Source of the DNA: a virus | DNA: 40,170 bases | Reading direction: 5' to 3' (one strand) | IMG/VR virus record: IMGVR_UViG_3300009506_000006 | Coordinates: 1 to 40,170 of that record | Part shown: positions 1-40,170 of the stretch, in pieces | How the letters are laid out: each line of letters opens with the position of its first letter | Position numbering within the stretch: position 1 is the first letter of the stretch | The notes under the pieces: model-generated | What the model saw: the letters and a program-made list of their open reading frames with translations, nothing else | Told to the model about the DNA's origin: nothing | The model's database searches: none | Program-made: the position numbers and the translations under genes

Positions 1-754
1 CCATCAGAGTTTTCATGGCAGCGTAGTCCGCTGCACCCAACAGTGATTGGACGTTAGCTGACGGTGTGATCCCGGCAAATGTCTGCAGATCTGTATCGAG
101 CAGGGCATTGTCGATTAAGTTGTCATCAACAGTATCACCATTCAATCTGTCTGGGTCGATATCATTTGAAGTATGCGACTCGTAATTTGTATCACCTTCA
201 GTCTGAGTGACAACGTCTACCATCGATAACCCTGTCGCTCCATCTGATACCGGCGCTGTTCCGGACGATCCGGCAGTAATCAGGTTTTCGACAGTGAGCT
301 TAGTTTCGTCAACATCGATATCGATTTCATGATTGATGGTGTCGTCTGTTATCGTGATTTTGGTGGAACCGGTATTGATGTTTTTAAACTGCAGATCATC
401 CGAGACCTTTTGATAATACGGCCCTACGCCACCAGCACCTTGGTTGGAGGCTGTGTTGGCTTCACCGGAGGATGACAGGTCAAACATTAAACCCCAGTAT
501 GTTGCCCAACTGCCGCCAATACCTGGCTCGTCTCCAGCTGAAGATGTGTGTATAGCTATACAGATATAGGCTTTATTGTCATTTTGAACGACATCATCAA
601 CTTTGTAATCTGTTGATAGCGCCCAGGCGCCCTGCCAGGTCCATTTTTCGTAGTAATCCTGTGCGCCGGTTTGCGGATTGAACTTCCATTTGGCTGCAGC
701 CGGCGCTGCCAGCAACAGCATACATGCCATGATGATCATTAGTTTGCGAAACAT
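1..754 (-). CDS. Putative virion/adhesin-like protein with N-terminal signal peptide and carbohydrate-binding-module-like motif (3' partial)
   Basis: Not in ORF track (runs off the edge). Manual translation from ATG 754 (SD GAGG): MFRKLMIIMACMLLLAAPAAAKW...WQGAWALSTDYKVDDVVQNDNKAYICIAIHTSSAGDEPGIGGSWATYW..., open to position 1; downstream of capsid genes. Confidence 0.75.
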   Translation of the reverse strand, partial: MFRKLMIIMACMLLLAAPAAAKWKFNPQTGAQDYYEKWTWQGAWALSTDYKVDDVVQNDNKAYICIAIHTSSAGDEPGIGGSWATYWGLMFDLSSSGEANTASNQGAGGVGPYYQKVSDDLQFKNINTGSTKITITDDTINHEIDIDVDETKLTVENLITAGSSGTAPVSDGATGLSMVDVVTQTEGDTNYESHTSNDIDPDRLNGDTVDDNLIDNALLDTDLQTFAGITPSANVQSLLGAADYAAMKTLM

Positions 755-765
755 CGCGGTATACC

Positions 766-1014
766 TCACGAATATGTGTAACTTGCACGGTTATCCCACA
801 CGGCTACGTAGTCATTAGTCCCAGCAGCGAACTTAAGGGTTAAAATATTTCCGTTGCCATCGTAGGTGTATTTTTTAATTTGCCAACCAGCCGCGCTGGT
901 GGCTGTGCCTGGCTTGGCAACTCCATGGTATGTCAATGAAGTGCCGGTGTATTCAAACAGCTGTTGCATATCGAGATGCGCCAGCGGGAGATCGAGCATT
1001 TGATTGTTCAACAT
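766..1014 (-). CDS. Small putative virion protein
   Basis: 82 aa, G/T/Y-rich, SD GGAG, in structural gene run. Confidence 0.65.
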   Translation of the reverse strand: MLNNQMLDLPLAHLDMQQLFEYTGTSLTYHGVAKPGTATSAAGWQIKKYTYDGNGNILTLKFAAGTNDYVAVWDNRASYTYS

Positions 1015-1027
1015 GATATGTTACTCC

Positions 1028-1600
1028 TCAAGACTCTGTCAGAGTCGTTTGTTCGTTTTCGATGACTGGATTATCTTCATCGATTTCCCACTCAAAATCA
1101 TCGACTGTAATATCCATGGATTCATCGTCTTCGAATTCACCATCGACCATATCATCAAGTTCGTAGACTTCTTCAGCAGCCTGTTCCATTAACATGATTT
1201 CCCGAACCATATCGTCAAACGCAGTGGTTTTCGATATCCAAGTGTAAAACCTGTTACGTGCATATTCGTGGAGCTCATCCGCACTGTAGACGCACAGTTG
1301 TGGATCCAGTCCGCGAGTTTCACAGTCTTCAACAAACTTGTCGTCTTCTGCGGCTTGATCTACAGTGATCTCGGGCTGCAGCGTATTCACTGGATCATCG
1401 TTTTTTGTAATTGGCTGAATTTCTTCGACATTTGGCTGCCACTCATCTGAATGCATTGCCGCTTTAACTTCTTCGTCCACATCATACGGCGTATGGATGC
1501 GCGGATCGAAATCAATCATGTTGATGATCAAAAAATCGGTTTTAAGCTTATCTTTAAACTTGGCTGGAAGTTTAATACGAACGGTTTCCAAGACGGCCAT
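1028..1600 (-). CDS. Acidic hypothetical protein
   Basis: 190 aa, SD AAGGAG, D/E-rich C-terminus. Confidence 0.75.
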   Translation of the reverse strand: MAVLETVRIKLPAKFKDKLKTDFLIINMIDFDPRIHTPYDVDEEVKAAMHSDEWQPNVEEIQPITKNDDPVNTLQPEITVDQAAEDDKFVEDCETRGLDPQLCVYSADELHEYARNRFYTWISKTTAFDDMVREIMLMEQAAEEVYELDDMVDGEFEDDESMDITVDDFEWEIDEDNPVIENEQTTLTES

Positions 1601-1613
1601 GACGTCTCCTTGT

Positions 1614-1652
1614 AAAAAAGAAGGCGGGGCGAGAGTTCCTCGCGCCCGCCTT
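1614..1652 (-). terminator. Rho-independent terminator downstream of major capsid gene
   Basis: GC-rich imperfect hairpin 1621-1652 followed on - strand by a T tract (A run 1614-1619 on +). Confidence 0.7.
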
Positions 1653-1677
1653 GTAGTTTTGGGCTAATTTGACTTCA

Positions 1678-1706
1678 ATCTTACCCTGAGTAAGATTTTA
1701 TGTCAA
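1678..1706 (-). promoter_or_regulatory. Sigma70-type promoter overlapping a CTTAC-N5-GTAAG palindrome
   Basis: - strand TTGACA (1706-1701), 17 bp, TAAGAT (1683-1678); palindrome AATCTTAC-cctga-GTAAGATT 1677-1697. Confidence 0.65.
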
Positions 1707-2894
1707 TTAGTAATTTCTCCGTGCAATGACTGCCAGATTCGGATCCAAGCATTTTACGCCGTAGAGAACATCAAGTGTTACCAGGACCTTGGCATTTGCG
1801 TCATTGTACGCAACGCGACTGCGCAGAGAAAGTCCAGTACGCGGATCGGTGACGGTAGCAATACGGGCTCCAACTCCATTTCCAGTTTCGGGTAGCGGCG
1901 CCATAGCTACGGCGAACGCGTTCCGATGGAACATAACGTTGTAGTAATATTTGTCCGCATAGTTCGTTGCCGAAATGGTTTCGAACGTCACCACAGTCCC
2001 ACTGTTTGCAGCCGCAACCAGACCCGGATAGCAGGTTACAGTACCTGCGCCACCGGACAGTGTCACGTCAGCTGCCACACTGTAGCGCTGGGTATTGCCG
2101 GTAATTACGAAACTATCACCGGCTTTCAGGGTCTCAGTGCCGGTCAAGCCGGAGACTGAGAGGCTGGTTGCACGGATTGCCGCGGTTGCGGCCAGGGCAC
2201 CAGCAACGTCATTGGTAGCTGAGATGACCGTACCGGAGGTGTGGCTGGACAGTGTTTGCTGTACGAAATGCTCAACTCCGAAACGGGTGCCAAGATGTCC
2301 GCGCAGCGCGGTAGCTTGCTGCTCAGGCGTCTGACCGACTGTGCTTGCACCGTGGAAGATGCCGAGATTCATAAAAGCAGCTTCCAGGGTTGAATCGATT
2401 GCGAAATGCACCATATCGGTGTCGACCATTCCGCCGGCATTGTCGCGCAATACCTTGCGGGTGTTGATGATATCGGCAGCTGTCAGGCTGGAAGCCAGAT
2501 CGTAACTCCACGGCACCTTGTTGTACAGGGTGGTCAGTGAAGTTTCGATATAATTGGCCAGCGCGTACATTGCCGGGCTGATGTGCTCCTGAATGATTTT
2601 TTCGCTGGTGTAAGCCAGCTCCTGGTCGGTCAAACCGAATTTGACTTCGCGCCAGGTATTCAGATCGATGGTGATGTAGTTTGGATTGAGATCGGCCGCG
2701 GTGCCAGTACCGCCTGCCTGGGTTGACAGAGTGCCAGGCTTGCGGATTTGGATCGTGGAGCCAAGCTCGAAGCTCTTGCGCTCATCGTCGTATCCGTGAT
2801 ACACGCGTCGGGCCATGCCCAAAGCATTCTCGAGGACCGTCAGTCCTTCCTGGGCATAGAATACGGGATCATACGGAGTTGTGTAGTTTGACAT
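1707..2894 (-). CDS. Major capsid protein, P22 coat (gp5)-like
   Basis: 395 aa; GSTIQIRKP motif, FHRNAFAVA and LDVLYGVK C-terminal motifs typical of P22-type coat proteins; follows scaffold gene. Confidence 0.9.
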   Translation of the reverse strand: MSNYTTPYDPVFYAQEGLTVLENALGMARRVYHGYDDERKSFELGSTIQIRKPGTLSTQAGGTGTAADLNPNYITIDLNTWREVKFGLTDQELAYTSEKIIQEHISPAMYALANYIETSLTTLYNKVPWSYDLASSLTAADIINTRKVLRDNAGGMVDTDMVHFAIDSTLEAAFMNLGIFHGASTVGQTPEQQATALRGHLGTRFGVEHFVQQTLSSHTSGTVISATNDVAGALAATAAIRATSLSVSGLTGTETLKAGDSFVITGNTQRYSVAADVTLSGGAGTVTCYPGLVAAANSGTVVTFETISATNYADKYYYNVMFHRNAFAVAMAPLPETGNGVGARIATVTDPRTGLSLRSRVAYNDANAKVLVTLDVLYGVKCLDPNLAVIARRNY

Positions 2895-2905
2895 GCTTTG
2901 TTACC

Positions 2906-3739
2906 TCACTTTTCAGCAATTTGTATTTTGACGCCTTTTTCTATGGCAAGCTTTCTGGCTGCCCGATATTTTTCGGGATCACGGGCATCTTTTTGGCTTA
3001 GCACGATGAATTGGGCGTCTTTGTCGTAGTTCAAATTGCCGGACCCTCCGGGGCCTCCCGGTGAATTACGCAAAATCCAATCTTTTTGCGGGTACTTGTC
3101 GATCAAAAAACCGATGGCTTCCTCGAACTCGGCTGGCTCGCCTATGCGTGCCGGATCTCTGGACAGAATTTTCTCGCCACTGTAATAGCCGACAAGTTTC
3201 AGGTCACCGCTTTTGTCCTGTTCTGGTTTGAAGTATTTGCCGAACACTTCTTGGGCCATATCCCATGGGAGCGTCGTTTTGGGATTTTCGCCTGCAAAGT
3301 ATTTGCTTTTGGCAAAGTGACTTCCGATGATCAAATTGCGGATTGTAGAATCTTTGGTTTTGAGTTGCCCCTCGAATTCTTTGACCTTTTTTTCGTGCTC
3401 CTGGCGCGTTTTGTTCAGTTCGGTGTCGAATGTTTCCGTGTATTGCTTCTTGAGTTTTTCGACTTCACCGGCATCAATGAGCTTTTTGGCGTCCAGGTTG
3501 GCTACCGTTTCCAGGGCTTTCTTGGCCACTTCCGGATCTTCAATGCCTTCGAACAGCTTGAATTTCTCCTGGAATTTCTCCAGATCTTTGCGCCGGGACG
3601 CGCTTTCGTTGTTGAGTTCGTGGATTTTTTTCATGGCCCCGGGTGCATCAAAGGCCAGTTCATTGCCGTCTTCCATCTCGTAGACGGGCTTTCCATCGGT
3701 AAGTACGACATGACCATCTTGGTCCAGCTTCAGTTTCAT
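2906..3739 (-). CDS. Capsid scaffolding protein
   Basis: Start moved to MKLKLDQDGHVV (SD GGAAGGAG); charged coiled-coil, G-rich linker near C-terminus, directly upstream of capsid gene. Confidence 0.8.
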   Translation of the reverse strand: MKLKLDQDGHVVLTDGKPVYEMEDGNELAFDAPGAMKKIHELNNESASRRKDLEKFQEKFKLFEGIEDPEVAKKALETVANLDAKKLIDAGEVEKLKKQYTETFDTELNKTRQEHEKKVKEFEGQLKTKDSTIRNLIIGSHFAKSKYFAGENPKTTLPWDMAQEVFGKYFKPEQDKSGDLKLVGYYSGEKILSRDPARIGEPAEFEEAIGFLIDKYPQKDWILRNSPGGPGGSGNLNYDKDAQFIVLSQKDARDPEKYRAARKLAIEKGVKIQIAEK

Positions 3740-3900
3740 GCTTCTCGCTCCTTCCTTTGGCATCTCGCCGACAAAAAAATGGGGAACCCAGCAGTGTGCG
3801 GCTGCTGTAATTCCCCGTAAATCTTGATGATTCACACCGGCCTGTGCGAATCAAGACCACGTTATTAACACGATTGTTAACAATATGGTCGACAAAATTA

Positions 3901-3935
3901 TTGACAATTTTCTTACTATCGGTAAGAATTGTCAA
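3901..3935. promoter_or_regulatory. Divergent control region: two facing TTGACA hexamers around a CTTAC-N5-GTAAG palindrome
   Basis: TTGACAattTTCTTAC-tatcg-GTAAGAAtTGTCAA between divergent scaffold and terS genes. Confidence 0.6.
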
Positions 3936-3994
3936 GTAAAAAATGCAGGCTAGCGAATTTTTTAATCTGGAACTTTAAGAAGCGAGGTGCTCTG

Positions 3995-4531
3995 ATGGCT
4001 GATGTTCTGGGTAGAAAATCCCCAAAATCAAAGAAAGGAGCGTGGAAATATAAGAAGATCGAGATGCTGAAACGGCGTATTCAAATTATGGATTTGAAAA
4101 AACAGGAGTACACTAAAACGCAAATTGCGCAGATGCTTGGTATCGATGAAAGCCAAGTGACTCGTGACATCCAAGCCATAGACCAAGAGGTCTCTGAAGA
4201 ATATCGTTCTAGGATTACTGATTTGTCTGGAATCATAGCCGCGGAATACCAGAAGATCTGTTTTTTGGAAAATTTGTGTGCGCAAAGATTAGAGCGGACT
4301 AAAAACAATCCAGAACGCGGATCGCGTTTTGTCGAAGAATGGCGTAAATTAATGGAACGCAAGGCCAAGCTGCTTGGATTAGACAGCGAAACAAAACACA
4401 GATACACCATTGACGAAAATCCGGCTACCAAAGAACAGCGCGATGCTGCTGTACAAGCTGCGCTGAAGGCAGCTCAGATTAGCAAGGAGCTCAAGCTTGA
4501 CGAAGACAGCGAAACAGTCGGCAGCGCTTGA
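3995..4531 (+). CDS. terS: Putative terminase small subunit (HTH)
   Basis: HTH-like TKTQIAQMLGIDESQVTRDI, RKAKLLGLD motif, overlaps terL start; start set at MADVLG (SD GAGG). Confidence 0.7.
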   Translation: MADVLGRKSPKSKKGAWKYKKIEMLKRRIQIMDLKKQEYTKTQIAQMLGIDESQVTRDIQAIDQEVSEEYRSRITDLSGIIAAEYQKICFLENLCAQRLERTKNNPERGSRFVEEWRKLMERKAKLLGLDSETKHRYTIDENPATKEQRDAAVQAALKAAQISKELKLDEDSETVGSA

Positions 4532-5978
4532 TTTATCTCCTGAACAGCTGGCTTACAGCCAATTGTTGGCCTATGCTGCTTATATGTATCCGCAGTATAA
4601 AGTGGGACATCATCACGCGCTGATTGCCAAACATTTAGAAAGAGTAGAACGCGGTGAGCTCACTAGGCTTATGGTGTTTTTGCCACCAAGATCAGGCAAG
4701 TCGTTTCTGTGTTCAGAATTTTTTCCAGCCTGGTACTTAGGACGCAATCCGACCAAGCAAGTTATTGCCGCCACATACAGCCACGAAAAAGCCGGGGACT
4801 CGGGCCGCAAAGTTCGCAACTATATGGTCGATCCAATCTTTGCAGCAATTTTTCCGGAATGCCAAGTATCCTCTGATCAAAAAAGTGCCAATCATTTGAG
4901 CACTTTGCAGGGCGGAAACCTGTATTCAGTTGGTGTACGCGGTGCACAGGCCGGCCGCGGCGCACATCTGTTTCTGGTGGATGATCCGCTTAAGGATCGC
5001 AAAGAAGCTGACAGTGAAGTTGAACAGAAGCGTCTGCGTGATTGGTATCGTGCTGTAGCGTATACGCGATTAATGCCTGGCCAATCCGCTGTAATCGTTA
5101 TTATGACGAGATGGCATTACAATGATCTAGCCGGCTGGCTGCTCTCCGAACATAAACATGAAAATTGGACTGTGTTGTCTTTACCGGCAATCTCTGAAGA
5201 TGACGATCTGCTTGGCCGTAAACCTGGAGATCCACTTTGGCCTGAGGCTTATCCGCTTGGCAACCTGTATAAGATTAAAAAGACTGTTGGAACCCGGGAA
5301 TGGAACGCATTATATCAACAGCGTCCGCTGCCGGAAGAAGGCGGCTTGGTTAACCTTGAATGGTTTATGCGCTACTCGATGTTTGACTGGGGCAAATGGC
5401 AGGCTGCAGTACGTGTCGACGGACGCAAGTTCGACCGGGCTAACTCGCATTTTCCAATCAAGAAAATTGTGTGCTCGTGGGATACAGCTTTCAAAGAAAA
5501 GCAAATCAACGACCCGTCTGCCTGCACAGTTTGGGGCGTGACTGATAAGGATTATTATTTGCTGTACATGATCAACGAACGCTTGGACTTTCCTAAACTC
5601 AAGCGCCGTGTGGTTGAAGTCCAGGAACTCAATTGTCGTAAACTGGGATTTAAGAATTACGAAGTCATCGTGCTGATTGAAGACAAGGGCTCCGGCACCA
5701 GCTTGATTCAGGAGCTCAAACGTGAAACCAATATTCCGGTGATTGGCTGTACGCCAGATGCTAATAAGATCTTTCGCATGGAGTCAGTCAGTGCGTTGAT
5801 CGAAGCCGGCCGGGTGTGGATTCCAGACCGTGCAGTTTGGCTGACGGATTTTGAGACCCAGATGGCGGAGTTTCCCTATGGCAAGCATGATGATATCGTG
5901 GACAGTGTAAGCCAATTTTTGCGTTGGATAAATAAACCTAAATTTAAACGTAGTCAAGGAACTCTTTTTTACAAATAA
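4497..5978 (+). CDS. terL: Terminase large subunit
   Basis: Walker A PPRSGKS, Walker B FLVDD, MTRW motif, nuclease residues SWDTA, IEDK, HDDIVDS. Confidence 0.95.
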   Translation: MTKTAKQSAALDLSPEQLAYSQLLAYAAYMYPQYKVGHHHALIAKHLERVERGELTRLMVFLPPRSGKSFLCSEFFPAWYLGRNPTKQVIAATYSHEKAGDSGRKVRNYMVDPIFAAIFPECQVSSDQKSANHLSTLQGGNLYSVGVRGAQAGRGAHLFLVDDPLKDRKEADSEVEQKRLRDWYRAVAYTRLMPGQSAVIVIMTRWHYNDLAGWLLSEHKHENWTVLSLPAISEDDDLLGRKPGDPLWPEAYPLGNLYKIKKTVGTREWNALYQQRPLPEEGGLVNLEWFMRYSMFDWGKWQAAVRVDGRKFDRANSHFPIKKIVCSWDTAFKEKQINDPSACTVWGVTDKDYYLLYMINERLDFPKLKRRVVEVQELNCRKLGFKNYEVIVLIEDKGSGTSLIQELKRETNIPVIGCTPDANKIFRMESVSALIEAGRVWIPDRAVWLTDFETQMAEFPYGKHDDIVDSVSQFLRWINKPKFKRSQGTLFYK

Positions 5979-6002
5979 AAATCTTACTGAGGGTAAGAAC
6001 CG

Positions 6003-7424
6003 ATGGACAAGCAAGAATTACAGCGAACGCATCCGGATTATGACGCAAACATCGATGATTGGAACTTGTACAGTCTGGCTTATACCGGTGGACGCAAATT
6101 TATTGAATACGCTCTCGATCGTATTGAACGCGAAACCCAGGATAATTACGAAGATCGTATCAAGGAAGGTGTATGCCTGAATTTTTCTCGCGCTATTGTT
6201 GATTTGTTTAATTTCTATTTAACGGAAAAGGCCGCTATACGGGAACTGCATACACTTGAAAGTGATGCTCAGTGGCGGATGTTTCTGCGTGACTGCGATT
6301 TCCGTGGTACAGATTTTGACACATTTATGATCGAAGCCAGTCGCTTGAATTCGGTTAACGGTTCACTTGGTTTGCTGGTGACTAAACCAGAAGTTGGTGC
6401 CCAGAATGTCAGCGAAGAAATTAGTGCTAACGTATATCCATATTGCTGTGCGTATACTCTTCAAAACATTCTCGATTGGGAATTCGACAAGGATCCTGCT
6501 AGCGGCCGTCCACGCCTGACTCGCATCAAACTCCGCGAAGACGACGGACGTTACTTGATCTGGTACCTGGACCGATGGGAGCTATGGTCGGTTGGTGCCA
6601 AAGATAAAGTTCATTTAGATGACGGTGGCGAAAATCCGCTAGACGAAATTCCTTTCATCTGGTTTCCAAGCATGCGCAGCCTGGTAGCGCCGTATCTTGG
6701 CCAGTCTGATATTACCGAAATTTCAAGGATTCAGCTTAGCTTAACACGCAATATTTCGTGTGGGGAAGAAATCATCAAATGGAGCGGTTTTCCGATGATG
6801 CGAAAACCCATGCTCATGGAAGGCGAGGAAGAAAAGGAAGACGTGATTGGTAACACGGCAGTGCAGGAATATAATCCGGAATTCGGTGGAGACGCTAAAC
6901 CTGATTGGATGCCGACCGAAGTGCTGGAGCCTATTGAAGCGATCTTAAATTGGATCGATCGCAAAATCGATGAAACCTATCGTATTGCTCATTTATCCGG
7001 TGTGCACGGTCAGCGCAAATCTAATAACGAAGTGTCTAGCGGATTAGCGCTGCGCTACGAATTTCAGCAGCTGTATTCGGTCTTGAGCAAAAAAGCCGAG
7101 TCGCTGGTTGAGACCGAATACAGCATTATTCGGTTGTGGCTGAAATGGCAAAAGAAACTTGACTTGTTCGAACAAATCAAAATCAAGCGCTCCAAGTTGT
7201 TCTCCGTAGACGACTTGGCTATCAGTCTCGAGAACCAGATTAAGACTATGACCAATGTTACCAGCCGGACATTCAAGATTTTGGCTCAGAAACATATGGT
7301 TAAACAAATGCTGCCGGATATTAATGAATCTGATATGCAGACTATAGAAGCTGAATTGCAAGCTCCAACAACACAGAAAAAAGAGGATAATATCGAAGAA
7401 GCTGGTGATTCATTTTCTAAGTAG
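6003..7424 (+). CDS. Portal protein (SPP1 gp6-like)
   Basis: 473 aa right after terL; NPLDEIPF and SGLALR motifs typical of portals. Confidence 0.88.
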   Translation: MDKQELQRTHPDYDANIDDWNLYSLAYTGGRKFIEYALDRIERETQDNYEDRIKEGVCLNFSRAIVDLFNFYLTEKAAIRELHTLESDAQWRMFLRDCDFRGTDFDTFMIEASRLNSVNGSLGLLVTKPEVGAQNVSEEISANVYPYCCAYTLQNILDWEFDKDPASGRPRLTRIKLREDDGRYLIWYLDRWELWSVGAKDKVHLDDGGENPLDEIPFIWFPSMRSLVAPYLGQSDITEISRIQLSLTRNISCGEEIIKWSGFPMMRKPMLMEGEEEKEDVIGNTAVQEYNPEFGGDAKPDWMPTEVLEPIEAILNWIDRKIDETYRIAHLSGVHGQRKSNNEVSSGLALRYEFQQLYSVLSKKAESLVETEYSIIRLWLKWQKKLDLFEQIKIKRSKLFSVDDLAISLENQIKTMTNVTSRTFKILAQKHMVKQMLPDINESDMQTIEAELQAPTTQKKEDNIEEAGDSFSK

Positions 7425-7679
7425 TATTTCTTTAATTTTAAGCACAGCTAAATATTCAAAGAAATTTTTTAGTACGTCGTGGCAGTTATAACGTTCAACC
7501 CATATTTGCGCAACTCGTTTGGAAAATGGTGTTGCTTCAACTGGATTCCTTGTCAACGAGAAATAAATAGTTTCTCCATTTGCTTCGAAAACGTAATGCT
7601 TAATTCTTCGAAAATATCCGTAATCTTCTGAGTCAGTTTTGTTTTCCCACTTAATTATATAAAGTTTCTGCGATTTCAT
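7410..7679 (-). CDS. Small protein, paralog family A
   Basis: N-term MKSQKLYIIK, C-term IKEILLRK resemble neighbours. Confidence 0.7.
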   Translation of the reverse strand: MKSQKLYIIKWENKTDSEDYGYFRRIKHYVFEANGETIYFSLTRNPVEATPFSKRVAQIWVERYNCHDVLKNFFEYLAVLKIKEILLRK

Positions 7680-7680
7680 T

Positions 7681-7962
7681 TCATATCAACTGGTGCGGTA
7701 AAAAGCAGCAATAGTGCCCCCATTCGTTGATAGCCAGACAGTAGTTATCTGTCGTCATAGCTATTGCTAAACATGGCATATTGACGATCGATCCGTCAGA
7801 TTGCTTAATAAATAATCCGCATCGACTGTTTTCGATTGCCGAAAATATCACAGTAAACTCCGGATTCTGGTGTGCCAGTTTCAGAAAACGCTCAATTTTT
7901 TTCAGCTGGAATTTTGGTATGCAGAGCAACTCGATAACAATCTTTCTTTGGCATATAAACAA
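7681..7962 (-). CDS. Hypothetical protein (start uncertain)
   Basis: ORF fills gap between family A genes. Confidence 0.45.
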   Translation of the reverse strand: MFICQRKIVIELLCIPKFQLKKIERFLKLAHQNPEFTVIFSAIENSRCGLFIKQSDGSIVNMPCLAIAMTTDNYCLAINEWGHYCCFLPHQLI

Positions 7963-8177
7963 ATAGTGGTTTCAAACCTCGCGTTTTCTTCATTACATCT
8001 GGTAGCAATGGCAGTAGCTTGCTGTTTTGTCATATGTACAGCGTCTTTGAGATGTCTCCCCCAATAAACATTTCCTAAACCTGTGCGACGTGTCTTTGGA
8101 TTTGTGTCTATGCAGTAGTATGTCGCTGGCTGTGCTATATAATATGTTTTGACGATCCACAACTTTTGATGCTTCAT
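7902..8177 (-). CDS. Small protein, paralog family A
   Basis: MKHQKLWIVK...LYAKERLL; ATGA overlap with upstream gene. Confidence 0.75.
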   Translation of the reverse strand: MKHQKLWIVKTYYIAQPATYYCIDTNPKTRRTGLGNVYWGRHLKDAVHMTKQQATAIATRCNEENARFETTICLYAKERLLSSCSAYQNSS

Positions 8178-8413
8178 TTGCCAAGCAGTCTTTCTTTAGC
8201 ATAAAGTTCTATGGTGAAACTATAGTTCTTATAGTTAGAGGACCATCCATAAAATTTTTGCGTCTGACTTTTCAACTGTTCTGCTTCTTGTAGATTAAAT
8301 AACTGTGCATTCTTCAGACTCATTCTCCATAAACGGTCTTTACTATAATACCAGGCAAATTTCGGATAGGTTTCTTTAGTGCATTTTATTACCCACAACT
8401 TTTGATGCTTCAT
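8174..8413 (-). CDS. Small protein, paralog family A
   Basis: MKHQKLWVIK...ELYAKERLLGK; start reassigned to ATGA overlap at 8413. Confidence 0.8.
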   Translation of the reverse strand: MKHQKLWVIKCTKETYPKFAWYYSKDRLWRMSLKNAQLFNLQEAEQLKSQTQKFYGWSSNYKNYSFTIELYAKERLLGK

Positions 8414-8706
8414 CTGCCAAGCAGTCTTTCTTTGATATACAACTCGACACTGTATTCCCACCTGGTGTCAACTCGATATCCGTTGACAACTCGATATCTG
8501 TTGACAACTCGATATCTGTTGACAACTTCCGAGGCTTCTTGGTAAGTCATAAGCGTTGCATCTTTGACACACGCTACTGAATCAAATTCCCACAACCTGC
8601 TTTCTGATTTGGCAAAATATTTAGCACCGAATTTGTAAATCGACGTCGCTTTAACCACCCAGCATTTTTGCTTTTGTATATTCTGCAATGATTCGTTTGC
8701 CTTCAT
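8410..8706 (-). CDS. Small protein, paralog family A, with internal VVNRYR repeat
   Basis: QKQKCWVVK...ELYIKERLLGR. Confidence 0.7.
   Translation of the reverse strand: MKANESLQNIQKQKCWVVKATSIYKFGAKYFAKSESRLWEFDSVACVKDATLMTYQEASEVVNRYRVVNRYRVVNGYRVDTRWEYSVELYIKERLLGR
8469..8527. repeat. 18-bp in-frame tandem repeat (~3.3 copies)
   Basis: caactcgatatc(c/t)gttga at 8469, 8487, 8505 plus partial copy. Confidence 0.9.
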
Positions 8707-9202
8707 CGGATTGAGGGTCTATGTCCATGATTTCCATGTATTCTTTAGGACAATGCAGTATCGCTGCGCTCAGAATAATATCAATGGATTGAGACGGTGT
8801 TTCAACTGTGTTAGGCGGCCCATAAACTTGTTCCAGGAAATAAAGAAATGAAAATTGATTGTACTGATAAATTCTAAGTGTTCCCCAGTCGGACCAGCAA
8901 ATATCGTCATCTTCACTTTTTTCAAGTTTAACCATTTGGTTTGTAATGTTGGATCTGACTGCGAATTCTTCGTCATTCAGTTGATCTTGGATATCTGTTG
9001 CAAGATCGGTTTTCCAACCATGTATGATAAAAGATGTCGGAATCTGACTATCTGGATATCCAAAATATTGAGGGCGTATGCCCGAATCAATTTGGCTTAG
9101 GCATTCGGATACCCGATAAATCCATCTGACAAAATCTTTGGTAATTTTGAAATAAGCAAACTGTGTTTCGTCCGTGCCCCAGATTTTAGTATAACAAATC
9201 AT
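8651..9202 (-). CDS. Hypothetical protein
   Basis: 183 aa, ATGA-coupled to upstream gene. Confidence 0.75.
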   Translation of the reverse strand: MICYTKIWGTDETQFAYFKITKDFVRWIYRVSECLSQIDSGIRPQYFGYPDSQIPTSFIIHGWKTDLATDIQDQLNDEEFAVRSNITNQMVKLEKSEDDDICWSDWGTLRIYQYNQFSFLYFLEQVYGPPNTVETPSQSIDIILSAAILHCPKEYMEIMDIDPQSDEGKRIIAEYTKAKMLGG

Positions 9203-9453
9203 TTCCGCAGCAACCTTTCTTTGATATAAAGCTCGACCGTTGTACGGAAACCTTCATTTTCATGTGCAATCACGACTTGCCTAACAAGTTTTCGTGTAAA
9301 GGATTCCGGTAACCTTAACACTTCATTAATATTCTTAGTCCAGTACGACTTGCCGAGATCGATTGGAAGTTCCAAAACTCTTAGATACCAGACTGCAGGA
9401 TAAGTTTGATCTATTGGTATGGACTTAATGATATACATGGGTAGCTCATTCAT
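9199..9453 (-). CDS. Small protein, paralog family A
   Basis: MYIIK...VELYIKERLLRK. Confidence 0.78.
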   Translation of the reverse strand: MNELPMYIIKSIPIDQTYPAVWYLRVLELPIDLGKSYWTKNINEVLRLPESFTRKLVRQVVIAHENEGFRTTVELYIKERLLRK

Positions 9454-9740
9454 TTGCCAAGCAGTCTTTCTTTAGCATAATGCACAATAACAGCATTGTA
9501 TATTTCGTAAACATCGAATTTTTTTTGCCATGCTTGCTGCAGATGCTTTGCCATTTCGTATGTATGCCGCGTTGCGTCTTGGCTGGTAACTACCCATTTA
9601 TTAAACGTTTTATGCAAACGCCACGATTTATTAAAACCTGGTTTGGTTTTCAGATAGTATTCGAAGCCTTTTGACTGTAGTGGACTATCACGAAGCACAG
9701 CTTTGATAATCCAGACTTTGTCATATTTCTTCGCTGGCAT
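9450..9740 (-). CDS. Small protein, paralog family A
   Basis: MPAKKYDKVWIIK...HYAKERLLGK. Confidence 0.75.
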   Translation of the reverse strand: MPAKKYDKVWIIKAVLRDSPLQSKGFEYYLKTKPGFNKSWRLHKTFNKWVVTSQDATRHTYEMAKHLQQAWQKKFDVYEIYNAVIVHYAKERLLGK

Positions 9741-10419
9741 GTGCGGACTCCACGACAGCATCTACAGCTAGATGCACTCGTACTTCGGACTCAATGAATT
9801 CTTCTTCGTCCGGATGCGCACTTTTCATGAAGTTCCAAGCAATTTGCCGGCTGCCTTCAGCAAGCTTAAGATAACGCCGAAATTCGTCGCAGTAGCGTTT
9901 GATCTTGGCAAAATGCGCCTTGGCTTCGGCAATGTGTTTGAAAACATCCTGGCTGACTGCTGCACGCTTTTTTTCTATGTCTTTGTATTCCGTGTTTGCT
10001 TCGTTATACGCAGCCTCATCCATTTCGTAGCGGCTCTTTGCTTCGGCGACTTGTGCGTAGTGAGATTCCGTGTAAGCCTCCTTAGCAGAAATATCAGTCT
10101 CAGGACGCTTCTTAACACCTTTATACAGATCATAAGACTTTCCTCTGCCATAACACCACTCCGTATTCGGCATATCGAACTGTTTCAACAGCTCGGAAGC
10201 TGCCCAGGCATCTTCGCGCGTGACGAACGCCGGATAATGCGAAAACTGGTAATAGGTTACATCCGGCTCGACATCTTTAGGCTTGTACGGTTTGACGGGG
10301 ACTTCCGGTGGCAACAGTGGGATGCCTTCATGGGCACATTCCAAATCAACCAGAGTCTCAATTTCGCTTTGAGTGAGTTTGACCAGCTCGTCGTATGTGT
10401 ATTCCGTGAAACGTTTCAT
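9721..10419 (-). CDS. Hypothetical phage protein (helical)
   Basis: Start reassigned to MKRFTEY (SD AAAGG); 232 aa. Confidence 0.8.
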   Translation of the reverse strand: MKRFTEYTYDELVKLTQSEIETLVDLECAHEGIPLLPPEVPVKPYKPKDVEPDVTYYQFSHYPAFVTREDAWAASELLKQFDMPNTEWCYGRGKSYDLYKGVKKRPETDISAKEAYTESHYAQVAEAKSRYEMDEAAYNEANTEYKDIEKKRAAVSQDVFKHIAEAKAHFAKIKRYCDEFRRYLKLAEGSRQIAWNFMKSAHPDEEEFIESEVRVHLAVDAVVESAHASEEI

Positions 10420-10424
10420 AATTT

Positions 10425-10736
10425 TTAACCTTTCTCTGAAAACCAGCTGTTGATTATTCCCATGGCTTCTTCGATATTTTTGCCATAGTTTGACAGATTG
10501 TCGTCCCAAGCTGGATGCGTGTTATCCATGGGCCTAAGTTTAAAACATGTGATTGTGTTGTTCATATCGTCTTTTCTGCAACTGAGCGATGCACCAAATT
10601 GGTTGACAAAATAAAAGCGCTCGTCAGTTTTGCCAACGAACGCGTACGGCATGTCTTTTCGTGCAAATGGATCCATACACAGTACCAAATCTCCCGGGAC
10701 TAAAGCTTCGAGTTGTTCGATAGTAATTAAGTCCAT
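10425..10736 (-). CDS. Hypothetical protein
   Basis: MDLITIEQ..., SD AAGGA. Confidence 0.7.
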   Translation of the reverse strand: MDLITIEQLEALVPGDLVLCMDPFARKDMPYAFVGKTDERFYFVNQFGASLSCRKDDMNNTITCFKLRPMDNTHPAWDDNLSNYGKNIEEAMGIINSWFSEKG

Positions 10737-10752
10737 AACCAATTTCCTTTTT

Positions 10753-10950
10753 TCAATAATATGCCCAGCGCCACGGCCGGTGCCCGACATGGTACTTACC
10801 GCAGTGACGACACCTGTACACATTCATTTTCCATGCACTGTCTCGAGTACGTACGTACGGCCGAGCCTGCCAGGCATTTTCGTACGCAATTTTACCTGCA
10901 CAGCTGCGCTGTTTGTCGGCCTCTTTTTTCTTGTGATTTCTACGTGTCAT
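10753..10950 (-). CDS. Small basic Zn-binding protein
   Basis: CAGKIAY...YRCRHCGKYHVGH motif. Confidence 0.7.
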   Translation of the reverse strand: MTRRNHKKKEADKQRSCAGKIAYENAWQARPYVRTRDSAWKMNVYRCRHCGKYHVGHRPWRWAYY

Positions 10951-10957
10951 ACTGTTT

Positions 10958-11032
10958 TGGAGCGGGCGCCTGGACTTGAACCAGGATTATCATGGCGGGC
11001 AGCCACGGACTCTGCCATTGAGCTACGCCCGC
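10958..11032 (-). tRNA. tRNA-Gly(GCC) with atypical anticodon loop
   Basis: Cloverleaf GCGGGCG/CGCCCGC, D arm GCTC/GAGT, AC stem CGTGG/CCATG, loop CT-GCC-CG, T arm CCTGG-TTCAAGT-CCAGG, U73, encoded CCA. Confidence 0.9.
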
Positions 11033-11038
11033 CTTCAG

Positions 11039-11347
11039 TTAAGACTCTATATTGCTGATGAACTTCTTTTCGTGATCTTCGAGATGTGGCATGAAAATGG
11101 CTCGCAGTGTTGGTGGTTCGACGACAGTGCCATTTTTGATGTACGGCTTGCCGACAAGCCCAGCTTTGGTCATGAGTGCTTTGCGTGCCCGCTCGAATGC
11201 AATGGCCCTGCCGATTTTGCGGCTGAAATTGTCTTTCAAACTGCAATAAGCTATGCCTTTCGCATATTCATTGTCGAGTACTGCGATGCAGTTCGTCATG
11301 AATGGCTTGCCAGTTTCGTCTTGACGATAGTAGAAATACGCTTGCAT
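11039..11347 (-). CDS. Hypothetical phage protein
   Basis: AYCSLKDNFSRKIGRAIA motif, SD AAGGAG. Confidence 0.75.
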   Translation of the reverse strand: MQAYFYYRQDETGKPFMTNCIAVLDNEYAKGIAYCSLKDNFSRKIGRAIAFERARKALMTKAGLVGKPYIKNGTVVEPPTLRAIFMPHLEDHEKKFISNIES

Positions 11348-11349
11348 GT

Positions 11350-11616
11350 TTAACTCTCCTTGTTTGAAGTAAAATAATGGAGGATATTGAATAATTTCAA
11401 TGTATCAACAAGATACATGAATGTTTTGTCGTCAATTTCATATGTATTATAGCTTTTCCTGCAGTGCTTACAGACGCGCTTTCTGCGAATTGCTTCCAGG
11501 ATTTGACACGGAATGTCGTGCTTGCATTGACTGTGCCAAGCTTTAATGATGCGACTGCCGTAGTTGCATCCGCAATGAGGACATATGAGATTGGTAGACG
11601 GCCAGGAGTATCTCAT
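11350..11616 (-). CDS. Zn-ribbon protein (NrdR N-terminal-like)
   Basis: CPHCG...IRRKRVCKHCRKSYNTYE. Confidence 0.7.
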   Translation of the reverse strand: MRYSWPSTNLICPHCGCNYGSRIIKAWHSQCKHDIPCQILEAIRRKRVCKHCRKSYNTYEIDDKTFMYLVDTLKLFNILHYFTSNKES

Positions 11617-11741
11617 GAATCAATGATTCAAAACACATGTATATACTTGTGTTGCTATTAAAATAATCAACAGCGTTATTATTATGTCAACGCCTTTTGA
11701 AATTCTTTCGAGGAAATCTTTCTCATCCATTTTAATTACTC

Positions 11742-12086
11742 TTACCCGATTGATATATGCACTCCAATTGTCTTACGTTTTTTATGTCGCTTTCCTGCTT
11801 TAGCTCCGTAAGCCTTGATACATTTCGAACATTGTTTCTGATTGAGCCCGTTGCCTGTACTTTTTAATCTTAACCCGCAACGTTCACAATAATACACTTC
11901 CGGCAAAAGCTCATTTTCCAAAAAAAAGTCAAATAACACGACAGCCATGGTAAACCAGTCGATCCGTACTCCCTGACTGGCAAGATAGCGTGAAGCAGCA
12001 TTAGCCAAGACGTGCATGGTTTCAGCTTTGCTGTTGAAACAGGTGTCACGCTCAGGTGGTTTCTTGGTCAAGTTCCCATTGCTCAT
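11742..12086 (-). CDS. Hypothetical Zn-finger protein (start uncertain)
   Basis: CERCG...CSKC and basic C-terminus. Confidence 0.55.
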   Translation of the reverse strand: MSNGNLTKKPPERDTCFNSKAETMHVLANAASRYLASQGVRIDWFTMAVVLFDFFLENELLPEVYYCERCGLRLKSTGNGLNQKQCSKCIKAYGAKAGKRHKKRKTIGVHISIG

Positions 12087-12354
12087 ACATAGCCTTTTCG
12101 TATTGATATTCGGCAAACCGTTCGATCTCCCACTGTTGCTGAGCACAAGCAAGGCTCCATTTTTGTTCGAACGTTCGCCGGAGACCATGGGCTGGATAGC
12201 ATGCCGGATCACCGTAAGCACCACAAACAGAACATTTCGGACATATGCAATTATCTATGTCGTTTCCACATATTTCACATGGAGGATCCGGTTCATCGCC
12301 TGGTACACTGTTGCATCCCGGTGGATAACTCCATCCAAAAATCGAGTGTGACAT
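12052..12354 (-). CDS. Cys-rich hypothetical protein
   Basis: YPPGC..VPG, CEICG, CICPKCSVCG. Confidence 0.7.
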   Translation of the reverse strand: MSHSIFGWSYPPGCNSVPGDEPDPPCEICGNDIDNCICPKCSVCGAYGDPACYPAHGLRRTFEQKWSLACAQQQWEIERFAEYQYEKAMYEQWELDQETT

Positions 12355-12356
12355 CT

Positions 12357-12632
12357 TTACACCACGGTGTTAACCAGACTTCGAATTGTTGTCATTGCGG
12401 CTGCATTTGCAAAAGCTTTTTGAATTTCATTATGAAGTCTTTCGGATTCCGCAGCATCAAGCGGTACATATTGCTTGCCGCCCATGTAGCGCAAACACCA
12501 AGAAAGATCATGCCCGAGAGCCACTTCTTCTTTGGACAGATCGCAAGGTTTAATTATAACCGCCTTGCCGCTTTCCGGCTCAGTTACTTCCGGAACAATT
12601 CCGATACAACCGCATTCCCATTTTACAAACAT
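12357..12632 (-). CDS. Hypothetical protein
   Basis: 91 aa, SD AAGGAG, tightly packed. Confidence 0.7.
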   Translation of the reverse strand: MFVKWECGCIGIVPEVTEPESGKAVIIKPCDLSKEEVALGHDLSWCLRYMGGKQYVPLDAAESERLHNEIQKAFANAAAMTTIRSLVNTVV

Positions 12633-12634
12633 TG

Positions 12635-12916
12635 CTATTGCTCCTTGTGAAATTTATTAAAACAAGTTTCACAGATATAATAACTTTGGTATAGATATTC
12701 TTGCTCGGTTAATACATTGCAAACTTGACATTTAACTAAACCATCCCAAGCATCGTCCCATTTTGGATTGGCATCATCAACTTCGATATCGATATGAGTC
12801 ATTCCGATATCATGTGACATGTACCATTCCATAATTGACTCTTTGACATCTTTGGAATCATTTTTATCGACAATGATTTCGATGGAGATCTTGTGAAAAT
12901 ATTTTGATGAACACAT
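12635..12916 (-). CDS. Hypothetical Zn-finger protein
   Basis: CQVC...CETC; start reassigned to MCSSK. Confidence 0.6.
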   Translation of the reverse strand: MCSSKYFHKISIEIIVDKNDSKDVKESIMEWYMSHDIGMTHIDIEVDDANPKWDDAWDGLVKCQVCNVLTEQEYLYQSYYICETCFNKFHKEQ

Positions 12917-12920
12917 TTTA

Positions 12921-13445
12921 TTACTTCTTCCTTTGATCCACCACCAGCCGCCCGTCCTGTTTGACAATTTTGCCTATTATGTCCACCCAACCCTCCGGTA
13001 CTTCGCTCATGATGACTGTGATTTGTCCGGCATGCGCCAGGACATAACCGGACTTTTTTTCGATGCGATCGGGTTTGAACCGGAAATAGACCTTACGATT
13101 TTCCATGAGGCTTGGCTCGCGGGCTAACACCTCGGACTCAATGGCTTTGATCCAATAGTCCCCTGCCTGGCCGTAGGCTCGATATGATACGAACGATAAG
13201 GGGTTGACCCAGCCGATGCTATAATTAACGATCTTAAGCGTACGGATGATTTTGCGATTAAGGTCTACAGCGTCGAGCACGATGTCCCAGCGCCGAGCGT
13301 CTTTAGCGGCCCATGAACCGAACATGACGGTTTGGAATGACTCTTCGAGCATAAAACACGCAAAACTAATCAGACCGGCAATCGAGATGTACACCATAAA
13401 ACCCTTGAACCATTCTCTGATCCTATCCGTGTCGATACTGATCAT
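12921..13445 (-). CDS. Hypothetical membrane protein
   Basis: Hydrophobic N-terminal segment FMVYISIAGLISFACFML. Confidence 0.7.
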   Translation of the reverse strand: MISIDTDRIREWFKGFMVYISIAGLISFACFMLEESFQTVMFGSWAAKDARRWDIVLDAVDLNRKIIRTLKIVNYSIGWVNPLSFVSYRAYGQAGDYWIKAIESEVLAREPSLMENRKVYFRFKPDRIEKKSGYVLAHAGQITVIMSEVPEGWVDIIGKIVKQDGRLVVDQRKK

Positions 13446-13723
13446 TCACTATCCTTATTGGTTGCAGAGTTTTTAACTTTATTGGCTGCAGTAAACGCTT
13501 TACCAATCAGTTCGATGCCATCAGCCGTGTTGCGCAGTTCTCGGATGAGACTATCCAGACGATTATAACCATAAGCTTCGACTGGACATTCTTTAGGAAG
13601 ACGGCTGTTGATTAGCTTGACAATTTCATCACGGACCTTGTATGAATTTACTGGTTCTTGGTCACCGTCTTCCCATCCCCACTTTGATCGCATTTGTTCG
13701 TGGACGTATATTAGATTCATCAA
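13442..13723 (-). CDS. Hypothetical protein
   Basis: 93 aa, ATGA-coupled. Confidence 0.65.
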   Translation of the reverse strand: MMNLIYVHEQMRSKWGWEDGDQEPVNSYKVRDEIVKLINSRLPKECPVEAYGYNRLDSLIRELRNTADGIELIGKAFTAANKVKNSATNKDSE

Positions 13724-14952
13724 CCTTTCTCCGGATGAATTCCGATCACTTCACCGAACGGCGGCGGACCGTATGACAACTGTTGGCTGGTATTAATCCA
13801 CATAACCGGATATTCCGGATACACATCCGGATAACTGTCACATTCCATATCCGTGAACACCACTAAGAATTTCGGTGGTTCGATCCATGTCTCGATTTCT
13901 TCGAATACACATCTGTAATTTGTGCCTCCGCGACCTTGAGCCTCCAAACAAATCGGTAAATCAGCGTGTGTATGTACCTTAATTTCACCTTGGATCTGCG
14001 TGTCGAACTGTATCTCGTGCAGCTCCAGGTTTGGAAATCTTTCAAGAATCTCGTTAATTTCACCGGCAGCTTGCGCCAATTCGTCTTTGTAGACTGAACC
14101 ACTGCAGTCGGTTGCCCATACGCAACGCCCGATTTCGATCCCATCGATAATTGGCATGTAGATGCCTTGACCCATATATCTGCGGTTCGGCATTTTCCAA
14201 GAGTAGTCATTGTTGGCAGATTTTTCAGCAAATTCATTGAGCAGCTGCAGCCAGTCAACTTTGGGTTGAAGAATTTCGTCGATCAGCTCTTTGATAGAGC
14301 CTGGCAGCTTACCCATCGATTTAGCGCCTTGAGCTGCCGATACCATTTTGCGTGTCCAGTCTTGCGCAATACGCTGCATTTCTGCCTGGCTGGCCGGAGT
14401 GCCGCTTTTACCTTCATTGTTTTCCTTGCCGCCTGCCGGATAATCACGCACCTCGCCAAGTAATCCTTTAGACCCTCCTGTTTGATCCTTGCCGCCACCT
14501 TTTCCATCGCTTCCGCCAAAACTGCATTCAATTTTAATCGGCTCCGGCAGCAGGTTGTAATTCTCTTCAGCACTGTTAACACCGAAATTTTCATCTCCTG
14601 GCATATGACCCGGCAACAGACAGCCTTCCGGCAGATATATGTTAGCTTCTTTTAATATCCAGTTGATTGGATAATCACAGGCTACGTTCCATTTCAGCTG
14701 ATGCCGATCGCCACGCCGTGCCATATGACCCAGCCCGCAATGCATGGCTTCATGCGCTAGGACGGCTACTATGTGCGGCTGGTTAAGTCCTGCAATCCAT
14801 GCCGGATTATAGCCAAGATATACGCCATCAGTCCATGCTGTCGGGCACTCCGGGTCTTCTATGAATTTGAGATGCATGGCTAATGTGGCAAAGAACGGAT
14901 GATCCAGAATGAGCGCAGTTTTGGCTTTTGCCATTTTAGTTTTATAATCCAT
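13720..14952 (-). CDS. Metallopeptidase-like / VWA-like protein (DUF2201 type)
   Basis: TAWTDG, HEAMH (HExxH), WNVACD; C-terminal DCSGS, GRGGT, VFTD MIDAS-like motifs. Confidence 0.88.
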   Translation of the reverse strand: MDYKTKMAKAKTALILDHPFFATLAMHLKFIEDPECPTAWTDGVYLGYNPAWIAGLNQPHIVAVLAHEAMHCGLGHMARRGDRHQLKWNVACDYPINWILKEANIYLPEGCLLPGHMPGDENFGVNSAEENYNLLPEPIKIECSFGGSDGKGGGKDQTGGSKGLLGEVRDYPAGGKENNEGKSGTPASQAEMQRIAQDWTRKMVSAAQGAKSMGKLPGSIKELIDEILQPKVDWLQLLNEFAEKSANNDYSWKMPNRRYMGQGIYMPIIDGIEIGRCVWATDCSGSVYKDELAQAAGEINEILERFPNLELHEIQFDTQIQGEIKVHTHADLPICLEAQGRGGTNYRCVFEEIETWIEPPKFLVVFTDMECDSYPDVYPEYPVMWINTSQQLSYGPPPFGEVIGIHPEKG

Positions 14953-14993
14953 GCAGTTTCCTTTCAATATTTCGTTATAGAACAACAATAATT

Positions 14994-15887
14994 TTATTTT
15001 GGCGGTTCACCCATGTACCCAACCATTTGTTCGATGATTTTCGCAGCCTCAGCAGCTGTGTCAATACGCACTTCAGGCACATTGCGCAGTGCATAAATAT
15101 CGACACCGCACAATTTGTTTTCCACTTCACACCGCATAGCTTCCAGATCTGGATCGTCCGTGATATTCAACTTTGGCAAAAGCTCGACCAGGTTGATCAG
15201 GTTTTCTATGGTCGACGGCATGAATTTTTTGTCCGGCTCGCTCAAGACATTAACGAGCTTGTTTACCGGCGTATATAGTCTTTGCCACAGATCGTTCATG
15301 ATCAACTGCTGGGCTTTGCGGTTGTCTTCGATGAGTTCGTCACGGATCTGTTCGAGTTCTTTGTTCCCTATATCCACGCGAAAGTCTTCGGCTTGTGGTA
15401 CTGGGCGGACATCCACTTCGAAGCCGAACCGCCGGGACGCTTCGTCAACCGACAAATAATCATGAGGTTTGTACATCCCTCCAAGTCGCTTGATAGAATC
15501 AGTTGTGTACTGGATATAATTCTTCAAGAACTCGTCGACAGCCGCCTCGCGCTTATTGCGAAAATTGCGCATAGTACTGGTATATTCCAGGAAATGCTTG
15601 CTGGCTAACAAACGCGTACCATCGTCCAACCAAGGGCTGGTGTTGTTGTAATGATACTTACGCGCTAGACCGTCGATATACTTGATCGGACTGAGCGCAT
15701 CTATCGCCAGGAGATTCTTGCGATATTCTCCGGCATCATTCGTAGCCTGGTACCATTGATTAGTGGTATTGGTTGCGTCCCGATCGACTTTGCTGTTGCC
15801 CATGCAATGAATCTTGAGCGTTACCAGCATGGCTTTTTTTTGCAGCACAGAGCAATGTCTGTCGATACTGCATTGATTGTCGTTCAT
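14994..15887 (-). CDS. Helical hypothetical protein associated with AAA/VWA pair
   Basis: 297 aa between the ATPase and VWA genes. Confidence 0.8.
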   Translation of the reverse strand: MNDNQCSIDRHCSVLQKKAMLVTLKIHCMGNSKVDRDATNTTNQWYQATNDAGEYRKNLLAIDALSPIKYIDGLARKYHYNNTSPWLDDGTRLLASKHFLEYTSTMRNFRNKREAAVDEFLKNYIQYTTDSIKRLGGMYKPHDYLSVDEASRRFGFEVDVRPVPQAEDFRVDIGNKELEQIRDELIEDNRKAQQLIMNDLWQRLYTPVNKLVNVLSEPDKKFMPSTIENLINLVELLPKLNITDDPDLEAMRCEVENKLCGVDIYALRNVPEVRIDTAAEAAKIIEQMVGYMGEPPK

Positions 15888-16276
15888 GCCGCCTCCTTAA
15901 TACGTTTTTTGATAATTTCATGAAATTTCTGAATGAATTCATCTCGATATTGCGATGCTTCTTCCACGATAGCTTGTGCGTAAGCTTGCGACAACGCTTG
16001 ATCAAATTCTTCCTGTGGAACTTGTTCTTTTACATTTGATGGAGTCCATCTGAGATTTGATGGAACCCATGGAGGAGATTGTGGAATCCATCTGAGATGT
16101 TTGCCGGTTGTCGGACCCCAAGAGTTGCGCAACTTGACCATGCCAAACCCAGGCGCTCTGAATGCTACTGGTGTATCGTATGAAAACCACACTTCCAGGT
16201 TGCCAATGTTGATGCATATGGTATGCGCGCCGTAATTGCTTGAGCTGTATTTACCGTAGTTATACTTATAGATCAC
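15884..16276 (-). CDS. Hypothetical phage protein
   Basis: SYDTPVAF...GPTTGKHL motif; internal imperfect LRWxP duplication. Confidence 0.75.
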   Translation of the reverse strand: MIYKYNYGKYSSSNYGAHTICINIGNLEVWFSYDTPVAFRAPGFGMVKLRNSWGPTTGKHLRWIPQSPPWVPSNLRWTPSNVKEQVPQEEFDQALSQAYAQAIVEEASQYRDEFIQKFHEIIKKRIKEAA

Positions 16277-16500
16277 TGCTTCATCTTTCTTTTGACATGC
16301 GTTGCCACCAACTTATCCAACACGATTTTGTGCTTTGGCGCAAGCAACTTCTCATATGCTGCCTGCAGCGCAATTTTACGGACAAACTCATACTCTTCAA
16401 TCAAGCGTGTGAATCGTGCTATTGGCATGCTGTTGAATAATTTGGCCCAGGACTTCAAACCCAGGTTGTCTATGGTCATGTGCAGTTTTTCCACGAGCAC
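16273..16500 (-). CDS. Hypothetical protein
   Basis: 75 aa, coupled to neighbours. Confidence 0.6.
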   Translation of the reverse strand: MLVEKLHMTIDNLGLKSWAKLFNSMPIARFTRLIEEYEFVRKIALQAAYEKLLAPKHKIVLDKLVATHVKRKMKQ

Positions 16501-16501
16501 C

Positions 16502-17593
16502 TCAAATCAGGACGTCAGAGTACAGCCCGGCCCATTGGATGAATTCTTCGGTTTCCGCGACTTCCTCATTGTAATGCACGGAATCCCGGATCATCATAAC
16601 ACCGAATTCCTTTGGCAAATATTTGCTGATTTCCACCAGGGCTGCGAATGTTTTCTTGGATGCCCGCTTAGCTAACGCACCGCACAACGCGTAGAGCACA
16701 CTGGGTTTGTCATGCGGTATTTGATCTTGGGATTTTTCCGGATGTTTGAGCATCAAGTCGATATTGGGCAGAGATCGATAGACGTCAAGGAATGCCATGA
16801 ATTCCACAGCGCAAGCAGGCCCGGCACAGGCCGAATAGGTTTGAAATTCAGTGTCGAGCGCTGGCTTGCATGACAGCTCCTTGGCCATCATGTGAATAGT
16901 TCTTGGACACGGAGCATTTTCCATGTTCTGTTCGCGGGCTTTGTCGTCTTTAGTGCCTGCATCGTCCTTGAACAGCATGTCGGGCTTGAATCTTACGAAC
17001 CCGGCAATTTCAGCTGGCAGATCCTGCTTGAAATACCATTGCAGCCAGTCATCCAGCAACGGCTGCAGTTCGTAAATCAGACAGCGACCAAGCAATGGCT
17101 TGAGAATTGTGCCGACCGCGGCCCGGTCCTGTTTACGATTGGTGGCCAGCATGAAGACTACCTTGTCGTTGTTGATCTTGTGCTGTCCAATCTGGCCGCC
17201 CCAGATCAACTGCATCAACGCGGCTTGCACAGCCGGCATAGCCTGGCCTGCATCATCGAAGAACACGCCGGTCAATTTGCTGACATTAATTAGAGTGCGT
17301 AATTCATTGAATGGAATGAAATCCGCACGGCCTTCGACAATCCATGGCAGTCCCTTGAAATCGGTGGGATCCGAAATAACTGGATGCATGACCAACAGAT
17401 CGGCGCCGTAGCTTTTGAACGCTTGTTTGATCAGGTCGGTTTTGCCGACACCCGGAGCACCCTTGAACAGCAAATTATGCCGCATGTGCGACGGCCGATC
17501 CAGATTAGCATGGATCAACTGAGTCATTTGCTTGGGACCGATTGTAGGTGCCAGGTCCTTGATGTTTTCCATCTTCTTCGCTGCCATTGACAC
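16502..17593 (-). CDS. MoxR-like AAA+ ATPase
   Basis: Walker A GAPGVGKT, Walker B variant FFDD, ATNR sensor, PCPR motif. Confidence 0.9.
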   Translation of the reverse strand: MSMAAKKMENIKDLAPTIGPKQMTQLIHANLDRPSHMRHNLLFKGAPGVGKTDLIKQAFKSYGADLLVMHPVISDPTDFKGLPWIVEGRADFIPFNELRTLINVSKLTGVFFDDAGQAMPAVQAALMQLIWGGQIGQHKINNDKVVFMLATNRKQDRAAVGTILKPLLGRCLIYELQPLLDDWLQWYFKQDLPAEIAGFVRFKPDMLFKDDAGTKDDKAREQNMENAPCPRTIHMMAKELSCKPALDTEFQTYSACAGPACAVEFMAFLDVYRSLPNIDLMLKHPEKSQDQIPHDKPSVLYALCGALAKRASKKTFAALVEISKYLPKEFGVMMIRDSVHYNEEVAETEEFIQWAGLYSDVLI

Positions 17594-17644
17594 TTCCTTT
17601 CTTTAAGTAAGATTTGAGGACATAGAAAATCGTAATTAAACAAG

Positions 17645-18127
17645 TTAAACTTTCAATTTGCGTTTTACTACTTCAGCTACGAACTCCGGATCGCGGCAAT
17701 CGTTAAAATATTTATGAATGAGGCTTTCCATTTTGAAAAACTCGGTGGCGTTATCGATAAACTCCTGCCGGACTATGGCGGTGTCGTCTGAGTTACGTTG
17801 GACCGTAATTAAGACACGTCCCTGGTTGTCAGTTTCAACTTCCGCGCTATCCCCGAAAAAACCCACCATCATGGCTCCGCCATAATTTCCACCATACCCG
17901 TGTTCATACCAAAACGTTAACTTGGCATTCCACATAGTTTCGACCATATCGTAGCCGCCGTAATTTACTTCATCAAATTGCAATTCATATACACATGGTT
18001 CATTAGTTTGATTGTATTCCTCATCAAATTCATCTTCATCTTCATCAAATTCATCTTCCAAAATTTTCGCGAAGGCTTCCTTGTCGTTTTTGTGAAACCT
18101 TAATCTTGCCCAGGTTGTATCGCCCAT
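17645..18127 (-). CDS. Acidic hypothetical protein
   Basis: 160 aa; in-frame 21-bp duplication encoding EDEFDED at ~18022-18058. Confidence 0.75.
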   Translation of the reverse strand: MGDTTWARLRFHKNDKEAFAKILEDEFDEDEDEFDEEYNQTNEPCVYELQFDEVNYGGYDMVETMWNAKLTFWYEHGYGGNYGGAMMVGFFGDSAEVETDNQGRVLITVQRNSDDTAIVRQEFIDNATEFFKMESLIHKYFNDCRDPEFVAEVVKRKLKV

Positions 18128-18331
18128 TTAGATAAACTTTCTCAGATAATTTTTTATAGTTTGATCGCTTAGCCACAAATTTACTTCTTGTTCAATCCTG
18201 AACATAAAGTGATAGTCTGTCCCTGACTTGCAATAATTTACCACAGTATACAGCTTGCCAAACTTCAGCCATACGATTTTACTTGAATTGGATATAAATG
18301 TCTTAATGCACAGATATTTGTCGCCGATCAT
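18128..18331 (-). CDS. Small protein, paralog family B
   Basis: YLCIK...FGKLY...YLRKFI. Confidence 0.75.
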   Translation of the reverse strand: MIGDKYLCIKTFISNSSKIVWLKFGKLYTVVNYCKSGTDYHFMFRIEQEVNLWLSDQTIKNYLRKFI

Positions 18332-18561
18332 ATGAATTTTCTAAAATACAGACGCAGGAGTCTCTTTTCGAGTCCGTAATTTACGCCGTCTTCACTGACG
18401 AACCACATCATATCCGGCGCCTCGACTTTTGGCTGATACAGCCTGCCTTGCTTAAACAGCAATTTATCTTCGCTACTGCACCACCAGCCTCCTGTATTAT
18501 AGAGCGCGTAATGATGCTGCTGCATGTTTCTGAGACACAGATATCTGTCGTTTACGTTCAT
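18328..18561 (-). CDS. Small protein, paralog family B
   Basis: YLCLR...FKQGRLY...YFRKFI. Confidence 0.78.
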   Translation of the reverse strand: MNVNDRYLCLRNMQQHHYALYNTGGWWCSSEDKLLFKQGRLYQPKVEAPDMMWFVSEDGVNYGLEKRLLRLYFRKFI

Positions 18562-18575
18562 GGCTTAGCGACTTT

Positions 18576-19187
18576 CTACTCATCTTCGGGTTCATCACAG
18601 TCTTTTATCATCTGTCCGACTGTCGGCAAGTTGCTCAGATCATACTTGGCACGCAGCTTTACCTGATAATAACCGTTAGATTTTTCCGGCAGTTCCAAAT
18701 TGGCGAACCGTTCGCTTGCGACAAGCGGCTCCTTGTTAAATCCGGTGTACACTTCCAGTGCGTTGGCATCGAAATCTATGACATACGCGAACTCGCACAT
18801 CAGCGAATCCGCTGCAAAATCGAGGCTGTTATCCAGCACGACTTCGTGACCGACAGATCTTGCGACTGACCCGAGGATGTTGGCACCCAGATCACGACTG
18901 ATATAATTGGTAAACCACATCTTCTGTTCATCAGTCCGATTGTCCGGCTCATTCGACCACTTTGGCGCATTCTGGTTATATGCTTCTATAAACTCACGAT
19001 CCACGCCGTCCGGGTCGAGAAACCGCGTGTGCTCCAGGGCTTTTTTCAGACTTGCAACTTTTTCCTTTTTAGACAAGAATTTCAGAATTCTTGCCCCTTG
19101 ACCTTCCGGATATCCATCCCACTGGCCGTACTGCGCTATCTTGTACTCGTTGTTCAGTTGCACGATTGTTAAATTTCTGGTACCCAT
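18576..19187 (-). CDS. Hypothetical phage protein
   Basis: MGTR...YGQWDGYP and EFAYVIDFD motifs, SD AAGGA. Confidence 0.82.
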   Translation of the reverse strand: MGTRNLTIVQLNNEYKIAQYGQWDGYPEGQGARILKFLSKKEKVASLKKALEHTRFLDPDGVDREFIEAYNQNAPKWSNEPDNRTDEQKMWFTNYISRDLGANILGSVARSVGHEVVLDNSLDFAADSLMCEFAYVIDFDANALEVYTGFNKEPLVASERFANLELPEKSNGYYQVKLRAKYDLSNLPTVGQMIKDCDEPEDE

Positions 19188-19219
19188 AATTGTCCTTATA
19201 TTTGCCGCTTTTCGTTGAG

Positions 19220-19426
19220 TTATACAAATACCCGTAGATGAGTCTTAATATCCGGATCCAAGTTCGAGACTTCTATTTGACCCAATTCGGATTCTATACT
19301 ATATCTGCAATGGGGATCATTTGACATATTTGATATGTCTATGATCTTATAAAACTTGCCACGTTGCCAATATACTTCTTTTGTATATGGCCCGATCCAT
19401 GTTTTTGTGCAAAGCATGAGCTTCAT
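19220..19426 (-). CDS. Small protein, paralog family B
   Basis: MLCTK...RGKFY...HLRVFV. Confidence 0.72.
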   Translation of the reverse strand: MKLMLCTKTWIGPYTKEVYWQRGKFYKIIDISNMSNDPHCRYSIESELGQIEVSNLDPDIKTHLRVFV

Positions 19427-19650
19427 ATGAACCTTCGAAAATATTTATGTAATTCCTGCCTTTGCACACCGCATTGCCTTCCGTCTTCAGCAGTCAGCCA
19501 AATCAATGCAATGCCTTCGGTAGTGGCTTTATATAACCTGCCGAATTTAAATAACGGGCCGTCGATATAACGAGCAGAGTTATAGAACCGTTTATGATGC
19601 ATCGGAATGTCTTTCAGGCACAGGTACCTGGCGTTTGATTTTCGTCTCAT
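19423..19650 (-). CDS. Small protein, paralog family B
   Basis: YLCLK...FKFGRLY...YFRRFI. Confidence 0.78.
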   Translation of the reverse strand: MRRKSNARYLCLKDIPMHHKRFYNSARYIDGPLFKFGRLYKATTEGIALIWLTAEDGRQCGVQRQELHKYFRRFI

Positions 19651-19796
19651 GGCTAAGCGGCTCCTTGCCTGCGACCCAATCTAACCAATCCTCATACTCC
19701 TGTCCAAGTTCATCGATTTCAACTGCCTGATAATCACGATTGACACTTTCCATAGCTTGTTCTCCTTTCAACAACTTGCAGGAGAACAACCATGTT

Positions 19797-19994
19797 TTAT
19801 TTTTTGACTGATATTTTTGAGAGCATGCACCAGCTGCGGTAGCTCAACCAGCCATAGTCATTGCCACATGCCCTGCAATAGAATTTATGGGGATAACCCT
19901 GCCTGAATCTTGCCGGCGGTTTGACATGCAGTGCAGGCTGCAGACATTTACACCGATTGCGTTTGATATACATATTTATCTCACAGCGCATCAT
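19797..19994 (-). CDS. Small Cys-rich hypothetical protein
   Basis: CKC...YCRACG. Confidence 0.5.
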   Translation of the reverse strand: MMRCEINMYIKRNRCKCLQPALHVKPPARFRQGYPHKFYCRACGNDYGWLSYRSWCMLSKISVKK

Positions 19995-20226
19995 TGCGGT
20001 TAAATCGCGAACTGTCAGTTTTTGGTAATGTATGTTCAGGCATTGGTTGTGATGGCTCGACTTCTTCGGATGGCAGCAGCAAGTCTAAGCACTGCGCAAA
20101 TCCCGCGACAGCTCGATGCGCTGTTGAGCGCAATTTATAGACCCTGTGGGCTGCTATCATTCCGTAGATCAGAATTCCAATAGACAGGACAATGCCTATA
20201 CAGACTTGTAGCTTTGTGTATTTCAT
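19981..20226 (-). CDS. Small membrane-anchored protein
   Basis: N-terminal hydrophobic helix. Confidence 0.6.
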   Translation of the reverse strand: MKYTKLQVCIGIVLSIGILIYGMIAAHRVYKLRSTAHRAVAGFAQCLDLLLPSEEVEPSQPMPEHTLPKTDSSRFNRNDAL

Positions 20227-20248
20227 GATCTTTTGCCTAGTCGTTTCT

Positions 20249-20608
20249 TTAGTTTTGTTTATTTTCAGGAATCCAACGTGCCTGGTTATTACGTATTTCT
20301 ATTTTGAGATTTTGAGGAGCCATTGCCTCATTGACTTTTTGCTCCAACGTTTTACCCTCTATGATCTCAAGCGCCTTGCTATTTAACCATAATTTGAACC
20401 GATTGCTAGCGACCAGACGTTCAAGTGCTAACCTACGGTTTTGTGTTTGGCTACGCTCGCTGCGCGACTCGCCGACAGCTTTTGATTCTTTATGAATAAT
20501 GCGCACACCGGTTTCAACCTTATTTTGATGCTGCCCACCCGGTCCGCCTGAACGAAATGTTTGAATAACAAAATCTTTTTTAGTTATTGAGAATATATGC
20601 TGTTTCAT
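20249..20608 (-). CDS. Peptide chain release factor-like peptidyl-tRNA hydrolase (RF-1/GGQ domain; ArfB/PrfH-like)
   Basis: FRSGGPGGQHQNKVETGVRIIH and RSQTQNRRLA motifs. Confidence 0.9.
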   Translation of the reverse strand: MKQHIFSITKKDFVIQTFRSGGPGGQHQNKVETGVRIIHKESKAVGESRSERSQTQNRRLALERLVASNRFKLWLNSKALEIIEGKTLEQKVNEAMAPQNLKIEIRNNQARWIPENKQN

Positions 20609-20778
20609 GTTTACTCTTAGTAAGATTTTTTTTGACAGTCTGTCAAGCAGAATTCGCGAATGAATAGAATTTATATTGTTTTATCAATTTACTTGTGGTA
20701 AGCTTGCGACTGTCTTTTATAACACAAAACGGGATTTGGTGTTGTAACCCCAAACCCCGCTTTTACGGAGTGATACAT

Positions 20779-20958
20779 ATGGCTTCTAAAAAGAAATGGA
20801 TCCCACGCAATCTCAAGCGCGGAGCCTTGACTGCCATGGCCAAGCGTTCCGGCATGAGTATCTCTGCTTACTGCGCCAAGGGCAATTTATCCACACTGGC
20901 CAAGCGCCGCTGAAATCTTGCCAAGACTTTCCGCAGGATGCGGAAGAAACGCAGTTAG
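20779..20958 (+). CDS. Small basic protein with in-frame TGA at codon 45 (candidate selenoprotein or readthrough)
   Basis: SD GGAG; MASKKKWIPRNLKRGALTAMAKRSGMSISAYCAKGNLSTLAKRR[TGA]NLAKTFRRMRKKRS[TAG]; hairpin 20929-20945. Confidence 0.65.
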
Positions 20959-21302
20959 TATCGCTTAAATTTAATACCCTTTATTCTTAAAAGCGTTCTA
21001 TACGCTAAAGACAAGCTCTTGCTGCATTCAAATTTTGTTCTTCGTTCATAGGTAAAATAATCTGGACAGCCAGCGTCATCTAAGGCTTTTGGACACGCAT
21101 TACTTTCATAGTGATGTGATGCTTGGTCACAGCCACAGTGCCGACAAATATCTATCAGACTGTTGTCTTGTATGTGTTGCAATTCATCGGACCATAACTC
21201 AAGATAGTGCTTACTCATCAATATTGGATGGATTGCTAATTTCTTACGATGATTGTCCAATCTTCGTGGCATACCTTCAGGTACCTTAGTCGCACCAGGC
21301 AC
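20955..21302 (-). CDS. Zn-binding protein, paralog family C (start uncertain)
   Basis: CRHCGC...H...CP...AYRTLLRIKG. Confidence 0.7.
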   Translation of the reverse strand: MPGATKVPEGMPRRLDNHRKKLAIHPILMSKHYLELWSDELQHIQDNSLIDICRHCGCDQASHHYESNACPKALDDAGCPDYFTYERRTKFECSKSLSLAYRTLLRIKGIKFKRY

Positions 21303-21335
21303 AGCACGCAGACATCATTGCGAAGCTGTGTAATC

Positions 21336-21542
21336 TCAGTGTCGGTTTCCGCGGTTTGAATTAGAACATGCGTATCGCATATCCTGCAAGGATTGATTGG
21401 CGGCGTCATGTCTGGCCAGTATCTCCATAGCGTGTTTGAATTCATCCATGTCCGGCGTAACCAGCTGTTCGATAATAATCAGCCGGCATAAAGCGTAGAG
21501 CGCGTTGCGCAGCTCTGCGCAGGATTTGCATCTGTTAGCCAT
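21336..21542 (-). CDS. Hypothetical protein
   Basis: 68 aa, start overlaps upstream stop. Confidence 0.5.
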   Translation of the reverse strand: MANRCKSCAELRNALYALCRLIIIEQLVTPDMDEFKHAMEILARHDAANQSLQDMRYACSNSNRGNRH

Positions 21543-21858
21543 TTTTGATTCTTTGTACCCCTTGCAGACGCAGGTACACCCGGTATGCCGTTGTCAGGTC
21601 TTCATCCAGCTTGAAATGGGTCCTGCGCCAGCATTTCGGATCTTTATCGCTCATTGGCAGACATCCGTCTTTATCTAGATCTTTAGGACACCGGTTAGCC
21701 CCGCATCCTATATTGTGCGCGTACTTGTCCATGCCGCAATTTTTGCAGATAGCCGTATAATCTTCAAACTCAAAATCATTTTTCTTGGCTATGGATGTGT
21801 TTAAAAACGTTTTCGTTATATAAAACAGATTTGTTAACGCTGGATGTATTTTCTTCAT
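21535..21858 (-). CDS. Zn-binding protein, paralog family C
   Basis: CKNCGM...H...CP...AYRVYLRLQG; start MKKIHP at ATGA overlap. Confidence 0.75.
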   Translation of the reverse strand: MKKIHPALTNLFYITKTFLNTSIAKKNDFEFEDYTAICKNCGMDKYAHNIGCGANRCPKDLDKDGCLPMSDKDPKCWRRTHFKLDEDLTTAYRVYLRLQGVQRIKNG

Positions 21859-21996
21859 GGCGTTACTTGCATGTAGCTTACGGCTATGACAACACCGGCC
21901 ACAAATCCAATGAACATCGCTATGCACGCCACAGCGATCGTCCAATTTAGCCAGTTATTGTAGCGGCGTGACGTGACGTGTTTCTCGAGCCAGCCT

Positions 21997-22338
21997 TCAA
22001 CGATCCCGTGGGTTATCAGGGATTTCCACTGCTGCTTGCCTAGTTTGCCATTCAAATTGAATCCCTTTCATGCGAAGATAAGACCGGTATGCCGTGGTCA
22101 TTGCGTCGCTGCGTTTGTACAATTTCAACTTGTCTGGTTCCTCCGGTATCTCCATCATTGGTGCACCGAATTCATTCAGACTTGTTGGACAAGTTTCTGA
22201 ATTATCTCCGATTCCATGCGCTGCTCGATCACAGCCACACCGACCGCAGACTTCAGACCACTCCGGATCTTCCTCTAGACCACGGCGCAGTGCACCCAGG
22301 CATTGCGCCGTGAACAGCCTTTTGTTTATTCCCGCCAT
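21997..22338 (-). CDS. Zn-binding protein, paralog family C
   Basis: CGRCGC...H...CP...AYRSYLRMKG. Confidence 0.78.
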   Translation of the reverse strand: MAGINKRLFTAQCLGALRRGLEEDPEWSEVCGRCGCDRAAHGIGDNSETCPTSLNEFGAPMMEIPEEPDKLKLYKRSDAMTTAYRSYLRMKGIQFEWQTRQAAVEIPDNPRDR

Positions 22339-22342
22339 GATT

Positions 22343-22750
22343 TTACTGCTTTTGCTGCAGCTGCTGCACCAGCTTTGTCCGTTCGTTGATTTTGAGATTC
22401 AGTTGCTGTTCGTAGCCGTCCATTCGATCGTACCACTGAGTAAACGGTGCGATCGGGTATACATTCTTGCGGATGTCTGCTTGTATACCGCCGATAGCAT
22501 AGCGTAGCATTTCAATCTCGGTGTTCAACTCTATGATCTTTTGCTGTAGCGCTTGGACATCTACAGCCGGCGGTACCGGTTTAGCCGGAGGCTTTGGGGC
22601 AGGAGCTTGCTGCTCGACAGCCGTCATGGGAACCACCGGGCTTTCTTGGGCTTGGACAGGACCGCCGTCTTGGAGCGCTTGGGCTGGTTGGCAGATTGCA
22701 ATGACAAATCCACAGAGAAACAAACACAGTACAATTTTTGCAAATTTCAT
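22343..22750 (-). CDS. Exported coiled-coil protein
   Basis: Signal peptide ending AQA, Pro-rich linker, Q-rich coiled coil. Confidence 0.75.
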   Translation of the reverse strand: MKFAKIVLCLFLCGFVIAICQPAQALQDGGPVQAQESPVVPMTAVEQQAPAPKPPAKPVPPAVDVQALQQKIIELNTEIEMLRYAIGGIQADIRKNVYPIAPFTQWYDRMDGYEQQLNLKINERTKLVQQLQQKQ

Positions 22751-23196
22751 GGTTTTACTTCTCCTTCTGTTGGGAATATTTGTTTAAGTTGTGACAAGAC
22801 TTTTTTAATAATTTCGATATTTTTTTCTTGTTGTTCAATTTTGTCGGCTTCCGCGATCAGTTCTTTAGCACGCATACGCTTTGTTTCGGCCGGGGTTGGC
22901 TGATCGCAAAAATGAATGCTTGGAATGAGTGTGGTGGATTCTTTTGAGATTGTGGTTGTCATGCATGGATTTGGGGGCTTCTGGTTTGGATTGCCGAGCA
23001 TTTCAACCGCCATTTCCAGAGCCTTGATAATGTCGGATACATTCAGCACGATCGCAATTGGTGCGGTTTCGATATATGCTTCTGTAATATCTTCACACGG
23101 AAATGTATCGACTCCGTTAGAACACAGCTGCTGTGAGGCCACAGCACTGAATGGATAGAGACATAACCCCAAAATCATTACAACAACAAATCTCAT
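22747..23196 (-). CDS. Exported hypothetical protein
   Basis: Signal peptide ending AVA, SD AAGGA. Confidence 0.72.
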   Translation of the reverse strand: MRFVVVMILGLCLYPFSAVASQQLCSNGVDTFPCEDITEAYIETAPIAIVLNVSDIIKALEMAVEMLGNPNQKPPNPCMTTTISKESTTLIPSIHFCDQPTPAETKRMRAKELIAEADKIEQQEKNIEIIKKVLSQLKQIFPTEGEVKP

Positions 23197-23216
23197 TTTG
23201 TTTTTCCTTTTTGCAA

Positions 23217-23501
23217 TCAGAACAACTGCTTCTGTTTTTTTTCGATCACATAGTGCAGCTTGCTTTTGACCGGCGCCAGCAACGGTTCAGGCTTTCTCGG
23301 TTTGGGCTCCTGGTTAAATTCAATGCCGGCATCCACACCCAGGTTGCCCTCAACTTCCGCTAGCTTGACCGTGAATTTCAACTCGAGAGCTCCATCATGA
23401 CGCTCAAAGCTCTTGGCGATGTCTTCAGCATAATCTTCGATGTGGCCATTGATCAGGTCTACGACTTGGCCGAGGTCGGATGGCTCGATGGTAATTGACA
23501 T
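23217..23501 (-). CDS. Hypothetical protein
   Basis: Start reassigned to MSITIEP (SD GGAG). Confidence 0.65.
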   Translation of the reverse strand: MSITIEPSDLGQVVDLINGHIEDYAEDIAKSFERHDGALELKFTVKLAEVEGNLGVDAGIEFNQEPKPRKPEPLLAPVKSKLHYVIEKKQKQLF

Positions 23502-23690
23502 GTCTTGTTCTCCATGATGGCATAATATGGTTCGTAGAGCGGACAACGCTGCGATGGACCCTTCGCATGCATGAGCGTCCATTTGAGCGCAATGTTGCTG
23601 TGATTTGGCGGCCATGCATAAAAACTCGCTGCAATTGATTCCACAGCCGGGCACTCGTCATTGAAACACTTAGCACAGTTACGACACTCG

Positions 23691-23894
23691 TCAGACAATA
23701 GTTATGTCCTCCTTTTTATGTTTGAAGACAACACCTTGGCTCCATGACTCGATTCCCATTTGCTCCAGTATGGCATCGATTAATTGCAAGATTTGTTTGT
23801 TTTCTTCCCGCTCTATTGATAGCCAAACGGTGATAATGACGTTCCACACGCCAAGCACGATCAACGCAAATAATATCCATTCTGTTGCCGTCAT
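23691..23894 (-). CDS. Small membrane protein
   Basis: One N-terminal TM helix; ATGA-coupled. Confidence 0.65.
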   Translation of the reverse strand: MTATEWILFALIVLGVWNVIITVWLSIEREENKQILQLIDAILEQMGIESWSQGVVFKHKKEDITIV

Positions 23895-24235
23895 TCTAGA
23901 CTTCCTTTCAGTCGAATATATCTGACAGGTATGTTGTGCCGAATAGCTGTCTGGATTTCAATGTTAACACCGAACGACTGTGTCCAACCAGGCAAGCACA
24001 GCACAATCAGAACATCGCATTTGGTTAGCCAGTACAGATCCTGCTTGAGCCAGAAGTTGTGAGACAGATGGTTGCCTATGTGATCCGCAATCGGTACGGA
24101 GTGCGACAACGGACTGAAGACAATCAAGCCGCGGCGCATGAGATAGCCGGCGACTTTGTTGGCCATGGCGACACGATAAACCATGGTGTCTGGGCTGGAT
24201 GAACTGTAAGGGCACGCTAAGTAAACGGATTTCAT
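23891..24235 (-). CDS. DUF1937 / nucleoside deoxyribosyltransferase-like protein
   Basis: VYLACPYS, FSPLSHS, CDVLIVL...GW..S.GV..E motifs. Confidence 0.82.
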   Translation of the reverse strand: MKSVYLACPYSSSSPDTMVYRVAMANKVAGYLMRRGLIVFSPLSHSVPIADHIGNHLSHNFWLKQDLYWLTKCDVLIVLCLPGWTQSFGVNIEIQTAIRHNIPVRYIRLKGSLE

Positions 24236-24248
24236 ATTACTGCAATAG

Positions 24249-24533
24249 CTATCCCATGGCGAAATTGATAGTATACTTCAATGATTCGGGTTTGCTAATA
24301 GGTTGGTAACTGTCACCAATCCATCGATACCACCATTCATTAGAGACATGCGCATATAAGCCTGGAACAATTTCTTCGATTACGCAAAATGGATAATAGC
24401 CGCATTCGTAAATGTTGCTGCCATTAGATGTAATAATTGCGTCAGCTTGGTTTAGACTTGTGAAATATCCGACACATCGCGTACCGTGATCGCAGGTGTG
24501 TATCTGATGAATTGTAGTAACAGTATAAATCAT
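24249..24533 (-). CDS. Hypothetical phage protein
   Basis: MIYTVTT...RCVGYF...YPFCVIEE; ATGA overlap. Confidence 0.7.
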   Translation of the reverse strand: MIYTVTTIHQIHTCDHGTRCVGYFTSLNQADAIITSNGSNIYECGYYPFCVIEEIVPGLYAHVSNEWWYRWIGDSYQPISKPESLKYTINFAMG

Positions 24534-24862
24534 TGCAAATCCATACCTTTGCGAATTTTGTCGATCTTGTTTACCGGCTGGATTGGAAACCACAGCTCAT
24601 TTTCACAGTCCACCTCAATGCCGTGAAATGACAAATCCTGCAGTTCACTGAAACTGATATAGCCCCACTCGGCGTTCTGGTAATCATTGTTGAGGATGGC
24701 GTATCCGAAGAACATGTCTTCGCCGTCGTATTCACAGATATACCAGTCAGACCCTCCGATAAAAAAATGTAGATAGATTAGTTTGTCTTTCGGGTGGATG
24801 TGCTCGGTTTTGTAAAGACCCGGGATTTTTGACAGCCGATCGCGGGTTGGAGTGTTCCACAT
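24530..24862 (-). CDS. DUF2958-like protein
   Basis: HFF...WYICEYD...FFG...EWGYISFSEL. Confidence 0.8.
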   Translation of the reverse strand: MWNTPTRDRLSKIPGLYKTEHIHPKDKLIYLHFFIGGSDWYICEYDGEDMFFGYAILNNDYQNAEWGYISFSELQDLSFHGIEVDCENELWFPIQPVNKIDKIRKGMDLQ

Positions 24863-24888
24863 AACGGACCCTTTCTTTGTTCGAAATT

Positions 24889-24917
24889 ATCTTACTTTCG
24901 GTGAATTGACTTGTCAA
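24889..24917 (-). promoter_or_regulatory. Sigma70-type promoter at the head of the accessory operon
   Basis: TTGACA (24917-24912), 17 bp, TAAGAT (24894-24889). Confidence 0.75.
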
Positions 24918-25147
24918 TACATGTTTTAATAAATTCACTTGAAAACAATAGATTTTGTTTTTAGAGGTTTATTATGAGACGATTGGCTGCCATCTTGATG
25001 CCAGGCTTAACTGGATATGCCGGAACTCAATTTATAGAGGTATATACTTTAAGTACTTGGAATGATTAGATAAGTATCAAAAGCCTAAAAATTTCAAAAT
25101 TTTCTAGACATGTCTAAATGACAAGTCTTAAATATATTTAGCCTACA

Positions 25148-25409
25148 TACAGGCACCTGCGTATTTCCGGGCGGGCGGGACCTTGCCTCGTCCCGGACTT
25201 GGCATGTGATCATGGCAGTACCTACAGGCACCTGCGTATTTCCGGGCGGGCGGGACCTTGCCTCGTCCCGGGCTTGGCATGTGATCATGGCAGTACCTAC
25301 AGGCACCTGCGTATTTCCGGGCGGGCGGGACCTTGCCTCGTCCCGGACTTGGCATGTGACCATGGCAGTACCTACAGGCACCTGCGTATTTCCGGGCGGG
25401 CAGGACCTT
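25148..25409. repeat. 75-bp tandem repeat, ~3.5 copies
   Basis: Units begin tacaggcacctgcgtatttccggg at 25148, 25223, 25298, 25373; only isolated substitutions. Confidence 0.95.
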
Positions 25410-25798
25410 TTTCCAGACGGACAGGACCCGCGGCTGAGCTTCCAGGGCGAGCGAAGCGAGCCCCAGGCCGCAGCCATCTTGAGTGGCAACAGGCCTCCGC
25501 ATGTTGGCTGAGTGCGTACGGCAGTTGACGACGTTCTATAGATTAGGCTGTTCAGAGCGGGCCATTGGGTGGGGGGGGGATAGGGGCAGCCGAAGCTTTC
25601 GAGAACCATGGCAGGTCAGGGGGAAGGGGGCGGGTTTTGAGGCGCTAATAAAGCCTGACAAATTTGTTTAGACAGATTGGTAACGATTATTTATGTCAAA
25701 GTCGAGCGCCTCAAAAGGGGCCTCTCTTCCCCCTTCCCCCTACCACGGCATTATTATTTATTGTTTGTCATTATAACCAAGGTGGTATGCCCAGACAT

Positions 25799-25835
25799 AA
25801 AAAAAGCCGAGACCCTGTGTAGGGATCCCGGCTTT
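25799..25835 (-). terminator. Rho-independent terminator
   Basis: aaagccg-agaccct...aggg-atcccggcttt hairpin with A run (T tract on -). Confidence 0.7.
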
Positions 25836-25887
25836 GTGTTATACACCGGCCGCCATCCATCCCGCCCTGGCCGGTGAGGTTCTATAA

Positions 25888-26649
25888 CTATAATTTGCGT
25901 ATCTTATACGTTACGGGAGCAGCAGCGTACTTCCGTACTTGCTCCAGTGACAACTCCACTCCCCGAAGTTCCTTGGGCAATTCGGGCAGCGGGACTTCCG
26001 TGAAGCTCTCGCACAGACAGGAAAGCGAATGCGGCAGGACACCGCACACGCGCTTACCTGTGACGTCGATACCGCTGGCGTGCTCGATAACCTGCGTAGT
26101 TTCATTGGCGAGCCCGGTTTCCCGAAGGTATTCAACTAGCCCGGGATGCCGGGTAACGACCAATTCGACTGCAGGCCGTTGACTGGTTATGGCGGCTTTG
26201 GCAGCTGCCTGGGCCTTTACTATCACCCGGGCTGCTTCCGCCTCGGAAAGCAACTGCTTTAGCATCGAGAGTGAGGTTTCGGTTTCGATGCTGAAAGACG
26301 ATTGATTTCCGAAGAACGTTCCGAAAGCCAGATACCGCGGCGAGCCATTGATCAGGTAGACCGGGCGCTTACCGTTGGTACCCCGCCAAAGTGTGTAAGT
26401 AGGACTGTCCGGGTTAGTGCCCTCTGGATACTGAGTTAACGTCCGACCATGGAGAGCAGCCACATCGACGAGCGCCCTGACTGGGGCGTTGTGGTTGATC
26501 TGGCGATTGGCGAGCGCCTTGATGCAGGCCTCGCCGATAACTGTGAAAAAGGCGTCCGAAGCGTCCTGCGCTCCGGGGTCTTTGTAGTTAATTCCGATAT
26601 TATGCAGGACACCGGACGCTGCGGATGCAGTCGGAAGGTACAGCTTCAT
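25888..26649 (-). CDS. Two-domain protein with C-terminal Csx16-like domain
   Basis: VVTRHPG...IEH...GVLP..L...LPKELRGVELSLEQ matches the Csx16 (VVA1548) motif pattern; SD AAGGAG. Confidence 0.75.
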   Translation of the reverse strand: MKLYLPTASAASGVLHNIGINYKDPGAQDASDAFFTVIGEACIKALANRQINHNAPVRALVDVAALHGRTLTQYPEGTNPDSPTYTLWRGTNGKRPVYLINGSPRYLAFGTFFGNQSSFSIETETSLSMLKQLLSEAEAARVIVKAQAAAKAAITSQRPAVELVVTRHPGLVEYLRETGLANETTQVIEHASGIDVTGKRVCGVLPHSLSCLCESFTEVPLPELPKELRGVELSLEQVRKYAAAPVTYKIRKL

Positions 26650-26832
26650 TTCTAGTCTCCTTTCTGCGGAGTTTTAGAACCTTTCTGTCCGCGAGGGTTC
26701 CGTCCTGCTCGCGCCCCGGAGCTGCCCCGGAGTATTGCGGCCCAGTTTCTCCGTCGACTTGGGCTTGGTCGCGGAATTTCACAGACAAAACAAGAGCCCG
26801 CTCTATTTTACTAGAGCGAGCCCTTGGCTGAT

Positions 26833-28530
26833 TTAATAATGACTCGTCACCCAAGCCTGATACTCAGGCTCTTCGGGTGGTGGTGGCAGTGGTGGCAGTG
26901 GTGGTACTTGCGGCTGCTGCTTGGCTGCTTTATCCCGGGCGGTGAACCAGGCTTCCCGGATCAGCTCGAACTCGTTATCCGAAGGCCGATCTTTGAGAGG
27001 CTGGCCTTTGAGATCGCAACCAGTTTTCCTGGCATTGATGATCCAGGCGGCTGCGAACTTGATCTTGGACGCTGGGAGATTTCGCAGCCGTGATATTAGC
27101 GCACGGGCAGTACCGGGTTTATCGACGACTACCGACTGCGTAAGCCGGAACTCTCTATCGGGATACTGAGCTGCCTGCTGCCGGTTGGTCGTTAGCCAGA
27201 CCGTGTTAGCACGCAGCTGCGGCTTGTGCATGGCGGCTTGCGCTGCGTGGATCAGCGCGATTTTGCACCGGCGATATTCCCAGCGCCAGAAATTGAGCTG
27301 TTTGAGTGACTGGCGCTCATGTTCACTCCAGCCTCCAGCTGGTGTGCGCACCCAGGAGCGGGTAAGCTTCTGAGCAAAGACGAGCTGGCCGAATTTCTTC
27401 AGCCGGACCAAGCTGTCCTCACTACGCAGCTGGCGGATTACCTCCTGGAACCTGCGCGTGCAGGATTTCAGATGAGCGTCCTCTGCCTTGTTATCGTCCT
27501 GGTTGATCCGGGCGTAGCGGAACAGGTCCGGGGTACCGAAACCACGGTCAAGGACGAACTTGCCGTCTTCAGTGTGGAACCCATACGACTCGAACACCGC
27601 CGCAACATCGTGCTCCAACATTGCGGGTACCGGATCGGCCGCTAGCATCTGCAACTGCCGTTTCGTCAGACGCTGCCAAGCCTGCTCGAGGTCTTCGATG
27701 TCGTTAATAACGATGTCGTCCCAGGATTCCGGGTCGACGTCACCGTCTGAAGCCTCGGTTTCGATTTCGTCCTCGGCGAACCACGGATTTTCTTCGCCGA
27801 ACGGTCGCAGATCCCGGATTAACGAGAATGGTTTCTCGTTCACGTGAACCTCATCACTGACGAGTTCGCCAGCAAGCCCTTCGAAATACGGAAGGGCTTT
27901 GTCGACCCCGCGTTTCTGCACCCAGCGGATAAATTCAGGATGCAGTCTTCCGGAATCGTCAATGATGCCGAAGAAGTCAATGAGATCTTCGGCTTGGCCC
28001 AACGTGCAGCTGCATTGGCGGGCGACGACTTCAACCCGCTGCAGCTTCGAAATCTGCGGTACGTTCGTGCCCGGACGCTGCACGTTGCCGCTGCCGTCCC
28101 AGCACTGTTCGAAGATCTGCCGATCGAGCTGACTGAGATCCGAACAATGCTCGGACATGCCCCAGAAGCCTTCACCGAAGGCTTGAGCTGCGGGAACCTC
28201 GCGAGCGTTTAACCGGGCTGCTTCGTCGCGAGCCTGGGTCCAGAATCTGAATCCAGCCGACTCGACTGACCAGCGGCCGCAGGATGGGCATGTCGCAACC
28301 ACGAAGTGCTGATCGCGAAAGATATGCGGCGCATCGAACTGCAAATCCATGCCGCATTTAATACAGACTTCCGGCGCGCAATTTTCTTCCAGCATGCGCC
28401 GGTTATCGTGGTTAAACACGTGGCCGTCCGCGGTGTAGTCCGGTGGCTCAGCTCTGTCGAATTCAGGAGCTTGGTAACAGTTAGGCGGAGCGGCTTGACA
28501 AAGCTTCAAAGATTGTCTATAGGAATTCAT
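26833..28530 (-). CDS. Large hypothetical protein with N-terminal Zn ribbon, acidic middle and Pro-rich tail
   Basis: 565 aa, CIKC...CPSC, SD GGAGG. Confidence 0.8.
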   Translation of the reverse strand: MNSYRQSLKLCQAAPPNCYQAPEFDRAEPPDYTADGHVFNHDNRRMLEENCAPEVCIKCGMDLQFDAPHIFRDQHFVVATCPSCGRWSVESAGFRFWTQARDEAARLNAREVPAAQAFGEGFWGMSEHCSDLSQLDRQIFEQCWDGSGNVQRPGTNVPQISKLQRVEVVARQCSCTLGQAEDLIDFFGIIDDSGRLHPEFIRWVQKRGVDKALPYFEGLAGELVSDEVHVNEKPFSLIRDLRPFGEENPWFAEDEIETEASDGDVDPESWDDIVINDIEDLEQAWQRLTKRQLQMLAADPVPAMLEHDVAAVFESYGFHTEDGKFVLDRGFGTPDLFRYARINQDDNKAEDAHLKSCTRRFQEVIRQLRSEDSLVRLKKFGQLVFAQKLTRSWVRTPAGGWSEHERQSLKQLNFWRWEYRRCKIALIHAAQAAMHKPQLRANTVWLTTNRQQAAQYPDREFRLTQSVVVDKPGTARALISRLRNLPASKIKFAAAWIINARKTGCDLKGQPLKDRPSDNEFELIREAWFTARDKAAKQQPQVPPLPPLPPPPEEPEYQAWVTSHY

Positions 28531-28627
28531 GGTTGAATCCTCCTAATTAGGTTGGGATGGTTTTAGCCGTGCCGGAGCCGGTGGATGAGACCGACTCCGG
28601 CAGTTCGATTTAGAAACAACAGAGTTT

Positions 28628-28780
28628 TTAATCTTCGTCTTCGTCTTTTTCAGAGTTGATGATGAAGTCGATATCGACGTCAGTAATGCGGGCGACGTCA
28701 AAGCCGACTGCTGCGAAGTGATCGGCTTCCACTTCATCGACCACAAAGTTGCCGGAATCAGTGAATACGATATAGTCCAT
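28628..28780 (-). CDS. 50-aa highly acidic micro-protein
   Basis: SD AGGAGGTGA; MDYIVFTDSGNFVVDEVEADHFAAVGFDVARITDVDIDFIINSEKDEDED. Confidence 0.75.
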   Translation of the reverse strand: MDYIVFTDSGNFVVDEVEADHFAAVGFDVARITDVDIDFIINSEKDEDED

Positions 28781-28806
28781 GGTATCACCTCCTGTTTAGA
28801 ATATAG

Positions 28807-28920
28807 TTAGATGTTTAGAACCATGATCCAGCCAACGAGGCCGAACATGGCCGACAATACAATCATGAACGCTGCGATTTCCCACCATCGCAGCTCGCAA
28901 GAGTGATGACGATGTCTCAT
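28807..28920 (-). CDS. 37-aa single-TM micro-protein
   Basis: SD AAGGAGGTGA; MRHRHHSCELRWWEIAAFMIVLSAMFGLVGWIMVLNI. Confidence 0.7.
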   Translation of the reverse strand: MRHRHHSCELRWWEIAAFMIVLSAMFGLVGWIMVLNI

Positions 28921-28945
28921 GATATCACCTCCTTTCAAGAATTGT

Positions 28946-29038
28946 TTATGGCAGCATCACAATGCCGCCGATAACCGCCGCCATGACAGTGATGACGGCG
29001 AGATAAAACCCCAACCAGTCAATCCAATTAAACTGCAT
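28946..29038 (-). CDS. 30-aa single-TM micro-protein
   Basis: SD AAGGAGGTGA; MQFNWIDWLGFYLAVITVMAAVIGGIVMLP. Confidence 0.7.
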   Translation of the reverse strand: MQFNWIDWLGFYLAVITVMAAVIGGIVMLP

Positions 29039-29080
29039 TGTGATCACCTCCTTTCGCAAATTATTTATGAATGAATACCA

Positions 29081-29519
29081 ACACACAAAGTTTGCCGATC
29101 CCCTCTGCAACTTTCTGCACGGCCACTACGGGCAAGGTTAGGAATGATTGCCGGCTATGGCCGTGCCTTGCGAAGCTCGGAAACTCAATAGTGGCCGGTC
29201 AGTAGGATTTTGAATTTAGGTGAACGCCAGCGTCGCAGACATCAGATACGCCGCCAACTCTTTTATTTGAGCGGCGTACCTTCGTTCACCGGCCTCAAAA
29301 AACACACCTTCTCACGCCAGCAATCTCTGATTGCTTAAAGTCTTTTTGGCTAGTGTTAGAACGATTTGGGTGAACGCGGCGGCCTTTTAGCGCGATGTTA
29401 ACGTGTCACAAAGTCTAAGTTTTCGTGGCCGGTTGTGAATGAAATGACATTAAAACCAGAGATGTGTTTTTTGAGGTGAATTCAAAATCACGGCTAGTGT
29501 GGGGGCGAGCTTTGTGTGT
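29081..29519 (+). ncRNA. Candidate large structured non-coding RNA (or ssDNA structure)
   Basis: Nested long helices 29081-96/29504-19, 29206-18/29477-89, 29219-26/29283-90, 29293-306/29463-76; mismatches are G-U on + strand. Confidence 0.55.
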
Positions 29520-29849
29520 GTGTAGCTGAGTCAGGCGTCGCCAACGTAGAAGATTGATGATTGTCAGGAGTTCGACGCCGACAAGGCGGCTTTCCTTGCT
29601 CAGGCTGCAAACGCTTTTTTTTTAAAGCAGCCTGAGTGCCGCCGACTCGAAGCATCCATGATGCAGATCCTCAACGCGCATGTTTTTAAAAAAAGATGTT
29701 TCTGGTTTTTTGATGCCGAGTTTGCTTTTTGAAATGTTGACCTGAAAGGTGCGGAATCGGGAGCTAAAGGATGAGTTACGATTACATACCGGATCGAGTC
29801 TGTTGTGTGGCTGATCCGCTATTCGGGGTCCCCTCTGGGGCAAACATAG

Positions 29850-29890
29850 AAAAAGCCTGGAGAACCATTGAGCTTGGTTCCGCAGGCTTT
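29850..29890 (-). terminator. Probable rho-independent terminator
   Basis: aaagcctg-gagaacca...tggttc-cgcaggcttt hairpin preceded by A run. Confidence 0.55.
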
Positions 29891-30068
29891 GGTTACTCGG
29901 AATTGCTTGTGTAGAACTCTTCCCAGTATTCGGCTTCGCCCGGTTTACAGGTCGAGTGATGCTGGATGGCTTCCCTGGTTGTAGCATATGCCCCGCAGTT
30001 GTTGCATTGCCACATGTCTGCATCGTCGATATAGGTGAACTCGCTGTCTTTATACATGACTTGCTCCT

Positions 30069-30686
30069 TTACTCGAACATTCGCTGAATTCTCACCGCTT
30101 CCGGCTCTGGGTCGGTAGTCATTGTCCTGACGTCTCCGTGTAGCTTGTACCAGAATTGAAAATAATGCACTAGCTCGTGAGCCAGGGTGTGCACCTTGGC
30201 CCGATGAACGGTGAGCATAACCGTATTGGTTTTCCAGCTGAACACGTTACCACGCTGATCTCCGTATGTGTCGGTATCTGTCATCTGGGCAAACTCCTCA
30301 TCCGAGAAGTCCTCAGCTATGCGTATCGATGGTTTGGGCACAGCCGGATCCGGTGTGATGTACATAATGCGCGCCACCATGTCAAACGTGGTGTCGATAA
30401 CCCACGGCTCAAACGGCCAAGCTTCCTTGAAATTCTGCTCGGTGATTTCGCAACAGCCGTCAGTGGGCCTGCCGTGGCATGGACTGTTTCGGTCTTGCGT
30501 GATCCAGTGCCACATGGTTTCGGACCCCAGTTGCAGCGGCCTGTTGAGCATTGAAGCCTCGGCTATGTCCCGCTGCATGGCACTGAGGCTGTTATATCGG
30601 ATGGGCTGATGCGCAGTTGCAATCCATGCGATCTGTACAGTTGCTGCGCAGAGCATGGCAATTAGATATACAACTAGCGTTTTCAT
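30069..30686 (-). CDS. Membrane-anchored/exported protein with HExxH motif (putative metallopeptidase)
   Basis: Hydrophobic N-terminus; TLAHELVHYFQ and downstream EPEA. Confidence 0.72.
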   Translation of the reverse strand: MKTLVVYLIAMLCAATVQIAWIATAHQPIRYNSLSAMQRDIAEASMLNRPLQLGSETMWHWITQDRNSPCHGRPTDGCCEITEQNFKEAWPFEPWVIDTTFDMVARIMYITPDPAVPKPSIRIAEDFSDEEFAQMTDTDTYGDQRGNVFSWKTNTVMLTVHRAKVHTLAHELVHYFQFWYKLHGDVRTMTTDPEPEAVRIQRMFE

Positions 30687-30967
30687 TTTTCGCCTCCTTT
30701 AGCGAGGGACACCATCGAAGAATGAGATGGAACTTGCTCACTGTCTTCCCTTGACCCTGCTGTCCCCTCTTTCTGGTGTTCCTCGTATAACTTGTCTAGA
30801 TCCGCTTGCGCTTCACGACGCAGCGCTTTGGCTGCCGCTTGATCTCGAGCGGACGATTCGTGTGTTTCGATCCATGTGAAACGCTCGATTTTTTCTTGTA
30901 GATGAAGCATCTGACGCATGCGATCGGAGAAGACCTGCCTGCGCCAGCTGTATTGCACTGTTCCCAT
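30683..30967 (-). CDS. Hypothetical protein
   Basis: 94 aa, SD GGAGG, ATGA-coupled. Confidence 0.7.
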   Translation of the reverse strand: MGTVQYSWRRQVFSDRMRQMLHLQEKIERFTWIETHESSARDQAAAKALRREAQADLDKLYEEHQKEGTAGSREDSEQVPSHSSMVSLAKGGEK

Positions 30968-31312
30968 GGCGCACCTCCGATAGATATAAAAAAAGCCGAA
31001 ACCGCTGGAGTGCTTTGGCTGCTTTCACCCGTACAGCGCAGTAAAGGCTTGTGCCATATGTCGCACTGCACGGCGGTACTGACAGCTTTACGATCTCCCC
31101 TGGCTTCGGCTCTGATTGAACCTGATATATTTATGAGATTTATGAGACAGACTGTGTTTAAAACCTCACAGTCGCATAAGCGCCGTCCTCCTCCGGCTTT
31201 TCGTTTTCAGTGTTGCGTTTAATGGTTGTTGATGCTGGACGAGTTTTACCACCCAACCACGCGTCCCTGATCCCGACGACCCTGCTCGTCCGATAGATTT
31301 GGCGCGAGACTG

Positions 31313-31636
31313 TTACTCAAGCAATTTGATCAGCGTGTAGCTGTCTCGTCCTTGAAAACTGCGCTCCTGGCAGACGCCTTTGAAGGTGTCACCCTCTTTC
31401 ATACTTTTGACGGCGGCGGCAGTCTCGCCGAACGCCATCACCGGGATCCCTACGGAATACTTGATCCCGTTGAGTTCCCGCTCTTCGTTGACGATAAGAC
31501 GCACGTACTCGTTGCTGTTCTTATCGTTAGCGATGGTGACGGACTTGACAGGCGCCGTCACGAGTTTCTCGGCTGCATTGGCTATGCCGATCAATGCGAA
31601 TGTTGCAACCAAAAGCAAAACGATAATCTTTTTCAT
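31313..31636 (-). CDS. Exported OB-fold-like protein
   Basis: Signal peptide ending ANA; VMAFGETA...KEGD pattern resembles SSB-type OB fold. Confidence 0.75.
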   Translation of the reverse strand: MKKIIVLLLVATFALIGIANAAEKLVTAPVKSVTIANDKNSNEYVRLIVNEERELNGIKYSVGIPVMAFGETAAAVKSMKEGDTFKGVCQERSFQGRDSYTLIKLLE

Positions 31637-31701
31637 TTGAATTTCCTTTCTGTCGTGATTGTGCCCAGCCGTCGATGCGACAGCTGGGCTGGCTGTTTTG
31701 G

Positions 31702-32145
31702 TTAGAACGGGATGTCGTCTTCCGTCATGTTCGGAGCGGGTGCGTCACCGACTTGATTCTGCATTTCCGGCGGGATCTCCGGCAACGGCGCACGGTTGCC
31801 GTTGGGTTGACCCATGGTTAGCCTCGGGAAGGCCGTCATTACGATCTCGGTCGTATAACGGGTGACCTTATTCTTGTCTTCCCACGACCGTGTTCTCAGC
31901 TCGCCTTCCATCTTGATCCGGGCGCCTTTCTTGTAATCCTCGTGCGCCCCGATCATTTCGGCCACTTTACGGAATGCCACGACGTTGTGCCATTCCGTGC
32001 GCTTTTGGTCGTCACCGTTGGCGTCACGCCAGAATTTACTGGTGGCGAGCCGCAGGCGACAGACCGCGGAGCCGTCCTGAAAATAATGCAGTTCAGGATC
32101 AGCCCCCAGGTTGCCTTCAAGAAACACGAAATTCTCTCTAATCAT
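31702..32145 (-). CDS. ssb: Single-stranded DNA-binding protein
   Basis: LEGNLGADPE, TEWHNVVAF, GELRTRSW, C-terminal DDIPF; ATG at 32145 with SD AAGGAGGTGA. Confidence 0.96.
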   Translation of the reverse strand: MIRENFVFLEGNLGADPELHYFQDGSAVCRLRLATSKFWRDANGDDQKRTEWHNVVAFRKVAEMIGAHEDYKKGARIKMEGELRTRSWEDKNKVTRYTTEIVMTAFPRLTMGQPNGNRAPLPEIPPEMQNQVGDAPAPNMTEDDIPF

Positions 32146-32294
32146 ATACTTCACCTCCTTTCTGTATTGGATTTAACTCAAACTCATAATTAACAATTTG
32201 TTTTGAGTTTTATCTTCAACCGCTGCTGAGCCGACAGCCCCGGTTCCCGTTGTCCGGGTCCATGCCGTTATACTCGGGCTGAAGATTAAACTCG

Positions 32295-32732
32295 TTACAA
32301 AACAATCGGTGCTCCGTTCTTGATGGCAGACTTAGCAAGTTCGTCCGCCTTGCGAAGCTCTGGGGTACTGTCACGTGGCACCCAGCTGAAGTTGACCGAC
32401 CCGAACAGTTCGATCAGTACTCGGATCTCGTCAACCAGGTCCAAGTTCTTATGCGCGATTTTTTTGCCGGAGATTACATTGACCGCATATTGGCTGTCAG
32501 ATGTGACATTGACTTGACAACGCTTGCGTTTTGTAGCGTCGATTTGTAGCAGCGCCTGGCGAATAGCGTAGAGTTCCGTGCGGCTGTTGGTCTGCTCGCC
32601 AATCAGACTCAACGCAAATTCTCTTTTGTAATCTCCACACTGCAGTACGTAGCCGACTGCACCTGGCCCGGGATTACCCGAGCAGGAACCGTCGACTGTG
32701 GCCTGGATGATAATTGGTTTGAATGCCATCAT
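32295..32732 (-). CDS. rnhA: Ribonuclease HI
   Basis: DGSCSGNPGPG, TNSRTEL, SDSQY, WVPR, ADELA. Confidence 0.93.
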   Translation of the reverse strand: MMAFKPIIIQATVDGSCSGNPGPGAVGYVLQCGDYKREFALSLIGEQTNSRTELYAIRQALLQIDATKRKRCQVNVTSDSQYAVNVISGKKIAHKNLDLVDEIRVLIELFGSVNFSWVPRDSTPELRKADELAKSAIKNGAPIVL

Positions 32733-33191
32733 TCACCTCCTTAATTACTCTTGATGCCACCATGACAATGCGTGTGTTCCGTTTGCCAAGATTGCCAGAT
32801 CTTAGCGGCTCCAGGTCGGGGATAGCGGGTGAGGCTGCCCCGTGTCCTTGCCTACGGAAGCCCGGAAAGCACAGGATCATTGGAAGAACAACTGCTTTTT
32901 CTTTTGAGGGAACTCGACTGGGCAGGTTCAAGCGGTACGCGAAGCATCCGCTGGGTGCAGGGGCGCGGGCGCCCTGCTATGGACTGGGTGGCGGGTGGGA
33001 ATAGATCCGATCGTAATGATTGCGGTCGGGGTTTCGGAGTGCTGGACAGCGGGAGGAATACCGAAGTTGCGGAGCGGAGGTCGTTGATGCGTCACAGTAG
33101 TAACGGCTCCCCAGCTTGACGTCGCGTAGCTGGGTGCACATCATATCCCCCGCACCCTGTGGCCCCCTTATTTAGACCTACGGGCGCTGGG

Positions 33192-33389
33192 CTATATATC
33201 CATTATGGCATCTAAAATAAGTATAATGCCTGCAGCTACAGCTACGATGCCGAGGATCACGCTCATAGCCCTGAGCATTATCATCAGGTCTTCGAAATTT
33301 AACCCCACCTCCGTGATAATCCCAAACGTCGCAGCCCCGGCACAGATGATTACAAGCCCGGATATGATTTTGAGCACCTTCTTCCTCAT
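33192..33389 (-). CDS. Small two-TM membrane protein
   Basis: 65 aa, two hydrophobic segments. Confidence 0.65.
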   Translation of the reverse strand: MRKKVLKIISGLVIICAGAATFGIITEVGLNFEDLMIMLRAMSVILGIVAVAAGIILILDAIMDI

Positions 33390-33399
33390 AACGAGTTCC

Positions 33400-33555
33400 T
33401 CAATGCGAGACCCACAGCCCTAATCCCACAAGTCCCACCAGGCAGGCCCCAACGCTGGCGGCTGCGCTCTGCGGACTTTGATGTCCGAGCAAGACGAGCA
33501 CAACCACGAAAGCAGCTGCTATGAGCCAGAAGGCCAGAATCTCGATCTTAGTCAT
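33400..33555 (-). CDS. Small two-TM membrane protein
   Basis: Manual translation MTKIEILAFWLIAAAFVVVLVLLGHQ...LVGLGLWVSH, 51 aa. Confidence 0.5.
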   Translation of the reverse strand: MTKIEILAFWLIAAAFVVVLVLLGHQSPQSAAASVGACLVGLVGLGLWVSH

Positions 33556-33682
33556 GGTTCGCAGAACTTCTTCATAACTGCAGGGCAGCGGACGACCTCA
33601 AGCGCCGCTCAACACACATTCCACGCGCGTCTGGTGCGCCATATTGCCGCACTGTGTCGGCCGCCCACCGCACCGCAAGCAC

Positions 33683-33985
33683 TTAACTATTATCGTCTAT
33701 GCACGCCTCTGTGTACTGATGCACCGCCGCTTCGGACGCAATCATGAAAATCAGGTCCAGCAGGCTCACCTCGGCTTCCGGCGACGCGGCGCGCAGCGCA
33801 CTGACCAGCGCCGGCGGCACCTGGTACGGTCCGTAGGTGTTATAGCTCGCGTTCCAGTGCCCAAAGATCGCGTTGCAGGCTTCCTGCTCGGTATTGTAGC
33901 TGCTGGCGTAGACTTCACTGAGGCTTCCGCCTTCCTGGATGACAATCCACATCTCCAAATCCTTATCAGCAGTTTTTTCGTTCAT
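33683..33985 (-). CDS. Hypothetical protein
   Basis: 100 aa, SD AGGAG. Confidence 0.7.
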   Translation of the reverse strand: MNEKTADKDLEMWIVIQEGGSLSEVYASSYNTEQEACNAIFGHWNASYNTYGPYQVPPALVSALRAASPEAEVSLLDLIFMIASEAAVHQYTEACIDDNS

Positions 33986-34034
33986 AATGCAAGCTCCTGG
34001 ACTTGTTTATGCTATTTACAAGCCGTTAAACTTG

Positions 34035-34158
34035 TGTATACAATCTGTCTAACATTTGTATACAATTTGTTGCACTGATGTATACAATTTGTTGCACTGA
34101 TGTATACAATTTGTTGCACTGATGTATACAATTTGTTGCACTGATGTATACAATTTGT
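34035..34158. repeat. 22-bp tandem repeat (iteron-like) with TGTATACA palindromic core
   Basis: tgtatacaatttgttgcactga x4 exact (34057, 34079, 34101, 34123), partial at 34145, degenerate at 34035. Confidence 0.95.
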
Positions 34159-34418
34159 CAAACTTGTTCCACAGATCCGAATCTACAGAGAGTTGGGCAG
34201 AGAAGGCGGCACAGGGTGCAAGGACTTATTTATGGCAAACTTCATTTTGCCTTCTAAGCGTCCTCAGAGGCCGTAGAATCGACGATCTCTATTCTAAGAC
34301 TGTACCCCATACTGCCTATAACTAAAATCGCTTACGTGAGACGTCAGCCTACTTGTCAAAGACATATGCAGACTACATGAAATACGAATACAACCCCCTC
34401 ACCCTACGTCCCCAAAAA

Positions 34419-34598
34419 TCACTCCGGCATACGCGGCACAAACACAGCGTAAGCCATCATGGTTGACTGTCGCTCCGAAGTAGACATCATGTTCCAATTC
34501 TGACGAGCACGCTCTTCCGGCTCATCAATACCAACGAGTTTTTGAAGCTCGATGATAGCCTTGACCCCTTCGGGTTCAGAAAACTCTCTTAGCGGCAT
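34419..34598 (-). CDS. Hypothetical protein
   Basis: MPLREFSEPEG..., SD AGGAGG. Confidence 0.7.
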   Translation of the reverse strand: MPLREFSEPEGVKAIIELQKLVGIDEPEERARQNWNMMSTSERQSTMMAYAVFVPRMPE

Positions 34599-34611
34599 GT
34601 GTTCCTCCTTT

Positions 34612-34932
34612 TTATGATTTCCTGTTTTTGTGTCCCTTGCGCGCCCCGCCAGCCTTGCCGCTGCGACTGCCGATACGACCGCCATGACTGCGGTTGGTTC
34701 TTTTACTGACGAAACGTGTCTTGCTCTTCGCGCCGCCCTTGGACAGCGGTTTGGTATGATGCAGATCCTTGTTACTGGCAGTAGTCTTGTTCTTCGTGTT
34801 TTTTAGGGCTTTGCGCCTCGCTCTGTGCCGCGTAGCGTCGCCTGACGAACTGCCACTGCCAGTTTCACCGCGCTTTTTGGCTGTCTTGCGCTCCTGCTTG
34901 TAATCGCGGGTATAGTTTTTCCCTGACGGCAT
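34612..34932 (-). CDS. Basic HNH-like protein
   Basis: RDYKQE...RARRK...DLHHTKPLSKGG...NRS; start reassigned to MPSGK. Confidence 0.7.
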   Translation of the reverse strand: MPSGKNYTRDYKQERKTAKKRGETGSGSSSGDATRHRARRKALKNTKNKTTASNKDLHHTKPLSKGGAKSKTRFVSKRTNRSHGGRIGSRSGKAGGARKGHKNRKS

Positions 34933-34933
34933 A

Positions 34934-35224
34934 TCAAAAACTCGCCCAACCAAAAAAGAGATATTTATTACCGGGCATTTCAATACACCCAGCCGGCCCC
35001 CACTTATCGTCGATGCGTGGGTCACCATCGTCAATTAACTGCTCAGCGTACTTCACCGGTACTGCACCTTTTGGCAGCTCAATCATGATGAAATCGTGTT
35101 TCTCAGCAATCGTGCCCGTATAGCCGCCATGGCCATACTCATAACGCGCCGTATAAACCGCTTCGCTGAATGCAGCATCAGCCGTTTTGCCTTTTGATAC
35201 TGTAAAAAATGTACAAGCACCCAT
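34934..35224 (-). CDS. Hypothetical phage protein
   Basis: YGHGGYTGTIAEK...DKWGPA...FFGWAS; SD AAGGAG. Confidence 0.8.
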   Translation of the reverse strand: MGACTFFTVSKGKTADAAFSEAVYTARYEYGHGGYTGTIAEKHDFIMIELPKGAVPVKYAEQLIDDGDPRIDDKWGPAGCIEMPGNKYLFFGWASF

Positions 35225-35237
35225 ATTTGCTCCTTAT

Positions 35238-35314
35238 TGGTCGGGACGGATGGACTTGAACCATCGACCTCATGCTCCCAAGGCACGCACTCTACCAGTC
35301 TGAGCTACGCCCCG
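35238..35314 (-). tRNA. tRNA-Pro(TGG)
   Basis: Cloverleaf CGGGGCG/CGTCCCG, loop CT-TGG-GA, T arm GATGG-TTCAAGT-CCATC, A73, encoded CCA. Confidence 0.93.
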
Positions 35315-35489
35315 GTATCAATGTTCCCACAACATAGGACGCCGACTTAAAAGCTCATCGGCAACATATTCGGGCACCGGCTTCCAACCTCCGAAAACCA
35401 ACCAATACCACAGAAAAACCAATGGCGGCTTTCGCGAACCTTCATAGGATCTATTTCCTCCAGTCACTACTCACCGCCTATCATGGTTT

Positions 35490-35800
35490 TAATGCGAGGC
35501 GGGGATCGCCTTCCCCGCCTCACGATCGGTATCATCTATACCAGCAATTTTGCTCCGACTTGTTCCTCAAATCACGAATTTCATAATAAGCATTTGCCAT
35601 GTCCTTCCACTAGACGAATCCCCGATAAGATTTTTATGGCCGGGGATGCAGGATTTGAACCCGCGTTCTGACAACCAAAAATTCATGACTGAGTATTTAA
35701 TCGCCGGACTGAGTCTGAAGCTGTGGGTTCACAACGCTGAAGCTCACCTCCCGAGCTTGCATACTTTGCTTGCCCGGGGTTCTTTACGCTGACACCAAAG
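35490..35800 (-). ncRNA. YrlA-like RNA with circularly permuted tRNA-like domain
   Basis: T arm (35664-35648), loop-closed 7-bp acceptor stem (35647-41/35624-18), D arm (35615-35601), on a long interrupted helix; GC hairpin at 3' end; ends approximate. Confidence 0.8.
35493..35524 (-). terminator. GC-rich hairpin closing the ncRNA (terminator-like, weak U tract)
   Basis: GAGGCGGGGA-aggcga-TCCCCGCCTC perfect 10-bp stem. Confidence 0.55.
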
Positions 35801-35801
35801 C

Positions 35802-36581
35802 TTAGCTTGACCCATTAATGTAATCGAACAGCTCCTTGCCGATTGTGGTTTTGGTCACTTGCACGCCATTTGCACGTTGGCGCGCTTTCTTGACTGCCCG
35901 GATCAGTTTGTCGACTCGACCCAACAACACGGATTTTTCAGTCGGAGTGATCATGCCTGACCATTGCGCAGTGGTGTACTCGCCGACGTTCTGGGTTTCT
36001 TCCCACTTTTCAATCTGGGCCGGTAGGCTTTGGCCGCCCTCGCCTTCTTTCGGGAACTGAGCCGGTACGAGCACTTTGTGCTGAAACGTCTTGGACGTCT
36101 TGAAGGTCCTTTCTGGATAAACCCTGCGATACACATTGTCGCCAAGACCGGGATCCTTTTCCCATTTGATGGCAGGCGGCAATGTCGGAGCTTCCTCATA
36201 AACCTTGCGAATGTATTTGAGCTTGTTTTCGAGCCCAAGCAGGAATGTTGCCGGCATGTCTTTGGCAATAGTCACACCATCCACAATAATGTCGGCGACA
36301 GCCACCTGGTTGGTAGCTTCTTTCTGCAGCACCGCATCCAAATACCGCACGATGTGGTCCTGGGTATAAGCCAGCTTGCTTGGCACCGTGTCCACCAGCT
36401 CCTTGCGCTGCGGTGCCGGGGTTTCTTCCTTGCGGCTTTCGTCAAACAGATTGAGGGTCTTTTCAGCACCAAAGAAATGGTCGGATCTCTTGGTGAAAGT
36501 CACGATAGTTTCTTCAATGACTTTCTTGTACGTACCCTCCAGATCGCCTTCGACCGCTAACAGTTCATGCAATTTTGCCAT
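35802..36581 (-). CDS. Uncharacterised 259-aa protein immediately upstream of the tRNA-like RNA
   Basis: MAKLHELLAVE...AVKKARQRAN; SD GGAGG; mostly helical; no catalytic motif recognised. Confidence 0.85.
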   Translation of the reverse strand: MAKLHELLAVEGDLEGTYKKVIEETIVTFTKRSDHFFGAEKTLNLFDESRKEETPAPQRKELVDTVPSKLAYTQDHIVRYLDAVLQKEATNQVAVADIIVDGVTIAKDMPATFLLGLENKLKYIRKVYEEAPTLPPAIKWEKDPGLGDNVYRRVYPERTFKTSKTFQHKVLVPAQFPKEGEGGQSLPAQIEKWEETQNVGEYTTAQWSGMITPTEKSVLLGRVDKLIRAVKKARQRANGVQVTKTTIGKELFDYINGSS

Positions 36582-36663
36582 ACAGCACCTCCATAGATTT
36601 TTGTTAATTTATATCTTACCTAAAGTAATAAAATCAATGAAAAAACAACATATTTTCTTATTT

Positions 36664-36886
36664 TCACCAAATAAATATCCTGAAATTGCTATTAAAATTC
36701 TTTTCAGTAATAAGAATTTTTTGGATACGGTGACCAAGATTCAGTTCTATTTCGCCGACAATATTGAGCATCGAACGCAAAAATTCAGTTAAATAAAACT
36801 CATACAACCTGCCCTTTTCAAACTTACAACCAGATATTTTCCTTACAACCAGATATTTTCACATCTCGCAAACACAATACTTTCAT
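36664..36886 (-). pseudogene. Family B paralog frameshifted by a 19-bp tandem duplication
   Basis: cttacaaccagatattttc x2 (36823-36860); removing one copy gives a 67-aa ORF MKVLCLRD...FEKGRLY...NFRIFIW. Confidence 0.75.
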
Positions 36887-37230
36887 TTTATCAGCTTCTC
36901 GAGCTTCGCTTTCATGTCCTCCAAACTGTAATACACAAATACCAAAGCACCCGCGGCCTCCCACCGATCCATGCACTGCCGCTGCTTCGCCGTAGGCTTG
37001 TTTGGCCAAATCTTGCCTTCGATTTCGATCCTGCGCCCGGCAATGCAGCCGGTCACATCAGGCTCACCTCGCTGGCCAGGCCCTGCCCGGCGCTTTCTGG
37101 CATACGCATTTGGCAGTCCGCAGATATACTTTGCAACCTGGGCATTCAAGCTCGCTTCCTTACGTTTCATACCGTCTTCAAGCAGCTCAACCCAAGGCTT
37201 TTCAGTGCAATGCCATGTAATTATTCCCAC
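36883..37230 (-). CDS. VRR-NUC-like PD-(D/E)xK nuclease (possible resolvase); start uncertain
   Basis: GEPDV...IEIEGK...PTAKQ...WEAAG. Confidence 0.8.
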   Translation of the reverse strand: MGIITWHCTEKPWVELLEDGMKRKEASLNAQVAKYICGLPNAYARKRRAGPGQRGEPDVTGCIAGRRIEIEGKIWPNKPTAKQRQCMDRWEAAGALVFVYYSLEDMKAKLEKLIK

Positions 37231-37553
37231 GGCTTCTCCGATATTTCTGTCATAGCCCGATAAATATCCTCATCATCTTGTGGAATGGGATTCCACCCTA
37301 AAATTTTGAAATGCTTCTTAAAATCATCATAATCAACCCACCAAAAATCCCACGCGTCATTTTCATCAGCATCACGAAACCAAACGACACGATCACGATC
37401 ATATTTATCCTCGGGCTCAGCCCAATAGACATGAAACGCCTGATAACAACGTTCATTGCATAACGAATAACAGTCGCGTACACAAATAACTCGTGTTAGA
37501 CGCTTGTAAATTGTTTCAGGAAAATCATACAGTGGGTTCTTCTTTTTTGTCAT
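37221..37553 (-). CDS. Hypothetical protein, divergent family B
   Basis: VICVRD...WDFWWV...FKKHFKI. Confidence 0.72.
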   Translation of the reverse strand: MTKKKNPLYDFPETIYKRLTRVICVRDCYSLCNERCYQAFHVYWAEPEDKYDRDRVVWFRDADENDAWDFWWVDYDDFKKHFKILGWNPIPQDDEDIYRAMTEISEKPWE

Positions 37554-37852
37554 AATCCTTCATTATCCTTCATTATCCTGAAATGATGTTGAAATATACC
37601 TGAACTAAAAACTTGGAAATTATATCCGCTGTTATGGATACTCGTAGTGCCTTTCAGGGCTGGATGCCAGACTTCATATGTGTCATAACGCGCATTGCCA
37701 TAACACGCATTACAACGATCAGTATAACCAAAACACCAGTAACATTTCAACCGCTCAAAAAGTGTCTGGTAAGACCGAATACAAATCACTTTCACCATAG
37801 GCCGCATCAGGTCATCACATGGATGTGAACTTTCAAAATCCAAAACGACCAT
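37550..37852 (-). CDS. Hypothetical protein, divergent family B
   Basis: VICIRS...FQHHFRI. Confidence 0.68.
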   Translation of the reverse strand: MVVLDFESSHPCDDLMRPMVKVICIRSYQTLFERLKCYWCFGYTDRCNACYGNARYDTYEVWHPALKGTTSIHNSGYNFQVFSSGIFQHHFRIMKDNEGL

Positions 37853-38079
37853 TACGCAATCTCTCTGAAATATTGCCTATATTCGTCAAAATTAATCCAC
37901 CAGAAATCCCACGAACTATCCTGACGAAAGAACCACATCTTATAATCACCGCATAACCTGTTATACTCAAACAAAAAATGGCGACCCGGATAACAGACAA
38001 AAACAGGAGAAGAACCATGAATAGACAATTTTCTGATACAGACGGCTTTAATTGAACCAATCGGAGGACTGCACATCAC
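37852..38079 (-). CDS. Hypothetical protein, divergent family B
   Basis: AVCIRK...WDFWWI...YRQYFRE. Confidence 0.68.
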   Translation of the reverse strand: MMCSPPIGSIKAVCIRKLSIHGSSPVFVCYPGRHFLFEYNRLCGDYKMWFFRQDSSWDFWWINFDEYRQYFREIA

Positions 38080-38660
38080 AATTCCCCAAGCAGCCGGTAA
38101 TACAATTCACGGCATGCCCGTACATCCGCCAATGCGTCATGAGCATCCGCCAGCTTAACTCCAAACGCCTCGCACACCGTGGTTAGCTTCCAATTTGCCA
38201 GCCGCAGATTTTTTTTTAAGATCACAAAAGAAACAACCGATCTGACATCCAGGCTGCAGTTGAAAAACCAGCTGCCAAAATATTTGTCTCCGGATCGCTC
38301 GAAAGCCGAGCGTACGAATTCTATATCAAAATCCACACGATACCCGGCCGGTACGAACTTATCCATCGGATCGAACTTATTCACAAACCGCCCCATGTGT
38401 TTCTTGAGCTCATTCAAACCAATCTTAGCTGCCGGATACCGAACAATATCGTACACGCTTTTACCGTTTACCTCCATTGCGAGCTTTTCGACTTTGGCAT
38501 GATTGAACGGCCGTGTTTTAAACTGCAATTCAGCTGCAACCTTGCCGCCAATATCGATAATACCTGCAAATTGAATCATCGCATTTTGATACCCACACCC
38601 GGGACACTCAGCTCCGATCAGTCCGGTAGTCTCCGTGTCCATCCATAGGATCTTTCCCAT
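38076..38660 (-). CDS. DEDDh 3'-5' exonuclease (DnaQ-like)
   Basis: DTETTG, FDIEF, HDALAD motifs. Confidence 0.92.
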   Translation of the reverse strand: MGKILWMDTETTGLIGAECPGCGYQNAMIQFAGIIDIGGKVAAELQFKTRPFNHAKVEKLAMEVNGKSVYDIVRYPAAKIGLNELKKHMGRFVNKFDPMDKFVPAGYRVDFDIEFVRSAFERSGDKYFGSWFFNCSLDVRSVVSFVILKKNLRLANWKLTTVCEAFGVKLADAHDALADVRACRELYYRLLGEL

Positions 38661-38973
38661 GCGTAGCCTTTCCGCCTGGCCAGCTGCACTCGCCAACACA
38701 TTTGCTAACCCAGCTCTTCATGGTTGTGATCCCCGTCTTTGTGTCACGATACCACTTTCTCCGCGGGCAGGCATGATCCTGCCGATACACTGACCAGACG
38801 TTTTTCTGCACGGCCGCACAGACCACCTGATCATTAAATTCCACCGCCAGTTCACACGGCAGCCCGATGCACTCAACCACCGTATCTTCTTGGCATTTCT
38901 TGACTTCTTCAACGGTGCCGTCTGAATTATATTTTAATCGGATTCCTTCTGACATTGCTACCCCAACTTGCAC
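38608..38973 (-). CDS. Cys-rich hypothetical protein (start uncertain)
   Basis: Fills gap between helicase and exonuclease genes. Confidence 0.5.
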   Translation of the reverse strand: MQVGVAMSEGIRLKYNSDGTVEEVKKCQEDTVVECIGLPCELAVEFNDQVVCAAVQKNVWSVYRQDHACPRRKWYRDTKTGITTMKSWVSKCVGECSWPGGKATHGKDPMDGHGDYRTDRS

Positions 38974-40170
38974 GTGGATTCATGGCTTGTTGCAGTACGA
39001 CCAGCTCATTGCGCGTTCTTGTCGCGCCAACGTAATAAACGCGACAAATATCATCGCGGTTTTCACGCTTGCTGCAGCTTTTAGCTGCTTTAACCGAAAG
39101 ATCCGGCGCCATAATGACATTGTCTGCCTGCCCGCCTTTAACACTATGAATTGTCCCGATGATGCACTTAGGTGCTTCGTTTAACGCTTTAACTCCATAT
39201 TTCGCAGCAATTTGCATCGGAAATTCAAGCGTTCCCTTTTTACGAGTTTGCAAATTTTCGAGTAACCATTTTGTATCGCGGCGCAGCGCAGCTTCGACAG
39301 CGGGCGGATTCAAGATGTCTCCAATAACGTTGCGGCATGTTTTTAATTCCTCACCGCCCTCCGCTATTCTGCCTTCCAGATAATTAATGAGCGCCTTGCC
39401 TTGCTTGCGGATTAAACCGTTGTCGCCAACCATGACAAACTTAGCCCAATGCATAAATTGCTCGACAGTCCAGTAACCATTGTCCTCACCCATAGCAAGA
39501 AAATTGGCCAATAAATCACGCGCGGTGGTTTTATTCTTGCTGCCGCGCGCCAAAGGATTCCAATCAGCACGACGTTTGCGGTAAGGATTATGAAACGGTA
39601 TGGATTCTTTGATTAGGCATTGTTTAACCGGATCGAGCATGTAAGAACATGTTGCCAAAAACATTACGCTTTCGCCTGCCTGGGCATATCGCAGCATCAT
39701 GTCAACAATTTCATCGGCTTGCTTATAACTGTGCCTGCTTTTCAACACGGCACCCTGCACCACCGTTCCATTTGCCCGGCGCGGATAATAGATCTTATCG
39801 TGGCGCTCCATGACATAATGGATGACGTGCTGCGAATATTTGAGCACCTCAGCCGGAACTCTGTAAGACTGTTCCAAGACCATCGGCTCCTTCTTTTCGT
39901 AACCGCTCCTGGCAATAAACGCTTTTGGATCGGCTCCCATGAAAGAATAAATCGCCTGGTCGTCATCGCCGACAAGCACAAACCATTTTGTCATCAAGCC
40001 CCACGAGCGGATCAGCTTCAGCTGCAGCGGCGTCAGATCCTGAGCTTCATCCACAATGATGACACCAGGATTCCCTGGAGCATACTGCATGTTTTCGACG
40101 GCGTATTCGATCATGTCGGTAAAGTCGATGAAGTTGCATGACCGCTTAAATTCTTCCCACTTCTTATAAA
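38927..40170 (-). CDS. UvrD/Rep-like SF1 helicase (5' partial)
   Basis: Frame open to the window edge (IDFTDM); VDEAQD, VGDDDQAIYSF, QSYRVP, TIHSVKG, YVGATR motifs. Confidence 0.93.
   Translation of the reverse strand, partial: YKKWEEFKRSCNFIDFTDMIEYAVENMQYAPGNPGVIIVDEAQDLTPLQLKLIRSWGLMTKWFVLVGDDDQAIYSFMGADPKAFIARSGYEKKEPMVLEQSYRVPAEVLKYSQHVIHYVMERHDKIYYPRRANGTVVQGAVLKSRHSYKQADEIVDMMLRYAQAGESVMFLATCSYMLDPVKQCLIKESIPFHNPYRKRRADWNPLARGSKNKTTARDLLANFLAMGEDNGYWTVEQFMHWAKFVMVGDNGLIRKQGKALINYLEGRIAEGGEELKTCRNVIGDILNPPAVEAALRRDTKWLLENLQTRKKGTLEFPMQIAAKYGVKALNEAPKCIIGTIHSVKGGQADNVIMAPDLSVKAAKSCSKRENRDDICRVYYVGATRTRNELVVLQQAMNPRASWGSNVRRNPIKI

Follow-up and report, generated by a model that had tools for sequence, protein, structure and literature searches.

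A small phage gene with an in-frame UGA and a downstream SECIS-like hairpin points to a phage-borne family of predicted selenoproteins

This study focused on a short gene of an uncultured phage, the reading frame of which is interrupted by a TGA codon (20911-13) and then continues for a further 14 codons. The UGA is very probably a selenocysteine (Sec) codon, and the gene a member of a new selenoprotein family carried by phages and decoded by the SelB machinery of the host. In the mechanism proposed, host SelB and Sec-tRNA would decode this UGA as Sec, guided by a hairpin at 20928-46, and the product would be a basic phage protein of 59 residues, not the 44-residue protein called by annotation pipelines. 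The inserted residue would be Sec, with selA, selB, selC and selD all provided by the host, and Cys32 and Sec45 may then pair, probably as a selenenylsulfide (or as a shared metal site), to link the second and third helices. Sec decoding had been put forward in an earlier note made from the sequence alone, and the interpretation is supported by the alignment of the TGA with Cys codons in homologs, by a conserved tail, by the hairpin, and by confirmation of the sequence itself.

The window, meaning the whole stretch of 40,170 nt that was analysed, comprises the first 40 kb of a virus record of 107,865 bp (G000) that is rated complete. The phage comes from sediment, and the sequencing runs containing its sequence are labelled as marine sediment and soil metagenomes, with no RNA run among those listed. 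Genes for a P22-type coat protein, large terminase, SSB, RNase H and a helicase are also present on the window, where the gene under study sits alone on the plus strand amid minus-strand accessory genes. A blastn search of the locus and 6 kb of nearby sequence against a phage collection gave no match. The frame runs from ATG at 20779 through MASKKKWIPRNLKRGALTAMAKRSGMSISAYCAKGNLSTLAKRR to the TGA, and from there through NLAKTFRRMRKKRS to a TAG (20956-58). Homologs share an MA(S)KK..W N-terminus, which places the start at this ATG rather than at GTG 20695 of the ORF list. In public protein sets the gene is entered as a 44-aa product (P0001). The features of the locus are as follows.

20767..20770, plus strand: ribosome-binding site GGAG, 8 nt upstream of the ATG, as read from the sequence
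20779..20958, plus strand: gene for a basic protein of 59 residues (44 codons, UGA, 14 codons, TAG)
20872..20874, plus strand: TGC encoding Cys32, the partner of residue 45, kept in 14/14 distinct TGA forms of the family
20911..20913, plus strand: in-frame TGA, the predicted Sec codon (residue 45), aligned with TGC/TGT in homologs
20914..20955, plus strand: the 14 codons past the UGA (NLAKTFRRMRKKRS), translated according to pN/pS and placed by AF2 in a predicted C-terminal helix
20918..20954, plus strand: possible lower stem, UUGC (20918-21) with GCAG (20951-54), seen in the MFE fold only
20928..20946, plus strand: predicted SECIS upper hairpin UUUCCGCA-GGA-UGCGGAAG (bSECIS rules; synonymous recoding, p=0.004), made up of UUUCCGCA at 20928-35, the loop GGA at 20936-38 and UGCGGAAG at 20939-46

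The open frame described in the earlier note was confirmed: the TGA is in frame, 14 codons follow it, and the TAG at 20956-58 shares bases with the TAA (20955-57) that ends the convergent minus-strand ORF 20955-21302. A misread base at the TGA had been named there as a way in which the interpretation could fail. Positions 20911-13 are covered with 0 differences by contigs of four runs from four studies, one run being a possible origin of the virus record itself, so the TGA, recovered in these independent assemblies, is not a sequencing error. A promoter and terminator scan of 20400-21400 identified no terminator, and nothing that could convincingly serve the gene as a promoter.

An initial protein search recovered five relatives, three of which carry Cys exactly at the TGA position (..KRRCNLAKTL.., ..KRQCNLAKT..), and one of which is a 44-aa protein that stops where the ORF of the window does. 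Scans of viral and metagenomic DNA extended the family to 119 loci (the window, L002-L082 and L090-L126), in which the codon aligned with the TGA specifies Cys in 90 (TGC in 65, TGT in 17, and 8 read as Cys from translations), is TGA in 14, and is of another kind in 15, these being hydrophobic (11 with Ile, Val or Ala codons and 4 read as Ala from translations); neither TAA nor TAG occurred. Targeted scans then added L128, L135-L139, L141 and L142 as TGA forms, giving 22 TGA loci of 138 examined, representing 14 distinct sequences, a yield enriched for TGA forms by design since these later scans used TGA-form queries; the first scan, made without that aim, had found one TGA form in 80 loci. 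TAA and TAG remained absent from the aligned codon in all 138 loci. The 14 distinct TGA forms share about 45-90% identity with one another and contain no frameshift and no second early stop. The check proposed at the outset, that homologs should show Cys or TGA at position 45, was thus borne out, with Cys in 90/119 loci and TGA in 22 loci.

The family is large, as a profile search of a protein database gave 3,601 clusters (90% identity) at E <= 0.001; a protein atlas queried with a natural Cys homolog (P0004) showed only viral clusters annotated as 'hypothetical protein'. Because the sequences of family alignment A3 were too varied for scanning genomes, A4 was used in its place and gave 8 loci. 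A scan with a DNA pattern for further TGA forms found only the L070 contig and L082, and six pattern matches (L084-L089) were discarded as chance occurrences outside the family. Three forms without Cys (L129, L130 and L131) were found in MAGs of Thermoguttaceae and Pirellulales, on large contigs of chromosomal origin; they are probably prophages, and would offer a clue to the host for that branch alone.

Every one of the 14 distinct TGA forms stays in frame for 10-15 codons past the TGA, and their tails have in common the pattern x-[LA]-x-[KR]-T-[LF]. When close pairs of TGA forms were compared, pN/pS past the UGA was 0.03/0.25, 0.07/0.26, 0.10/0.52, 0.06/0.38 and 0/0.18. Judged from these substitution patterns, the tail after the UGA is under purifying selection, i.e. 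it is translated, and the conservation beyond the TGA that had been suggested as a check was found both in the open frame (14/14 forms) and in a pN far below pS. In L070, L105 and L116 the gene terminates at a second TGA, 14 codons downstream, so that the first UGA is read through while the second terminates, and recoding depends on position.

Genome-wide reassignment of UGA (codes 4 or 25) was rejected for G000, in which the codon otherwise serves as a regular stop. Among 143 crude ORF calls in this record the stops were TAA in 66, TGA in 58 and TAG in 19, and ORF sizes barely change when TGA is read as sense (code 4). The tRNAs of G000 are Gly-GCC, Pro-UGG and two near 57.1 kb, none with a UCA anticodon. 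The latter two are tRNA-like genes on the minus strand at 57100-57267 of G000, outside the window, which were detected by Infernal (50.9 bits with the tRNA model, 30.4 bits with the tRNA-Sec model) and were unreported by ARAGORN; read off the alignment, they would be Glu-UUC and Tyr-GUA. A crude scan of G000 for other genes combining a UGA with a hairpin gave nine hits, of which only the focal gene resembles a coding frame.

The hairpin that follows the UGA was compared with the bacterial SECIS (bSECIS) model, as set out in the available text of a 2026 review of prokaryotic selenoproteomes (PMC13188914), which specifies an apical loop of 3-9 nt, an upper stem of 4-16 bp, a G in the first two loop positions that is usually followed by G or U, a distance of 16-37 nt from UGA to loop, and an MFE of <= -7.5 kcal/mol. 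The TTCCGC-AGGAT-GCGGAA hairpin (20929-45) pointed out in the earlier note is real, and extends to UUUCCGCA-GGA-UGCGGAAG (20928-46), a perfect stem of 8 bp with loop GGA, the stem beginning 14 nt past the UGA and the loop at 22 nt. Its dG is -8.7, and the 45-50 nt that follow the UGA fold with an MFE of -11.2 kcal/mol; the hairpin agrees with the bSECIS model, as described in that text, in every particular. The possible bulged U mentioned in the note is absent. In the fdhF element of E. coli, as described in the available text of PMC8659212, the upper stem-loop lies 11 nt from the UGA and has a bulged U17 and loop residues G23/U24, whereas the stem of the window lies at 14 nt, has no bulge, and carries its loop G residues at 26-27, which is 3-4 nt further. 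By that description, the likeness to fdhF that had been claimed therefore holds as a general resemblance, but not for the distance of the loop G from the UGA.

A hairpin of this kind is uncommon in the phage genome, as only 1.2% of the 4,051 TGA trinucleotides of G000 (both strands) precede a SECIS-rule hairpin as stable as that of the window; at dG <= -4 this background is 9.4%. When a qualifying hairpin was defined by the bSECIS rules, a perfect stem of at least 4 bp and dG <= -4, one was present in 12/14 distinct TGA forms, as against 1/64 distinct Cys forms and 2/15 other forms. An MFE of <= -7.5 over 50 nt was likewise found in 12/14 TGA forms. The TGA forms L100 and L116 have imperfect stems only, and were scored as misses. 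The loops of the 12 hairpins are GGA (three), GGUU (three), AGGUUG (two), GUC, AGGU, GGC and GGU, and their stems are of nine different sequences, stem levels 1-7 showing between 2 and 5 standard pair types, in a table made with our own scripts and anchored on the predicted hairpins, towards which it leans. Conservation of the hairpin had been another of the checks proposed, and a G early in the loop was found in 12/14 TGA forms, the structure being nearly absent from the Cys forms.

Two codon phases are seen for the hairpin, the loop of which begins either 17 nt or 21-22 nt past the UGA. When the 14-residue tail of the window was recoded synonymously 1,000 times, 0.4% of the recodings folded as stably as the native sequence (p=0.004), and the same test gave p<0.05 in 10/14 and p<0.1 in 12/14 TGA forms, compared with p<0.05 in 7/64 Cys forms and 1/15 other forms. 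The presence of two codon phases and the greater strength of the native hairpins relative to synonymous recodings show that the peptide sequence does not by itself account for the hairpin. Other measures gave smaller signals. Dinucleotide-shuffle z-scores differed only modestly (mean -0.77 in TGA forms vs -0.14, p=0.025), and GC content was higher in TGA forms (0.51 vs 0.38). As the TGA forms are mutually related, pooled p-values overstate independence. Four window-like sequences contained one compensatory pair, a result equalled by 133/500 shuffles, and formal covariation was not significant. With a threshold of E <= 10, neither the 13 TGA-form loci searched nor positions 20700-21050 of the window gave a SECIS match in Rfam, which contains few bacterial SECIS models. 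A covariance model (R1) built from the four window-like hairpins proved too sequence-specific, recovering the seed sequences and, with weak scores, L139, L137 and L138, but missing the other TGA forms. MAFFT aligned the hairpin segments by sequence and not by structure.

The residue at position 45 does not vary alone. In an alignment of 65 sequences, positions 32 and 45 were occupied by Cys and Cys in 44, by Cys and UGA in nine, and by neither in 12 (A/A, M/I, V/I, M/V, I/I or E/I), and there were no mixed pairs. Such perfect co-variation is compatible with two residues in contact that act jointly. A pairing of Sec with the upstream Cys had already been suggested, and fits this co-occurrence (53 with both, 12 with neither, 0 mixed). 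An AF2 model made with the family alignment has helices at 14-24, 28-33 and 39-58 (mean pLDDT 75.4); Cys32 falls where helix 2 ends, and residue 45 within helix 3. Foldseek found nothing in the PDB at E <= 0.001 with this model, and a wide fold search with VIA gave a best Z of 4.4 and no clear fold match.

Two weak domain resemblances were considered and rejected, both under the Pfam gathering score: a NikA-like ribbon-helix-helix in 12/65 members (best E 9.4e-5; the protein of the window scored 16.2-16.8 bits, cut-off 27) and Fusello_VP2_Capsid in 10/65 members (best E 1.5e-4). Of 29 family members, 21 matched phrog_20603 and 14 matched phrog_15706 (best E 1.5e-13 and 1.6e-7, respectively; protein of the window against phrog_20603, E 0.0031), PHROGs that have no annotated function and nothing marking them as selenoproteins. 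Cys forms are found directly after the portal gene (L054 and L037) or, in L005, one ORF past the portal gene and before the major head gene. The contexts of TGA forms vary, and include positions after terminase and methyltransferase genes, or convergent with a polymerase exonuclease gene. We infer a small, nucleic-acid-binding or head-associated protein, in which helices 2 and 3 would be tied by a Cys-Sec bond or a shared metal.

Other genes of the window were also noted. The product of the divergent neighbour (20249-20608, minus strand of the window) is a stand-alone release-factor GGQ domain of 119 aa (Pfam RF-1, E 2.5e-18), the NCBIfam matches of which (prfB, prfH, prfA and ArfB) are all far under their cut-offs; it is curious that a peptidyl-tRNA hydrolase-like phage gene adjoins a UGA-recoded gene. 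A comparison of the neighbours of six other TGA-form loci (16 ORFs) with PHROGs gave no release-factor match. Three diverged paralogs on the minus strand (20955-21302, 21535-21945 and 21997-22338) carry a C-x2-C-G-x-D-x3-H ... C-P motif, and share a C-terminal A-Y-R-x-Y/L-L-R-x-x-G. Further along the window, at 25891-26649 (minus strand), the phage accessory region encodes a protein of 253 aa in which a Cas_VVA1548 domain was recognised (PF09652, E 1.7e-14). In the minus-strand block, at 13723-14988 and 16505-17593 (both minus), a weak AAA-ATPase match lies close to a DUF2201 metallopeptidase/VWA-like protein (E 1.8e-51).

Searches for the trans-acting components of Sec insertion were made in the phage records and in one cellular bin. 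No tRNA-Sec was found in G000 or in five other phage records with TGA forms, and no selB in G000, which counts against the Sec reading. If the UGA is read as Sec, the gene would depend on the selenium machinery of the host, as the earlier note had proposed. Just one TGA-form contig, L128 (5.7 kb), lies in a cellular bin, a Dehalococcoidia MAG (G006). The top tRNA-Sec match of this MAG is a tRNA-Ser(tga), there were 0 hits to selA and 0 to SelB-wing_3, the top selB match (197.7 bits, cut-off 242) is on a 404-aa ORF, and the top selD match reached 79.6 bits (cut-off 125). These results argue against the Sec reading if the bin is correct. The binning of a short phage contig is weak, however, mis-binning being common for such contigs, and the completeness of this MAG is not stated.

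Alternative explanations of the UGA differ in how much of this evidence they accommodate. Programmed read-through without Sec, in which a near-cognate tRNA (Trp or Cys) would decode the UGA at low frequency, aided by the hairpin, to give both 44- and 59-residue products, has a precedent in the coat-gene UGA of phage Q-beta, which is read through. It would account for translation of the tail and for a stable hairpin past the UGA, and it suits the failure to find Sec machinery in any record with a TGA form. However, it leaves unexplained that no stop other than TGA is used and that, in different branches of the family, it invariably takes the place of the second Cys, or why Cys32 is retained in 14/14 TGA forms when members lacking the second Cys also lack the first; nor does it account for loops that begin with G, GG or GU, as in SelB-binding elements. 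We consider it unlikely. An alternative with the same cis evidence as Sec is that the UGA and hairpin serve a Sec-like system that inserts Cys, using a tRNA-Cys with UCA anticodon and a SelB-like factor. Such systems have come to light in work on natural Sec recoding, and one would suit hosts without selA or selD, but they are rare, and G006 gave no SelB-like match above cut-off. We regard this explanation as very unlikely.

A further alternative, that the TGA is a true stop, the product a protein of 44 residues, and the remainder a decaying remnant or pseudogene, has in its favour the 44-aa proteins produced by gene callers (P0001 and P0002) and the frequent use of TGA as a stop in G000. It is nonetheless the least credible of those considered, and highly improbable, as it is at odds with 14 distinct TGA forms that have acquired neither a frameshift nor a second early stop, with a pN lower than pS past the TGA, with the lack of TAA or TAG at this codon in 138 loci, and with a choice of codons that appears selected for keeping the hairpin. 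Decoding of the UGA as Sec by host SelB machinery is the explanation preferred here.

The Cys forms provide indications of how the Sec state may have arisen. A clade of 17 Cys sequences with the tail NLAKTLKGFNK has a weaker hairpin, AGACCC-UNAA-GGGUUU, with no loop G, situated 16-17 nt past the Cys codon, which is the position of the 17-nt class of TGA forms (e.g., L011, L012, L016, L036, L043 and L051), and in some members of the clade this hairpin is stronger than in synonymous recodings. Its occurrence in Cys forms weighs somewhat against the Sec reading. Counterparts among the Sec forms are AAACCCU-GGC/GGU-AGGGUUU (L103 and L141) and GACCCU-AGGU-AGGGUC (L090), in which the loop codon has changed from the Lys of the Cys clade to Ala, Val or Gly. 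The hairpin of the Cys clade may thus be the relic of a former SECIS, or else a hairpin already present that would need only loop G residues to become a SECIS. On a tree built from these short sequences by maximum likelihood, five changes are needed to explain the Sec state, but well-supported branches force only one, so that repeated switching is suggested and not shown. The protein of the window is nearest to that of L090 (66% identity), yet the two have different hairpin classes, which hints at separate origins.

A tentative proposal, to which we give rather less than even weight, is that phages of sediment and groundwater bacteria have repeatedly switched from Cys to Sec through one or two changes to G in the loop of an existing hairpin. 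The switch would affect a conserved Cys of a small head-module or DNA-binding protein, and would give a Cys-Sec staple, a selenenylsulfide that holds in the reducing cell, along with a dependence on, and a marker of, Sec-using hosts. On this proposal, it would be a first family of bacteriophage selenoproteins.

The locus resembles bacterial genes with a SECIS inside the ORF in that the UGA lies at the Cys position of homologs, with an intragenic stem-loop directly downstream, and in that a G (then G or U) opens a small apical loop at a spacing of 17-22 nt. It differs from bacterial selenoproteins in being carried by a phage and in specifying a basic, helical protein of 55-60 residues that belongs to no known family and is not an oxidoreductase. 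Among viruses, the poxviruses molluscum contagiosum and fowlpox are named, in the available text of a 2021 recoding review (PMC8310308), as having acquired a selenoprotein gene, and the glutathione peroxidase selenoproteins of poxviruses are similarly virus-encoded and require host Sec machinery. The poxvirus proteins are captured cellular enzymes with a eukaryotic SECIS, whereas the family described here is phage-specific and its predicted SECIS is of bacterial type. The words phage, virus and viral are absent from the available text of the 2026 prokaryotic review (PMC13188914), and ocean data, as reported in the accessible part of PMC9402790, include few or no viral sequences in selenoprotein families. 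No report of a phage selenoprotein was found in the literature that could be searched, most subscription journals lying outside its scope, so that this absence is not proof; searches of the same literature with exact phrases for phage or viral selenoproteins led to work on eukaryotic viruses only. The mechanism involving UGA, SECIS and SelB is known; the novelty would lie in a selenoprotein family specific to phages, in which Sec, Cys and no-Cys variants occur naturally and the path to a SECIS can be seen.

Catalogues of selenoproteins are based on cellular genomes, and gene callers shorten genes of this kind, as seen in the 44-aa products P0001 and P0002 of public sets. Dependence of a phage gene on SelB and Sec-tRNA would link phage fitness to the selenium metabolism of the host and would provide a sequence-level clue to host range. 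With Sec, Cys and no-Cys forms side by side, the family is a compact natural system for studying the origins of selenoproteins, and shows a plausible path from a coding hairpin to a SECIS.
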